DNA from: Candidatus Odyssella sp.
GTDB taxonomy: Bacteria; Pseudomonadota; Alphaproteobacteria; Paracaedibacterales; CAITNM01
Reading direction: 5' to 3'
Assembly (NCBI GenBank): GCA_020726185.1
Contig: DYTB01000003.1
Location: 12,451 to 76,450, forward strand
Length of the DNA: 64,000 bases
A program made the position numbers and the translations under genes. The notes below the pieces were generated by a model. The model searched no databases. It was not told the origin of the DNA and was given only the letters and a program-made list of their open reading frames with translations. This document shows, in pieces, positions 1 to 64,000 of this stretch. Positions within the stretch are counted from its first letter, which is position 1. The number at the start of each line of letters is the position of its first letter.

Positions 1-21
1 AGAACTATACTTAAAAGCCCA

Positions 22-921
22 ATGGCATCTGATCTTGAACCGACTCATATTCCTGTGCTTTGCAAGGAAATGATTGAAATTTTAAACCCCTGTCCAGGAA
101 AAGTCTATGTAGATGGTACTTTTGGGGGCGGGGGATACACACGTGCAATCTTGAATAGAGGCGCGGAGAAAGTTATTGCTTTTGATCGCGATAACGATGC
201 TGTGAAGCGCGCACAGATTTTTTGTCAGGAATTTGGTGATAGGTTTCAAATTATCCACGGTTGCTTTAGTGAAATGGATAAATATTTAACTCCAAAATCA
301 ATGGATGGTATCGTTTTTGATTTTGGTATTTCAAGCTATCAGGTTGATGAAGCTCATCGTGGTTTTTCTTTTCGCCAAAATGGTCCTCTTGATATGCGTA
401 TGGGGGTAGGTTCTACTTATACTGCCGCGGATGTTGTAAATACTTTTAAAGAAAAAGATATTGCTGAAATTTTGTATGTTTATGGTGAAGAACCCAGATC
501 AAGACAAATAGCAAAAGAAATTATTGCAACAAGATCAACGAAGCCATTTGAAACAACACAAGACCTGGCCACGTTGATCAGAAAAATCGTTCCAGGTCAA
601 GACGGTTTTGACCCTGCAACCCTTACGTTTCAAGGCTTGCGTATTTTTGTGAATAATGAGTTAATAGAGATAGAGCGTGCTTTACAGCTGAGCAATCAGC
701 TTTTGCCGATAGGGGGTCGGCTTATCACGGTAGCATTTCACGCGTTAGAAGATCGTCTGGTTAAAAACCACAGCAAGATGGCATTTAACCATCAAGAATT
801 TCTGTGTTCGTATTCTGCTATCAACCGCAAAGCTATAGCTCCCTCTTTAGGTGAAATTCGATCAAATCCTAGGTGTCGTTCAGCAAAGCTACGTGGATTT
901 GTAAAAGAGGTTAGGCATTAA
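22..921 (+). CDS. rsmH: 16S rRNA m4C1402 methyltransferase RsmH (MraW)
   Basis: HIPVL N-terminus, DGTFGGGGYT SAM motif, RGFSF...GPLDMRMG, HALEDRLVK, NPRCRSAKLR; first gene of a dcw fragment. Confidence 0.97.
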   Translation: MASDLEPTHIPVLCKEMIEILNPCPGKVYVDGTFGGGGYTRAILNRGAEKVIAFDRDNDAVKRAQIFCQEFGDRFQIIHGCFSEMDKYLTPKSMDGIVFDFGISSYQVDEAHRGFSFRQNGPLDMRMGVGSTYTAADVVNTFKEKDIAEILYVYGEEPRSRQIAKEIIATRSTKPFETTQDLATLIRKIVPGQDGFDPATLTFQGLRIFVNNELIEIERALQLSNQLLPIGGRLITVAFHALEDRLVKNHSKMAFNHQEFLCSYSAINRKAIAPSLGEIRSNPRCRSAKLRGFVKEVRH

Positions 922-1316
922 TGAGAAGATCTCAGTTCTTTTTAGCTCTTATGGCATTTTGTGTTGGTCTTGGGCTATTCCGAGTAAAATATCAGGTTAT
1001 GGCTTTAGAAAAAAACCACAAACAAGTTGTTAAAAGCATCTCTGAAACTAGGGAATCTATACATGTTTTAAAGGCAGAGTTAACTCACCTTAATGATCCT
1101 GCACGTTTACAAAAACTTGCTATTACACATCTTAATTTTAGTGCCTTAAAACCGAATCAAGTTGTTGAAATTGGTGAATTGCCAAGACAAACCAAAGAAG
1201 TAAAAGTATCGCAAGATCCCATTGAAGCATTGATGGATGCAGTCAACGCTGTTAGTCCTCAGCAAGAGAGAGCATCAACAAAAACCTCTTCACAAGAGGT
1301 TGCTCATGCAGCCTAA
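921..1316 (+). CDS. ftsL: Cell division protein FtsL-like
   Basis: Short N-terminal TM followed by coiled coil (LKAELTHLNDPARLQKLA); lies between rsmH and ftsI. Confidence 0.8.
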   Translation: MRRSQFFLALMAFCVGLGLFRVKYQVMALEKNHKQVVKSISETRESIHVLKAELTHLNDPARLQKLAITHLNFSALKPNQVVEIGELPRQTKEVKVSQDPIEALMDAVNAVSPQQERASTKTSSQEVAHAA

Positions 1317-3042
1317 GATCATGATCAAAAGCCTATGGTATCGCTTGAGTGGCTGGAGATTTTCACAACATCAGCAACTATTACATACTGCTCGACAACG
1401 CACATTTAGTGCGACAGCTATATCGTGCGTAGCATTTTTAGCAATTACTATTCGTTTAATAGATGTGATGGTTGTTAGAACTCCTGTTTGCTCAATAGGT
1501 TGTCAACAACAAGAGTGTCAACTTCGTCAAAACATCGTTGATCGAAACGGAATAATATTGGCAACGCAATTGGTTACAGCATCTGTATATGCTAATCCAA
1601 AAGTAATTATCGATGCTAATGAAGCCGCTGATAAGCTGTGCAAGCTTTTCCCTCATTTAAGATATGAAAATGTGTTGCAAAAACTTCAATCTAACCAGGG
1701 GTTTGTTTGGATTGAACGACATGCATCTCCTAAAATGCAAGAAGCTGTGCATTCTCTAGGGATTCCCGGAATATACTTACAGCCTGATCAAAAGCGTGTT
1801 TATCCTCATGGCACTTTAGCCTGTCACGTAATTGGACGTTGCGACATTGATGGTTATGGTGTGAGTGGCATTGAACAATCTTTTGATACCATGCTGACTA
1901 CACAAGAGGGTGATTTAAAATTATCTTTGGATCTTCGAGCGCAACATGCAGTGCATAATGAATTAGTTGCTGCTATAGAACAATTCAATGCAGTTGCAGC
2001 GAATGCCATGGTTATGGACGTGAAAACTGGAGAAATTATCGCTATGGTTTCTCTTCCTGACTATGACCCAAATCGTCAAATGAAAAATATTGAATGTGGG
2101 TTCAATCGCAATACATTAGGAGTGTACGAACAGGGATCAACGTTTAAAATTCTTAATGCCGCTATTGCCCTTGAAACAGGAACCTCCACTCTAAGTTCAA
2201 TCTTTGATGCTAGAAATCCAGTCAACATTGGTCGTTTCAAAATTACTGACTTTAAGGGGCAAAATCGCCCACTTACACTTGTAGAAGCTCTAGTTCATTC
2301 ATCAAATATTGCTGCAATTAAGATTGCTCAAAAATTTGGTCCAGAAGTACAAAAGCATTTTATGGGGCAGTTTGGCGTATTAACTTCATTAAGTTTGGAA
2401 ATACCTGAGCTTGGAAACTCTTTAACACCGAAAGATTGGCGTGAAACAGCAATGATGTCAGTTTCTTTTGGATATGGAATTGCAGTAACTCCATTACATT
2501 CTTTATGTGCAGTGGCAGGAATTGTTAATAACGGTTGTAGGCCAGCACCGACTTTAAGATTTATTCCAGCTGAAAATCGTCACGAAAGAGCGCATTCATT
2601 TTCAAAAACCTCATGTGTTAGTGAAAAAACTTCAAAAGCAATTCGTCAAATGATGCGCACGATTGTACGTGAAGGAACTGCAAAAAAAGCAAATGTTAAA
2701 GGATATCAAGTGTTTGCTAAGACAGGCACAGCATATCAAAATAAAGGAAAATTTGGTGGATACGGGTCAGATGCAGATCGTCATCGCACGACTTCCTTTA
2801 TTGGTGGATTCCCGGCAGATGATCCTAAATACATAATGATTGTTATGTTAGACGACCCCAAAGCAGCGTTAGGAACTTATGGATATGCAACTGCCGGTTG
2901 GAATGTGACGCCAACAGCTGGAAAAATTATTGAGCGCATAGCTCCTTTACTTGGCGTTAAATCTGATTTCAAAGAAGAATCCGAGCATGTTGGCGATATG
3001 ATGCAACTAACATCGATTAATAATGAGAGTGGAGATCAATAA
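1306..3042 (+). CDS. ftsI: Peptidoglycan transpeptidase FtsI/PBP3
   Basis: IVDRNG dimerisation motif, SxxK (GSTFK), SSN, KTGT; start moved to ATG 1306 overlapping the ftsL end (track start 1237). Confidence 0.95.
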   Translation: MQPKIMIKSLWYRLSGWRFSQHQQLLHTARQRTFSATAISCVAFLAITIRLIDVMVVRTPVCSIGCQQQECQLRQNIVDRNGIILATQLVTASVYANPKVIIDANEAADKLCKLFPHLRYENVLQKLQSNQGFVWIERHASPKMQEAVHSLGIPGIYLQPDQKRVYPHGTLACHVIGRCDIDGYGVSGIEQSFDTMLTTQEGDLKLSLDLRAQHAVHNELVAAIEQFNAVAANAMVMDVKTGEIIAMVSLPDYDPNRQMKNIECGFNRNTLGVYEQGSTFKILNAAIALETGTSTLSSIFDARNPVNIGRFKITDFKGQNRPLTLVEALVHSSNIAAIKIAQKFGPEVQKHFMGQFGVLTSLSLEIPELGNSLTPKDWRETAMMSVSFGYGIAVTPLHSLCAVAGIVNNGCRPAPTLRFIPAENRHERAHSFSKTSCVSEKTSKAIRQMMRTIVREGTAKKANVKGYQVFAKTGTAYQNKGKFGGYGSDADRHRTTSFIGGFPADDPKYIMIVMLDDPKAALGTYGYATAGWNVTPTAGKIIERIAPLLGVKSDFKEESEHVGDMMQLTSINNESGDQ

Positions 3043-4546
3043 ATTGAGTCACTTTGATCAAATTTTTCTAGTAGAGCTGCTTGAAAGTGCAGGGCTAGAA
3101 CTAAGTTATGATCGCTCAAATTTTAAAAATATAACAATAAATAATCTATGTGCTGATTCTCGTAAAGCGCAACCAGGAGATTTTTTTGTCGCAATTCCTT
3201 GCTCGCAGGTCATTAGCAATATAAAAGAAGCAATCAATAAAGGCATTTGTGGAGTATTAGCTACAGCAGAAATAATTGATTCTTTTGCAGATGAAAATAT
3301 ATTTATAGAGTGCTCTAATCCAAGATTAGCACTTAGTTTGCTAGCAAAATCATTTTTCAAAACTCAACCAGATGTTTTGATGGCTGTAACAGGAACAAAT
3401 GGAAAAAGTTCTGTTGTTAGTATCGTGCGCCAGCTATGGGAGTTGTTAGGGTGTTCTGCTGCATCATTTGGAACTGTTGGTCTAGAAACAAAAAATTACC
3501 CAAGCAGTTTGCCATCAGTTCCAGCTCTTACTACTTACGACAGTTTGACATTTTTTTCTTTATTGAAAACTCTGGCAGAAGCAAACATCAATCATGTTGT
3601 GTTTGAAGCATCTAGTCATGGATTAGATCAATATCGTATTCATGGCAGTCAAATCGCAGTGGCAGGGTTTACAAATTTCACCCAAGATCATTTAGACTAC
3701 CACCATACAATGGAAAATTATTTTCAGGCCAAAGCCAAATTATTTTCAGAAGTGTTGCCTGCAGGTAAAGCAGCAGTGCTAAATGCTAACTCTCCATATT
3801 TTTCTCAGCTACAGACTTTGGCATCGCAGCATAGTGTACGTTTGATTACATATGCTATTGACGCACCAGCAGATTTAATAGCTACAAACCTAAATGTGCA
3901 AACATCAAGCATCACTTTTGACTTAAAGTATCATGATCAAACATACTGTAATCTAGCATTAAATCTTAGCGGAGCTTTTCAAGCTGAGAATACATTATGT
4001 GCAATAGGAATGCTGATTGCATCAGGTATTGCTTTGTCTGCAATTTTACCATTAATCCCAAAAATAAAATCTGTAGCGGGACGAATGGAATTAGTAGGAA
4101 AAACATCAAACGGTGGATATGTTTATGTTGATTATGCACATACTCCTGATGCTTTGGATCGTGCATTAAAATCATTGAGATTTCACACAGAAAATAATAT
4201 TTGGGTCGTGTTTGGTTGTGGTGGGGATCGCGATACCATTAAGCGTCCTTTGATGGGGAAAATTGCTTCTGATTTAGCAGACAAAATAATTGTGACAGAT
4301 GATAATCCTAGATCAGAAAATCCTGCAAATATACGGCAGCAAATATTAAAAGAATGTGCTTTGAAAGCACATGAAATTGGTGACAGACGTCAAGCTATTG
4401 CATATGCTATTGCACATCTTCAAAAAGGTGATACCCTTTTAATAGCAGGGAAGGGTCATGAAATGGGCCAGATCATTGAAAATGAAACCTACTACTTTAG
4501 TGATAAACAAGTGGCTGAAGAGTTACTTACAGGGTTAAATCTATGA
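3023..4546 (+). CDS. murE: UDP-MurNAc-tripeptide synthetase MurE
   Basis: VTGTNGKSS, EASSHGLDQYR, NFTQDHLDYH, DYAHTPD, DNPR (mDAP specificity motif), AGKGHE. Confidence 0.97.
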   Translation: MRVEINKLSHFDQIFLVELLESAGLELSYDRSNFKNITINNLCADSRKAQPGDFFVAIPCSQVISNIKEAINKGICGVLATAEIIDSFADENIFIECSNPRLALSLLAKSFFKTQPDVLMAVTGTNGKSSVVSIVRQLWELLGCSAASFGTVGLETKNYPSSLPSVPALTTYDSLTFFSLLKTLAEANINHVVFEASSHGLDQYRIHGSQIAVAGFTNFTQDHLDYHHTMENYFQAKAKLFSEVLPAGKAAVLNANSPYFSQLQTLASQHSVRLITYAIDAPADLIATNLNVQTSSITFDLKYHDQTYCNLALNLSGAFQAENTLCAIGMLIASGIALSAILPLIPKIKSVAGRMELVGKTSNGGYVYVDYAHTPDALDRALKSLRFHTENNIWVVFGCGGDRDTIKRPLMGKIASDLADKIIVTDDNPRSENPANIRQQILKECALKAHEIGDRRQAIAYAIAHLQKGDTLLIAGKGHEMGQIIENETYYFSDKQVAEELLTGLNL

Positions 4547-5709
4547 GAGTACTTTTATTAATTATCTGTTTAGCATTCGTTTTTCAATCAGGATATGCAG
4601 AAAATGCGCCTGACTCAAAAAAAGAGCATGCAGAGTCAAAAAAAGAAACAAAAGTAGGTAGCCTTGTCATTTATAAAGATCGCTGCGTTGCCACCCTTCC
4701 TATTAAATTCAGCGGAGAAAAAGAGCATTCTCTCACAGTTCCTGGATCTATTGATTCTCAATCGATTCTCTTTCATCAAGAAAGCAACTTAAATCCAGAA
4801 TACGTTATCTCTAAAAATAAGGATGTCTTAACAGCTGTTGATTTGATTTTAAATTCTAAACATCCTTTTCAAGGAGAAATTACTTATACTTTTTCCGGTA
4901 TTGGTTGGCATATGCATTATGTTGTTGAGGTCAGTGAGCAGTTTGATGAAATTCAAAATTTTAACAGCTTTGTTAGTATAGATAATCAATCAGGAGCAAG
5001 CTTTGAGAACATCAGATTACGTTTGGTTAATGCACAAACTGATGATTTGGCAAAAAATCAAACGTTTCATGAATACGTTATTGATACTCCTAAATTTATT
5101 AACAAAGGCAGTGTTGTTCGAATTCCATGGGTGGAGATTCATAAGCAAAAAGCTGGACAAGACTATCGATTAGATGTTGGAAAAGACAACCTTAAAGATC
5201 TTCAGGGAATAGACAAGCAAATTCCATTGCAAATTTGGCTACACTTTAAGTTGGATGAAAAACGTTCTCAAGACTTGGCAAACGGAGATATTACTATATA
5301 CATTCGTGACCACAGTAATGCCTTAAGATTTCTAGGATCAAGTGCTCTACCTTCTACAAAAGCTGGTGATGACATACAGCTAGCAATTCCTCCTCTTTTG
5401 CTTGCTCAACTTAAATCTAGTCACGATTCTCCTCTCACACAAATTCAAGGAAATTTAGAACAAACAGAATTTAAAACTCTACTTACTGAAAAGGTAACAG
5501 AAGCTGCTTATAGATTAACCATTCGTAACTTTGGAGAAAAAGAAGCGAACATTAAGGTTATGCTCCCATTTGGAGAAAATCGTGGTAAAGTGGTCCGTGA
5601 GAGTATGGCGCATAAGCAAGAAAGCAGCCAAAGTGTATATTGGCCTGTAAGGGTGGCGCCAAAAACTGAGGTTGTGCTTCGTTATCGCGTTCAATTAATG
5701 AAAGAGTAG
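4543..5709 (+). CDS. Secreted DUF4139-like protein
   Basis: Signal peptide; GIGWHMHY...IDNQSGASFEN and C-terminal YRLTIRN...WPVRV...VLRYRV pattern resemble DUF4139 proteins. Confidence 0.6.
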   Translation: MRVLLLIICLAFVFQSGYAENAPDSKKEHAESKKETKVGSLVIYKDRCVATLPIKFSGEKEHSLTVPGSIDSQSILFHQESNLNPEYVISKNKDVLTAVDLILNSKHPFQGEITYTFSGIGWHMHYVVEVSEQFDEIQNFNSFVSIDNQSGASFENIRLRLVNAQTDDLAKNQTFHEYVIDTPKFINKGSVVRIPWVEIHKQKAGQDYRLDVGKDNLKDLQGIDKQIPLQIWLHFKLDEKRSQDLANGDITIYIRDHSNALRFLGSSALPSTKAGDDIQLAIPPLLLAQLKSSHDSPLTQIQGNLEQTEFKTLLTEKVTEAAYRLTIRNFGEKEANIKVMLPFGENRGKVVRESMAHKQESSQSVYWPVRVAPKTEVVLRYRVQLMKE

Positions 5710-5713
5710 TTTT

Positions 5714-6379
5714 GTGCAGCAAGGATTGTTGCCTTTGGGGTATGCTCAAAGTTACGAATTGTGTGATTTTGTTGTTGCTAACTGTAATCAGATGGCTTTT
5801 GATCTCTTTCATGCTGCTCTTCAAGGCACAACCAAAGATAAGTTTGTTTGCATATATGGAGATTCTGGTTGTGGAAAAACGCACTTATTGCAGGGAATGG
5901 CTAAAGACTATAATTTAACCTACAATACTGCAAATCAAGCACTTACAACAAATTTATGGGATTGGGTTTATGGAGATCAGCAAGTTCTAATTCTTGATGA
6001 TGCTCATAAGGTAGAAGATGATGTATGGTGGTTTCACCTTTACAATTTGGTAAGAGAACAAAACAAATTACTGATTATTAGTGCCATTAACCCTCCTTCT
6101 CTGTGGCCAGTTAGTCTTTCTGATTGGCGATCTCGGTTGGCAACATTCATAAGCGCAGAAATGCATAATCCTGATGACGATACTCTAAAGCGTGTGCTTG
6201 AAAAGATATGGAAAGATAAAGGAATCGTTGTTGATAATGCTATTCTCGAATATTTATCTCGTCGGATAGATCGGAATTTTCCAGCTATCTGTCAGTGGGC
6301 AAAAAAAATTGATACGCTTTCAGCACAGCAACGCAAACCGATTACAGTTAGCATGCTACATCACCTTTTTTCAGCATGA
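5714..6379 (+). CDS. hda: DnaA regulatory inactivator Hda/HdaA
   Basis: N-terminal QxxLPL clamp-binding motif (QQGLLPL), YGDSGCGKTHL, LDDAH, DWRSRL, SRRIDR. Confidence 0.85.
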   Translation: MQQGLLPLGYAQSYELCDFVVANCNQMAFDLFHAALQGTTKDKFVCIYGDSGCGKTHLLQGMAKDYNLTYNTANQALTTNLWDWVYGDQQVLILDDAHKVEDDVWWFHLYNLVREQNKLLIISAINPPSLWPVSLSDWRSRLATFISAEMHNPDDDTLKRVLEKIWKDKGIVVDNAILEYLSRRIDRNFPAICQWAKKIDTLSAQQRKPITVSMLHHLFSA

Positions 6380-8322
6380 ATGTAGAAGTTGCAGTACCTT
6401 CAATCCTAGATAGACCGCTTACATATTTGTGGCCATTTGATATTTCTCCGAAGGTGGGGCAGCTTGTTGAAGTTCCCTTAAAAAATAGTGTGACGATGGG
6501 GGTGATCTGGTCATTGACGTCTAACCCGGTCAACTCTACTCACATCTTAAAAAAAATATTGAATTATTACCCTTTAGTCCTACCCAATCATTTTATTGGT
6601 TTTCTAAAGAAATTTGCTGAATATACGCTTACACCGTTAGGCGTTCTTATAAAGCATGTGTTACCTAAAGAAATTTCTCCTCCGATCATAACATCTGCTG
6701 AATACGTATTTAATGTTCCAGAGCTCACGCATGAGCAATGTATTGCTAAAGATGCAATTGTGAATAAACTAGGTGAATTTCACGTTAGTTTGCTAGATGG
6801 CGTGACCGGAAGTGGAAAGACCGAGATTTATCTGGAAGCTAGTGTGAAAGCTTATGAATCAGGAAAACAGACTTTAATTCTTTTGCCTGAAATAGCTTTA
6901 ACAGCCCAATTTCGTCAGCGGTTTGAAGAGCGTTTTGGGAAAAAGCCCTTGATATGGCATTCTCAAATCACTCCTAAACAAAGAAATTCTATTTGGCACC
7001 AAGCGCATCAGGGGGCTCCTTGTATTATGTTGGGTGCAAGATCTGCCTTATTATTGCCATTTAGTAATCTAGGATTATTAGTTATTGATGAAGAGCATGA
7101 TCCATCATACAAGCAAGATGAAGTGATTATTTATCATGCACGTGATATGGTTATTTTGCGCGCAAAAGAAGAGGGGGTTCACGCTGTATTAGTTTCAGCC
7201 ACCCCAAGTCTTGAGACAATCTACAATGTTAAGCAGAGAAAATTCTCTCACTTAAAGGTTAATAGTCGCTTTGGAAATGCTTCGCTGCCAACGGTGAATA
7301 TTCTTTCCATGCGAGGCCTAAAAAAAACGCAGCGCCCTAGTCAATGGCTACACCCTACTCTTTTCGAAGAGATTCAAAAACGCATTATCAACCAAGAGCA
7401 AAGCTTATTATTTTTAAACAGACGTGGTTATGCTCCATTAACAATTTGTAGTGATTGCGGTTTTAAAATTACTTGCGCTGCTTGTGACGTCGCATTGGTT
7501 CAGCATAAAAATCAGCCACGACTTCACTGCCATTATTGTGATTTTACGCAGCCAATTCCAGAAGTTTGCCCTAACTGTTCTCAAGCAACATTAAGTCCCT
7601 GTGGCCCTGGTGTTGAGCGGCTAAGCGAAGATTTAGCAAGCTTATTACCTGACGCTAGGATTTTAAGTGTGACTAGTGATTTGGTAAATACACCAAAACG
7701 CACCCAAGAAATGGTTGATGGAATTATAAACAATCAATGTGATATCATTGTTGCAACTCAAATGCTTAGCAAAGGGTATCACTTCCCAAACATTACATTA
7801 GTAGGCGTGGTTGATGCGGATATGGGGCTTAATGGACCAGATTTACGTTGTGCTGAACGAACTTATCAACAGTTGCACCAAGTTGCAGGACGATGTGGGC
7901 GAGAGCAAAAACCAGGTACTGTTTATTTACAAACTTATGATCCAGATCATTTAGTTATTAAAGCCGCGGCTAACTGGGACCAAGAAAGTTTTGTTGAGCT
8001 TGAACTAGAAGATCGTGAGCAGCATGGCATGCCACCTTTCGGCAGGCTTTCTTCGTTCTTAATAAGTGGGCGTGATAATACAGAAATTTTGAGTTTTTGT
8101 AGAAAGCTTCTGCACACTGCACCCAAACATAGTGATATTTTTATTATGGGGCCAGTTCCTGCACCGCTTTCCAGGTTAAAAAATCAATTTCGTTGGCGGT
8201 TTTTGTTAAAATACCCAAAGGGGTTTGCTATACAATCATTCATTCGTCACTGGTTTTCTCAGGTCAGCAAGCCTCATAGCATTAGATTAATTGTAGACAT
8301 TGATCCCCTAGCTTTTCATTGA
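6376..8322 (+). CDS. priA: Primosomal protein N' (PriA helicase)
   Basis: GVTGSGKTE, PEIALT, DEEHD, SATPS, LNRRG, CxxC zinc motifs, GHHFP-like GYHFP, QVAGRCGR, DIDP end. Confidence 0.97.
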   Translation: MNVEVAVPSILDRPLTYLWPFDISPKVGQLVEVPLKNSVTMGVIWSLTSNPVNSTHILKKILNYYPLVLPNHFIGFLKKFAEYTLTPLGVLIKHVLPKEISPPIITSAEYVFNVPELTHEQCIAKDAIVNKLGEFHVSLLDGVTGSGKTEIYLEASVKAYESGKQTLILLPEIALTAQFRQRFEERFGKKPLIWHSQITPKQRNSIWHQAHQGAPCIMLGARSALLLPFSNLGLLVIDEEHDPSYKQDEVIIYHARDMVILRAKEEGVHAVLVSATPSLETIYNVKQRKFSHLKVNSRFGNASLPTVNILSMRGLKKTQRPSQWLHPTLFEEIQKRIINQEQSLLFLNRRGYAPLTICSDCGFKITCAACDVALVQHKNQPRLHCHYCDFTQPIPEVCPNCSQATLSPCGPGVERLSEDLASLLPDARILSVTSDLVNTPKRTQEMVDGIINNQCDIIVATQMLSKGYHFPNITLVGVVDADMGLNGPDLRCAERTYQQLHQVAGRCGREQKPGTVYLQTYDPDHLVIKAAANWDQESFVELELEDREQHGMPPFGRLSSFLISGRDNTEILSFCRKLLHTAPKHSDIFIMGPVPAPLSRLKNQFRWRFLLKYPKGFAIQSFIRHWFSQVSKPHSIRLIVDIDPLAFH

Positions 8323-8331
8323 GCGATGGAA

Positions 8332-8354
8332 AGAGGAGCGCTTAGCACTCCTCT
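8332..8354. terminator. Hairpin between convergent priA and the isocyanide-synthase-like gene
   Basis: AGAGGAGCGC-TTA-GCACTCCTCT stem-loop; no strong U-tract. Confidence 0.5.
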
Positions 8355-8361
8355 GTAACGG

Positions 8362-9435
8362 TTATTTTAGAACGTAGGGTAATTCAATGCCAGCTACTGA
8401 CATAGTCACTATAACTCCTGCTGGAATGCCATGTACTAGATCAAACGAAGTACTATCATCAAATCTTTCGCATAGCAGCGCCGCGTGCCATGGCACACAG
8501 GTGTTTACACAATCTATACCAGGCTTACTAGCAAAATTTATACCAACTTTTGTTTCGTCTCCATGAACAGAAAGACGTAGCATACTACGATACAATTCAT
8601 GAGTTCTCACCACTTCTCTAAATATGGTAACTCCCAATTGGTAAACCCCAGACATTAACAGAGCAAGTCTCTTTCGTTCTTTCATAAGTGCTGATTTGCT
8701 TACGATCCCTTTTCCATTTAGCGCAGCATTAATAATAGGACCGTCTATTTCGTCGGTAAAAAAACGTTTTGACCCTTCTGCAGCAGCTACAATTTGTGCT
8801 TTTACCGCTTCTGAATGATAAGATTCCATCACTTTCTGCTTGAGATATTCTTCGGTCAAATCTGCACCACAACGCAAATGTGGACAGGTTCCTAGCAACC
8901 GCAAAAAAGCTGCTTTGTATTCAGCAGAATTAAGCAGTTCCATATCTATACCTAAGTCGGCTCTAATAGCCTTAAACATTTCAGGTATGTACGGTTCTTT
9001 GTTAATAATGTGGACTTCACAAGGCACTCTAACAAACTCTTGAATCTGCTCTGCTATGTGTTCAAGCCTTATAAGCCCAAGGTAATCCCCCATATCAAAC
9101 CTCTGACTTAAAACCTTTTTCCCCACATTGGTCGATTTACACGGAAACCCTAAAATCACAAATTGAATAGGTTCATCAGTACTTAGTTTACCCAGTATAT
9201 AATCTGTGTAAGCATCCCGGGCCCCGCTATTTAATGGACCGCCACCCCCTAAAAGCTGCAAATAGTCTACTATATTGTTGGCTCTTACAAGAGGGAGATT
9301 AGGTCCATCAATCTCCAGTTTAGGTAAAGTTCTTTTGTACATAGCAGGAATATCTAATTCCTCTACCGTGGTAGTAGCGCCCATAATAGGAACTGCAAAA
9401 ATCACCAGAATTAGCAACGTTAATATTTTAGACAT
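8362..9435 (-). CDS. Isocyanide synthase (PvcA/Dit1/IsnA) family protein, divergent, with signal peptide
   Basis: FVILGFPCKSTN..KKVL..RFDMGD, RLSVH...KVGI, VPWH; ATG 9435 has an AGGAG RBS and gives MSKILTLLILVIFAVPIMG. Confidence 0.8.
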   Translation of the reverse strand: MSKILTLLILVIFAVPIMGATTTVEELDIPAMYKRTLPKLEIDGPNLPLVRANNIVDYLQLLGGGGPLNSGARDAYTDYILGKLSTDEPIQFVILGFPCKSTNVGKKVLSQRFDMGDYLGLIRLEHIAEQIQEFVRVPCEVHIINKEPYIPEMFKAIRADLGIDMELLNSAEYKAAFLRLLGTCPHLRCGADLTEEYLKQKVMESYHSEAVKAQIVAAAEGSKRFFTDEIDGPIINAALNGKGIVSKSALMKERKRLALLMSGVYQLGVTIFREVVRTHELYRSMLRLSVHGDETKVGINFASKPGIDCVNTCVPWHAALLCERFDDSTSFDLVHGIPAGVIVTMSVAGIELPYVLK

Positions 9436-9575
9436 TATAATTCTCCTTTTAAAAAATTGATTAAAACAAGGCAAATAGCCGTCCTGAACAGTCAAATACG
9501 GTTTTTTAAAATTGTTAAAAAGACAAAGATTCTCCGCACTGCCCAAGAGCAGTGTTAAAAATTCTTTTCGTCAGG

Positions 9576-10607
9576 TTATTTTTTGAGGCGCATGTACTGA
9601 CATTGCAGGCCATTCACCATTTCAGATACCTCCTCAAAAATTTGAGGATCTACATCTTTTCGGAAACGAATGAACCAATTGCCATCGCCCTCTTCCACCA
9701 ACACCCCATGATAGGGAGTGACAAAAGAATAGGGTGAAAGCTTAATGCCAAACTTTTTGCCTAAGTCCTTGGAATAATGAACCGTTAGGCGAATGAAGTC
9801 CTTAGCATCAAACTGTGCTTCAAGAAAACGACGCATGCGCGTCTCTCTTGCCATAAGGGCTTTTGTGATTTTTGACAAAGGACCATGAACTTTTAAGAAT
9901 TCTCGACCTTGCACAGAATCAAATTCCACTTCAAGACGTCCTAAAAGAGTTTTGTAACTATCTTGAAGGGCAGGGTCTGTTTCAAGCTGCTTGTGAAAAT
10001 CCTCATCGCTGGGTGAGTATTTATCGATCACATCGCAAATATGCTGAGTTGATGAGAGCGCCAACTGTTCTTGTAAAAAATCAGAAGTTACCAGCGTTAT
10101 TCCTGGCATATCTTGCACAAGCTTTTGCAACCCTTGTTCGTATAACTTTACAGTTTCAGCTGAAATCCCAAGGTATTCGCAAAAAGGTATGCCATCACAA
10201 AAAATGACTAGTTCAACCCCATAGGGATAAGCTTCTTTAAGTGACTTGATGCAGCCATATAGGTACTCAAGACTGCGTCGTTCAGCCATATCAGGCACTT
10301 GGCCTAATACTTTTTTTTCTGTATTTGCTGATTTAAAAGGAAAGCCCACCAATAGAAATTTCAGTGGTTTTTTGAGACTTAAAAATTTAGTAATTTTTTC
10401 TTGTAATGATTTATAGTCAAGGAAATGAACTTCAGAAGATCTTGAAAGCTGATTTAAGCTTTTTTTATCGATATCTTGAGTAATTTGGAAAGGTTTTAGA
10501 ATGTTTAGAATTTGGTCAGATGTTAGACCTAAAACAGACTCAGAATGAGCTGGGATAGCGCTTATTAAACAGATTATACTAACTTTTATGCATACACGGT
10601 TTTTCAT
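9576..10607 (-). CDS. Isocyanide synthase (PvcA/Dit1/IsnA) family protein with signal peptide
   Basis: FLLVGFPFKSANTEKKVLGQVPDMAERRSL, IFCDG, RLTVH..KKFGI, TPYHGVLV are collinear with PvcA motifs; N-terminal MKNRVCIKVSIICLISAIPAHS. Confidence 0.88.
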   Translation of the reverse strand: MKNRVCIKVSIICLISAIPAHSESVLGLTSDQILNILKPFQITQDIDKKSLNQLSRSSEVHFLDYKSLQEKITKFLSLKKPLKFLLVGFPFKSANTEKKVLGQVPDMAERRSLEYLYGCIKSLKEAYPYGVELVIFCDGIPFCEYLGISAETVKLYEQGLQKLVQDMPGITLVTSDFLQEQLALSSTQHICDVIDKYSPSDEDFHKQLETDPALQDSYKTLLGRLEVEFDSVQGREFLKVHGPLSKITKALMARETRMRRFLEAQFDAKDFIRLTVHYSKDLGKKFGIKLSPYSFVTPYHGVLVEEGDGNWFIRFRKDVDPQIFEEVSEMVNGLQCQYMRLKK

Positions 10608-10802
10608 AATAGGTTCCTCGTAAACTTTTTCGTAAATGTTTATTCGATTTTGTTAATGCAATGTCACGCCATGAAAATTGCCAGAAGTTGTTCATGATTA
10701 ATTTCCTTATGTTAAATTGGTTTGGTATATGCATCTGATAATGCATGTTTTAATAATATAACGACATATATCATTAGGTCAATTGAATTTTTATATTATT
10801 CC

Positions 10803-11891
10803 TTATTTCGTATGAAGAATACTCAAAGATTTTTTTATGTATAAATCAATAATTTTATTTTTTAATACTTCTAATTCATCGATTCGTATATCAGGCTCTA
10901 CTCCTTCATGACCTATCCTTTTTCCAAGGGGGTCATTTAAGAATGCAATTGAAATAATTACCCCGTCTTTACGATTAGGGAAAGAAACCATTTCTTTTGC
11001 AGTTGCACTTCCTGCTGTATTTTGACCAATAAGTGTTGCGTGCTTATTCGCTTTTAATGCAGCCGCAATAATTTCTGCTGCAGAGCATGTGTTTTTGTTT
11101 TGCAGAATAATCATAGAAAGCTTATTCAAACTATCAGGTCCTGATGAGCAAAATTTTGAAAAAACATCTTTTTTTTGCATTTCAACGACAAGGTGTCCAT
11201 CTAAAAATTGACTAGCAATACCGATTCCTGCTTCAAAGCTGCCCCCAGGGCAGTCGCGTAAATCAAGAATAAGTCCTGATAGTTTTTTGTTGGTTTTAAT
11301 TTTTTGAATATGATTACGTATTTCGTCAGCAGCTTCTTTGCTTACACAACCAAACTTCAAACAAGCAACATTCCCAAACCATTTTAATTCTGCGGTTGGC
11401 GGTGTGGAATGGCCCGGAATAATCTCTTTCGTGAGTTTTTGTCTGTTTCTTAAAAGTACAATGTCATATGTTTTTTTTTCTTTTATAAGATTTAGAAAAT
11501 CATTCAGTTCAATATTTTTTAAAGATGATTTATCAAATTGCGTTAAAATATCGTCGGCCTTAATTCCAGCTGCATATGATGCTGATTTCTCAAAAACTTT
11601 TTTGACCAGCAAACCATCTTTGTGCTTAGTTAAAATCATTCCTAATTTTAATTCCCCTCCATCAACAGCTTCTCTTAAGGATTTGATTTGCATTTCATTC
11701 AAATAAGATCCGTGCGCATCTATTCCTTGAATTAACCCATGTATCATGCCTTGACGGAGTCTATCTTGATCAGGTTTTTCTGGGTATAGAGTATCAATAA
11801 TTTCGAGGGTTTCATCTAGGCTGTCGTGTAAATCTTGATAGGGATTTGAGCAACCAATTAATAACAAAAAGAAAATGATAGATAATTTCAT
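10803..11891 (-). CDS. ctpA: S41 family carboxy-terminal processing protease (CtpA-like)
   Basis: Lipoprotein-like signal (LLIGC), IDAHGSY, PDZ region, LILDLRDCPGG, CSAAEI, GVEPDI; follows gpmI-envC. Confidence 0.85.
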   Translation of the reverse strand: MKLSIIFFLLLIGCSNPYQDLHDSLDETLEIIDTLYPEKPDQDRLRQGMIHGLIQGIDAHGSYLNEMQIKSLREAVDGGELKLGMILTKHKDGLLVKKVFEKSASYAAGIKADDILTQFDKSSLKNIELNDFLNLIKEKKTYDIVLLRNRQKLTKEIIPGHSTPPTAELKWFGNVACLKFGCVSKEAADEIRNHIQKIKTNKKLSGLILDLRDCPGGSFEAGIGIASQFLDGHLVVEMQKKDVFSKFCSSGPDSLNKLSMIILQNKNTCSAAEIIAAALKANKHATLIGQNTAGSATAKEMVSFPNRKDGVIISIAFLNDPLGKRIGHEGVEPDIRIDELEVLKNKIIDLYIKKSLSILHTK

Positions 11892-12793
11892 AGCTGTACG
11901 ACCTTGTGATAAGGCTCAGGATCTAACGTTACATCATCATGCCACAATTGCAACTCAACTAAACATGGATTTTCTTCAGCGCAAAAACCCAGAGGTTCCC
12001 CTTGTATTAGTTTGTCACCCTTATTGACAAGGCATTTACTTAGGCCTGTAACAACGTAAGTAAAGTGCTGCTGTTTGATAAAAATAACAATGCTTCCATC
12101 TAATAAACCAATTGTGGATATTGAACCGTTATCAGGACAAAGAACAATGGCTCCTGCAAGAGGGGCCCATATTGTTTTTAATGAATTTTCTCGAATCCCT
12201 GCAACTGGAGTGATCCAATTTAACAAGTGGTTTGGCTTATTACTTGCTGTGCCCACAGGTAATTTTTTAATGCAATTCTGAATCGAAGAAATTTCATTAA
12301 TTTTTGATGTATCTGACCAATATTTTAGCCCGTGTGATTGAGAATTTTGCTCAAATAATTTTATGTGCAACACATTTAACGCTTCAAGTTGTTTGATTAA
12401 TTTTTGAATTCGTTCAAAGTCACCACTGGCATATTTTTTTTGATATTCTTGTGCATACTTTGTGTACAAAGGTACAAGCTCTTTAGTTTTTAAAGTTAGA
12501 AATGTTTTTTTTCTAACGTAATTATGTACTGCTTTTTCAGAAGGTAGTAGGGCAGTGCCAAACCCAAGTTGGTAACGTTTTTGTGCAAGATAAATTGCCC
12601 CTAATTGCTGTTGAATGTGAAAAAATTCTTGGTCAGTATTAGCTTTGTTGCTATTTATTTGAGTGTGCTGACTGTACAAAATGACAAGCTGTTGTTGGAT
12701 GTTATGCCATTTTTGTACTTGTTCAAGCACTTCTGTATGTACTTCACAGCGAAGCGAAAAAAAACAAAAAAATATGAATAAGACTTTTAACAT
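11888..12793 (-). CDS. EnvC-like murein hydrolase activator (coiled coil + degenerate M23)
   Basis: Signal peptide, coiled coil, C-terminal PVAG...GDKLIQGEPLG..VELQL; position in conserved gpmI-envC-ctpA operon. Confidence 0.65.
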   Translation of the reverse strand: MLKVLFIFFCFFSLRCEVHTEVLEQVQKWHNIQQQLVILYSQHTQINSNKANTDQEFFHIQQQLGAIYLAQKRYQLGFGTALLPSEKAVHNYVRKKTFLTLKTKELVPLYTKYAQEYQKKYASGDFERIQKLIKQLEALNVLHIKLFEQNSQSHGLKYWSDTSKINEISSIQNCIKKLPVGTASNKPNHLLNWITPVAGIRENSLKTIWAPLAGAIVLCPDNGSISTIGLLDGSIVIFIKQQHFTYVVTGLSKCLVNKGDKLIQGEPLGFCAEENPCLVELQLWHDDVTLDPEPYHKVVQL

Positions 12794-14298
12794 AGCAGTG
12801 AAGTGCCCGTCATTTCTTTTGGTTGGGTAATCTCCATTATGCTTAAAACTGTTGGCGCAACATCAGCAAGAGAGCCCGCATTTAAATGTTTAGCATTACC
12901 ATTTACCAATACAAAGGGCACGGGATTACAAGTATGTGCTGTATGAGGTGTTGAATGATCTTTTTCTCGCATGCATTCGACATTGCCATGATCGGCTGTT
13001 ATTAGAAGAGTCCAATTATGTTCTATGGCTTTTTGTTCTAAAGTTTTCACGCAAGCATCAACACAGTCTACAGCCTTATAAATTGCATCAATAACACCAG
13101 TGTGCCCAACCATATCAGTGTTGGCATAATTCACCACAATAAGACTAAGGTCGTTACGTTTCATTGCTTGGGTCACTGTTAACGTCACTTGGGCTGCTGA
13201 CATTTCTGGTTGTAAATCATAAGTCGCAACACTGGGGGAAGAAATCATGCTTCGTTCTTCATATTGAAAAGGTTTTTCACGGCCACCATTTAAGAAAAAA
13301 GTGACATGAGCATATTTTTCAGTTTCTGCCACGCGTAGCTGCTTCAGCCCATGGCTTGCAACAATTTCACCAAGGCTTTGCTCAACAATATCTTTTGAGA
13401 ATACAGACGGGATCAATAAATTAAGATCTTGTGCATATTCATTCATCGCTAAGGTTGGCCCAAAATCAATAGTTTTTCCACGGTCAAACTGACAAAAATC
13501 TTTAACTAAAAGACTACGTAAAATTTGTCGAACCCGATCTGACCTAAAGTTAATCATCCAAAGCCCATCACCATTTTGCATTCCAGTGTAGTTTTCACTA
13601 ATTGTTGGAAGAACAAATTCGTCTGTAATGTCACTTTCATAAGAATCATGAATGGCCTGAACAGCATTTGAAAATTTAGGCGCATTTGCTTGCACTATTG
13701 CCTTATAAGTAAGCTCAATTCTTTCCCATCTATTATCACGGTCCATAGCGAAATAGCGTCCACCCAAAGTGCTTAAATGAATATTTGAATGTCCTTCAAT
13801 TGCGCTTAAAAATTCACCTACATAGCTTGCTGCACTTTTAGGTGGAGTATCGCGCCCATCTAAAAATCCGTGCACGTGAACGGTAATTCCAGCATCACTT
13901 AAAAGCTTGGCAATTTCAATTATATGATTCATGTGTGAATGCACACCACCAGGAGATAGCAACCCCATAAGGTGGCAAGGGCGTTGCGTTTTTTTAAGTT
14001 GATCCATTGCATTTAGAACTTTTTCATTTGTTTTAAGTTCACTGTTAGATATGGCATGATCAATTTTTGGCAGGTCTTGCATCAATACGCGACCAAGACC
14101 TATGGTCATGTGCCCAACTTCACTATTTCCCATTTGCCCGTCAGGTAGGCCCACATAATGCTCTGAAGCTTGCAGTTGAGAGTTAGGATATTTTTGTAAA
14201 AGTGCTGGCCAATGAATGGCTGCTTTAATGCCGTTGTAGGCATCTTCCGGTCCAATTCCCCATCCATCAAGAATACATAGCACAACTTTTTGATTCAC
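12787..14298 (-). CDS. gpmI: 2,3-BPG-independent phosphoglycerate mutase
   Basis: ILDGWG, GQMGNSEVGH, GRYFAMDRD, NFRSDR, ETEKYAHVT, ADHGN, HTAHT. Confidence 0.97.
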   Translation of the reverse strand: MNQKVVLCILDGWGIGPEDAYNGIKAAIHWPALLQKYPNSQLQASEHYVGLPDGQMGNSEVGHMTIGLGRVLMQDLPKIDHAISNSELKTNEKVLNAMDQLKKTQRPCHLMGLLSPGGVHSHMNHIIEIAKLLSDAGITVHVHGFLDGRDTPPKSAASYVGEFLSAIEGHSNIHLSTLGGRYFAMDRDNRWERIELTYKAIVQANAPKFSNAVQAIHDSYESDITDEFVLPTISENYTGMQNGDGLWMINFRSDRVRQILRSLLVKDFCQFDRGKTIDFGPTLAMNEYAQDLNLLIPSVFSKDIVEQSLGEIVASHGLKQLRVAETEKYAHVTFFLNGGREKPFQYEERSMISSPSVATYDLQPEMSAAQVTLTVTQAMKRNDLSLIVVNYANTDMVGHTGVIDAIYKAVDCVDACVKTLEQKAIEHNWTLLITADHGNVECMREKDHSTPHTAHTCNPVPFVLVNGNAKHLNAGSLADVAPTVLSIMEITQPKEMTGTSLLC

Positions 14299-14397
14299 TA
14301 AAAAATAGCCCGTAATATTTCAATATTTGATAGCTTGATTTTAGCCTAATTTTTCCCTCTAATGCTAATGAATCAAACTTTTAACCGTGAGGAATTT

Positions 14398-14880
14398 ATG
14401 AACACCATAATGATTCGACTACTTTCAGCTGTTAGCCTGGTCGTAGTAGCTATTTTAGGAGCTGATCTTTTAGCAGCAGAAACAACTAAAAAAGGCACTA
14501 AAGCTGCGAATCATGCAAAGAAGCATGAAGCAAAGCCAACAACACCAGTTGTGATTGCAGAAAAAAACATTAATGAAGTTGAAGCATTGCTTGGAAAAGC
14601 AGTCATTGTTGATGCACGTGGTAGTGGTGAAGAAGCGATAAAAGGAGCAATTTTCTTTGCAGCGAATGCTGACGATAAAGATATTCACGCCAAATTAAAA
14701 GATAAAACAGCTGAAATTCTTGTATATTGTGGAAGCGTAAGCTGTCCCGCAAGCATGACTTTAGCAGAGCGTCTTATTGGATTGGGATACACCAACATTG
14801 CTCATTATGCGGGTGGTATAAAAGAGTGGACTGAAAACAACAAGCCTACAGATGATACTAAAGAAAAAACTAAAGCATAA
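14398..14880 (+). CDS. Exported rhodanese-like protein
   Basis: Signal peptide; IVDAR, YCGSVSCPAS active-site loop, YAGGIKEW; ATG 14398 has a GAGGA RBS. Confidence 0.85.
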   Translation: MNTIMIRLLSAVSLVVVAILGADLLAAETTKKGTKAANHAKKHEAKPTTPVVIAEKNINEVEALLGKAVIVDARGSGEEAIKGAIFFAANADDKDIHAKLKDKTAEILVYCGSVSCPASMTLAERLIGLGYTNIAHYAGGIKEWTENNKPTDDTKEKTKA

Positions 14881-14900
14881 ATTAGATTAAAGACACCTCG

Positions 14901-14928
14901 AAAGCAGCTGAATTCTCAGCTGCTTTTT
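14901..14928 (+). terminator. Rho-independent terminator
   Basis: AAAGCAGCTGA-ATTC-TCAGCTGCTTT followed by T run. Confidence 0.8.
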
Positions 14929-14945
14929 TATAATGGAGAGCATGC

Positions 14946-15593
14946 ATGAGCAACCCAATCGAAATGGAAAAAAGATTCCAAGTGCTGCCTAGTGATTTGG
15001 ATGATTTTTTAAAAAATAAAAAATTTATTTCATCTAAACTGGTTGTTGATGAATATCTGGATACTTCTGATGGGTTGTTTTATCAAGACGGAATTTTCAT
15101 AAGACTGCGCAATGGAAAATCATTAGATTTTAAATTTAACCCAGAGCACTTGGGCGTAAAAGATGTGAATGAGCATGTGACCTGCCATGAGTATAATGTA
15201 GCTTTGCCTTTTGAACTTTCATCAACTCACGTGTTTGAAACGCTAGCAAAAATGATTCCTATCAAGTGCCCACAACCTTACACCTATGATGAATTTTTAA
15301 AGATAAATAATTTAAAAACTCTTTTAGTTTTGGACAAAAAACGCACAACTTATGAAGATGATTTGTTTGTTATTGCCGTAGATGAGTTCGCAGATTTCGG
15401 AACATTCCTTGAACTAGAAGCTAAAAATAACAATATGCAAAAAGAAGCATTTTTAAACGAAGTTGCTATGGCAACTAAGGGTATGAAAGTAACTGAATTT
15501 AATTCAGGCTACATTGAATTACGGTTACGCCAAATTAATGAACTGCTCTACTTGAAAGGCAAGTATTTAATTGATTCAGATGTGGCAGCTTGA
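14946..15593 (+). CDS. CYTH domain (triphosphate tunnel metalloenzyme) protein
   Basis: ExExK/R start (IEMEKRF), DEYLD, FIRLR, KKRTTY, VDEF..FGTFLELE. Confidence 0.8.
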   Translation: MSNPIEMEKRFQVLPSDLDDFLKNKKFISSKLVVDEYLDTSDGLFYQDGIFIRLRNGKSLDFKFNPEHLGVKDVNEHVTCHEYNVALPFELSSTHVFETLAKMIPIKCPQPYTYDEFLKINNLKTLLVLDKKRTTYEDDLFVIAVDEFADFGTFLELEAKNNNMQKEAFLNEVAMATKGMKVTEFNSGYIELRLRQINELLYLKGKYLIDSDVAA

Positions 15594-16780
15594 GTAACAT
15601 TCCAACAATACAAACTGACGTTGTTGTCATAGGCGCTGGCGCTGCCGGACTTATGGCAGCTGCAATTGCAGGTAAGCGTGGCCGACGCGTTATGCTTATT
15701 GAGCACACATCTAAAGTTGGTGAGAAAATTCGTATTTCTGGCGGTGGGCGCAGTAACTTTACCAACCTTTTCGCATCGCCTAAAAACTACATTTGCACAA
15801 ATAAGCATTTTGCAAAATCAGCATTGGCCAGATACACCCAGCATGATTTTATAAACCTAGTTGAATCGTACAATATTGCATATCACGAAAAGACATTAGG
15901 GCAATTATTTTGTGATGGATCCTCCAAACAAATTGTTAACATGCTGCTGGATGAATGTCAGCAAGGGCAAGTTGATGTTCGTCTTAATTGTACAGTCACA
16001 ATAATTGAAAAGCATGATCAATTTGTGCTCACAACAACCGAAGGCGTAATTCATGCCGCGTCTGTAATTATTGCAACTGGTGGGTTATCAATTCCGCAAA
16101 TTGGTGCTTCTGATTTTGGCTACCAAATCGCACGACAATTTGGCATTAAAGTGTTGGCCACGCAACCGGCTTTGGTGCCATTGAAAGTTGAAGCAGCAAC
16201 CCTTCCTACATTTGCGCGGCTTAGTGGTGTTTCACAAAACTCAGTTGTTTCTTACAAAGACGTGCAATTTGGTGAGAATATATTATTTACTCACCGTGGG
16301 TTAAGCGGTCCGGCAATATTGCAAATTTCGTCTTATATGGAAAAATTTTCTATGGAAGAAATTGCAATTAACCTATTGCCAGATGTTGATTTGAAACATG
16401 AATTTGTTGCCCATAAAAATAGCAAGCAAACCGTTGCTAATTTTTTGAAGAACTATTTTGCAAATCGCTTTGTAGAAGTTATGGCTACCCACCCCGATTA
16501 TGGGAAAGCAATTACTGACCTTAAAAACACTACGCTGTTTGATATAGCAAATGATATTCACCAATTCAAAGTCACTATTAATGGCAGTGAAGGTTACCAA
16601 AAAGCTGAGGTCACCGTAGGCGGGGTTGATACTGACGAATTATCATCTAAAACCATGGAAAGCAACAAAGTTCCCGGCTTATTTTTCATTGGCGAAGTTG
16701 TTGATGTTACCGGATGGCTTGGTGGATATAATTTTCAATGGGCCTGGTCATCAGGTTATGTTGCTGGACAATATTGTTAA
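15590..16780 (+). CDS. HI0933/YhiN (BaiN-like) flavoprotein
   Basis: GAGAAG, GEKIRISGGGRSNFTN, ATGGLS, LFTHRGLSGPAILQIS, AEVTVGGV, GGYNFQWAWSSG. Confidence 0.93.
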   Translation: MSNIPTIQTDVVVIGAGAAGLMAAAIAGKRGRRVMLIEHTSKVGEKIRISGGGRSNFTNLFASPKNYICTNKHFAKSALARYTQHDFINLVESYNIAYHEKTLGQLFCDGSSKQIVNMLLDECQQGQVDVRLNCTVTIIEKHDQFVLTTTEGVIHAASVIIATGGLSIPQIGASDFGYQIARQFGIKVLATQPALVPLKVEAATLPTFARLSGVSQNSVVSYKDVQFGENILFTHRGLSGPAILQISSYMEKFSMEEIAINLLPDVDLKHEFVAHKNSKQTVANFLKNYFANRFVEVMATHPDYGKAITDLKNTTLFDIANDIHQFKVTINGSEGYQKAEVTVGGVDTDELSSKTMESNKVPGLFFIGEVVDVTGWLGGYNFQWAWSSGYVAGQYC

Positions 16781-16867
16781 GCATACACATTATTTATAAA
16801 AAACCTTGATTTTTTGAATATAGTTACTATATAAAGATTATTCAAAACAAAATAAGGAATTTTAAAC

Positions 16868-18280
16868 ATGAAGTTAATTAATTTATTTACGTTGATTGTG
16901 TTGTGCGTTTCACAAGTGCATTCAATGATAGATTCTGGACAAGTTGATCCTTTTGTAAGTGTTCCAGGCGCAAGACCTTTTGCAATTAAGCTGAAAGCTG
17001 ACGTTGCAGCAGAATGCATGGAAAGCTTTCAAGCATTTTGCAAAGCTCAGCAAGTTGCGCGAGATAAAGCAGCAGAATACAAAGCTGTAGAATCATTTGC
17101 TAGTAGTGTGATTAGGACAACGACTGATTATCCAGATATTCATGCTCTTGACGGCATCAGAGAATGGATTAGTAAGCCTGCTAATGCAGGAGCAGCCCAT
17201 ACAGCTGGCATGGCTGGAGAAAGCAGAATTCTAACGGTTGATCTAGATACTTTAGCTGAGGTGCTGAATATAAGAGCTAAAAAGCCAGTTACTGCAGGTG
17301 AAATTGCTGAATATATTGCAGCAGCATCTCAAGCAAATGGACAAACAAAGCAATATTCTTTACTGAGGTTTTTTGCTCAGAGAATTTTAGGATATCAACA
17401 ACATGAATTGGATTCTCTAAATTCTTGGTTGAGTGGAACTAATGCAACAGCTGCAGTGTCTTCATCGAGTGCGGCTTTAAAATGTGATATTTCTTTAATG
17501 TTCAAGTTAATTAGCGCAAGGGCTGGCAGAGATATTGCTGAGGAATTTGGTCACTTTGTTGAAGAATATAATGAAAAAGAAGGTCGAGTATTTTTAAAGC
17601 AAGATTTTGATGCATTTACCATGGGTTCAGGAACAGCAAGTTCTGGAATGCCGATGCATTTTGAGCATGCAATATTAATTGAAAATGGCATGGAAACAAC
17701 TAAGCAAGCATTCCCAAAGGGATTTGACGTATCTATACCTTTGGCAGCAGTGAAGGATGAATTTCTTGGACGCTTAGTGCAGGAATGTGGTGGTGAGAGT
17801 AGAATTTATGGCCGTTTTATAATAAGAGGTCAAAGTGATTTTGTGAGTGCTGCTCATCGAGATTTAGCTACTGCTTCATCTATAGAAATTCGAGATGGTT
17901 TTATTTACCAGGGTGGAGAACTTCTAAATACAACTGATACAATTTGGGCTTTAAGCCATGAAGGTACTGTGCGTATTTATCCGCAAAAGCAATCTAGTGT
18001 CTTAGGATGTTCAAACCATCATTATCTTTTTCAAAAAGAGGGTGTGGGAATGCCAGTAGCTTGTGCTGGTCATCTAGAAGCCAATGGTAAAATTTCGAAA
18101 ATTAATCGCTCGAGTGGTCATTATATGCCAACAGAGTTACAATTCATTCTAGCAATTACTCACTTGAATGCTCTAGGCATTATTGCTGATAATGTGATCT
18201 TGAATGAAAATTCGTATTCAACCGGTTATCGCACTCTAGCAGAAGCGTTATCTGTAGCAAGTATGATTGAACTAGGATAG
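16868..18280 (+). CDS. Secreted hypothetical protein with C-terminal IQM-like (SGHY) domain
   Basis: Signal peptide MKLINLFTLIVLCVSQVHS; C-terminal IEIRDGFIYQGGELLNT...WALS...HH...ACAGHL...SGHYMPTE. Confidence 0.65.
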   Translation: MKLINLFTLIVLCVSQVHSMIDSGQVDPFVSVPGARPFAIKLKADVAAECMESFQAFCKAQQVARDKAAEYKAVESFASSVIRTTTDYPDIHALDGIREWISKPANAGAAHTAGMAGESRILTVDLDTLAEVLNIRAKKPVTAGEIAEYIAAASQANGQTKQYSLLRFFAQRILGYQQHELDSLNSWLSGTNATAAVSSSSAALKCDISLMFKLISARAGRDIAEEFGHFVEEYNEKEGRVFLKQDFDAFTMGSGTASSGMPMHFEHAILIENGMETTKQAFPKGFDVSIPLAAVKDEFLGRLVQECGGESRIYGRFIIRGQSDFVSAAHRDLATASSIEIRDGFIYQGGELLNTTDTIWALSHEGTVRIYPQKQSSVLGCSNHHYLFQKEGVGMPVACAGHLEANGKISKINRSSGHYMPTELQFILAITHLNALGIIADNVILNENSYSTGYRTLAEALSVASMIELG

Positions 18281-18302
18281 AACCTCATACTTCTAAAATT
18301 AC

Positions 18303-18334
18303 AAAAAAGTGATCGTTTGACGGTCACTTTTTTT
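18303..18334. terminator. Bidirectional Rho-independent terminator
   Basis: AAAAAAGTGATCG-TTTGA-CGGTCACTTTTTTT. Confidence 0.8.
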
Positions 18335-18344
18335 CTATATAAAG

Positions 18345-18495
18345 TTGAAGAACTTTTTGTGTTCGGGAATTCGGTTAAAATCCGAAGCTGCCCCCGCAAC
18401 TGTACGTTGGGAGCGCATTTTATTTTGTGCCACTAGAGCAATCTGGGAAGGTGAAAATGTCGCTATGAACAACCAGCCAGGAGACCGGCAAAAAG
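18345..18495 (+). ncRNA. Cobalamin (B12) riboswitch
   Basis: GGGAA-TCGGT-TAAAATCCGAAGCTG-CCCCCGCAACTGTA core, GCCACT...GGGAAGG B12 box, AGCCAGGAGACCGGC 3' element; directly upstream of a BtuB-like receptor; ends approximate. Confidence 0.93.
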
Positions 18496-18561
18496 AGTGT
18501 CACTTTTTCTAGATTTTGGGGAGAGATCAGAAGGGTAGCCCATGGGTGACGCGCTTATATT

Positions 18562-20349
18562 GTGCGAACCTGTGGAGGCAATTCATTGCGCTTATTTTTA
18601 TGTATTATTTTTGCGGCATCATTGCATGCATCAACCATGGTGTTGGCGCCTATTGTGGTAAGATCAAAAAAAGAGACATGCATGCCTAAATGGCAGTTTA
18701 TAGAAGCATTAACATCTGGCTCGGCAACAAGTGGTTTTGAAGAGCAACAGATCAAGAACGTGCCCGGTGTTACGACTACAACTAGTGGAAACCCTGGGCA
18801 ACTTACCACTATTAGTATTCAAGGATCGGCTTCAAGATACACCAAGATGCTTTGGTCAGGCTTAAGTATTAGTGAAACAGAAACGGATGCTGCATTGATT
18901 CCACTTTCAACAGGGAAAGCTGAAGTCGTAAAAGGCATACATTGCGCTGAATATGGAAACGGCGCTATTGGCGGTGTGGTTAATGTTATTCCATTTTCTA
19001 TGCCAGAGGGTCAAAATGGCGGATTAAAATTTAGTGGGGGAAATTATGCCAAATCTGGTCGCTTATGGTGGAACCAAAAAGCCGATGGATTTTCCATTCA
19101 ACAACACATAGAAAGCAGTAATTTCCATGGGAAAAATTCCATACCAAAAAGGTATCAGGCTAAGTATCCAACTGAAAAAAGTCCTGCAACAGAAAAGAAG
19201 TATTTCTTGAATCAGTTCGGGTTTGAAAATCATCACGCAAAAACTGCTATGCAAGTTGGTCTTATTAAGTCTGGGTCCACAGGAAGCAATATATATTTAG
19301 CGAGTCCTTATGATTCTAGATCAAAAAGAACTCTTCAGATTTATGCGCTTGATTTAGAAGGCAAATCTGAAACATTTCAGCCTTATTTGAAATTTTTGCA
19401 TGCTAAGGTTATAAGGCAAGATTTTTCACCACATCAAACAAATGGTTCTTCTGGAGTTTTGCAAAACACAAAAGTCAAAATTGGCACCAAGATAAAATCT
19501 GATTCGCTGATTTTTGAACCAGTTGTAGAGCAACACCGCAGCGTTTTAAATCCTACTGGAGACAAGTTACAGAAGAACAATGAATATGCTTTTGCTCAAG
19601 GAATTCATTTAAACCAAGACACAATTCAGTGGAAAAATTGGGCACGTATTCATAAAGCAAATCATTTCAATTCTGCCTACGCATTTAGTTCAAGTTTGTT
19701 AAAAACCCATGATGATACTGAATTTTCAGCTCATATTGGTACAGGATTTCAATTACCTAATTTATATATGCTGAATGATAAAAAGAATGGCAATAAGAAT
19801 TTGAAACATGAAACGGCTTATGGTGGTAATTTAGGCGTTGCTCAAAATACGAATGTGGGAACATTTAGCGTGCTTGTTTTTAGAACTGATCATAAACAAC
19901 AAATTAATTACAAAAACGATAGATACGTTAATCTTAATAGGTCTCGCCAAAAGGGGTTTGAGCTTGGTTGGAAAAACCAAATTGGTTCTTGGGGAACGCA
20001 ATTGTCGTGTATGTATGCTGAATCGCATAGCTTTAAGCCGAAAAAGACGCTCATGAATATTCCAAAAGTCACTGCAAACGGTCAAGTTTTTTATACAAAA
20101 GATGATATTATAACAAGTGTTGGTTGGCGTTATACAGGAAGTCAAACTCAACCAGATTTTGAGGAAACGTCTTCGCTAATTAAAAGAGGTGGCTACCCAG
20201 TATTTTTTGGAGATTTTCAATATAAGTTTAAAGAAAGTGCTACGTGGTTTGTGGCAGTTGAAAATGCACTAAACAGAAAAATAGAAAGCCCGCATGGATA
20301 CAGGAATCCTGGATTCCAAATTAACACAGGGATAAGCATCACATGGTAA
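18562..20349 (+). CDS. btuB: TonB-dependent receptor, BtuB-like vitamin B12 transporter
   Basis: Plug motifs GQLTTISIQG and EYGNGAIGGVVNVI, C-terminal VENALNR...GY...W; under a cobalamin riboswitch. Confidence 0.8.
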   Translation: MRTCGGNSLRLFLCIIFAASLHASTMVLAPIVVRSKKETCMPKWQFIEALTSGSATSGFEEQQIKNVPGVTTTTSGNPGQLTTISIQGSASRYTKMLWSGLSISETETDAALIPLSTGKAEVVKGIHCAEYGNGAIGGVVNVIPFSMPEGQNGGLKFSGGNYAKSGRLWWNQKADGFSIQQHIESSNFHGKNSIPKRYQAKYPTEKSPATEKKYFLNQFGFENHHAKTAMQVGLIKSGSTGSNIYLASPYDSRSKRTLQIYALDLEGKSETFQPYLKFLHAKVIRQDFSPHQTNGSSGVLQNTKVKIGTKIKSDSLIFEPVVEQHRSVLNPTGDKLQKNNEYAFAQGIHLNQDTIQWKNWARIHKANHFNSAYAFSSSLLKTHDDTEFSAHIGTGFQLPNLYMLNDKKNGNKNLKHETAYGGNLGVAQNTNVGTFSVLVFRTDHKQQINYKNDRYVNLNRSRQKGFELGWKNQIGSWGTQLSCMYAESHSFKPKKTLMNIPKVTANGQVFYTKDDIITSVGWRYTGSQTQPDFEETSSLIKRGGYPVFFGDFQYKFKESATWFVAVENALNRKIESPHGYRNPGFQINTGISITW

Positions 20350-20837
20350 AAATGCGTTACTTGTTTATAGGTTCGGTTTGTGTTCATGGACTGCTTGCTT
20401 TGTCTATTGGGCAATACATTCAATGCACTGAGAAGCAAATACCGCAAATATTTTCGGTAACGTTGCTTACGTCACCAAAAGAAACAAATGAAAAGGTTTC
20501 TGTCCCGCTTAAGAAAACATCTATTAATGCGCGCGCAAATAAATCTTCCGTTGTTAATCATGCAACTATTGAAAATGCTGCTTCTGCACCGATTGTTATT
20601 TATAATCCCTCACCGGCATATCCAGCTTATGCCAAAGAAAATGGGAAAGAAGGCAGCTTTTCAGTAAAGCTTTTGGTAAGCTCTGCAGGAGTTGTTGAGG
20701 ATGTTAAAGTGGTAGCCATCAAAGGAGACAAAGCTCTGTTCGAAGAAGAACTTCTTAAAACAATGAAGCAGTGGACATTCAATGTTAATGGCAAAGAAGC
20801 ATCGTTTGAAATTCCTATTTCATTTCAGTTGGATTGA
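20343..20837 (+). CDS. tonB: Energy transducer TonB
   Basis: N-terminal TM with S-x3-H-like motif (SVCVHG), C-terminal PAYPAYAKENGKEG...WTF...IPISFQL. Confidence 0.85.
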   Translation: MVKMRYLFIGSVCVHGLLALSIGQYIQCTEKQIPQIFSVTLLTSPKETNEKVSVPLKKTSINARANKSSVVNHATIENAASAPIVIYNPSPAYPAYAKENGKEGSFSVKLLVSSAGVVEDVKVVAIKGDKALFEEELLKTMKQWTFNVNGKEASFEIPISFQLD

Positions 20838-20842
20838 TAGAG

Positions 20843-20870
20843 TTGAAAACCCCAAATTTCCAGGTACACT
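20843..20870 (+). promoter_or_regulatory. Candidate sigma70 promoter for lptAB
   Basis: TTGAAA-N16-TACACT in the gap between tonB and the probable lptA GTG start. Confidence 0.4.
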
Positions 20871-20899
20871 GTGAAAAGAACGCCGTCTTTCAAACTGTT

Positions 20900-21382
20900 G
20901 TGAAAAAATATTTTATTTTAGCCTTATTCATGAGTGTGTGCATTGCTGCAGAGCCACAAAAAAAAGACCCTGCAAACGATATTAAAATTAATGCTGATAA
21001 TATGCAGTATGACACATCGCATCAACATGCTGATGCAAATGGTAACGTGATACTGACTTACCTTGTTAAAGGTTCTATGGTGACCTTGAAAGCTGAAAAT
21101 CTTCATGCTGAATTTGATGACCAAGGCAACTTAACCACTGCAAAAGCTGAAGGAAAGGTTGAGATTGATTATGCCGAAACCAAACTGCTTGCAACCCAAT
21201 GTGTGCATGATTTTAATGCTAATCATGCAGTTTGCACAGGGGATGATGTAACGCTTATTCAAGAAAAAAATGAAGTGCATGGTACAGAAGCTACTCTTGA
21301 CATTGCGACGCATGTTTTTACAATGCAAGCAAGTCAGGAAGATCAGGTTACATGCATAGTGTATCCAAAGAAGAAGGAATAA
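20900..21382 (+). CDS. lptA: LPS transport periplasmic protein LptA (OstA-like)
   Basis: Signal peptide from GTG 20900; IKINADNMQYD, ANGNV, AEGKV beta-jellyroll pattern; upstream of lptB. Confidence 0.75.
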   Translation: MKKYFILALFMSVCIAAEPQKKDPANDIKINADNMQYDTSHQHADANGNVILTYLVKGSMVTLKAENLHAEFDDQGNLTTAKAEGKVEIDYAETKLLATQCVHDFNANHAVCTGDDVTLIQEKNEVHGTEATLDIATHVFTMQASQEDQVTCIVYPKKKE

Positions 21383-21386
21383 GAAC

Positions 21387-22109
21387 ATAAGAACCCTAAG
21401 AGCTCAAAAATTAACGAAAACCTTTCAAAAACGCATGGTGTTGAAGGGCATTGACCTTAGCATTAGCACCGGTGAGGCCGTTGGCTTGCTTGGTCCAAAT
21501 GGAGCAGGAAAAACAACTTCTTTTTCTATTATTACCGGATTAATTATGGCGGATTCTGGTCGTATTTTTTTAGATGAAAACGATATTACTGATATGCCCA
21601 TGTATAAACGAGCACGAATGGGAATTAGCTATTTGCCACAAGATGCTTCAATTTTTCGCGGGTTAAATGTTGAAGACAATATTCGTGCAGCACTTGAGTG
21701 TGTAGAAATGGATCCTGATCATCAGCAAGAACGCTTAGAAGAACTGCTTGATGAATTTGGCATTACCCATTTACGAGAAGCACCTTCTGTGGCGCTTTCC
21801 GGTGGTGAAAGACGTCGTGTTGAAATAGCGCGTTCCCTTGCGATTAAGCCCGATTTCTTATTCTTAGACGAACCATTGGCAGGTATTGACCCAATTGCCG
21901 TGCAAGATGTTAAAGACATTATTATGCGTTTGAAAAACCACAATATTGGTATTCTTATAACTGACCATAACGTACGTGAAACCTTAGATGTTGTGGATAG
22001 AGCATATATTATTGCAGAAGGTCGGGTGCTTACCGAAGGTGACCCTGCCCATATTATTAATCATCCTGATGTTAGGCGCGTGTATTTAGGCGAGAACTTT
22101 TCTCTTTAG
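21387..22109 (+). CDS. lptB: LPS export ABC ATPase LptB
   Basis: LLGPNGAGKTT, YLPQDASIF, LSGGERRRVEIAR, DEPLAGIDP, TDHNVRETL, VYLGENF; homology extends 16 codons upstream of ATG 21435 to ATA 21387. Confidence 0.95.
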   Translation: MRTLRAQKLTKTFQKRMVLKGIDLSISTGEAVGLLGPNGAGKTTSFSIITGLIMADSGRIFLDENDITDMPMYKRARMGISYLPQDASIFRGLNVEDNIRAALECVEMDPDHQQERLEELLDEFGITHLREAPSVALSGGERRRVEIARSLAIKPDFLFLDEPLAGIDPIAVQDVKDIIMRLKNHNIGILITDHNVRETLDVVDRAYIIAEGRVLTEGDPAHIINHPDVRRVYLGENFSL

Positions 22110-22252
22110 CTTTTTTACTTCTCTTGACAAAATCACTGTCAATTCACATATTTAAATTATCTAAATTATTCATAATGTGTGTCATGGATTATTCGTTTCA
22201 AAATTAAGTAACTGCGCAATTAGCGCTTTTCAATTATTGAAACGAGAATTTT

Positions 22253-23767
22253 ATGACGACAATACAAATCAATCAGCTTGGTATTTCATTTACCCACAAA
22301 ACTTGTTTTGAGGGTTTTTCAACCCATGTGCATGACGGAGATCGCATTGCGATTATTGGTCAAAATGGCAGTGGAAAATCGACATTACTAAAAACTTTGC
22401 TTAATCAAGTTGAGCCAAGTAGTGGGTCGATTCGTATTTCTGATGATGTTATTTTTGGATATGTTCCGCAAGTTATTTGCGAATTTGAAACCTTAAGCGG
22501 TGGGCAACGGCTAAATGAGGCGTTAACGCAAGCGTTATGTGTTAGTCCAAACGTTTTGCTGCTTGATGAGCCAACAAATTACCTTGATAGTAATAACAGA
22601 AAATCATTAATGCGCATGTTGCGGCAATATGCTGGAACGTTAATTGTGGTCACTCATGATGTTGAATTTTTAAATAACTGCATTGACACACTTTGGCATA
22701 TTGATAATGGTAAAGTGCATGTTTTTAGAGGCAATTACGATGATTACATGCGTGAAACTAATATTAAGCGCGCATCAATTGAAGGTGAATTAGCACGACT
22801 AGATCGGCAGAAAAAAGATGCGCACCACGCGTTAATGAAAGAACAAGAGCGCGCTAAAAAAAGCAATTTGAAAGGTGAAAAATCTATTCAGGAAAGGAAA
22901 TGGCCAACGGTTGTTTCTAGCGCAAAAGCAAATCGTGCTGCTGAGACATCAGGAAAAAAAAAGAAAGAAATTCATAATGAAAAAGATGATTTGCTTGAAA
23001 AACTATCATCTTTGCGATTACCTGAAGTCATCACGCCGAAATTTTCTATAAAAGCTGCGGATATAAGTGACCGTGTTTTAGTTTCAATAAGTGATGGATC
23101 AGTTGGTTATAAAGATAACGAGACTATAGTTCAAAACATAAATTTTTCACTGGATGCTAAAGCTAGAATTGCACTTCAGGGAAATAATGGCAGCGGAAAA
23201 TCAACGTTTATTAAAGCTATTTTGGGCGATCAAAACATAATAAAAACCGGTGATTGGTATCTGCCGAATGATATCGGGTACCTTGATCAACATTACGCAA
23301 CGCTAGATGCTGAAAAATCAGTGCTTGAAACAATTACAGAATTAGCTCCGACATGGACTCATGCTGAAGTGCGCCGTCATCTTAATGATTTTTTATTTCG
23401 TAAAAATGAAGAGGTTCATGCAAAAATTCATCAGCTATCAGGGGGAGAAAAAGTAAGATTAAGCCTTGCGCAAATTGCTGCAAAAACTCAAAAGCTTTTG
23501 ATATTAGATGAAATCACCAACAACCTAGATTTATCAACAAAAGAGCATTTGTTGGAATTTCTCAATGCATATCCAGGCAGCTTTATTATTGTGTGTCACG
23601 ACGAGGGATTTTTAGAAAAATTAAATCTGGATGATACATACCTAGTGAAAGAGAAATTATTAAAACTACTGCGAATTTCTTGTTTCAAGCCAGCGGGCAA
23701 TAAGTTTTTCTGCTTGTTCGTTGGCACATGTTATAACTTTACGATCAACAGCTCCATTTTCGTTTAA
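22253..23767 (+). CDS. ABC-F family ATPase (ribosome-associated)
   Basis: Two ABC domains (GQNGSGKST/LSGGQ/DEPTN; GNNGSGKST/LSGGE/DEITN), no TM segments, long interdomain linker. Confidence 0.9.
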   Translation: MTTIQINQLGISFTHKTCFEGFSTHVHDGDRIAIIGQNGSGKSTLLKTLLNQVEPSSGSIRISDDVIFGYVPQVICEFETLSGGQRLNEALTQALCVSPNVLLLDEPTNYLDSNNRKSLMRMLRQYAGTLIVVTHDVEFLNNCIDTLWHIDNGKVHVFRGNYDDYMRETNIKRASIEGELARLDRQKKDAHHALMKEQERAKKSNLKGEKSIQERKWPTVVSSAKANRAAETSGKKKKEIHNEKDDLLEKLSSLRLPEVITPKFSIKAADISDRVLVSISDGSVGYKDNETIVQNINFSLDAKARIALQGNNGSGKSTFIKAILGDQNIIKTGDWYLPNDIGYLDQHYATLDAEKSVLETITELAPTWTHAEVRRHLNDFLFRKNEEVHAKIHQLSGGEKVRLSLAQIAAKTQKLLILDEITNNLDLSTKEHLLEFLNAYPGSFIIVCHDEGFLEKLNLDDTYLVKEKLLKLLRISCFKPAGNKFFCLFVGTCYNFTINSSIFV

Positions 23768-24403
23768 TGAAATGGCCCCGATGAAATTTACACCTTGTGA
23801 AATGACAAGGCTTTTATCTTGAATAGGTTCTTCATTCATAAAATTTCTGTAGGCTTGTTTTTCGCTTTCTAGCAAAACAAATACCATTGATAAACCATTG
23901 TAATTTGCAGTGCGTAAAATTTCTTTAATTAGCCGATCTTTGCCCATGGTGTATTGGTCAGGTTCAAACCGATGTTGCGCGCCAAGTTTTTGTTTTAAAT
24001 TTTCATATGCTATGCGGGCTGCTGCATTTTGAATTAAGGTGTCACGAAATAATAAATCCTTGGCAATTTCATCGTGTCCTCTGTCCCATACATGTAAGTG
24101 ATGAGTACGTGGATCACCTTTTGCGAACAAGCGTCTCAGTGGCATACCGTATTCACCTAATGCACTATACCCGATTGCAGCTAATGTTTCATTCGATTGA
24201 TTGACCTTAGAAATATCTTCAACTTCAATGGTAATATCGATGATTGGTTTTGCCATAAGGTTGGGTACTGATGTGCTGCCTTTGTGGTAAATATTGATGG
24301 CTAAATCGCCAAAGATTTCTTTTAAAAGTTCAGCTTCTTGAGAAAATAGTTGAGGCCATTGCGGGTTATAATCTGAAAGTGTAATTTCTCGCATGCTGAC
24401 CAT
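23666..24403 (-). CDS. GrpB (UPF0157) family protein
   Basis: YNPQWPQLF, HKGSTSVPNLMAKPIIDI, THHLHV, LLFRDTL, YENLK. Confidence 0.9.
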   Translation of the reverse strand: MVSMREITLSDYNPQWPQLFSQEAELLKEIFGDLAINIYHKGSTSVPNLMAKPIIDITIEVEDISKVNQSNETLAAIGYSALGEYGMPLRRLFAKGDPRTHHLHVWDRGHDEIAKDLLFRDTLIQNAAARIAYENLKQKLGAQHRFEPDQYTMGKDRLIKEILRTANYNGLSMVFVLLESEKQAYRNFMNEEPIQDKSLVISQGVNFIGAISLNENGAVDRKVITCANEQAEKLIARWLETRNSQ

Positions 24404-24493
24404 TCAATTGATATTTATCAATTCATCCTATTTTTTAAAGGTTCTAAACACAATACAATTTAAAGATACAGACAAAAAATAGTTGAATTTTTC

Positions 24494-25486
24494 GTGATTT
24501 CCTTATATTATATCAATGTTTTAATTCGTCTGTTTATATTCGTGAAATACTATATAAAATATCTATTGTTTATTTCTTTATTTCTTTCTAAAATTTTCCC
24601 CGTAGGAGAGTTCATTGAAAATGCTGTTATTATTGTGGGCAACAATCGCACGGCAGGACTGATGCTGAAAGAAATAGCCCCAATTGTTAAGCAATCAGAG
24701 GCTGATTTTACTTATGAGAATATACCTTTTTTTCAGGAAAAACGAGTTATCAGTATAGATACAGAGCCTTGCGTTACGGATAATGAGCATATACAAGCAG
24801 ATTTTATAACCACTCAAGTGTTTGCTTCAGCTTCTCAAGACACAGTTATATTTGAGTGGTTTCCTCTTGCATCAAAAGATACAGTTACAAATCCTAAAGC
24901 TACACATTTTACGACTGAAGCTTTAAAAAAAGCATTTGCAATTTTAAAACCAGGAGGATGTTTATTGATTGATAACCACCCCTTTTTTGCACTAACAGGA
25001 GCAAATGAAATAGCTACGCAAATACACAACCCCTTTGCATTAATTTTAGGAATAGATGAATACGCTAAAATTCAAGCTGCTATTGGTGATCCCCATTACA
25101 AGCCTGAGAGAGGCGTCACTTTTTATTCAGAGGAAGCCTTTTTGAATTCTTTAAAGCTTGTTGGAACCATATTTAAACAAGACGAGACAACCATAAGAAA
25201 CACTCTAAAAAGTTTAACGGATGCAGCGTATAATCATCTGGTGGCCCATGCAATTAATAACTTATTGGAGACTATCTTACAAAACCCCCAAGGTTATATG
25301 TTTCTTTGGGGATATCACGCTTATGCACGAGCAACTCTTATGAAAAAATGTTTAGAAAAAATAGGATTTGATATTAGTGGTACTCAAGTTGAATTTGTTG
25401 AAGAAAATCCCTTTAACAAACGTAAATGGGCTTGCTTGATACGGGCAGTTAAACCTGTGAATAATGCGAATTTATTAGTCAACTAA
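24494..25486 (+). CDS. Hypothetical protein, class I SAM methyltransferase-like fold, possible signal peptide
   Basis: VISID, HIQADF, DTVIFE, AFAILKPGG motif order; hydrophobic N-terminus (alternative GTG start 24542). Confidence 0.5.
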   Translation: MISLYYINVLIRLFIFVKYYIKYLLFISLFLSKIFPVGEFIENAVIIVGNNRTAGLMLKEIAPIVKQSEADFTYENIPFFQEKRVISIDTEPCVTDNEHIQADFITTQVFASASQDTVIFEWFPLASKDTVTNPKATHFTTEALKKAFAILKPGGCLLIDNHPFFALTGANEIATQIHNPFALILGIDEYAKIQAAIGDPHYKPERGVTFYSEEAFLNSLKLVGTIFKQDETTIRNTLKSLTDAAYNHLVAHAINNLLETILQNPQGYMFLWGYHAYARATLMKKCLEKIGFDISGTQVEFVEENPFNKRKWACLIRAVKPVNNANLLVN

Positions 25487-25489
25487 AAA

Positions 25490-26870
25490 TTACACCATTA
25501 GTTCTGGTTTTACATGTTTCTCAAACTCGGAACGGCTCAACAAACCTAACTGTTCTGCTGCATCTGCTAGAGTTATATCTTCCAGCAATGCTTTTTTAGC
25601 AACTTTAGCCGCGTTGTCATAGCCAATAATGGGATTTAGGGCTGTGACCAGCATTAAAGATTTGTCTAAATTGTCTTGTAGCTTTGCTGCGTTAACAGTA
25701 ATGCCTTCTAAACAATTGTGGGAAAAGCTGTTGCTAGCATCTGCCAATAACCCAATTGATTCAAGTACATTATGGATAATAACCGGTTTAAAAACATTCA
25801 ATTGAAAATGCCCCTGACTGCCTGCAATGGTAACAGTTGTATGATTCCCCATAACCTGACAGCAAACCATTGTCATAGCTTCAGCTTGAGTGGGATTAAT
25901 CTTTCCAGGCATAATTGAAGATCCTGGTTCATTTTCTGGCAAATGAAGCTCGCCAAGGCCGCACCTTGGTCCAGAAGCTAGAAACCGAATATCATTAGCA
26001 ATTTTCATGAGGCTTGTAGCAATAACATTTAAAACGCCTGAAACTTCAACAAGGGTGTCATGACAAGCTAACGCTTCAAATTTATTAGGGGCACTAACAA
26101 AAGGTAGCTTAGTGTAGCTAGCAACAGCTTTAGCAAAAGCAGCGGGAAAATCTTCTGGGCAATTAATACCAGTGCCTACAGCTGTACCCCCTTGGGCTAA
26201 CTGTAAAAGCCGTGGCAAGACGCAATCAAGACGATCTAGGTTGTTACTTATTTGCATAACAAAGGCAGAAAATTCTTGAGATAGTTTGATGGGGGTCGCG
26301 TCTTGCAAATGGGTGCGGGCAACTTTTATGTATTTTTCAAATTCGCAGGCCTTTTTATGAAATGTATTTTTCAAATTACTAAGGGCTGGTTTTAGGTCAT
26401 TTGATATGGCAAGAACGGTTGCAATATGCATAGCCGTTGGAAAACTATCATTCGATGATTGACCATAATTAACATGGTCATTCGGGTGCACAGGCTGTTT
26501 TGAGCCTAGTGAAGAGCCCAGTAATTCATTTGCACGATTCGCTATAACCTCGTTGAGGTTCATATTTGTTTGGGTTCCAGAACCAGTCTGCCAAATAACT
26601 AAGGGAAAATGATCGACAAATTTTCCATCTATAATTTCATCGCAAGCTTGCACAATAGCTTTTGTTAAGGTTCCATCTATTTTTTTAAGTGAAAAATTAG
26701 TTTGTGCGGTGCAGCGCTTTAAAATAGCAAATGCCTTAATAAATATGGAAGGCATTTTGTGACTACCAATTTTGAAATTATACCGAGAACGTTCTGTTTG
26801 AGCCCCCCCAGTAAGCATCATTTGGAACTTCTACTGACCCCATAGAATCATGTTCTGTGCGTGTTATCAT
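25490..26870 (-). CDS. fumC: Class II fumarate hydratase FumC (one-base frameshift near 5' end)
   Basis: [22 protein letters not shown]-like [19 protein letters not shown]; true N-terminus [22 protein letters not shown] begins at ATG 26870 in another frame, joined across a G7 run at 26803-26809. Confidence 0.95.
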
Positions 26871-27331
26871 AACTTAGCTTCTAATATTTTGATGACATCA
26901 GCTACATGGTCTTTAACACTGACCTTACGCCATATGTGAGCAATTTCACCATTCGGCGTAATTAAAAAGGTTGAGCGTTCAATACCAAAATATTTTTTGC
27001 CATACATGCTTTTTTCAACCCAAACACCGAAAACGTCGCAGAGCTTTCCATCTGTATCGCTCAAAAGATCAAATGGAAAATTGTATTTAAAAATAAAATT
27101 AGTATGGCTTTTAGAAGAGTCTTTGGAAATTCCAAATACTTCGCAACCTAGCTTTTTTAAATGATTATTTGAGTCACGAAAATCGCAAGATTCTTGAGTG
27201 CAGCCGGGGGTATTATCTTTTGGATAAAAATATAATACCGCCCAGTGACCTTTTAATTGATCTGATGAAACAATCACATCATGCTGATTAGGAACAGCAA
27301 AAGCAGGAAGTGGATCACCAATTTTTAACAT
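26867..27331 (-). CDS. bcp: Thioredoxin-dependent peroxiredoxin Bcp
   Basis: LYFYPKDNTPGCTQESCDFRD, GISKDS, RSTFLI. Confidence 0.95.
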   Translation of the reverse strand: MLKIGDPLPAFAVPNQHDVIVSSDQLKGHWAVLYFYPKDNTPGCTQESCDFRDSNNHLKKLGCEVFGISKDSSKSHTNFIFKYNFPFDLLSDTDGKLCDVFGVWVEKSMYGKKYFGIERSTFLITPNGEIAHIWRKVSVKDHVADVIKILEAKL

Positions 27332-27332
27332 G

Positions 27333-29234
27333 CTAATCCATCATTTGAGCAAGCATTTCTTGATTGGTTTCAATCTTATGCAGTTCTTTTAATGCATTAA
27401 CAGTTGCTGAAGAAATATCCGCTTGAATCATGTTATCTAGATTAACTGAAAACTTTTGTTTATCTTCCTTTGTGACTTTTGAGTGACCAGTTTTTTGTAG
27501 CATTACAACAGTGAATCCACCTTTGTCATTACGTCCAGCAGTAGCAGCTTCAGGAGCTAACATAAATGCTTTTTCAGCTAGAGGAACAGGAAGAAGATCT
27601 GCGGATTTTCTTCCCTGCTTGCTTAGTTCAATTCTTGAAAGAGTATGGTTTGCTGATAAAGTTAAGTTGTGTTTTTTAACCAAAGCATTCAAAAGTGTGA
27701 ATGACTTTGCTTCTGATGCAATAGATGAAGCAAGCTTAGATACTGACTCAAGTCTTTGCTCAGCTTCCCAGTCGCGCTGTACTTTATGTGCAATGTCTGC
27801 AAAAGCTGGTGCATGTGCTGGGCTTACTTTTGTTACACTTAAAACAAAGGCACCTTCTCGGGGCACATCAACAAAACCACTATCTAGACCTTGCTCAACT
27901 GTAAATGCTTTTTCTAGCATTGATACATGCATAGCAGTTGGTTTGGCAAACACTGGCTTGCCCTCAAGATTTTGACCTTTTGCATTGATATTTTCGAAAG
28001 TGTGTACGACTAGTTTCATTTTTGCTGCAACATCAGCCAATGTTTGTCCTGAAGCGATAGCATCGTCAATTTGACTACGAATTTCGTCAAGTTTCCCTGA
28101 TTTCTGTTCTTGAATAAGCATGGATTCTATTTCATTTTTAGCTTCTTCAAATGTCGCAGTGCGTGGATGTTCAATTTTTGTTACTTGGAAAATATGGAAT
28201 CCAAACCCGGTTGGAATAATTTTCGTGCAATTGCCGGATTTAAGCGCAAAAATTTCTTTTGCTGCAAATTCAGGAATTTGTTCTTTTACAACTAGGCCTG
28301 GTTCTTCAAGCTCTCCTTCAGGTATTTCTTTTAAAATTTTAGCAAATGACATGCCCTTTTTAGCCAATGCTAAAGCTTTTTGAGCATTGTCTTCTTGTGC
28401 ATAGGTTAACCGAGCAATGTTACGTCTTTCAGGAAATTTTAAATTTTCTTTTTGTGCATTGTAAGACTTACGAATTTGTTCATCCGTAATGCCAAGAATG
28501 TGGCGGAGTACTTTAGTGTCTAGCACAAGTGCTGTAATGCTACGCAATTCTGGAATAGTATATTTATCTTTGTATTGTTCGTAAAAACTCTCAAGTTGCT
28601 CGTGAGTGGCAGGGTGATCAAGTTTAATTTTAGATGCGTCAATTTCTACAAAAGCAAAAACTTTTTCGCGAGTAAGGGCATCAACCAAATTATTTTTATA
28701 TGACTCAGGTAAATTGACCCCAATGGTTATACTTGCAAGTAATTGCTGACGTTGCATGCTTAAACGCGCCTCTTTTAGAAACGCGCGCTCATTCATTCCT
28801 TGTTGCTGTAATACACTTAAGAACTTATTTGCGTCGAACCTGCCGTCGGTTTGAAAAGCGGGCATTTTTTGAATTTGTTCTTTTAAAATTTCATCAGAAG
28901 CGCCCAAGTTCATGCGGTCAAGTTCATCGCTAAGCACTAATTGACTAACAAGTCTGTTTATTACAGAAGTATGCATGCCAATCTCTTTCAATTGCTGTGC
29001 AGTAACTTGTCCTTTTGTCATTTCATTAATACGAGCCCTTTCCTTTTGAAGATGATGGGAAAGCTCTTCCCGGCTAATGTCATGTTTTCCAACGGTTACA
29101 ACAGGGCGGTGAGCAAAAAATTTGTAGATAATATCGCCGATGCCCCACAATCCAAAACTCAGAACAATGAGCCAAAGCAATATTTTAACAAACCATTTGT
29201 GGGCATGATCACGAAATACTTGTAGCATATACAC
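27333..29234 (-). CDS. ppiD: Periplasmic chaperone PpiD (SurA_N + rotamase)
   Basis: N-terminal anchor LSFGLWGI, FDANKF..L, GFHIFQVTKI; about 630 aa; divergent from tpiA as is usual in alphaproteobacteria. Confidence 0.85.
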   Translation of the reverse strand: MYMLQVFRDHAHKWFVKILLWLIVLSFGLWGIGDIIYKFFAHRPVVTVGKHDISREELSHHLQKERARINEMTKGQVTAQQLKEIGMHTSVINRLVSQLVLSDELDRMNLGASDEILKEQIQKMPAFQTDGRFDANKFLSVLQQQGMNERAFLKEARLSMQRQQLLASITIGVNLPESYKNNLVDALTREKVFAFVEIDASKIKLDHPATHEQLESFYEQYKDKYTIPELRSITALVLDTKVLRHILGITDEQIRKSYNAQKENLKFPERRNIARLTYAQEDNAQKALALAKKGMSFAKILKEIPEGELEEPGLVVKEQIPEFAAKEIFALKSGNCTKIIPTGFGFHIFQVTKIEHPRTATFEEAKNEIESMLIQEQKSGKLDEIRSQIDDAIASGQTLADVAAKMKLVVHTFENINAKGQNLEGKPVFAKPTAMHVSMLEKAFTVEQGLDSGFVDVPREGAFVLSVTKVSPAHAPAFADIAHKVQRDWEAEQRLESVSKLASSIASEAKSFTLLNALVKKHNLTLSANHTLSRIELSKQGRKSADLLPVPLAEKAFMLAPEAATAGRNDKGGFTVVMLQKTGHSKVTKEDKQKFSVNLDNMIQADISSATVNALKELHKIETNQEMLAQMMD

Positions 29235-29310
29235 ATAACATTTATAGATTTCAACCTACTAACACTACTGAAAAACAGCGCGTTCGGCAAGATTAAGCAT
29301 TAAGGAGAAA

Positions 29311-29988
29311 GTGATGCAAAAATGGGTTGTGGCAAATTGGAAGATGAATGGTTCAAAAAACCTTCTGAATGAATACAAAAAGTCCTTTAAAAACCACAAA
29401 AAACTTATTGTTTGTCTTCCATCTATTTATTTAGGAGAACCTTCTGGTCTAATTTTGAGCGCACAAAATATTCATCAGCAACTTAAAGGTGCTTATACAG
29501 GCGAAATCAGTGCGTCAATGCTCGTTGAATTCGGCGTAAAATATTGTTTAGTGGGGCATTCTGAAAGACGCCAGCACTTTCATGAAACAAATAGTGATGT
29601 GCGTGCAAAAGCAGAAACATGTTTGGAAGCAAATATTACGCCGATTATTTGTATAGGTGAAACCCTAGAGCAATACGAGGCGAATCAAACCACTGAAGTG
29701 CTTGAGCGGCAGTTGGCAGAGTGTTTACCAAGTAGATCGGGCTTTTGGATAGCCTATGAGCCTGTATGGGCAATTGGCACAGGCAAAACACCAACAACAG
29801 ATGAAATTTCAGAGGTTCATTTGATGTTAAGAGAAAAATTACCAAACACCATATTGCTATATGGTGGCTCGGTTAATGGTGATAATGCAGCAACGATCTT
29901 TGCTATACCAAACGTTGACGGCGCCTTGGTTGGTGGTGCTAGTTTGGATGTGGCCGCTGTTGCAGTTATTTTGAAACATGCCAGATAA
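29311..29988 (+). CDS. tpiA: Triosephosphate isomerase
   Basis: ANWKMNG, GAYTGEIS, GHSERR, AYEPVWAIGTG, YGGSV, LVGGASL. Confidence 0.97.
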   Translation: MMQKWVVANWKMNGSKNLLNEYKKSFKNHKKLIVCLPSIYLGEPSGLILSAQNIHQQLKGAYTGEISASMLVEFGVKYCLVGHSERRQHFHETNSDVRAKAETCLEANITPIICIGETLEQYEANQTTEVLERQLAECLPSRSGFWIAYEPVWAIGTGKTPTTDEISEVHLMLREKLPNTILLYGGSVNGDNAATIFAIPNVDGALVGGASLDVAAVAVILKHAR

Positions 29989-30034
29989 AAAAAATTATGC
30001 TAGAATCAAAGAAGGGTTTTGTGAAGAAATAATT

Positions 30035-30982
30035 ATGACTATTGCGTTTGTGTACCCGGGGCAAGGTTCCCAGATTATTGGAATGGCGAAGGATTTATAT
30101 GATAATTTTGCCGTTGCTAAAAATGTGCTTGATGCCGTTTGTGATGTGCTAAAGCAGGACTTGAAAACGATAATGTTTGAAGGACCGGCTGATGAATTAA
30201 CATTAACAGAAAACACACAGCCGGCGTTACTTGCAGCAAGCATGATGGCGCAAAAGGTGTTAGAAGCAGAGCTTGGAAAACCTATTCAGAGTCTGGCGAG
30301 TGCTGTGGCTGGACACTCTTTGGGTGAATATTCTGCATTAACGGCAGCAGGTGCTTTTTCAGTAGAGAATGCAGCTGTTCTTGTAAGATTGCGCGGTAAT
30401 GCTATGCAAAAAGCTGTGCCAGTTGGGCAAGGGGCCATGGCGGCAATTCTTGGACTTGAAATGGCTCAGGTAGAAGAGCTTTTACGTAATGTTCCAAATA
30501 AAAATTGGGTTGCACAGATTGCTAATGATAATTCCCCAGGGCAAATAGTGGTGAGCGGTCATACCGAAGCAATTGCTTGGATTATTGAACAAGCAAAAGA
30601 AAAGGGCGCAAAGCGAGCTCTTCTACTGCCCGTGAGTGCTCCGTTTCATAGCTCACTTATGGAGCCAGCAGCACTTGTAATGGAGAAAGCTTTAAGTACT
30701 GTTAATACGAATCAACCGAAGGTTAACGTGTATGCAAACGTGACAGCTATGACTGTAGATCACCCTGCAGAAATCGCACCGCTTTTGGTTGCACAGATTA
30801 CTGGAAGAGTGCGGTGGACGGAATCGATTAGCAACATGCACAAACGCGGCATTAATACCTTCGTTGAAATAGGTACGGGCAAAGTGCTTTCTGGTTTAAT
30901 TAAACGTATTACTCCAGAAGCTAATGTTTATAATTTCGGCAACAAGGATGAATTACAATCTGTTACAGCTTTATGGTCGTAA
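30035..30982 (+). CDS. fabD: Malonyl-CoA:ACP transacylase
   Basis: FVYPGQGSQ, TQPAL, GHSLGEY, SAPFHS, VRW; start set at ATG 30035. Confidence 0.97.
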   Translation: MTIAFVYPGQGSQIIGMAKDLYDNFAVAKNVLDAVCDVLKQDLKTIMFEGPADELTLTENTQPALLAASMMAQKVLEAELGKPIQSLASAVAGHSLGEYSALTAAGAFSVENAAVLVRLRGNAMQKAVPVGQGAMAAILGLEMAQVEELLRNVPNKNWVAQIANDNSPGQIVVSGHTEAIAWIIEQAKEKGAKRALLLPVSAPFHSSLMEPAALVMEKALSTVNTNQPKVNVYANVTAMTVDHPAEIAPLLVAQITGRVRWTESISNMHKRGINTFVEIGTGKVLSGLIKRITPEANVYNFGNKDELQSVTALWS

Positions 30983-30983
30983 T

Positions 30984-31292
30984 GTGATTATCGTCTACAC
31001 AACAGTTGAAAAACTTGAGCAAGCTGAGAATATTGCGCAAATTCTTTTGACCGAACGCTTGGTTGCGTGTGCAAATATGTGGCCGATTCATTCAATGTAT
31101 ACTTTCAATGGAAAGTTGGTGAAGTCTGCTGAGATTGGTGTGTATTTAAAAACAGGTGTTGATCGTCAAGACGCTGTCTATAACCGATTGGTTGAGCTTC
31201 ACCCTTATGAGTGCCCGGCAATTATAACCATGAAGATTGACCAGGCGCACCTGCCATTTGTGCATTGGGTACACGAACAAACGGGTAATTAG
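30984..31292 (+). CDS. cutA: Divalent-cation tolerance protein CutA
   Basis: LLTERLVACAN, HPYECPAII, WV; probable GTG start just after the fabD stop. Confidence 0.9.
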   Translation: MIIVYTTVEKLEQAENIAQILLTERLVACANMWPIHSMYTFNGKLVKSAEIGVYLKTGVDRQDAVYNRLVELHPYECPAIITMKIDQAHLPFVHWVHEQTGN

Positions 31293-31580
31293 ATGTTATT
31301 ATTTGATGACATGCCACCATTTGCACAAAAAAATGAGACAGGGTTTTCATTTTGGGTAAAGGTTACCCCCAAGGCTTCTAAGAACCGGATCGGTGATTTG
31401 GTGGATGCTACCATGGGGCGCAAAATGCTTAAAGTTTATGTAACATCACCACCTGAAGACAATCTAGCTAACATTGCCGTTATTGAAGTGTTAGCTGAAT
31501 ATCTACACAAGGCAAAATCAAAAATTCAAATTATTAGTGGCCATACAATGCGAGAAAAACGTATTCAGATTTTGACATAA
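31293..31580 (+). CDS. DUF167 (YggU) family protein
   Basis: VKVTPKASKN, LKVYVTSPPEDNLAN, ISGHTMREK. Confidence 0.88.
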   Translation: MLLFDDMPPFAQKNETGFSFWVKVTPKASKNRIGDLVDATMGRKMLKVYVTSPPEDNLANIAVIEVLAEYLHKAKSKIQIISGHTMREKRIQILT

Positions 31581-32587
31581 GCCAACGCTTTTTTAAACAT
31601 GGTCGGCAAACCATAGTTGCCTAAATTGCTTAACGCTGTCCATTGCCCGTTATTTGTATTCGCTACAAACGTTTCCCACAAGGTTAACTCTAACTCAAAA
31701 TGAGTAAAAATATGGCGTACCGTTCCAATATGCACCCATTCAGATTTTATCGGATATTGCACAACGGTTTGTTCACTAGAAAATTCGCTAGAAGGAAATT
31801 GATACATACTAGCAAGCAAGCCTTTTTCGGGGCGTTTTTCAATACATACTTGGTTTTTATGACGCATAATAAAACTGTGACCAAAGCGCTTTGGTCTAGC
31901 TGTTTTTGCGGGCTTCAAAGGTAATATGTTTTGCAAATCTTTGGAAAAAGCTAAGCAGTTGTTTTTTAAAAAGCAGTCGGCACACTTAGGGTTTTTTGAT
32001 TTGCAAAGGGTTGAACCTATATCCATGAGAGCTTGGCTTATCGCGCCAGAATGATCACTGTGCGCTAAGGAATCAGCTATTTCCTGAATTTGTATTTTTT
32101 GAATTTTTCCAGACGATGATACCGCGAACAAACGACAAAGTACGCGGTTTACGTTGGTATCAATAGCAATAATGGATTCACCAAAAGCAATGCTAGCAAT
32201 AGCTGCAGCAGTGTATGGCCCTAATCCGGGCAGTGTCATTAATTCGTGATAAGAATTTGGCAAATATCCATGATATTTATCGGCAACAATTTTTGCGGTT
32301 TTGTGCAAATTACGTGCACGTGAATAGTACCCCAAACCTTGCCAACATTGCATAAGCTCATCTTGCGAAGCGGCGGCCAAGTCTTGAATTGTTGGCCAAC
32401 GTTCTAGAAATTTAGAAAAATATCCTTTTACGGTAGCCACAGTTGTTTGTTGCAACATAACTTCGCTAACAAGGATGTGGTAGGGATTAACTGGCTGTTT
32501 TCTCCAGGGTAAATCCCGCTGATTTTCCTCGTACCAATTGATTAATTTGGTTTGAATCAAAGGGATTTGTGATAACAACTGCGTCAT
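31565..32587 (-). CDS. mutY: A/G-specific adenine glycosylase MutY
   Basis: RDLPWR, SEVMLQQT, GLGYYSRARNL, LPGLGPYTAAAI, Fe-S motif C-x6-C-x2-C-x5-C, HIFTHF. Confidence 0.96.
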   Translation of the reverse strand: MTQLLSQIPLIQTKLINWYEENQRDLPWRKQPVNPYHILVSEVMLQQTTVATVKGYFSKFLERWPTIQDLAAASQDELMQCWQGLGYYSRARNLHKTAKIVADKYHGYLPNSYHELMTLPGLGPYTAAAIASIAFGESIIAIDTNVNRVLCRLFAVSSSGKIQKIQIQEIADSLAHSDHSGAISQALMDIGSTLCKSKNPKCADCFLKNNCLAFSKDLQNILPLKPAKTARPKRFGHSFIMRHKNQVCIEKRPEKGLLASMYQFPSSEFSSEQTVVQYPIKSEWVHIGTVRHIFTHFELELTLWETFVANTNNGQWTALSNLGNYGLPTMFKKALAYVKI

Positions 32588-33419
32588 TAACTTGATTTTT
32601 AAACCATGTCATTTGGCGTTTAGCATACTGTCGAGTTGTTTGTTGAAGCAAGGAAATCATTTCTTCCTTGGATATTTCTTTGGCTAAATACTGCCAAATT
32701 TCTCTAACACCGATTGCTTTGCAGACTGGCGCATCAAGCGTTACTTTTTGTTTTAATGCTTGTACTTCTTGCACAACTCCTTCGTCTAGCATTCTGATGA
32801 CTCGAGCATTAATAAGGTTGTATAGCCTGTCTTTTTCAGGCATTACCACAATAAATTTTTTGATCTGCTTAATAAGTGGTTGTGATTTTCCTTGGAATGA
32901 TTTGATTGATTGTCCTGTTTGTAACATGACCTCCAAAGCGCGCCCCAGTCGCTGGCTATCATTTTGGTGAAGATGGTTTTTGATAATTGGGTCGTGCTTA
33001 ATGACTTCTTCGTAGAAATCTTCTTTTGACAAATTGCTTTGTAATGCGCGCACTGATTTTTTGATTTCATCAGAAATGTTAGGCATGGGGGAAAGCCCCT
33101 GAATGAGAGCATTTAAATACATACCCGTGCCCCCCACAATAATTGGGGTTTTTTGGCGTTTAATAACGTTATCAATTGTTGATTGAGCAAGCTGGGTCCA
33201 GTCTTGCACGGTCGATTTTTGGTCATCATGATAAATTCCAAACAAATGATGTCTGGTTTGTGCAAGCTCTGCATTGTCTGGTGAAGCTGTTAAAATGGGG
33301 ATGCTTTTATAAAGCTGCAGACTATCGGCATTAATAATTTCACCATCTACATGATGTGCAAGCCATAGTGCTAATTTTGACTTTCCACTAGCTGTTGGAC
33401 CACCAATAATGAAGCACAC
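32487..33419 (-). CDS. miaA: tRNA dimethylallyltransferase
   Basis: GPTASGKS, ADSLQLY, VGGTGMY, RALEV, TRQYAKRQMTWF. Confidence 0.97.
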   Translation of the reverse strand: MCFIIGGPTASGKSKLALWLAHHVDGEIINADSLQLYKSIPILTASPDNAELAQTRHHLFGIYHDDQKSTVQDWTQLAQSTIDNVIKRQKTPIIVGGTGMYLNALIQGLSPMPNISDEIKKSVRALQSNLSKEDFYEEVIKHDPIIKNHLHQNDSQRLGRALEVMLQTGQSIKSFQGKSQPLIKQIKKFIVVMPEKDRLYNLINARVIRMLDEGVVQEVQALKQKVTLDAPVCKAIGVREIWQYLAKEISKEEMISLLQQTTRQYAKRQMTWFKNQVNDAVVITNPFDSNQINQLVRGKSAGFTLEKTAS

Positions 33420-33424
33420 GTTTT

Positions 33425-34840
33425 CTAACTAACCTTTTCTATGCGAATCATGTTTGTGCCGCCTGATTGCCCAAAAGGCACGCCAGCGGTTATGACAACA
33501 TAATCATCAACTTGTGCAAAACCTTCTTGCTTAGCGAACGCACTAGCAGTTTCAACCATTTGTCCTATTGAAAAAATATCATCAGTCAAAGCTGGGTGCG
33601 CTCCCCAAACTAACGTAAGCTGTCTGGAAGTTTTCAAAACTGGCGTCAGCGCCAATATATCGCAATGGGGGCGTTCACGAGCCGCATGAAATGCCGTACG
33701 ACCTGTTTCAGTAAAGGTCACCATTAATCCACTACCTATAATGCCCACGGCAGAACGCGCTGCGGTCGTTACAGCATCGCTAACAGTAGGTGAAGGCAAT
33801 GTATAACTGTCATCAAGCATTTTTTGGTAAAAAGGATCTTTTTCTGTGCGTTGAATAATGCGATCCATCATCGAAACAGCTTCTATAGGGTAATCACCCG
33901 ATGCTGATTCCGCTGAAAGCATAACCGCATCAACACCGTCGTAAACAGCTGTTGCCACGTCTGATGCTTCTGCACGAGTAGGGGTTGGTGTATGCACCAT
34001 TGAATCTAGCATTTGCGTAGCAACAATAACGGGCTTGCCCAGACTACGGCAAGTACGAATAATTTGACGCTGTATAACGGGCACATCTTCCGCAGGCATT
34101 TCCACACCTAAATCACCACGAGCAACCATAACCGCATCTGACAAAGTCACAATTTCTTGTAAATACTGTATGGCCATAGGTTTTTCAATTTTAGCGATCA
34201 ATTTTACTTTTTTACCGACAAGTTCGCGCGCCATAATCAGGTCATTTGGCTGTTGAACAAATGACAATGCAACCCAATCAACGCCCAATTCCAGTCCAAA
34301 TTTTAAATCGATGATATCTTTTTTAGTCAGCGCATCAATTGGCAGCACCACATCGGGGACATTCACCCCCTTACGATTGGAAAGTTCGGTACCTGACATC
34401 ACAATAGTTTCAGCAAAATCAGGACCACTTTTTGTAATTTTGAGTCGAACCTTACCGTCGTCTAAAAGTAAATCAACATTTTCTTTAAGAACTTGAAAAA
34501 TTTCAGGGTGCGGCATGCACACACGATGATTATTTCCAGGTGTGCTGTCCAAATCAAGTAAAAATGTTTGCCCTGGTTTTAAAGAAATTTTTGTATTAGA
34601 AAAAGTTCCAATGCGCAGTTTTGGTCCCTGCAAATCAAGCAAAATACCAATTGGTCGTTTGAATTCCTGTTCAATTCTTCGAATAATTTTATAATTTTCC
34701 GCATGGCTTTCGTGTTCACCGTGGGAAAAATTCAGACGAAAAACATCTGCGCCTGCTATAAATAATGCTTTGATTTGTTCATAGTTTGACGAAGCCGGAC
34801 CTAAAGTAGCAATGATTTTAGCTTTACGTTGCCTGCGCAT
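33425..34840 (-). CDS. pyk: Pyruvate kinase
   Basis: KIIATLGPAS, RLNFSHG, DLQGPKLR, AKIEK, MVARGDLGVE, ATQMLDSM, MLSAESA. Confidence 0.98.
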   Translation of the reverse strand: MRRQRKAKIIATLGPASSNYEQIKALFIAGADVFRLNFSHGEHESHAENYKIIRRIEQEFKRPIGILLDLQGPKLRIGTFSNTKISLKPGQTFLLDLDSTPGNNHRVCMPHPEIFQVLKENVDLLLDDGKVRLKITKSGPDFAETIVMSGTELSNRKGVNVPDVVLPIDALTKKDIIDLKFGLELGVDWVALSFVQQPNDLIMARELVGKKVKLIAKIEKPMAIQYLQEIVTLSDAVMVARGDLGVEMPAEDVPVIQRQIIRTCRSLGKPVIVATQMLDSMVHTPTPTRAEASDVATAVYDGVDAVMLSAESASGDYPIEAVSMMDRIIQRTEKDPFYQKMLDDSYTLPSPTVSDAVTTAARSAVGIIGSGLMVTFTETGRTAFHAARERPHCDILALTPVLKTSRQLTLVWGAHPALTDDIFSIGQMVETASAFAKQEGFAQVDDYVVITAGVPFGQSGGTNMIRIEKVS

Positions 34841-35021
34841 GATGATTTTTCAAAAGATTCCTTCATTCATTATTTCAAATGCCTGCCAAAAAACAAGAGG
34901 GAAGAGTCAATTAACCACATTATAATAGTTTTTTAATGTATTGAACGCGTTAGAGACAGATGAGGTTTTTGATTATGTTTTATTATTAGTCGCAGTTTAT
35001 TTGATCATTATGATAATACTG

Positions 35022-35107
35022 ACTGGATCCCCACGCCCTTTTCAAGGGCTCAGGATGACAATGTTCCCCGTCTTCATGAGGGGCCAACGACGACGTAATG
35101 ATCCAGT
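35022..35107. repeat. Palindromic REP/RPE-like doublet (two opposed 38-nt arms)
   Basis: Arm 35022-35059 (reverse complement GTCATCCTGAGCCCTTGAAAAGGGCGTGGGGATCCAGT), 10-nt spacer, degenerate arm 35070-35107. Confidence 0.8.
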
Positions 35108-35132
35108 GGAGTAATTTTTTATTACAGAAACT

Positions 35133-35166
35133 AAAAATCCCCAGTCAGAACGAACTGACCGGGGAT
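35133..35166 (-). terminator. Rho-independent terminator of beta-helix paralogue A
   Basis: Minus strand ATCCCCGGTCAG-TTCGTT-CTGACTGGGGAT-TTTT; duplicated at 37693-37726. Confidence 0.8.
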
Positions 35167-35193
35167 AATTGTAGTAACTATTAGTTCAGAAAA

Positions 35194-36006
35194 TTATAGA
35201 GCTGTACCAACAGTGATAGCGCGAGCCCAAACCGCTCCGTTACCTAATTTTAAAGTTGAACCTGAGTCAAACTTCAAGCTACCTTCTGATGCTGAACCGT
35301 TCCAATGGTTGAAGAAGTCAGTGTTAGCACCAACTAAAGCAGCAGCATATGCAGGAACTGATACGCTAGCATCTACCAAAAGTGTTGCGCCAGACTGAAT
35401 CTCATTTACACCAGCACAGTATCCACCAGACATAGCTGATTTTAATTCTAGAATACCAGCAACAGTCACAGCAGGTGCGCTTGCAGCAGGCATTTTATCG
35501 CCAGATGCAGCACCAACTGCTACAGTAGCAGCTGACTCAATAACCATAGCTGAAGTACCTGCAGATAAGTCACCACCAATAGTTAGCACTTTGCTTGCAG
35601 CTGCGCCTACTGTTAGAGCCGCACCAGAAGGTGCACCCACTAGACTAGTGTCAAGAGTACATAAAAGTTTACCAGCTGTAGTCATAGTAAGAGCTGGAAC
35701 TGAAGCACTAGCTGCATTAATTTCAAGAATGTTATTAGCATTTGTATCAAAAGTTACTGCAGCTGGCATAGCGTTTGCCGCGTTAATTTCAACTTGTCCG
35801 TTAGATAATGTTAAGGCAGTTAGAGAAGCGTTGTTACCAGATAGAATTGCTTCACCAGTACCTATTTTTGATGCTGTTCCAGCGATTGCACCACTAACCG
35901 TTGCAACGTCTGATCCTGCAACTTCAATAACTAGATTTGAAGCAAAACCAGCTGATGAAGCAACAACTGTAAGCAAACCCAATGTCAATTTTTGAATAGT
36001 TTTCAT
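35194..36006 (-). CDS. Secreted beta-helix (autotransporter-passenger-like) protein, paralogue A
   Basis: ATG 36006 with AAGGA RBS; signal peptide MKTIQKLTLGLLTVVASSAGFA; KIGTGEAILSG PATR-like repeat; A/G/T/V-rich beta pattern; no C-terminal barrel. Confidence 0.7.
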   Translation of the reverse strand: MKTIQKLTLGLLTVVASSAGFASNLVIEVAGSDVATVSGAIAGTASKIGTGEAILSGNNASLTALTLSNGQVEINAANAMPAAVTFDTNANNILEINAASASVPALTMTTAGKLLCTLDTSLVGAPSGAALTVGAAASKVLTIGGDLSAGTSAMVIESAATVAVGAASGDKMPAASAPAVTVAGILELKSAMSGGYCAGVNEIQSGATLLVDASVSVPAYAAALVGANTDFFNHWNGSASEGSLKFDSGSTLKLGNGAVWARAITVGTAL

Positions 36007-36169
36007 AATGTAATTCCTTTTCAAATATAAAATGGTTAAAACTAATAACAATTATTAATTTATATTATTGAGGTTAATAAAAGGTTAATTATTAGTAATA
36101 AAATTACTTGAAGAGTGATTATTATTTTGATATACATTATTTTATTTATTGAAATACGGAATTTATAGA

Positions 36170-36305
36170 ACTGGATTCGGTGGTCAAGCCCACTAGATTT
36201 ATATAGCGGAATTGTTTGACTGGACCCTCACGCCTGCGTTGCAGGCTCAAGGAGACGGTGGGGCGGCGTCATCCTGAGCCCTTGAAAAGGGCGTCGGGAT
36301 CCAGT
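36170..36305. repeat. Palindromic REP/RPE-like cluster
   Basis: Half-element CTGGATTCGGTGGTCAAGCCCAC (36170-36193) plus doublet 36219-36256 / 36268-36305; the last arm matches the reverse complement of 35022-35059 at 37/38 nt. Confidence 0.8.
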
Positions 36306-36347
36306 GAATGATATTCATTACTATAAAATCCAATGAATCTATGCAAT

Positions 36348-36465
36348 TATCTTTTCTTAAAGAAACTCACTAAGAAAAAATATACGTCTATCTTTTCTTT
36401 AAATAGTTGACTAAGAAAGAATAACCATTTATCTTATTCCTTAATAGTGTCATAAAGAAAAGATA
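36348..36465. repeat. Three tandem ~41-bp palindromic repeats upstream of fic
   Basis: TATCTTTTCTT-N13-AAGAAAnnATA units starting at 36348, 36389 and 36430; the third ends at the base before the fic ATG. Confidence 0.75.
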
Positions 36466-37638
36466 ATGCTTAATAGTAGAATTGGCACATACGCAAATCA
36501 TAATATTGCAGGTGAGATTTATAGGTCTTACATTCCCCATAAATTACCGCCCAAACCCGATATTGACCTAACAGTCTTGCACTCTAAATTAGAAAAAGCG
36601 AATCAGTCTTTGGGGGAACTAAATGGTATCGCCAAAACAATTCCAAACGCAGCGCTTTTCACATACATGTATGTGCGAAAGGAGGCATTACTGTCATCTC
36701 AAATAGAAGGAACGCAAAGTTCATTTTCTGACCTTATATTGTTTGAAAATAGCCAAAAACCAGACATTTCAATTGATGATGTTGAGGAAGTTTCTAATTA
36801 TGTAAAGGCCCTAAATTTTGGCTTGAGCCAATTGCAAAAAGGTTTTCCATTGTCTCTGCGTTTGCTGCGTGAAATTCATGGAATTTTGTTACAAGGAGGC
36901 AGAGGCGCTAAAAAACAACCAGGTGATTTTAGGACATCTCAAAATTGGATTGGTGGTACAAGACCAGGGAATGCTTTATTTGTATCTCCTGCTCCTGAGC
37001 ATTTAATGACAGCATTGAGTGATTTTGAAAAATTCTTGCATGATAAACAGTGCAATTTGCCCATGCTTGTTAAGGCTGGTCTTGCTCATGTGCAATTTGA
37101 AACTATTCACCCTTTTTTGGATGGTAATGGGCGTTTAGGCAGATTGCTAATTACTTTATTACTTCACGAATGGGGAATTCTCAACGAACCAATTTTATAT
37201 TTAAGCTTGTATTTAAAGCAAAACCGCCAGATGTACTACGAGCTTTTGCAAAGAATGCGAGTAGATGGTTGTTATGAGGTGTGGTTAGAGTTTTTTTTGG
37301 ATGGAATCTTGCATTCAGCAACGCAGGCCATAAACACTGCGCATCAATTAAATGCTTTATTTGAAGAGGATCTTGCTAAAATTAACGCACTTGGACGAAT
37401 TAAATATTCTTGTATCAAAGTGTGGGAATACATGAAAAAACTACCGCAAGTAACAGTGCCATTATTATCGCCAGCACTAGGGATGAGCGCGCCTACAGCC
37501 AGAAGTTGCTTAAGTATTTTAGCTGAAAAAGGAATTTTAAAAGAAATCACCGAAATGCAGCGAGATAAAATATACGTGTACAAAAACTATTTGTATGTCT
37601 TAGAAAAAGGAACTGATCCGTGTGGGGCTTCCCTATGA
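36466..37638 (+). CDS. Fic family protein (Fic_N + Fic + C-terminal wHTH)
   Basis: Canonical HPFLDGNGRLGR, inhibitory SSQIEG motif, PGDFRTSQNWIGG, C-terminal HTH-like segment. Confidence 0.95.
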   Translation: MLNSRIGTYANHNIAGEIYRSYIPHKLPPKPDIDLTVLHSKLEKANQSLGELNGIAKTIPNAALFTYMYVRKEALLSSQIEGTQSSFSDLILFENSQKPDISIDDVEEVSNYVKALNFGLSQLQKGFPLSLRLLREIHGILLQGGRGAKKQPGDFRTSQNWIGGTRPGNALFVSPAPEHLMTALSDFEKFLHDKQCNLPMLVKAGLAHVQFETIHPFLDGNGRLGRLLITLLLHEWGILNEPILYLSLYLKQNRQMYYELLQRMRVDGCYEVWLEFFLDGILHSATQAINTAHQLNALFEEDLAKINALGRIKYSCIKVWEYMKKLPQVTVPLLSPALGMSAPTARSCLSILAEKGILKEITEMQRDKIYVYKNYLYVLEKGTDPCGASL

Positions 37639-37692
37639 TTTGTTGTTTAACAACAAGAAAGCGGGTATCCATAATGATAAGTATCAATAATA

Positions 37693-37726
37693 AAAAATCC
37701 CCAGCTAGAACGAACTGACCGGGGAT
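37693..37726 (-). terminator. Rho-independent terminator of beta-helix paralogue B
   Basis: Copy of 35133-35166 with two substitutions. Confidence 0.7.
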
Positions 37727-37754
37727 AATTGTAGTAACTATTAGTTCAGAAAAA

Positions 37755-38543
37755 TTATAGACCTGTACCAACAGTGATAGCGCGAGCCCAAGTAACACCA
37801 TTACCTAGTCGTAGAACAGCTCCTGAGTTGAATTTTAGAGTGTCATCAGGATCGTTGCCGAACAAGTCTCCCGAATCACCAGCTGCAGGTACTGTAACGC
37901 CATCAACCACTTTAAGTACGCCAGCACTTTGAATTGTGGTAATGCCAGGAACACATTCTGCAGCGGGGCTTGCTAAAATTTCTAGCATACCACTAATAGT
38001 GTGAATACCATCAGTAGATTTGTTCCCAGCGCCACCAACTTGCAAATTAGCAAGTGTATCTACTGTTATTGGAGTAACAGATGTACCCATGTCAGCTGCA
38101 ACAACAAGATTTCTGATAGAAGTAAGACCATCTATAGTTAGAGTTGCAGCGCCAGCAGGAGCAGCAGCCCATGAAAGGCTAGCAACGTTTAACAAGACTT
38201 CTCCGCTTGCAGACATAGTAAGGGCAGGAAGTGCTACTGTAGCATTGTTAACCTTTAGAATGTTATCTGCATTTAAATCAAAAGTAACTGCAGATGGCAT
38301 GCTTGATGCACCAGAAACGTTGAATTGACCATCAGTTAATTGCAAAGCAGCAGATACAGCACCTGAAACGTTAGCAATACCATTACCAATTTTCTGAACT
38401 GTGGCAGCTGTAAGTGCGCCAGTAACATCTGCACTTTCGCCTAATGTTACAACGTCAAGAACTAGAGTTCCAGAAGCAAAGCCTGATGTTGCAGTAGCTA
38501 CAACCGTAAGTAGACCCAATGTCAATTTTTGAATAGTTTTCAT
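37755..38543 (-). CDS. Secreted beta-helix (autotransporter-passenger-like) protein, paralogue B
   Basis: ATG 38543 with AAGGA RBS; same MKTIQKLTLGLLTVVA leader and WARAITVGTxL end as paralogue A; collinear interior. Confidence 0.7.
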   Translation of the reverse strand: MKTIQKLTLGLLTVVATATSGFASGTLVLDVVTLGESADVTGALTAATVQKIGNGIANVSGAVSAALQLTDGQFNVSGASSMPSAVTFDLNADNILKVNNATVALPALTMSASGEVLLNVASLSWAAAPAGAATLTIDGLTSIRNLVVAADMGTSVTPITVDTLANLQVGGAGNKSTDGIHTISGMLEILASPAAECVPGITTIQSAGVLKVVDGVTVPAAGDSGDLFGNDPDDTLKFNSGAVLRLGNGVTWARAITVGTGL

Positions 38544-38723
38544 AATATTATTCCTTTTAAAAATAAGATTCATACAAATTAATAGTTAGTATTGACACCA
38601 ACTATAGTTAAATATAAATACTTAATATTAATAATTAATAAATATTTTATTAATATAAAGTAAATATATAAATGAAATTATTACGGATTATTACTGTATT
38701 TATTTTTTATTGTGAATTTCTAT

Positions 38724-38826
38724 CGTTTGGCTACGCCAAACGGCTATGCCGTTGCGAGAGCCATAGGAAAATTCGAGAAGATGCCCCAACTACAGTTTCC
38801 CCTATGGCTTGACCATAGGATCCACT
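38724..38826. repeat. Palindromic REP/RPE-like mosaic
   Basis: CGTTTGGC-TAC-GCCAAACG (38724-38742) and CCTATGG-CTTGA-CCATAGG-ATCCA (38801-38824), the latter sharing the GCTTGACC loop and GGATCCA end with the other elements. Confidence 0.65.
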
Positions 38827-38962
38827 GAGTAATTTCCAGATACTTGAGTAATAAATAAAAAGATTAATCTTTATATGTACGGTGACTGCACCATAAACCA
38901 CGCAGCCATTTTTAAGTTGGGCGTTTACTTATTGGTAAGGTTTACTATGTACTATAAGACTT

Positions 38963-40366
38963 ATGAAAATAGGACAAAGCATAGAAGCAAGGGTTTCAAC
39001 AACCCTAGCCATGACCCCCAGACTGCAGCAAGCTATTCGTTTGTTGCAACTGTCGGTAATCGAACTAAGTGTTTATGTAAATGAACAAGTAGCGGAGAAT
39101 CCTTTATTAACACTTGAAACGGGTGATGAATCACTGCCAACTTCACAGGAAGAACCCCAAGAGTATTCGCTTGATTGTGATGATGAACGTCCAAATGATA
39201 GCCTACAATTTGAAGAACGCGACCCTATGCAAGAAGGGAACACTCAAAACCCACGGCTGCGCTGCGAACAAACCCTTCAAGACTATTTGCAGTTGCAATT
39301 ATCGCTAGTGGCAACGAATAACAATGAATATTTAACCGGTTTGGTTTTGATTAATTGCTTGAATGCTTACGGATACCTTGAAGTTGATGCGGCAGAAATA
39401 GCTGAACAATTTGGGGCAGAACTTGAGCTTGTTGAAAAAATGATTGCTGTCATGCAAAAGTTTGACCCCATTGGGATTTTCTCAAGAAATGTTGAAGAAT
39501 GCTTAAGGGTTCAGCTTCAAGAAAAAAATGCTTTAACGCCAAAAATGGACCTTTTGCTGCAAAATATAGACGGCTTGTTGCAGGGTAGCCCTAGTGTGTT
39601 GGCAAGAAAATGTAAGCTAAGCATTGAAGAATTGCAGAAGTGTTTGTCAGAGTTGCGGGAATTAAATCCGCGTCCTTCATCAGGATTTTTAATGAATACT
39701 TACGATGATAATGTTATTCCAGATGGCTTTGTTCATAAAAATGCAGATGATGTGTTTGTTTTTGAATTAAATATGAACACACTTCCGCAAATTCTTTTGA
39801 ATAGCCCCTATTATAACGAACTGCGTGGCAAATTAAAAAAACCAGATGAAAAGCAATTTTTACAAGCAAAATACGTACATGCAAACTGGTTGATGCAGGC
39901 GCTTAACCAACGGTTGGTGACTTTGAAACGCGTAGCTAGTGCTATTGTGCAGCATCAGCAGGAATTTTTTTCAAAAGGCATGCATGGGTTGAAATCTTTG
40001 ACCTTAAAAACAATTGCTGATCAGCTTGATATGCATGAAAGTACGGTTAGTCGTATTACAACGGCAAAATACATTAGTACACCGCGTGGCACCTTTGAAT
40101 TAAAGTTTTTCTTTAGTCAGTCAATAACTTCAATTTCTGAAGGGCAAGACGACGTTTCAGCAAAATCAGTTCAAAATGCTATTGCTGACTTAGTAAGCAA
40201 AGAATCACAAACAGCTCCTTTATCTGATGAACAATTGGTTTCAAAATTGGGCGAAAAGGGAATGCTTGTAGCAAGGCGAACTATATCTAAATATCGTAAG
40301 ATTTTAAGAATTCCATCATCTCAAGAACGACGCAATTACTACACATTAGGCCTTAAGAAGGCATAA
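38963..40366 (+). CDS. rpoN: RNA polymerase sigma-54 factor
   Basis: TPRLQQAIRLLQLS, NPLL, HESTVSRIT, PLSD, RpoN box ARRTISKYR. Confidence 0.97.
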   Translation: MKIGQSIEARVSTTLAMTPRLQQAIRLLQLSVIELSVYVNEQVAENPLLTLETGDESLPTSQEEPQEYSLDCDDERPNDSLQFEERDPMQEGNTQNPRLRCEQTLQDYLQLQLSLVATNNNEYLTGLVLINCLNAYGYLEVDAAEIAEQFGAELELVEKMIAVMQKFDPIGIFSRNVEECLRVQLQEKNALTPKMDLLLQNIDGLLQGSPSVLARKCKLSIEELQKCLSELRELNPRPSSGFLMNTYDDNVIPDGFVHKNADDVFVFELNMNTLPQILLNSPYYNELRGKLKKPDEKQFLQAKYVHANWLMQALNQRLVTLKRVASAIVQHQQEFFSKGMHGLKSLTLKTIADQLDMHESTVSRITTAKYISTPRGTFELKFFFSQSITSISEGQDDVSAKSVQNAIADLVSKESQTAPLSDEQLVSKLGEKGMLVARRTISKYRKILRIPSSQERRNYYTLGLKKA

Positions 40367-41458
40367 CTAGCGATCATCTAATAACGTGGTTAGCCAGTAT
40401 GCGCTTACAAAGGTCACTATTGGCGGAATCCATGCGGCGGCAATGATTGGAATTTTATGAGCTATTCCATACGCATGAACAATGTGTCCAAAAAAATGTA
40501 TCAAAAAAGAAAATATAATACTGGCGCCAATAATCATGCTGAATGATTTGTTTCTGGTGGAAACCAAACAAAAACTTCCAGCTAAGAATATGAAGGCGAT
40601 CATCATGCCAATTTTAGAAATTTGTTGATGCCATAGCATGGCGTAAGAGCTGGCGTTGAGTCCTGCTTCTTCTAGCATTTCAATAAATGCCGGTGTTTGA
40701 AAAAAAGAAATAGTTTTAGGTGGGGCGGTTGATTGTTGAATTTGTTCCATGGTGATGGTTGTAGGCTCAACATGTGTTTCAGCGTTTTCCTGACGGTGAT
40801 TTGAAACAATATTTACGTTGTGCATATGCCATTGTTCGTTTTCTAATTCGGCAACTTCAGCGTCAACACGACGTATAAAATCTCCTTTTTTACTAAATTC
40901 AAAAATCATTAATTTTTTGAATTGTTTTTGCATAACGTTGAAGCTTTTTGCATGGATGATATTTTGAGAATCTGAAAAGTTCTCACGAAGCCACAGCCCT
41001 GTATCTGTAAAGGAAACGCTATAGGGTTTTTTCTGAAAGATCTTTTCTTCTAAAATAACCATTCGGCCAAAAAGTGCTGCTCGAACAGGGTCTAGGGCTA
41101 CAATGTTTAACACTCCTAAGGCAACAACAACTAATGATATGCCACTTAAAAATTGTAAGCGTGATACGCCAAAACTGAACATCACAACGAAATTCTGTGA
41201 TTGCGCAAGGCGTAAGAAGCAAGCAAGAGCGGCAAAAAAAGTAATGGATGGCAGAAGTTGATCAAGTAGTTTTGGTAGTTTTAAAAAAGCTATTTGAAAT
41301 AAAATTGAAAATGGCACATCGTGCTGCATTGTGCGCTTTGTTAAATCTATCATTTCAAAAAGGCCAATAATTAAGGCCACAGTCAAAAAGATAAGCCCAA
41401 ACCAAAATAAAAAAGTTTTGCTAACGTACCTATTTACGGTTGAAATTAAATACCACAT
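40367..41458 (-). CDS. lptG: LPS export permease LptG
   Basis: YjgP/YjgQ pattern: 3 TM, periplasmic beta domain (GLWLRE, AELENEQW), 3 TM; downstream of lptF. Confidence 0.85.
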   Translation of the reverse strand: MWYLISTVNRYVSKTFLFWFGLIFLTVALIIGLFEMIDLTKRTMQHDVPFSILFQIAFLKLPKLLDQLLPSITFFAALACFLRLAQSQNFVVMFSFGVSRLQFLSGISLVVVALGVLNIVALDPVRAALFGRMVILEEKIFQKKPYSVSFTDTGLWLRENFSDSQNIIHAKSFNVMQKQFKKLMIFEFSKKGDFIRRVDAEVAELENEQWHMHNVNIVSNHRQENAETHVEPTTITMEQIQQSTAPPKTISFFQTPAFIEMLEEAGLNASSYAMLWHQQISKIGMMIAFIFLAGSFCLVSTRNKSFSMIIGASIIFSFLIHFFGHIVHAYGIAHKIPIIAAAWIPPIVTFVSAYWLTTLLDDR

Positions 41459-42579
41459 CGTTCAAATAGCCTCTGTAAGGTGTGATGAAATTTGCCATAT
41501 CTGAGTGCAATGAAAGCCAGTATTAAAGATGTAATGACTAAGCAATAGGCAATGAATGCTGAAAAATGGAAGCGAAGTTGTAGTTGCAACAGGTTCAATA
41601 TTAGCCACTGAAAAATTACCCCAGCGAGAATTAAATAGATAATGCGTTTGCGACGTAAACGTCTTGAAGGACGGTTAACTACCATTGTTAGCGCTACCAT
41701 AAGCATGTTTATCAAACATAAAAAGGGCAGTAATATTCGCTGATGTCCTTCTGCAGCCATGCGCATTTGCAATTTTGAATTTTCGGAATTTTCATTGTTC
41801 ACCTGAAAAAGCTCGCGAATGTCTTTTTCATAGGGTTTTAAATTGCGTGTGTTCACGATTGTGGTGAATGAATCAAAATTATAGACTAATTCGTCAAATT
41901 CAAATGATTGTACGGTATCGTTGTTATCTTTTTCTTGTCTGGTGCCATTGTGCAAAACTAGAACATACTGGTTGTTTATTTTTTTTAAAATTCCTTCTTT
42001 TGCAAATATTGTATAAGGTTTTTTTGCTTTTTTTTCTGAATGTTCGCCGGTGTCATGAATAAAAACACCTTCAAATTCTTTTGCTGATCGGCGTTTTTCT
42101 ACGAAAATGGTTAGGCTTTTTATGACATTAAAAGATCCATCGCGCACAATTGATGAAGAAAATTGATTGCGAAGCTGAAATTCTTGAGCGCGAAATGCTC
42201 GATAAGCATTTGGAATGGTGAAAATGTTTAGAAAAAGTAAGGACAGTGTTAAAAATCCTGCTAAGACCATGCCTGGGTGAAGGATTTGCCATGGGCTTTT
42301 TCCTAAAGCTTGCATTACCTGCAATTCATTATCGAGCGTTAATTTTCCATATGCGAGCAGAGCACCAATCAAAGTGCACACTGGGGCCACCTTCACAAAC
42401 ATATCGGGTAATAAATATACGATTAATGAGAAGTAGCCCTGCAAAGAAACATTGTGGTTAACAATGACCTCAATAAATTTTAAAGACTGCGTCAACCATA
42501 GCAATACAACCAAAATTGTAGCTAAAACACCAATTGATGCGCAAAGACGTTTTAAAATGTATGACGACGTGATAAACAT
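41446..42579 (-). CDS. lptF: LPS export permease LptF
   Basis: LWLTQSLKFIEVI, YLLPDM, DNELQVMQALG, periplasmic GVFIHD...LHNGTRQ. Confidence 0.85.
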   Translation of the reverse strand: MFITSSYILKRLCASIGVLATILVVLLWLTQSLKFIEVIVNHNVSLQGYFSLIVYLLPDMFVKVAPVCTLIGALLAYGKLTLDNELQVMQALGKSPWQILHPGMVLAGFLTLSLLFLNIFTIPNAYRAFRAQEFQLRNQFSSSIVRDGSFNVIKSLTIFVEKRRSAKEFEGVFIHDTGEHSEKKAKKPYTIFAKEGILKKINNQYVLVLHNGTRQEKDNNDTVQSFEFDELVYNFDSFTTIVNTRNLKPYEKDIRELFQVNNENSENSKLQMRMAAEGHQRILLPFLCLINMLMVALTMVVNRPSRRLRRKRIIYLILAGVIFQWLILNLLQLQLRFHFSAFIAYCLVITSLILAFIALRYGKFHHTLQRLFERCGI

Positions 42580-42618
42580 ATATCTATATGTACAATTAAT
42601 TTTTGGCTTTTTCTAGGC

Positions 42619-43941
42619 ATGTTCGCATTTATCCTTATAGTATTCTTTTTGAATTTTTCGTTTTGTCCTGCATATTCGAATGTAAAATCTGATCAGGCTT
42701 TAATTGCCGCAGTTGTAAACCAACATGCGATTACAGAGCGTGAGCTCGAGTTACGTTTAGATTTTGCAATTGCCACGCTTAACATGCCAAACACCAAAGA
42801 ATCAAAAGATGCAATGAGACATCAAGTATTACAAAATTTGATTGTTGAAAAATTGCAAGAATCTTCAGCTAAAGAAGCTGAGATTAAAATTTCAGAAAAA
42901 GAAATAAGTAAATCGTTAGAAAATGTTGCGCAAGAAAATGGCATGACCATAGAGCAAATGAAAGAGCGATTTAAATCAATGGGGATAAAAATTGATACGC
43001 TTAGAAGTAGAATGTCAGCTCAGCTCAGCTGGGCTAGGTTTATTCGTGCTTTGTTTGGGAATCAGGTGCGTGTAACCGATAGTGATGTTGAAAAAGAGCT
43101 TGAAAAAGTTAAACGCACATTAGAGACAGATCAATACGAATTGGTTGAGATTGTTTTGCCAATAGATGAAAAAAATCGTGCAAAAAGCAAACAAGATGCA
43201 GATCGTTTGTATGCACAAGTAAATCAGCCCATGACAAATTTCCGCTTGGTTGCGCAGCAATTTGGTGCTCAAAGTGGCTATGTAGGTTGGAGAGCCGTGC
43301 GTCAAATAGACGACGAAGTCGCTAAAATCATTCAAAATTTAAAAGTGGGAGATGTAACAAGGCCTGTTGAAACTCAAAATGCGCATAAAATTGTAAAGCT
43401 GCTTGATAAGAAGCTAGCAGGGCAAGGTTCATATCGTAGCCGGAAAATTTCAGTGGCTAAAGTAGGCATTCAGCTTCCAGAAGACATGAATGAAGAAAAT
43501 GTGATGGTTCTAGAAGCAATTGTGACTCATTTGAAAGCTGCAAAAAATTGTAAAGATTTTCAGCGCGTAGGAAATGACGCAAATGGGCATACAGAGGTAG
43601 TAGAAAAGCAACCAATGGCAAATTTCCCAGAGCCATTGCAAGTTGTTTTAGATAAGGTTGGAGTAAACCAGGTGGCAGGACCTCTTCAAAATGAAAGGGA
43701 CATAAGTCTATATATGGTTTGTTCTGTTGAGAATCCAGAAAAAGATTTGGTACCTACAAAAGCAGAAATTAAAGAAGGTCTAGAGCAGCGCGAATTTGCA
43801 AGACAGGCAGGTCGATTGCTGAATAAAATTATGGCAACGGCTCGTATTGCTATTACTCATGAAGATTCTAGAGAGAACAGGTTTGGCACTAAGAAAGTTG
43901 AGTCTGTTGAATCTGTGCCAGCTCCATCACCCGCTCCCTAA
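42619..43941 (+). CDS. surA: Periplasmic chaperone/PPIase SurA
   Basis: Signal peptide, IAAVVNQHAIT..EL, SurA_N core, two rotamase-like regions. Confidence 0.85.
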   Translation: MFAFILIVFFLNFSFCPAYSNVKSDQALIAAVVNQHAITERELELRLDFAIATLNMPNTKESKDAMRHQVLQNLIVEKLQESSAKEAEIKISEKEISKSLENVAQENGMTIEQMKERFKSMGIKIDTLRSRMSAQLSWARFIRALFGNQVRVTDSDVEKELEKVKRTLETDQYELVEIVLPIDEKNRAKSKQDADRLYAQVNQPMTNFRLVAQQFGAQSGYVGWRAVRQIDDEVAKIIQNLKVGDVTRPVETQNAHKIVKLLDKKLAGQGSYRSRKISVAKVGIQLPEDMNEENVMVLEAIVTHLKAAKNCKDFQRVGNDANGHTEVVEKQPMANFPEPLQVVLDKVGVNQVAGPLQNERDISLYMVCSVENPEKDLVPTKAEIKEGLEQREFARQAGRLLNKIMATARIAITHEDSRENRFGTKKVESVESVPAPSPAP

Positions 43942-45644
43942 TGCTTAAATGTGCTGCTTTATAGGCAAAAGGATTGTCACTTAAACAATCGGTCATGCAG
44001 TCTTGAACAGACCAAATATCAAGGCTTTGAACCATATTTTCAATGGCTTCTACGGAATTGGGGTTAATTGAAAAATGTCGCAGTCCTATTCCTAGCAAGG
44101 CCATAGCTTCAATAGGGCGACTTGCCATTTCACCGCACAAGCTCACCTAACATTTTTTGCTTTTGCGCTGTCTATGATGGTTTTAAGCATTTGCATAAAG
44201 GCTTTTGAAAGAAGATCATAGCGTTTGCTCATAACTGCATCGGCACGATCAATGGCAAAGAAAAATTGAAACAAGTCATTGCTTCCAATAGATATAAAGT
44301 CGACTAGATCTAAAAATTGATTGAGCTGGAATACTACTGATGGCACTTCGATCATTGCGCCAATACGAATAGTTTGTGGTATTTTGTGGCCTAAATTTTT
44401 CTCACGATCTAGCTCTTTTTGTATTAGCGTTCTTACGAAGCGCATTTCCTGTGCTTCACTAATCATGGGAAACATTATATGCAGAGGTAAATCTGGATAA
44501 TCACAGCTTGCACGAGCCCTAATCATTGCACGTAGCTGCAATCGAATGAGCGATGGCCTTTGCATTGTGAATCTTGAGTTTCTCCAGCCTTTTTGAGGAT
44601 TTTTAAAGCTTTTATGGAGTGATTGAAATGTTTTGTCTCCACCAACATCAAGTGCTCGAAAAACAACAGATTTTTCTTTAGCCTTATTCATGACTTGCAG
44701 ATATAACCTGGTTTGCGTTTCTACATCAGGCCAACGTTCACTCATCATAAATGGGATTTCTGTTCTGTATAACCCAACTCCCTTAATAGTAGAGCGTTCC
44801 AGACATTCTAAATCCTCACTCAAATTTGCATTGATAAACAAATGCACAGGTGTTCCGTCTCGTGAAATAACAGCGCCGTTGTTTGTTGAGTCAGAAGGTT
44901 TGCTAAACTGTGGTTTTTTAGAGGTGTCATAATTTGCGATTACGGTGCTAAGAGGGCGTACATATATACGTCCTAAATCGCCATTAACTAATAATTCGTC
45001 TTGGTTATTAATAAATTTTTTTAATTCAATTACGCCCCTACAACCGGAATTCCTCTTGATCTGGCAATAATCATTCCATGAGATAAAAAGCTATTATCTT
45101 CCACAATCATTGCGACCAAATTTGCATGGTCAAATTGCATCATTTCAACAGGAGAGATGGTTTTGGCGCACAAAACAATAGGTTTGGTTTTGTCAAAATA
45201 AACATCTTTGCCTTCTAAGCATTGGCGAACAAGTTGAGTTATTCCTCTTACTTCTTGAAAGCGCGCATGCCAAAAGCTATCTCCACCAAAAGCAATGTCT
45301 ATATCTTCTAAAACTTTATCAAGTGCATGAGTGATAATAACTTTGTCATCAATTTTATTAATGACTCGTTGTTGCCAAGATAAATCTTGCAATAAAGCTT
45401 TTTGAACGAATATTAATTCTTTGTTTTTTGATCTGTCATTTTCTATATTGTTTTCGCATAATTCAACGGCTCTATGCACAGCCTGAAGGAAAATTTTTAC
45501 TTTTTGCTCAACGGACAAATGAAAGTCTTCCGCATATTCTGGGTCGTACATATAAGCATGACCATGAGCGATGCCTAAATTTAGGCTCATTCCTTCAATG
45601 GTGATTTGTGGCTGATTAAATGAAGTGGCCGACTTCATGAGCAA
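43889..45644 (-). pseudogene. ptsP: PTS enzyme I (PtsP/PtsI-like), split by two one-base deletions
   Basis: Fragments 45030-45644 (SHGMIIARSRGIP phospho-His), 44143-44847+ (GVGLYRTE, RALDVGGDK, MIEVP, SIGSNDL), 43889-44146 (SLCGEMA); breaks at ~45036 and ~44147; may be assembly error. Confidence 0.85.
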
Positions 45645-46627
45645 GGAAGACCAAGGTGCTCATAGCCAGTGGGGGTTAAAACCCTTCCGCGACTAGTGCG
45701 TTGTATAAGTCCAAGCTGAATTAAATAAGGCTCAACAACTTCTTCAATGGTGTCTGTTTGTTCAGCAAGGTAGGCTGCTAAGGTTTCAACGCCAACGGGG
45801 CCGCCGTTGTAATGTCTGGCCATTGCTTGCAAATAACGTAAGTCTTGTTGATCAAGGCCTTTTTGGTCAACTTCTAATCGTGTTAATGTTTGATTTGCTG
45901 TTTGTTTGTTGATGTGATTATTTGCATAGATCATTGCAAAATCACGTATGCGTCTTAAAAGACGGCCTGAAATTCTAGGTGTTCCACGGCAGCGCGATGA
46001 AATTTCCAAAGTGGCATCAGCGTCAATGCTAACGTTTAAAATTTTGGCAGCTCTTTGAATAATTTGTGCAAGCTCACTGTGGTCATAAAATTGTAAACGC
46101 AATGGAATGCCAAATCGTTCTCTAAGTGGTTGAGTTAATAACCCTGATCGCGTAGTAGCGCCTATTAAAGTAAATTTTGGAAGGTCTAAACGGATAGACC
46201 TTGCTGCAGGTCCTTCGCCTATCATGACATCAAGCTTAAAATCTTCAATTGCAGAATAAAGCACTTCTTCAACAGCGGGATTCAATCGATGAATTTCATC
46301 AATAAACAACACATCATTTGGTTGTAAATTCGTAAGAATTGCTGCCAAGTCTCCGGCTTTTGAAATTACTGGCCCTGAGGTTGTTTTAAATCCAACTCCC
46401 ATTTCACACGCGATTATTTGTGCAAGTGTTGTTTTGCCAAGCCCAGGAGGGCCATGTAATAACACATGATCAAGCGCTTCTTCACGTTGTTTTGCCGCAT
46501 TTATATAAACAAGCAGGTTTTCGCGTAATGCTTGTTGGCCAATAAAATCGTTAAGAATTGTTGGCCGGATGGTGGCTTCCCAATCATCTTCAAATGATAA
46601 TTCTGCATCAACTAAACGTTCAGCCAT
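45635..46627 (-). CDS. ruvB: Holliday junction helicase RuvB
   Basis: [45 protein letters not shown]. Confidence 0.98.
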
Positions 46628-47237
46628 AACGAGCCTGGAATTCTTGTAGGGATAGTCTTACTAATGTTTCAAGCATAATCGGAGGAGCCATTTTTTGAGC
46701 GGCTTTTGAAACAGCAGTTTCTGCATCGTTTCTATTGTATCCCAAATTCATTAGCGCTGAGACGGCATCATCAATTTCACGTGATGATGGAATGCTTGCG
46801 CTAACGTCTTTGAGGGGTATGCCAAATGTAATTGGTAAATCTTTTTTGCCTTTAAGTTCTAAAACAATGCGGCTTGCGAGTTTTGGCCCAACTCCATCAG
46901 CTCTGGAAAGAATATTGTTTTTTTGGTTGATGATAGCGTCACCAATTTCTGTGGCTGTTAAGCTTGATAAAATAGACAATGCTACTTTTGCGCCAACTCC
47001 TTGAACTTGTGTGAGAATGCGAAACCAATCAACCTCTTGTTCATCAAGAAATCCACATAGATGCGGTTGTTCATTGCGCATTACAGTTTCTGTCCATAGA
47101 ACTAAGGGAGCATTTAATTCAGGTAATTGATGCAAGGTTCTTTTTGAAACCAAGACTCTGTACGCTACGCCCATTACGTCAATAAGCACGGCATCTTCGT
47201 AAATACGGTCTAAAATACCTGTTAACTTGGCTATCAC
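46620..47237 (-). CDS. ruvA: Holliday junction DNA-binding protein RuvA
   Basis: [42 protein letters not shown]. Confidence 0.96.
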
Positions 47238-47329
47238 AACGAGTCTGAATTTTACCTTTATCGAACTCTACCACAAAAAATAAATAATTTAGAATTTTTT
47301 CCTATATTGATTATTTTACAAAGGAATGA

Positions 47330-57197: not shown

Positions 57198-58012
57198 TAA
57201 GCGGCTTCCTGAATTGTTTCTTCTTTTTTTAAATACTCCAGCAATCCAAATCGGCGAGCTACTTCTGTGCAGCCAGTCCAATTGGTTCCAAGTCCTATGC
57301 TAGAATCTAGTCTTTCGCCAGATTCAGCATCGATAATCGATGAAGAGTCCAATCCAAAAGCATCAATCAAAATAAGTTTCGTTGCTTCAAAAAAGTCAGC
57401 TGAAAAAACACGACCAAATTCCAGACAGTAATTTGCTAATCGCAAATTTAAAGCGGAAAATTGTCCAAGCAAAAAATCATTAATACGACGAATGGCACTA
57501 AATAATACTTCAAGTTCTTCTTCTTGAACCCAACCTAGAGCGTAAGCATGTTGAGGAGCAATAACTGTCTGAACGCCGTCTTTATTTTTTAAATATAATT
57601 CAATAATTGGTTCGCTAATCACCATGCCCGATTCTAGGTTAAAAAGCTTAGCCAAGGAATCAATAGCAATATTGTGTACACGAAAACGAAATGGCATTGG
57701 ATCAGCCAAACGAACAAGTTGTTCTCGCATATTCAAGCGCTTAATAAGATGTGTTTCAACACCAATTTGATTTAAACGTTGCATTAGTAGTTCAGAAAAA
57801 CGGTTATTCAATGCCCCATGAGCACTAGATGCTTGCAAATCTTCTTTTTGGTCAAGGCTGTCCTTGAAATACAAAACCAATGTTCCTGGTTCAGGGCCAT
57901 CAAATAATATTTTAGTTCGGCCGTTAAATAATTCTTTACGGCGAGTTTGTTGACGAGCGGTGGTAAAATTTTGGACGTCTTGTGTCACTAGAGACCTCAA
58001 CCAGACTGACAT
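57197..58012 (-). CDS. purC: PurC (SAICAR synthetase) homologue with degenerate active site
   Basis: KILFDGPEPGTLVLYFKD, RLNMREQLV, LEFGR, EVARRFG match alphaproteobacterial PurC; catalytic motifs are replaced. Confidence 0.8.
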   Translation of the reverse strand: MSVWLRSLVTQDVQNFTTARQQTRRKELFNGRTKILFDGPEPGTLVLYFKDSLDQKEDLQASSAHGALNNRFSELLMQRLNQIGVETHLIKRLNMREQLVRLADPMPFRFRVHNIAIDSLAKLFNLESGMVISEPIIELYLKNKDGVQTVIAPQHAYALGWVQEEELEVLFSAIRRINDFLLGQFSALNLRLANYCLEFGRVFSADFFEATKLILIDAFGLDSSSIIDAESGERLDSSIGLGTNWTGCTEVARRFGLLEYLKKEETIQEAA

Positions 58013-58110
58013 TACCTTACTTTACATATAGCAAGCCTATGTCCAATTTACAAGTTTTTCGTTGTATATCCATCATTTTGTGGGGATTTAGCACTATTTA
58101 AATTGAGAAG

Positions 58111-58202
58111 TGGCGGAGAGAGGGGGATTCGAACCCCCGATAAGGTTTAAACCCTATGACGGTTTAGCAAACCGTTGCCTTAAGCCACTCGGCCATCTCT
58201 CC
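58111..58202 (-). tRNA. tRNA-Ser(GCT)
   Basis: GGAGAGATGGCCGAGTGG...ACGGT-TT-GCT-AA-ACCGT, long variable arm, GGTTCGAATCC, ends in GCCA. Confidence 0.97.
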
Positions 58203-58250
58203 GTGACTATATTTGTATTATCCCAGCTAATAGTTGTCAACTAAAGAAGT

Positions 58251-58265
58251 TTAACAAATTGTTAA
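58251..58265. promoter_or_regulatory. CtrA-box-like palindrome upstream of the RodZ-like gene
   Basis: TTAA-CAAATTG-TTAA (TTAA-N7-TTAA) ending 28 nt before ATG 58293; AT-rich background lowers specificity. Confidence 0.35.
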
Positions 58266-58292
58266 GAATCTCATTGGCTGCTAATAAAAAAC

Positions 58293-58748
58293 ATGCTTAA
58301 ATATGTTCGTAAGTCTTTTTTACTTGGTGTTTATATGGGTAGTGCTGCAGTGAAAGTGCTGGATGATATTGAAATGAATACAGTGCCTCAAACATTGGGA
58401 CTTATTTTTAAAACCGAAAGGACTAAGCAAAAATTAACGCTTGAAGTTATTTCAGAGCAGCTGAAAATTCGTAAAATTTTCTTGCAAGCTATTGAAAACG
58501 AGCAATTTGACGAATTGCCCGGTGGAGTATACACCATTGGTTTTATCCGTTCGTACGCAAAATATTTGAATCTTGATCAAGAAGCAATTATTGAACAGCT
58601 TAAAGATGAAAGCTTTTTTGTCCCGGCTCCTTTGAAAAGTGTGGGTGATGAGCAGCATTTTCCAACTAGCAGATTTGTTCCTAGCGGTATGGTTTTTGTT
58701 GGCTTGCTGTTACTTGCTTTGTGTGCGCTATCTGCTATTTTTTCTTAG
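58293..58748 (+). CDS. RodZ-like HTH_25 membrane protein (short)
   Basis: RTKQKLTLEVISEQLKIR...AIENEQFDELPGGVYTIGFIRSYAKYLNL followed by a C-terminal TM. Confidence 0.85.
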   Translation: MLKYVRKSFLLGVYMGSAAVKVLDDIEMNTVPQTLGLIFKTERTKQKLTLEVISEQLKIRKIFLQAIENEQFDELPGGVYTIGFIRSYAKYLNLDQEAIIEQLKDESFFVPAPLKSVGDEQHFPTSRFVPSGMVFVGLLLLALCALSAIFS

Positions 58749-58820
58749 ATGAATCTCCACAGCTTCATATTAATTGGCCTAGTACGGATTCGAAGACAAC
58801 TTTGTAGACTATCGTATATC

Positions 58821-60244
58821 TTAAAGTATTCTTGTTTTTTTGTACGCTTGAAGGGCTCTGTCCCTTGATTCCTTTAGGTTAATTATAGGATTGGGATAAG
58901 TCTTCCCCAAATCAATTTTGCAATTTTTTAAAACAGTTGCAGGTGCTTCCCAAGGTTTGAATAAAATTTGTTAGGAAGTTGACTGAGTTCAGGCACAAAA
59001 TGCCGTGTATATTGTCCTTCTGGGTCAAATTTTTCTCCCTGAGTTATTGGATTGAATATTCTAAAATATGGAGCAGCATCTGCTCCTGTGCCAGCAATCC
59101 ATTGCCAACCTGCGCTGTTATTTGCAAGATCTGCATCAACTAAACAATCCCAAAACCAATCACGTCCATGATGCCAATGAAGCAATAAATTTTTCACTAA
59201 GAAAGACCCTACAATCATTCTTACTCGATTGTGCATATAGCCTGTTTGCCATAATTCACGCATGCCCGCATCGACAATAGGGTAGCCGGTTTGGCCTGCT
59301 TTCCATGCCTCTAAATATTCATTATTCTCAGTCCATGAAAAATTATCAAAAGTGCTTTGAAAATTTTTATGTGGCAAATTAGGAAAATGATAAAGTAGAG
59401 AATGAGAAAATTCTCTCCAACCGAGTTCACTTAAGAAGCAGTCAACATCAGCTGTATAGCCTTGATCCATATTTTTAATTTGAGCACTATACCATGCTTG
59501 ATTAGGAGATATTTCTCCAAAATGTAAGTGAGGAGACAGTCTGGAAACATTTTTTTTGAAGGGGTAATTTCTATTTTCTTTATAATTTTTCAAGCCATTA
59601 TCAGCAAAATTTATTAATTTTTCTTGAGCAGCTTTTTCACCAATTTCCCAGCATGATTCTATAGATTTATTCCACTTAGTAGATGGTAATAAATTAAGAT
59701 TCTCTATAGAGGTATTATTATGAACATCTTTCACTAGTTTCAAGTTTTCAGGCTTAGGAATTCGAGGCGCTACAGCTTGTAAACATCCCCTGGTATAAAA
59801 AGGAGTGAATACTTTATAAGGAGTGTTGTCCTTTTTTAAATTTTCCCATGGTTCCCAGAGTAATGATCCATTAAAACTTTTGCATTCTATATCTTTTTTT
59901 TTCAAAGCTTCTTTTATGGATGAATCATTTTTGATGCGCCATGGCTCATAACATCTGTTCCAATAAACGGTATCTGCAGGGGTATTTTGAAGTATTTTTA
60001 AAAGAACTTCTTTTGAATTTCCGACATACACATTTAACGAATTTGATAGGCATTCATTCAAAGCGTTCAGAGAATGATGCAACCATAGGCGACTAGCACT
60101 GCCCATTTTGAATGATTCTGCTTCAAGGTCATCTAAAATATAAATAGGTAACACTGTACCATTTTTAGCAGCTTCAAAAAGCCCAGGATTATCACTAATT
60201 CGTAGATCTTGGCGAAACCAAAAAATGGTGATTTTGCTTATCAT
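58821..60244 (-). CDS. phrB: Deoxyribodipyrimidine photolyase (frameshift near 3' end)
   Basis: WFRQDLRISDN, SRLSPHLHFGEIS, ELGWREF, TGYPIVDAGMR, MHNRVRM, DADLANN; the C-terminal KPWEAP...YPNPII tail is in the next frame after a T4 run at 58963-58966. Confidence 0.92.
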
Positions 60245-60352
60245 AAGTTACCTTTTTTCGCTGAGACTGCACGAGTATATTGAGCAAATGCTCTTGCAAA
60301 TACTTTAAGAGTTCTGTACAAGTGCAATCGGTTCTTGAAAATTTAGTTTGTT

Positions 60353-61705
60353 ATGTTCTTATCTTCTTTTAAAAGTATCACACTGTTGATTACGTGTGTT
60401 GTGCTTTTTTCGTTTGGTGGTTACGCAAATGGTGACGATTTAAAAAATACCGATCCAAATCAGCCTTTAGAGGCTAGCATAAGTTCTTGCATTAAAGATG
60501 TTCAAGAAAACCTATGGCTATCACAATTGGAGTTTGAGCAAGTAGAAAGAAAACCTGAAGATTATTCTTTTGAGGGCTGCTTTTTAAGAGCGACCAATGC
60601 TCCTTCTCCTCGGCCAATTCCCGGGCCAATAGACCATCTTGCGCATGATCAGAAATCGCTTACTGTAGCAAGATCTACGCTAGCTTGGATTATGCAAACA
60701 ACTAATACGGTTAGAAAAAAATTAAAAACAGATGCAGCAAGAAAAACCTTAGATTCTGTTATGAAAGAATGTTACATAGAAACGGATGATATTGAAAATG
60801 CGTTAAAGAGATGGTCTAAAAAACTCCCGAAAAAATACCCTGTGGATGTCGTTGATTATGAGCTTCATGATCGTTTTCAAAAAGCGTCTTCTAAAGCATT
60901 TGCTGTTTTGATTGCGCATATGAAGCCTGGAATATTAGCTGGAACAGCTTATGAACAAACAGACGTGGAAAGTTTGTGTGGTTATTTTTGTGTTATTGAT
61001 TCGGTACTTGATGATTTTTTTGAAGAGAGAGGGTTTTATGGTGCATTACAGCGTCAATTTGTTAAATGTTACGATGCTGTTCCTAAGGTGGATGTTATTG
61101 CACGTGCTAAAATTTTGAAATACGTTAACGGTTTTGGACAACGTGCACTTTCTGCTGTAGATGATCCCGATGACTATGAAGAGCAGTACGCTATTTTTGC
61201 TTTAACTAGTAATTATGAAATGGCCATAAAATTAGCATTTGTTAATAAAGCTCATCCAGATATGGATCATTATGTATTTAGCCAAGTCTGGAGATTGTAT
61301 CATTTTTCGAAGCATGCCCAAGACTTATTTGATTTTTGTAAGAAAAGCGGAAGAAAAACAATCGAAGACACACTAAAAGTAGGTGGGTGGATTGTTTGGA
61401 AGCAGGCTGAACAAAATATATGGGTTGATTCAAAGGGTTGCATAAGCGTAAGGCTGAAAAATAACAAAAAAATTTTTACCGTAGGATTTTTAGCCGAAAA
61501 TCCTAAAAATGCAAAATATAAGGAAGGTCTAGATACATATATTCTTGGGGATCGGCGTACAGAAATGTTAAAGTATCGCCCTATCCAAGGTCTTCCTTTT
61601 GTGATTTCAGGAGCTCTGGATGATGGCTATACGCCTTATTGGCATACAGAAGAGTGGGATGAGAGGTGCGATCTTATGGCGGGTGCTCATGAAAAATATC
61701 TTTAA
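60353..61705 (+). CDS. Secreted hypothetical protein
   Basis: 450-aa ORF with signal peptide ending GGYA; helical composition; no confident family. Confidence 0.6.
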   Translation: MFLSSFKSITLLITCVVLFSFGGYANGDDLKNTDPNQPLEASISSCIKDVQENLWLSQLEFEQVERKPEDYSFEGCFLRATNAPSPRPIPGPIDHLAHDQKSLTVARSTLAWIMQTTNTVRKKLKTDAARKTLDSVMKECYIETDDIENALKRWSKKLPKKYPVDVVDYELHDRFQKASSKAFAVLIAHMKPGILAGTAYEQTDVESLCGYFCVIDSVLDDFFEERGFYGALQRQFVKCYDAVPKVDVIARAKILKYVNGFGQRALSAVDDPDDYEEQYAIFALTSNYEMAIKLAFVNKAHPDMDHYVFSQVWRLYHFSKHAQDLFDFCKKSGRKTIEDTLKVGGWIVWKQAEQNIWVDSKGCISVRLKNNKKIFTVGFLAENPKNAKYKEGLDTYILGDRRTEMLKYRPIQGLPFVISGALDDGYTPYWHTEEWDERCDLMAGAHEKYL

Positions 61706-63063
61706 GCTACATCAAGCTCTGAAATAGTTCCTGTTATAGTGTTGATGACATCATTCAATAAGGTTGCATCATCTCCTTGTGCCATAATGCGAATTAGTGG
61801 TTCTGTTCCAGATTGCCTAACAAGTAATTTGCCAAATTGATCTAGGCGCATTTTAGCGTCATCAATAACTAATCTAATGCGATCATCGTTTAAGTTAATG
61901 GCGTGCTTCGTGCGTATGTTGCGCAGAATTTGTGGTACAGGTTCAAAAGTATTCCCAATAGCGCTTGCTGGCATGTTGGTGGCCACCATTAATGCAAGCA
62001 CCTGTAGTGCTGCTAACAATCCATCACCTGTAGTTGTATAGTCGCTTAAAATAATATGACCAGATTGTTCCCCGCCGACATTGCATCCTTTGAGCTGCAT
62101 CATTTCTAATACGTGTTTGTCTCCAATATTAGACCGGTATAGTTGCAATCCTTTGCAAGAAAGGTACCTTTCCAGACCAAGATTTGACATGTGCGTGGCA
62201 ACAATGCCATTGCCTTTTAAAAGATCTTGTTCATGCCAAAGCTTTGCAATCAATGCCATGATTTGATCGCCATCTAACACATGACCATTTTCATCAACAG
62301 CAATAAGTCGATCAGCATCTCCATCAAGCGCAATGCCGATGTTAGCCTGATGTTCCAGCACAGCTTGTTGTAGAGCTGAAGTGTGTGTTGCTCCGCAATC
62401 TAAGTTAATGTTAACGCCGTTTGGTGCGTTGCCTATAGCAATAACGTCTGCTCCTAATTCCCATAATACTTGGGGTGCAACTTTGTATGCCGCTCCGTTT
62501 GCGCAATCTACGACAATTTTTAATCCATCAAGTCGCATTCCTTTTGGAAAACTTGATTTCACAAATTCATTGTAGCGCCCTAATGCGTCATCAACGCGTC
62601 GTGCTTTTCCAAAATCTTTGGCTTTTGCTAAAGAAAAATTATTTTTATAAGATAATTCTTCAATATATTTTTCACTTTGGCCATTAAGTTTAAAGCCTTG
62701 GGCATCAAAAAATTTAATACCATTATCTTCGAAAGGATTGTGACTTGCAGAAATCATGACACCTAAGTGAGCACGCAATGTGCGTGTTAGCATCGCCACA
62801 GCAGGAGTGGGAAGAGGTCCTAGCAACATAACATCAACGCCCATGCTCACAAAGCCAGATGTTAGAGCTGATTCCAGCATATATCCAGAAAGTCGTGTGT
62901 CTTTGCCAATGACAACTGTGTGTCTGTGTTGTGATGACGACGCAAGTTGCGTGTTTTCTTGTAAGTATTGCGCAGCAGCCATGGCAACTTTTAAAATTAC
63001 ATCAGCAGTCATTGGTGGCTCATTAACGGCTCCACGAATACCATCTGTTCCAAATAACTTCAT
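61702..63063 (-). CDS. glmM: Phosphoglucosamine mutase
   Basis: LFGTDGIRG, GKDTRLSGY, SASHNP, DGDADR, GGEQSGH, SGTEPLIR; ATG 63063 overlaps the mnmA stop. Confidence 0.97.
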   Translation of the reverse strand: MKLFGTDGIRGAVNEPPMTADVILKVAMAAAQYLQENTQLASSSQHRHTVVIGKDTRLSGYMLESALTSGFVSMGVDVMLLGPLPTPAVAMLTRTLRAHLGVMISASHNPFEDNGIKFFDAQGFKLNGQSEKYIEELSYKNNFSLAKAKDFGKARRVDDALGRYNEFVKSSFPKGMRLDGLKIVVDCANGAAYKVAPQVLWELGADVIAIGNAPNGVNINLDCGATHTSALQQAVLEHQANIGIALDGDADRLIAVDENGHVLDGDQIMALIAKLWHEQDLLKGNGIVATHMSNLGLERYLSCKGLQLYRSNIGDKHVLEMMQLKGCNVGGEQSGHIILSDYTTTGDGLLAALQVLALMVATNMPASAIGNTFEPVPQILRNIRTKHAINLNDDRIRLVIDDAKMRLDQFGKLLVRQSGTEPLIRIMAQGDDATLLNDVINTITGTISELDVA

Positions 63064-64000
63064 GATTGCTCCTCCGGTTGCTGCAGGTGCTCGGATGTTA
63101 TCCATCCTCCACCTAATACTTGATCGTTTTCATAAAATACACAAGCTTGCCCAGAGGCAACGCCGTATTCTGCATTTTCAAATGTAACTTTGGCACAAGT
63201 TGGGCCAGTCACAGTAACTGTTGCATGCACTGGAGAATGAGTTGATCGTACTTTTACCATGCATCTTAATCCATCGCGAAAATGCTCAAGGCCTCTTAGC
63301 CAATTCATTTCCTTTAAATGAATAGTGTTAACTGCCAATGCTTCTTTAGGGCCTACCCATACTTGATGTTTTATAGGGTTTAACCTAATTACATAAAGTG
63401 GCTCAGGGGCAGAAACTCCAAGGCCCTTGCGTTGACCAATGGTGTAATTAATAATTCCTTCATGACGACCTAGCACAGTGCCACTAATATGAATAATGTC
63501 GCCAGAATCTAGCGCGCCTGGTCTTAGTTTGCTAACAAGGTTTGCGTAAGAACCATTTGGCACAAAACAAATGTCTTGGCTATCTGGTTTTTCAGCAACG
63601 GTTAACCCAAACCTAGCCGCATGCTCCCTGGTTTCATGCTTTGGAAGTCCACCTAAGGGGAATCTCAAATAATCAAGCTGCGCTTGAGTTGTGGTAAATA
63701 AAAAATAGCTTTGATCACGGCTATGGTCTAATGCTCTGTGCAGTTCGGCGCGTTCTTTTTCAAATCGTTGAACATAATGTCCAGTCACTAGCGCTTTGGC
63801 ATCAAGGTCGCGGGCTGTTTGCAGCAAGTCTTTGAATTTTACTTGTTGGTTGCAGCGTACACAAGGAATTGGTGTTTCGCCTTGAAGATAAGAGTCAACA
63901 AAATCATCAATGACTTTCTCGCGAAAAACACTTTCATAGTCTAATACATAATGAGGAAACCCCATTTTATCTGCAACGGTTCTGGCGTCGTAAATGTCCT
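63060..64000 (-). CDS. mnmA: tRNA 2-thiouridylase MnmA (5' part outside window)
   Basis: TPIPCVRCN..VKF, TGHY, DQSYFL, KPDSQDICF, YTIGQRKGLG, GQACVFY; frame open to the window edge. Confidence 0.96.
   Translation of the reverse strand, partial: DIYDARTVADKMGFPHYVLDYESVFREKVIDDFVDSYLQGETPIPCVRCNQQVKFKDLLQTARDLDAKALVTGHYVQRFEKERAELHRALDHSRDQSYFLFTTTQAQLDYLRFPLGGLPKHETREHAARFGLTVAEKPDSQDICFVPNGSYANLVSKLRPGALDSGDIIHISGTVLGRHEGIINYTIGQRKGLGVSAPEPLYVIRLNPIKHQVWVGPKEALAVNTIHLKEMNWLRGLEHFRDGLRCMVKVRSTHSPVHATVTVTGPTCAKVTFENAEYGVASGQACVFYENDQVLGGGWITSEHLQQPEEQS

What the first reader, a model, noticed from the sequence alone, without database searches (positions are those of the whole stretch)
8362..10607. 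Tandem isocyanide-synthase (PvcA/Dit1) homologues that both carry signal peptides
Seen: both genes have the family motifs FPxKSxN, KVL-x3-DMxE/D, RLxVH, K(F/V)GI and P(W/Y)H. Both also have an extra N-terminal hydrophobic leader ahead of where PvcA homology starts. Established: PvcA/IsnA/Dit1 enzymes are cytoplasmic, convert Tyr/Trp plus ribulose-5-phosphate into isocyanides, and usually sit beside a TauD-like dioxygenase (PvcB/IsnB) or NRPS. No such partner is adjacent here; the neighbours are priA and ctpA. Inference: exported isocyanide synthases acting in the periplasm or host, possibly for metal chelation or host defence or manipulation. I know of no described precedent for this arrangement.
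Basis: partly seen in the sequence, partly recalled or inferred. Interest (0 to 1): 0.7.

Follow-up and report, generated by a model that had tools for sequence, protein, structure and literature searches.

The report
Exported paired isonitrile-synthase homologues in endosymbionts
A protist endosymbiont carries two adjacent relatives of a normally cytoplasmic isonitrile-making enzyme that both start with export signals and lack the usual partner enzyme; the same pair recurs in other intracellular bacteria, suggesting an undescribed envelope-located version of this chemistry.

Summary
Two co-oriented minus-strand genes, A (9576-10607, 343 aa) and B (8362-9435, 357 aa), both match Pfam DIT1_PvcA. 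Both are predicted to fold like PvcA and PIsnA, and both begin with Sec-type hydrophobic leaders. The genome is a Candidatus Finniella relative (Holosporales).

The pair is not a local oddity. It is a two-gene cassette in 19 of 23 related loci from Holosporales, Dependentiae/Babeliales and other MAGs. A-type, B-type and classical enzymes form three separate clades, and A and B distances co-vary (Mantel r=0.84). All 36 classical loci have a PvcB/TauD gene immediately downstream and no N-terminal hydrophobic segment. None of the 26 leader-type loci, including the 64-kb window, has TauD within reach.

A keeps all 27 family-invariant residues. B keeps 16, having lost three invariant arginines and the DG motif. 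B also evolves faster, is mosaic, and is frameshifted independently in two close relatives.

Best reading: A is an exported, probably active isonitrile-synthase-type enzyme, and B is an exported, degenerate accessory paralogue. Export rests on heuristics and comparison, not on SignalP or experiment. No product is known. I rate it a new variant of a known kind, of moderate to high interest.

The parts
9576..10607 (-). Gene A: A-type PvcA/IsnA/Dit1-family protein, 343 aa, with all family-invariant residues retained
   Evidence: ORF. Pfam DIT1_PvcA 135.7 bits. AF2 pLDDT 90.2. Foldseek hits PIsnA 9dhm/9dh4 and PvcA 3e59 at E~1e-17, TM 0.73-0.84. 27/27 invariant columns kept. dN/dS 0.14-0.25.
10542..10607 (-). 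Signal-peptide-like leader of A (codons 1-22: MKNRVCIKVSIICLISAIPAHS, putative cleavage AHS|ES)
   Evidence: Sequence. Conserved in orthologues P0001-P0010. N-flank charge +3.9 against C-flank -1.2, with 10/10 in the signal-peptide orientation. Passes the same heuristic as known exported proteins of the window. No alternative in-frame start exists before the conserved helix. AF2 pLDDT is below 50 for residues 1-4 and 16-21.
8362..9435 (-). Gene B: divergent B-type paralogue, 357 aa, with the PvcA fold but a degenerate set of conserved residues
   Evidence: Pfam DIT1_PvcA 63.3 bits. AF2 pLDDT 81.6. Foldseek hits PIsnA/PvcA at E 4e-11 to 2e-9, TM 0.46-0.62. 16/27 invariant columns kept; R110, R224, R254 and D138-G139 are lost. 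dN/dS 0.27-0.35.
9373..9435 (-). Signal-peptide-like leader of B (codons 1-21: MSKILTLLILVIFAVPIMGA)
   Evidence: 18/18 B-family members have the signal-peptide charge orientation. More distant orthologues have canonical sites such as NPCFA|SA and SCFA|ST. AF2 pLDDT is below 50 for residues 1-24.
10614..10619 (-). Shine-Dalgarno-like GAGGAA, 6 nt upstream of the ATG of A
   Evidence: Read from the sequence; conserved in L003-L005.
9443..9448 (-). Shine-Dalgarno-like AAGGAG, 7 nt upstream of the ATG of B
   Evidence: Read from the sequence.
10753..10782 (-). Sigma-70-like promoter candidate upstream of A (TTGACC, 16/18 nt spacer, TATATT/TATTAT)
   Evidence: 10 of 12 matches. TTGACC...TATATTAT is also present in L003 and L004. 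This is a consensus match only.
10579..10695 (-). Conserved 38-codon upstream ORF overlapping the start of A by 29 nt; aromatic-rich at residues 4-12
   Evidence: same length, its own RBS, and kept open in L003-L006 although the amino acids diverge. Function unknown.
8331..8354 (-). Stable hairpin between the convergent stop codons of B and priA (possible terminator, no T-run)
   Evidence: -16.4 kcal/mol, z -3.8, 1 of 200 shuffles folds as well.

Best explanation
The locus is a self-contained two-gene cassette. It encodes two ancient paralogues of the PvcA/IsnA/Dit1 isonitrile-synthase fold, and both are sent across the inner membrane by Sec-type signal peptides.

Gene A keeps the full catalytic signature of the family. 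It most likely still condenses an aromatic amino acid (Tyr or Trp) with ribulose-5-phosphate to give an isonitrile or a related N-C1 product. The published reaction names only these two substrates, so the enzyme could in principle work in the periplasm. There it could use host-cytosol metabolites that enter through porins of this cytoplasm-dwelling, ATP-importing endosymbiont.

Gene B sits where PvcB/IsnB sits in classical clusters, but it is a fast-evolving, mosaic, exported paralogue. It has lost three invariant arginines and the DG motif. I read it as an accessory or non-canonical partner (binding, altered substrate or host-facing) that some lineages can lose.

Shown: gene structure, family membership, fold, leaders, conservation of the pair, absence of TauD nearby, and the residue patterns. 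Inferred: actual export and cleavage, the substrates, the isonitrile product, and the role of B.
For: - Family and fold: Pfam hits, PDB sequence hits, and AF2 plus Foldseek to PIsnA and PvcA.
- Leaders in homologues: every full-length homologue found has one, covering 63 A-type and 21 B-type proteins. A few truncated entries (P0011, P0043, P0076) lack the N-terminus.
- Charge and cleavage sites: the charge bias has the signal-peptide orientation in 38/38 alphaproteobacterial A-type and B-type sequences. Canonical small-x-small cleavage sites are seen (ALVA|ST, SPVNA|EL, PSLQA|DV, NPCFA|SA, A|MEHVP), and one A-type protein has a lipobox, FLSSC.
- Contrast with classical enzymes: the maximum 12-residue hydropathy upstream of FPxKS is 0.9-2.1 and not N-terminal, against 1.6-3.4 at residues 1-52 (mostly 3-25) in the A and B types.
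- Heuristic check: the same test flags known envelope proteins of the window and none of about 30 cytoplasmic enzymes.
- The cassette: 19 of 23 leader-type loci have the pair. No third neighbour is conserved. A, B and classical each form an exact split, with bootstrap 178, 199 and 200 of 200. Mantel r=0.84, 0 of 5000 permutations as high.
- TauD: 36/36 classical loci have it, 0/26 leader-type loci do.
- Residues: A keeps 27/27 invariant columns. B-type proteins lost R110, R224 and R254 family-wide.
- Selection: A has dN/dS 0.14-0.25 and B 0.27-0.35. B has two independent frameshifts while A stays intact.
- Lifestyle: the window encodes a TLC ATP/ADP translocase. Finniella species live in the host cytoplasm (PMC11909080).
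- Chemistry: isonitrile synthases join the N of Trp/Tyr to a carbon of Ru5P (PMC7949033).
- Transcription: one metatranscriptome contig covers part of A.
Against: - No dedicated predictor (SignalP, DeepTMHMM) and no experiment was available, so export rests on heuristics and comparison.
- Ru5P is a cytoplasmic metabolite. Its presence in the periplasm of an endosymbiont is assumed, not shown.
- In Dependentiae the A-type N-terminus is a 16-26-residue transmembrane segment followed by K/R-rich sequence. The charge difference is ambiguous (20 of 39 favour N-in, 8 are neutral, 11 favour N-out).
- In one MAG (L010) the A domain lies in the same ORF as a BrnQ-type amino-acid carrier. By my recollection of the 12-TM BrnQ model, its C-terminus would be cytoplasmic.
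- MFS-ICS fusions also exist (P0198), which points to cytoplasmic, membrane-associated enzymes.
- The leader of A has a short h-region containing a Lys.
- A TauD, P450 or other partner elsewhere in the genome cannot be excluded.
Confidence: 0.5

Rival explanations
1. Membrane-tethered cytoplasmic enzymes. The N-terminal hydrophobic segment, at least that of A, would be an N-out/C-in anchor or a non-cleaved tether. It would hold a cytoplasm-facing synthase at the inner membrane, next to amino-acid carriers or exporters. Only the product, and perhaps B, would reach the periplasm.
For: TM-type A proteins of Dependentiae have 16-26 uncharged residues followed by K/R-rich sequence, and 11 of 39 favour N-out. 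In L010 the A domain is in-frame with a BrnQ-type carrier, and P0198 is an MFS-ICS fusion. Ru5P and the amino acids are cytoplasmic. Known family members are cytosolic (Dit1, PMC7345447).
Against: - In the window's clade the N-flank of A carries +3.9 and the C-flank -1.2 (10/10). The h-region is only about 12-14 residues, too short to span a bilayer, and an AHS|E site follows it.
- Other alphaproteobacterial A-types have canonical AxA sites or a lipobox.
- All B-types have clear signal peptides.
- The L010 junction may be an in-frame insertion into a truncated brnQ (profile matched only to position 381 of 429), and its transmembrane count could not be resolved.
Confidence: 0.2
2. Exported proteins that kept the PvcA fold but no longer make isonitriles. 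They would perform different chemistry in the envelope (for example Dit1-like N-formylation, or action on another amine or keto substrate), or would simply bind a ligand.
For: Neither protein reaches the NCBIfam PvcA equivalog cutoff (81.6 and 21.8 bits against 600). Yeast Dit1 shares the family but is reported not to make an isonitrile (PMC7345447). There is no PvcB, glycosyltransferase or NRPS tailoring gene nearby. B lacks three invariant arginines.
Against: A retains every one of the 27 columns invariant in the 18 PvcB-linked classical homologues sampled and is under purifying selection. That argues for unchanged core chemistry in A, though it says nothing about B.
Confidence: 0.2
3. Annotation artefact. 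The true starts would lie downstream of the leaders, and the proteins would be ordinary cytoplasmic synthases.
For: B's maximal ORF has several possible starts (TTG 9546, ATG 9435, and internal M18 and M32).
Against: - A has no in-frame ATG, GTG or TTG between codon 1 and M107, which already lies inside the catalytic domain.
- Both chosen ATGs have good RBSs.
- The leaders persist in all orthologues down to 31-43% identity, while M32 of B is replaced by I, T or V.
- The hydrophobic character is kept although the residues diverge.
Confidence: 0.03

Closest known systems
PvcA / IsnA / PIsnA L-Tyr/L-Trp isonitrile synthases (Pfam PF05141; PDB 3E59, 9DH4, 9DHM)
   Same: Same Pfam family and same predicted fold. 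A shares all 27 invariant residues, including FPxKSxN, PDMAER, CDG, RLxxH, KFGI and TPxHG.
   Different: - The classical enzymes have no N-terminal hydrophobic segment.
- They are followed by a PvcB/IsnB TauD-type dioxygenase in 36/36 sampled loci.
- Here both proteins carry export signals and the neighbour is a degenerate paralogue, not TauD.
- Scores fall far below the PvcA equivalog cutoff.
- A-type and B-type proteins form clades separate from the classical ones.
Yeast Dit1 (spore-wall N-formyl-tyrosine/dityrosine pathway)
   Same: Same Pfam family. The product is destined for an extracytoplasmic layer (the spore wall).
   Different: Dit1 is cytosolic, has no signal peptide or transmembrane segment, and works with the P450 Dit2 (PMC7345447). 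No P450 was seen among the annotated neighbours.
Rhabduscin 'perimeter defence' of Xenorhabdus/Photorhabdus (isnA-isnB-GT)
   Same: A Tyr-derived isonitrile that acts at the bacterial cell surface against a host enzyme (PMC6386379). This is a functional analogue of what an envelope-located synthase could achieve.
   Different: For rhabduscin, PMC6386379 reports only that the product associates with the cell surface. Its isnA-isnB-GT cluster includes the IsnB and glycosyltransferase genes that are absent here.
Fused ICS architectures (ICS-TauD such as XanB-like; MFS-ICS)
   Same: They show that the ICS domain is recurrently coupled to partners and to membrane transporters (P0160 is DIT1_PvcA+TauD; P0198 is MFS_1+DIT1_PvcA).
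   Different: Those carry the classical residue signature, and I would expect them to be cytoplasm-facing. The cassette here pairs two ICS-fold proteins, each with its own Sec signal.

Membership tests
DIT1_PvcA / isonitrile synthase family (PF05141) | Match to the Pfam profile above the gathering score | tested here: met
   A scores 135.7 bits and B 63.3 bits against a cutoff of 26.4.
DIT1_PvcA / isonitrile synthase family (PF05141) | PvcA/PIsnA three-dimensional fold | tested here: met
   AF2 models were compared with the PDB. A hits 9dhm, 9dh4 and 3e59 at E 1e-17 to 1e-15, TM 0.70-0.84. B hits the same targets at E 4e-11 to 2e-9, TM 0.46-0.62. These are predictions, not solved structures.
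DIT1_PvcA / isonitrile synthase family (PF05141) | Conserved (presumed catalytic or ligand-binding) residues: 27 columns invariant in classical plus A-type sequences | tested here: inconclusive
   A keeps 27/27. B keeps 16/27, with these changes: R110 to Y, R224 to F, R254 to G, D138-G139 to K-E, F142 to I, A108 to G, E109 to D, G130 to P, F266 to E and T297 to V. The feature is met for A and not met for B. The roles of the residues could not be checked against the PIsnA complexes.
PvcA orthologue (NCBIfam NF045653, L-tyrosine isonitrile synthase equivalog) | Score above the equivalog cutoff | tested here: not met
   A scores 81.6 bits and B 21.8 bits against a cutoff of 600. They are family members, not PvcA orthologues.
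Classical isnA-isnB / pvcA-pvcB type cluster | Adjacent Fe/2OG dioxygenase (TauD family) partner | tested here: not met
   0 of 26 leader-type loci, including the 64-kb window, have a TauD hit. 36 of 36 classical loci do. The rest of the genome could not be searched.
Classical isonitrile synthases | Cytoplasmic, with no signal peptide or transmembrane segment | tested here: not met
   Both window proteins and all A-type and B-type relatives have N-terminal hydrophobic segments. 18 classical sequences do not.
Classical isonitrile synthases | Catalyses amino acid + Ru5P to isonitrile | not testable with these tools
   This needs an enzyme assay.
Sec/SPase I signal peptides | Positive n-region, hydrophobic h-region of about 7-15 residues, c-region with small residues at -3/-1, and a neutral or acidic start to the mature protein | tested here: met
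   A: MKNR..K / VSIICLISAIP / AHS|ES. B: MSK / ILTLLILVIFAVP / IMG|A. A home-made heuristic is benchmarked on the window's own proteins. SignalP was not available.
Sec/SPase I signal peptides | Demonstrated translocation and cleavage | not testable with these tools
   This needs PhoA fusions or N-terminal proteomics.
Yeast Dit1-Dit2 pathway | P450 (Dit2) partner | not tested
   No P450 appears among the Pfam-annotated genes of the 21-kb locus L001. The remainder of the window and the genome were not scanned systematically.

The most novel reading that the evidence does not exclude
Obligate intracellular bacteria of protists (Holosporales, Dependentiae and others) share a horizontally spread two-gene cassette. 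It places an active isonitrile synthase outside the cytoplasm, where it converts host-derived ribulose-5-phosphate and aromatic amino acids into an isonitrile at the symbiont surface. The product would serve as a metal- or haem-binding or enzyme-inhibiting shield against the host. A hypervariable exported pseudo-enzyme paralogue would act as the host-facing or product-handling partner.
Probability: 0.2. Interest if true: 0.8.

Novelty: new variant of a known kind. Interest (0 to 1): 0.6.

Why it matters
The family members whose location I could check are cytoplasmic or lack any export signal: Dit1 is cytosolic by experiment, and 18 classical sequences have no N-terminal hydrophobic segment. 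They use a cytoplasmic sugar phosphate and work with a dioxygenase partner. This cassette differs on all three counts:
- it is a signal-peptide-bearing A/B pair;
- it has no dioxygenase within reach in any of the 26 related loci;
- among the genomes sampled it was found mainly in Holosporales, Dependentiae/Babeliales and other uncultured MAGs.

If export is real, an endosymbiont would run secondary-metabolite chemistry in its periplasm directly on host metabolites. That is a new logic for symbiont-host chemical interaction and a source of unexplored isonitriles. It also gives experimentalists a small, defined target: two genes and cofactor-free chemistry. Finally, it defines a large unannotated B-type family (at least 90 clusters at 50% identity) that sources currently label hypothetical protein.

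Tried and rejected
1. The first homologue search timed out, and my first coordinates for B were off by one. Both were repeated successfully.
2. I looked for the paper behind PDB 9DH4/9DHM (PIsnA) to map catalytic residues. It is not in the library, so the role of the arginines lost in B stays inferred.
3. AF2 coordinates are not exposed to scripts.
4. A Biopython NJ run timed out. A first numpy version gave invalid logarithms at saturated distances. The capped version is the one I use. At this divergence NJ shows only that the three groups are separate, not how they are rooted.
5. I tried to read the topology from the L010 BrnQ-A same-ORF case. Simple hydropathy could not count the transmembrane segments reliably, and the junction may be an in-frame insertion.
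6. I searched for a third conserved neighbour such as a transporter, P450 or GT. There is none; the only recurring neighbour is a generic ABC ATPase in 4 loci.
7. RNA structure in the A leader has a weak consensus (-5.8 kcal/mol) and no convincing covariation.
8. Expression evidence is thin: one 253-nt metatranscriptome contig over the 3' part of A.
9. Lipoprotein signals in the window's own A and B are rejected, because neither has a lipobox.
Full report
**What is there.** Between priA (6376-8322, +) and an S41/CtpA peptidase gene (10803-11891, -) lie two co-oriented minus-strand genes.

- Gene A is 9576-10607 (343 aa). Its ATG is preceded by GAGGAA.
- Gene B's longest ORF starts at TTG 9546. 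The supported start is ATG 9435: AAGGAG lies 7 nt upstream, and all orthologues begin M(S/P/L)K at this point. This gives 8362-9435, 357 aa.
- Both pass Pfam DIT1_PvcA (A 135.7 bits, B 63.3 bits, cutoff 26.4).
- Neither comes near the NCBIfam PvcA equivalog cutoff (81.6 and 21.8 bits against 600).
- By sequence, A matches PIsnA (9dhm, 9dh4; E ~4e-19). B matches PvcA 3e59 only over the FPxKSxN region.
- The AF2 models (pLDDT 90.2 and 81.6) both hit PIsnA and PvcA first: A at E ~1e-17 with TM 0.73-0.84, and B at E ~4e-11 with TM 0.5-0.6.
The only slip is the spacing in KVL..DM, which is four residues, not three.

**The leaders.**

- A begins MKNRVCIKVSIICLISAIPAHS|ES and B begins MSKILTLLILVIFAVPIMG|A. 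Each has a basic n-region, an uncharged hydrophobic core, a Pro/Gly-containing c-region with small residues at -3/-1, and an acidic start to the mature protein.
- A downstream start cannot remove them. A has no in-frame ATG, GTG or TTG before M107, which lies inside the catalytic domain. B's M32 is I, T or V in orthologues.
- Every full-length homologue retrieved carries an N-terminal hydrophobic segment: 63 for A and 21 for B.
- In 18 classical family members the most hydrophobic 12-mer upstream of FPxKS scores 0.9-2.1 and is not N-terminal. In the A and B types it scores 1.6-3.4 and lies at residues 1-52, mostly 3-25.
- The flanking charge has the signal-peptide (N-in) orientation in 10/10 close A orthologues, 6/6 and 4/4 more distant alphaproteobacterial A-types, and 18/18 B-types.
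- Distant members show textbook sites (ALVA|ST, SPVNA|EL, PSLQA|DV, NPCFA|SA, and A|MEHVP in the Dependentiae B-types). One A-type protein has a lipobox, FLSSC.
- A simple heuristic applied to all window ORFs flags A and B together with DUF4139, CtpA, the TonB-dependent receptor and similar proteins. It flags none of about 30 evidently cytoplasmic enzymes.
- SignalP was not available, so export remains a prediction.

**The wider picture.**

- The genome is a close relative of Candidatus Finniella (Paracaedibacteraceae, Holosporales). A is 97% and 94% identical to proteins of an uncultured alphaproteobacterium MAG and a Ca. Finniella inopinata MAG.
- The window also encodes a TLC ATP/ADP translocase. 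Finniella species are cytoplasmic endosymbionts of cercozoans and ciliates (PMC11909080).
- The sequence occurs in biofilm, cave and lake metagenomes.
- A scan of one genome per species found 59 loci. In these, leader-bearing A-type genes are accompanied by an adjacent, same-strand B-type gene in 19 of 23 distinct loci. The loci come from Finniella relatives, Dependentiae/Babeliales, other alphaproteobacterial MAGs and a Verrucomicrobiales MAG. The order is A then B in 11 loci and B then A in 5.
- No third gene is conserved next to the pair.
- All 36 classical loci (Streptomyces, Bdellovibrionota, Pseudonocardiales and others) have a single synthase gene followed directly by a TauD-family gene. 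No leader-type locus has a TauD hit, and nothing in the 64-kb window does.
- In an NJ analysis, A-type (26 sequences), B-type (22) and classical (18) each form an exact split, with bootstrap 178, 199 and 200 of 200.
- Pairwise distances of A and B from the same loci are strongly correlated (Mantel r=0.84; 0 of 5000 permutations as high). The two genes have therefore travelled together.
- A profile of the B family searched against 1.84 billion representatives finds 424 proteins at E<=1e-3 and 93 at E<=1e-10. The top ~80 combine the B residue signature with an N-terminal signal peptide.

**A and B are not equivalent.**

- Twenty-seven alignment columns are invariant, or nearly so, in both classical and A-type proteins. 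The window's A keeps all 27 and B keeps 16.
- Family-wide, B-types have replaced R110 (PDMAER) by Y, L or F, R224 by F, and R254 by G, K or C. They have often lost the CDG motif (INKEPY in the window). They keep K92, S93, N95, Y156, E228, K285, P298 and H300.
- I infer that the three arginines bind the phosphate of Ru5P and/or the amino-acid carboxylate. I could not verify this.
- B evolves faster than A: mean p-distance 0.75 against 0.62, and dN/dS 0.27-0.35 against 0.14-0.25.
- Between the window and L004, B has dS 0.39 while the adjacent A has 0.10.
- B alleles show a four-gamete block pattern. Two versions of the segment around residues 75-90 combine freely with two versions of the C-terminal ~25 residues in the window protein, P0065, P0066 and P0067. 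This indicates recombination among divergent alleles.
- B is frameshifted independently in two close relatives. L003 has a +1 G next to a T-run, and its truncated product was seen on 41 contigs. L005 has a 5-nt TCCAC duplication. A is intact in both.
- B is therefore accessory rather than indispensable.

**Mechanism proposed.**

- A is an exported enzyme that is very probably still catalytically competent and of the isonitrile-synthase type. The published reaction joins the nitrogen of Trp or Tyr to a carbon of ribulose-5-phosphate (PMC7949033).
- My recollection is that the reaction needs no ATP or redox cofactor, which would allow it to run in the periplasm. This point rests on my own knowledge, not on a tool result.
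- In a bacterium that lives free in the host cytoplasm and imports ATP, host Ru5P and amino acids could reach the periplasm through porins. The product would then be made at the symbiont surface.
- A functional analogue is rhabduscin, a Tyr-derived isonitrile that sits at the cell surface of Xenorhabdus and blocks host phenoloxidase (PMC6386379).
- B occupies the PvcB position but is a degenerate, variable, exported paralogue. I read it as an accessory binding, partner or host-facing protein.
- All of this beyond gene structure and conservation is inference.

**Evidence against, and rivals.**

- In Dependentiae the A-type N-terminus is a true transmembrane segment (median 20 uncharged residues) followed by K/R-rich sequence, and its orientation is ambiguous (20 N-in, 8 neutral, 11 N-out).
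- In one MAG (L010) the A domain continues the reading frame of a BrnQ-type amino-acid carrier. Elsewhere an MFS-ICS fusion exists.
- These observations fit a membrane-tethered, cytoplasm-facing enzyme. The L010 junction may instead be an insertion into a truncated brnQ, and I could not resolve its topology.
- For the window's own clade the short h-region, the charge pattern and the AHS|E site favour a cleaved signal peptide.
- A change of chemistry, as in Dit1 (cytosolic and reportedly not an isonitrile former; PMC7345447), cannot be excluded, especially for B.

**Novelty.**

- Full-text searches for exported isocyanide synthases found nothing relevant. The same was true for isonitriles in Dependentiae, for the family in Holosporales, and for PF05141 in symbionts.
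- Sources label A as 'pyoverdine/dityrosine biosynthesis protein Dit1' or 'isocyanide synthase family protein', and B as 'hypothetical protein'.
- I therefore rate this a new variant of a known kind: a known fold and probably known chemistry, in a new compartment, with a new partner logic and a distinct host-associated distribution.

**Regulatory details.**

- A sigma-70-like promoter candidate (TTGACC, 16/18-nt spacer, TATATT/TATTAT; 10782-10753) lies upstream of A.
- A conserved 38-codon upstream ORF (10579-10695) has its own RBS and overlaps the start of A by 29 nt. It is kept open at the same length in orthologues down to 71% A identity, and residues 4-12 are rich in W, F and Y. This is intriguing for an enzyme that uses aromatic amino acids. 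I found no convincing RNA switch.
- A stable hairpin (-16.4 kcal/mol, z -3.8) separates the convergent ends of B and priA.
- One peat metatranscriptome contig covers 9587-9839 of A.

Noticed in passing
window 10579-10695 (-): A conserved 38-codon upstream ORF with its own RBS overlaps the start of gene A by 29 nt. It has the same length in L003-L006 although the amino acids diverge, and residues 4-12 are rich in W/F/Y (MNNFWQFSW..., MNTYWQFTRF..., MKNFTNLAWYFY...). It may be a leader peptide or a translational-coupling element for an enzyme that uses aromatic amino acids.
   Followed up: partly
L003:11063-12242 and L005:11140-12257 (orthologues of window 8362-9435): Gene B is frameshifted independently in two close relatives: a +1 G next to a T-run in L003, and a 5-nt TCCAC duplication in L005. 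The truncated products recur on 41 and 3 contigs. Gene A stays intact in both.
   Followed up: yes
window 8362-9435 compared with P0065-P0067 and L004: B alleles are mosaic. Two versions of the block at about residues 75-90 and two versions of the C-terminal ~25 residues occur in all four combinations. The dS of B is four times that of the adjacent A (0.39 against 0.10, window against L004). This suggests recombination or diversifying exchange.
   Followed up: partly
L010:3291-5414: An A-type domain lies in the same ORF as a BrnQ-type branched-chain amino-acid carrier (Pfam Branch_AA_trans, profile positions 4-381 of 429). This could be a true transporter-synthase fusion or an in-frame insertion into a truncated brnQ. 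The topology is unresolved.
   Followed up: partly
L019:9923-13545; L022:9914-10918; L031:9905-10558: Variants of the cassette exist. A Dependentiae MAG has one A-type and two B-type genes. One A-type protein has a lipoprotein lipobox (FLSSC). Holospora curviuscula has only a truncated A-type ORF of 217 aa.
   Followed up: no
P0198 and P0160: Other architectures of the family turned up: an MFS transporter fused to a C-terminal DIT1_PvcA domain (1025 aa), and a DIT1_PvcA-TauD fusion (741 aa). Both have the classical residue signature.
   Followed up: partly
window 18340-18507 (+) and 18562-20349 (+): A cobalamin riboswitch (99.8 bits) sits directly upstream of a TonB-dependent receptor gene, so this is probably a BtuB-like B12 uptake system. 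An ExbD/TonB-like cluster and ABC ATPase genes follow.
   Followed up: no
window 47772-49358 (+): A TLC ATP/ADP translocase (Pfam E 9e-173), the hallmark of an energy-parasitic intracellular lifestyle. It is followed by a 993-aa Pyr_redox_2/Fer4_20 protein.
   Followed up: no
window 35194-36051 (-), 36466-37638 (+), 37755-38573 (-): Two paralogous secreted proteins without a Pfam match (both start MKTIQKLTLGLLTVVA...) flank a Fic/DOC-family gene. This may be a host-interaction island.
   Followed up: no
window 16868-18280 (+) and 60353-61705 (+): Two proteins of 470 and 450 aa carry signal peptides and have no Pfam match.
   Followed up: no
window 8331-8354: A stable 10-bp hairpin (-16.4 kcal/mol, z -3.8) lies between the convergent stops of gene B and priA. 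It has no T-run, so it may be a bidirectional terminator or an mRNA-stabilising element.
   Followed up: partly

Follow-up and report, generated by a model that had tools for sequence, protein, structure and literature searches.

The stretch of DNA analysed here (64,000 nt, referred to as the window) carries two genes, A and B, that belong to a multi-copy family specific to the genus Candidatus Finniella, for which neither Pfam nor NCBIfam has a model and no description has been published. The family members are probably Sec-exported, single-domain beta-solenoids housed in slots of a hypervariable island, with cores swapped by homologous recombination via their conserved ends, so that near-identical strains come to hold different repertoires of a fast-evolving exported protein. 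Each slot would have its own upstream region, with a leader start and a tail, 3'UTR, and terminator common to all, and a core of ~700 nt would be exchangeable. Recombination via the ends would replace, add, or delete cores, exchange taking place between strains and, now and then, among the loci of a single genome. Positions are collected in Table 1.

Table 1. Features of the island and its genes, numbered from the first nucleotide of the window.
Feature	Position	Strand	Description
Hypervariable island	34990-38839	.	pyk (pyruvate kinase) side at ≤34989, rpoN at ≥38840
Palindromic RPE/MITE-like element	35005-35120	.	pyk edge of island; inverted repeat I1 with 36268-36314
3'UTR and intrinsic terminator, gene A	35133-35193	-	conserved
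Gene A	35194-36006	-	270 aa exported barrel-less beta-helix protein; core type T4, slot 2 (ORF and translation)
Upstream region of slot 2, gene A	36007-36200	-	RBS and promoter region
Second palindromic element copy	36190-36320	.	inverted, upstream of gene A; folds at -52 kcal/mol, z = -3.5
fic	36466-37638	+	390 aa; Pfam Fic_N and Fic; HPFLDGNGR active-site motif, SSQIEG inhibitory motif
3'UTR and terminator, gene B	37693-37754	-	conserved; stem weakened by 2-nt change
Gene B	37755-38543	-	262 aa exported barrel-less beta-helix protein; core type T3, slot 1 (ORF and translation)
Upstream region of slot 1, gene B	38544-38708	-	

The first 30 nt of the two genes are identical (ATGAAAACTATTCAAAAATTGACATTGGGT), one more than the 29 counted in the initial annotation, and the 3' stretch made up of the last codons, 3'UTR, and terminator (35133–35230 vs. 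37693–37790) is equal at 94 of 98 positions with one 1-nt indel, so that the 95 of 98 given there was essentially right. The interiors are strongly divergent, as had also been claimed: protein identity is 42% (E 3e-48) and the core dS is ~0.9, near saturation, whereas the non-coding 3'UTR with its terminator (61 nt) is 97% identical. Nucleotide identity at the ends is greater than expected from the common peptides alone, because the agreement of synonymous codons is improbable; under the codon usage of the genome itself, the probability that all of them agree is ~1.4e-4 for KTIQKLTLG and ~1.6e-5 for WARAITVGT..L. Between gene types and strains the 3'UTR and terminator are 90–100% identical, and in gene A the terminator has a GC-rich stem of 12 bp and, after it, a U-run (z = -5.8). 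Scanned against Rfam, the island yielded just two sub-threshold chance matches, so the 3'UTR corresponds to no known RNA family. Predicted sigma-70 sites were not in excess (13, compared with 12.9 in shuffled sequences). No sigma-54 box was seen by eye, so the adjacency of rpoN looks coincidental, and no repeat-tract switch was seen.

The initial annotation counted two paralogues and proposed looking for more, and the count proved too low. Outside the window (G000:C26:1698-2438) there is a third, short copy that has this leader and 98-nt end, and at least eight further members or fragments are found elsewhere in the genome. In all, this 1.54-Mb genome has 12 profile matches to the family, some of them fusions behind NHL propellers in which the family domain is the C-terminal module; the leader of these long members differs from that of the short ones. 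A word index gave 41 homologues and a profile search 711 matches; an orthologue of gene A with 88% identity occurs in the GROS21 metagenomes. Elsewhere in the order no full-length member was found, and the literature on Finniella and the Paracaedibacteraceae, including a 2025 Holosporales review, does not mention the family.

The island flanks are 96.4–97.7% identical in five other Finniella strains or MAGs and co-linear on both sides in every strain, and the number and type of family genes inside differ. The genome of the window (OWN below) has the arrangement T3-fic-T4, compared with T5-T4 in GROS, T5-T6 in HRS, T3-T17-T13 in L030, T3-fic-T8-T9-T13 in SRP, and fic-T11-T15 in ELA; arrays of three or four family genes occur in some strains. 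The palindromic RPE/MITE-like element of Table 1 is present in 22 copies in the genome and is enriched beside family genes. The fic product matches PF02661 (2.3e-18) and PF13784 (1e-27) and contains HPFLDGNGRLGR, in keeping with the HxFx(D/E)GNGRxxR motif of Fic/DOC AMPylases; its score against the NCBIfam SoFic equivalog model is below the cut-off (157.9 vs. 550 bits). It recurs at 96–97% identity in the SRP and ELA islands and is absent from those of GROS, HRS, and L030; a different Fic with a HigB/HigA-like pair also occurs in its place. A functional partnership of fic with the family was considered and rejected, given its absence from three islands, and the gene is island cargo with no constant partner.

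The upstream region, leader, core, and tail of these genes have conflicting histories. The 150 nt upstream cluster by slot and the cores by type. In slot 2, OWN and HRS are 87–100% identical from about -200 to +55 and 93–100% identical over the last 40 nt and terminator, though the cores between are of types T4 and T6 and only ~50% identical. The slot-1 upstream region is 93–97% identical in all strains, regardless of whether a T3 or a T5 core follows. The T3 leader of OWN is closer to the T5 leader of HRS (96%) than to other T3 leaders (83%), and its T12 tail agrees with its own T4 at 59 of 63 nt, vs. 50–53 of 63 with T12 orthologues, which amounts to one local conversion tract. The body of gene B is 57–93% identical to SRP and the adjoining fic 97%. 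Finally, the homologue P0005, from a 994-nt contig, is A-like (87–90%) after residue 90 and 50–59% identical before it. The suggestion in the initial annotation that conserved flanks permit recombination or gene conversion is thus supported by the strain comparison, with mosaic genes, cassette swaps between conserved ends, and divergence that is not uniform.

Assembly error could in principle generate such mosaics, if contigs were chimeras of strain mixtures collapsed at the repeated ends. The source genomes throughout are MAGs or metagenome contigs, several contigs of OWN end within family genes, and the contig carrying P0005 is short. Genes A and B, however, sit mid-contig on 81 kb of sequence, identical haplotypes were found in four independent assemblies or samples each for GROS and L030, and the co-linearity of the flanks holds in every strain, making an artefact the most improbable of the explanations weighed here.

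Evolutionary rates set the cores apart from their neighbours. Core dN is 0.07–0.18 and omega 0.3–0.94, compared with dN of 0.003–0.012 and omega of 0.02–0.10 for rpoN, pyk, lptG, and fic; this is 15–40 times the dN of the neighbours, and core dS is 1.5–3 times higher, so the alleles are older than the genomes carrying them. Positive selection on the cores was considered and not retained: omega is below 1 in most pairs, and the single pair that reaches 2.3 falls short of significance (binomial p = 0.057). Concerted evolution of the 3' ends within genomes was likewise set aside as a general process on the distance table, in which they cluster by gene type or slot and not by genome (means of 10 vs. 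14.5 differences), so that ongoing intragenomic homogenisation is not the main force. Since island content differs, segment histories conflict, and core dN is raised, these comparisons support recombination through the conserved ends at the population level.

The ends might instead have no special role in recombination and owe their conservation to purifying selection alone, with signal peptide, RBS, folding nucleus, and terminator as its targets, the strain differences then reflecting differential loss from an ancestral tandem array and weakened constraint on a protein that a decaying endosymbiont genome can dispense with. The grouping of the 3' ends would agree with this, as would the predominance of omega values below 1, the pseudogenised members (for example, one with an in-frame TAA at C38), and the longer arrays of some strains. 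We nevertheless regard it as unlikely, for it sits poorly with synonymous codons and a non-coding 3'UTR shared by paralogues with such divergent cores, with a T3 leader in OWN that groups with T5 leaders and a T12 tail that matches T4, and with a core dS above that of the flanks. The family is also retained in 10 of 13 Candidatus Finniella genomes, with 1–22 matches each, despite their small size (1.1–1.7 Mb). Plain purifying selection could account for the conserved ends from strain to strain, and haplotype differences could arise partly via differential deletion from a larger ancestral array, which would still be recombination between conserved ends.

A beta-helical fold, proposed in the initial annotation, agrees with the AF2 models of both proteins, which are all-beta solenoids with a strand about every 9–10 residues (A: pLDDT 85.1, pTM 0.86; B: pLDDT 91.4, pTM 0.86) and stop directly after the final coil. 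Residues A, G, S, T, V, and L make up ~70% of each sequence. The top Foldseek matches, from searches of the PDB with both models and of BFVD, were all beta-helices (tapirin, TibA, Ag43, MpAFP), none of them significant (best E 0.14, TM ≤0.35); for the models, this supports the fold class without any specific structural relative. A profile search of PDB sequences returned 0 matches at E ≤10.

Neither A nor B matches any Pfam or NCBIfam model. At the profile level, the N-terminal two-thirds of the family (profile positions ~22–190) is linked to PATR-rich giants, which are matched at E 1e-35 to 1e-134 in 10–40 stretches per protein and contain 9–18 PF12951 repeats, with or without PF03797; the remote relatives end in an autotransporter barrel or a PEP-CTERM tail. 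The PATR-like character noted initially holds to that extent, but PF12951 itself has no match in A or B even at E ≤1–10. The NHL-fused paralogues reach 14–18 bits, less than its gathering score of 27 bits, and the homologue P0024 has a precomputed match. The C-terminal motif was also compared by eye with the PATR consensus (GSTLKLGNGAVWARAITVGTAL vs. GxLxLsGxNtYtGgTtVnaGtL), and its reading as a degenerate PATR was dropped because the C-terminal peptides gave no Pfam match at E ≤10. Two further features given initially, a Sec leader and the lack of an autotransporter barrel, were recovered: a Sec-type leader (MKTIQKLTLGLLTVVA..GFA|S) can be read off both sequences, and the Pfam scan found no PF03797 match in either. 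A and B thus have the Sec leader and beta-helical passenger of a classical autotransporter and not its PF03797 translocator. The family seems best explained as descending from PATR-type autotransporter-passenger beta-helices, with the barrel absent.

Type Va PATR autotransporters (AIDA-I/Ag43/TibA-like) share with the family a Sec leader, an Ala/Gly/Thr/Val-rich beta-helix, coils of ~19 residues, and the motif K-x-G-x-G-x-L-x-L-S-G. The Finniella proteins differ in lacking the linker and 12-stranded barrel, in their length (230–310 aa, one domain), in having their own leader and C-terminal coil, and in a PF12951 signal that is sub-threshold or absent. Barrel-less PATR proteins with PEP-CTERM tails, seen among the remote profile matches, likewise combine a PATR-type beta-helix with an end other than a barrel; these, however, are very large and end in a PEP motif, transmembrane helix, and Arg-rich tail, whereas the Finniella family stops at VGTAL with no hydrophobic helix. 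The C-terminus of A and B (...GNGAVWARAITVGTAL; VGTAL in A, VGTGL in B) has none of the PEP-CTERM features looked for (PEP motif, hydrophobic helix, Arg cluster).

Given this ancestry, the proteins could be the passengers of a split autotransporter, moved across the outer membrane in trans by a single mini-autotransporter barrel or by TamA/BamA and docking by a terminal beta-strand. The genome does encode one PF03797 barrel protein with a very short passenger (C49), as well as BamA-like and TamA-like Omp85 proteins. The mini-autotransporter, however, occurs throughout the genus (14 of 14 genomes), the three that lack the family among them, so there is no specific co-occurrence; it is unlinked to the island, and in OWN it is frameshifted although the family is intact. 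We know of no trans system of this kind, and the proposal is very unlikely to be correct.

The leader motif, M(K/R)x(I/F)Q(K/R)(L/I)TLxLL, and the C-terminal end are the sole invariant blocks among proteins that are 20–40% identical in their cores, and also in the wider profile family. The C-terminal motif, ...L(K/R)LGxGxxW(A)RxI(T)VG(T)AL-COOH, always forms the final residues, in short and NHL-fused members alike, and may be a sorting, anchoring, or polymerisation signal. Leader and C-terminal strand (...WARxITVGTAL) might then constitute a dedicated biogenesis signal for export, outer-membrane anchoring, or head-to-tail polymerisation, for example into a fibril or coat with NHL-propeller-tipped variants, and the nucleotide conservation would be mostly a by-product. 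Besides the invariance of the two blocks, it is consistent with this that the repeat-region relatives carry their sorting modules at the same place, that the family domain in the NHL fusions takes a stalk or anchor position, and that secretins and two Omp85 proteins are encoded in the genome. In the AF2 model of B, though, the motif is simply the final coil of the monomer, ordinary in form and confidently predicted (pLDDT 89–97), so that a folding cap suffices to explain it; the family has no linked partner gene, and the long NHL members have a different leader. This reading is compatible with core exchange via conserved ends and differs in stressing protein function; as the primary explanation it is a minority option, the strongest of the alternatives to core exchange. 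A more specific version, slightly more doubtful again, is that leader and terminal coil define a mode of cell-surface assembly that is new and specific to Finniella, in which barrel-less autotransporter-type solenoids are the building material, with subunits exported via Sec and a secretin or Omp85 and docking or polymerising by their conserved ends, NHL fusions as functional tips, and exchangeable cores as a strain-specific coat towards the protist host.

Under the preferred explanation, core exchange via conserved ends, the ends may have been retained because they serve biogenesis (leader, folding-nucleus or cap coil) and also act as homology arms. The proteins are probably surface-exposed. 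With a protist as host there is no obvious selective agent for classical antigenic variation; selection may come from host recognition, phage, or competitors.

Several known systems have a similar layout. In the Bab (and Hom) genes of Helicobacter pylori, locus occupancy varies between strains, and chimeras arise by recombination 60–240 bp from the start codon and in a 3' homology region (PMC4552749). Nearly identical 5' and 3' ends around a divergent interior, strain-variable slot occupancy, and chimeric genes or conversion tracts are likewise features of the Finniella family. Bab proteins, however, are adhesins anchored by a beta-barrel, come from a human pathogen, and undergo phase variation through CT repeats, whereas the proteins described here are barrel-less solenoids of a protist endosymbiont, known from strain comparison. 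The msp2/p44 genes of Anaplasma are also a multi-copy family, carried in the small genome of an intracellular alphaproteobacterium, in which conserved 5' and 3' ends surround a hypervariable core, and the Finniella genes resemble them in all these respects. There, truncated silent pseudogene cassettes feed a single expression site, while the Finniella copies are each complete, with their own promoter-like region, leader, and terminator. The chlamydial Pmp proteins, another lineage-specific, expanded, and fast-evolving exported beta-helical family of an obligate intracellular bacterium, are full autotransporters with a barrel and GGA(I/L/V) and FxxN repeats, which the Finniella proteins are not; the likeness is by description only. 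The "variable coat gene" design is therefore familiar, and the protein family used for it was previously undescribed.

To our knowledge, the Holosporales symbionts of protists are uncultured and their surfaces almost uncharacterised. A genome of ~1.5 Mb here retains ten or more copies of an undescribed exported beta-helix family, some of them placed where the stretch between two housekeeping genes varies most, and these differ most among strains with ~97% flank identity. This retention and variability make the family a prime candidate for an interface facing the host, phage, or competitors. It could serve as a strain-typing marker and is a natural case of an autotransporter-type passenger without a barrel. 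If the conserved ends are a sorting or assembly signal, they would add a new ending to the few Gram-negative modes of deploying beta-helix proteins, and a surface structure built through them would be a third solution beside the autotransporter barrel and PEP-CTERM.

Genes A and B lie on either side of a fic gene (Pfam Fic_N, 1e-27; Fic, 2.3e-18) and encode proteins with 42% identity; the dS between their cores is about 0.9, near saturation. Their first 30 nt are identical (the initial annotation had noted 29), and the 98-nt stretches comprising the last codons, 3′ UTR, and terminator match at 94 positions with one 1-nt indel, close to the 95 it had counted. Identity over the 61 nt of non-coding 3′ UTR is 97%. 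Given the peptides and the codon usage of the genome, full codon identity has a chance probability of 1.4e-4 in the leader and 1.6e-5 in the tail; the identity of the ends exceeds chance. The 3′ UTR of gene A holds a strong intrinsic terminator (12-bp stem, z = -5.8), the stem of which is weakened in gene B by a 2-nt change.

Coordinates of features in the window, in the genome that holds it (G000; C, contigs), and at loci of compared strains (L)
Feature	Position	Strand	Remarks
Window	G000:C26:12451-76450		
Gene A (core type T4, slot 2)	window 35194-36006	-	270 aa
fic gene	window 36466-37638	+	390 aa
Gene B (core type T3, slot 1)	window 37755-38543	-	262 aa
98-nt 3′ ends of A and B	window 35133-35230; 37693-37790		
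Palindromic element copies, window	35005-35120; 36190-36320		
Inverted copies bracketing gene A	window 35013-35059; 36268-36314		
Palindromic element copies, elsewhere in G000	C11:1692; C34:5666; C34:7442; C38:1374; C38:5769		
41-nt tandem direct repeats (D8)	window 36348-36429		stretch 36348-36465
Third short copy (T12)	C26:1698-2438		
Interrupted family member	C38:4583-5647	-	in-frame TAA (...IYAGITM*LHAWTG...)
Contig ends inside family genes	C38:1; C11:1; C25:14621; C33:11640		
NHL-class 3′ UTR	G000:C46:6635-6700; L017-L020; L022-L024		downstream of stop codons
Mini-AT (locus L034)	G000:C49:27182-28524	-	
Gp49/HTH pair and 459-aa Fic	L015:6824-9067; L026:6952-9117; L030:9476-11641		adjoining pyk

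The initial annotation had described both products as beta-helix proteins with a Sec-type leader and no autotransporter barrel, and the leader and the lack of a barrel are borne out. The mature parts are acidic and about 70% A/G/S/T/V/L. AlphaFold2, run with family alignments, predicts confident all-beta models for both (pLDDT 85.1 for A and 91.4 for B; pTM 0.86 for each), with disorder confined to the signal peptide; short strands recur every 9–10 residues, indicating a solenoid with coils of about 19 residues. In the better model, that of B, the C-terminal motif is placed with confidence as the last solenoid coil (pLDDT 89–97). Foldseek found no significant match in the PDB or in a viral library, and the top PDB matches are all beta-helices (tapirin, TibA, Ag43, MpAFP, pectate lyases, tailspikes; best E 0.14, TM ≤ 0.35). 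A sequence profile search of the PDB gave no match.

Scans of A and B against Pfam and NCBIfam matched no model. A HMMER full profile search over 1.84 billion representatives retrieved 711 proteins, of three kinds. Full-length matches of 230–310 aa have M(K/R)x(I/F)Q(K/R)(L/I)TLxLL as their leader and finish in ...L(K)LGxGxxWxRxIxVGxx. In a second kind, this C-terminal domain follows NHL beta-propellers, and the third, more remote kind consists of proteins of 1.5–5.9 kaa with 10–40 matched stretches over profile positions ~22–190, 9–18 Pfam PATR repeats, and either an autotransporter barrel (PF03797) or a PEP-CTERM-like tail at the end. Derived from PATR-type passenger beta-helices, the family is therefore a miniature form that lacks the barrel and ends in a third way. 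The earlier label "PATR-like" thus holds at the superfamily level, through the match to the PATR-repeat giants, but no further, since Pfam PATR itself is below threshold on A and B. The NHL-propeller fusions have a 3′ UTR/terminator class of their own (TACTTATTAAGTTTGGTTGGTCCCGCGGTC...GGCCGTGGGA), kept across paralogues and strains in parallel to that of the short genes.

Further copies of the leader and end, for which a search had been suggested, are present in the genome (1.54 Mb, 38.9% GC, 53 contigs); a profile search gives 12 matches there. The third short copy differs from the shared leader at 1 position and from the 98-nt end at 5. Other members include NHL-repeat fusions (C46, C38, C11), variants of 376–399 aa (C34, C38), a short divergent copy (C19), and fragments at contig ends (C25, C33); because the assembly breaks at family repeats, the true copy number is probably above this count. 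The C38 variant of this size, interrupted by a stop codon, is likely a pseudogene or an assembly error. A search of 62 genomes from the order found the family in 10 of 13 others of the genus, with 1–22 matches each, and not in the sister genus; outside the genus there were only two partial matches, both to giant proteins. Public MAGs bearing it carry the name Candidatus Finniella. No source names the homologues beyond "hypothetical protein," and the Finniella/Holosporales literature searched does not mention them. The family is undescribed and genus-restricted; the known kinds to which it relates are exported beta-helix proteins of the PATR type and variable paralogue systems with conserved ends.

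Five other strains or MAGs, SRP (L013), HRS (L015), ELA (L021 and L025), GROS21 (L026), and L030, are co-linear with the window at 96.4–97.7% nucleotide identity, which reaches to position 34989 towards pyk and resumes at 38840 towards rpoN. The island between them differs in content when cores are typed at ≥60% identity with leader and tail excluded; between types, core identity is only 20–40%. The GROS and L030 haplotypes each occur in four independent assemblies, so that chimeric contigs are an unlikely source. Fic, present in some islands and missing from others, is cargo rather than a fixed partner. The genome holding the window lacks the Gp49 (HigB-like)/HTH pair and the different 459-aa Fic found next to pyk in other strains; its sole Fic is the 390-aa protein, of class II (HPFLDGNGR and SSQIEG). 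The tandem repeats directly upstream of the start codon of this fic may be an operator array.

Gene content of the island (OWN, genome holding the window; T, core types)
Strain	Content
OWN	T3 - fic390 - T4
GROS	T5 - T4 - Gp49/HTH - Fic459
HRS	T5 - T6 - Gp49/HTH - Fic459
L030	T3 - T17 - T13 - Gp49/HTH - Fic459
SRP	T3 - fic390 - T8 - T9 - T13
ELA	(slot 1 truncated by a contig end) - fic390 - T11 - T15 - Fic459

Segments within the genes have conflicting histories. Between gene B and its SRP counterpart it drops to 57–93%, while the neighbouring fic and upstream region are at 95–100%. In slot 2, OWN (T4) and HRS (T6) are 87–100% identical from about -200 to +55, effectively unrelated in the core (~50%), and again 93–100% identical over the last 40 nt and the 65-nt terminator. 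When five segments were compared separately across strains, the upstream 150 nt grouped by slot (93–97% or 89–93% within a slot, ~65% between), and cores grouped strictly by type. In its 75-nt leader, OWN T3 is closer to T5 of HRS (96%) and GROS (93%) than to other T3 genes (only 83%), and the 62-nt 3′ UTR is 90–100% identical in all genes compared. The T12 tail matches OWN T4 at 59 of 63 nt and its own orthologues at 50–53; a short tract here was converted within the genome. P0005, a homologue from a metagenome, is A-like after residue 90 (87–90%) and less so before it (50–59%), weak evidence for a mosaic since it comes from a 994-nt contig.

The initial annotation had proposed recombination through the conserved flanks, and had suggested comparing strains for mosaic interiors. 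The conflicting histories of upstream region, leader, core, and tail support this at the level of the strain population, but not as a general homogenisation of 3′ ends within each genome: overall these group by type or slot and not by genome (means of 10.1 vs. 14.5 differences), so continuous homogenisation is not the dominant process. From these segment comparisons, that process appears to be core exchange between conserved ends.

For same-type pairs, core dN is 0.07–0.18, dS 0.17–0.33, and omega 0.30–0.94, compared with 0.003–0.012, 0.06–0.17, and 0.02–0.10 for rpoN, pyk, lptG, and fic in the same strains; core amino-acid change is 15–40 times faster than in these neighbours. One same-type pair has an omega of 2.3, without significance (p = 0.057), and the rates do not demonstrate positive selection formally. 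Judged by divergence, the core alleles are older than the surrounding genome, as would be expected from recombinational import or from balancing or diversifying selection.

The genome contains 22 copies of a palindromic RPE/MITE-like element about 100 nt long. Seven are within 600 bp of family genes (random expectation 0.33; maximum 3 in 2000 trials), usually 125–185 bp upstream of the start codon. Gene A lies between two copies in inverted orientation, and elements of this kind adjoin the edges of the island; they may mark or promote rearrangements.

The genome encodes two secretins and two Omp85 proteins, and a search run without a positive control detected no TpsB. A split autotransporter using the single mini-AT barrel was tested and rejected: all 14 genomes of the genus have the mini-AT, whether they carry the family or not, and in this one the gene has a frameshift. 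It is the only autotransporter-barrel gene of the genome, with a passenger of ~100 aa, split here into 137 and 317 aa and intact elsewhere in the genus (open frames of 355–433 aa).

After Sec export, the proteins would end up on the cell surface or in the medium, where the selective agent could be host recognition, phage, or competitors. In Helicobacter pylori, bab/hom genes have near-identical ends, a divergent middle, and strain-specific locus occupancy, with chimeras formed 60–240 bp from the start codon (PMC4552749); the family here has this genetic design. Its ends may be kept for biogenesis, with a leader peculiar to the family and a last coil serving as folding nucleus, cap, or docking strand, or as homology arms for recombination, and these two reasons would not be exclusive.
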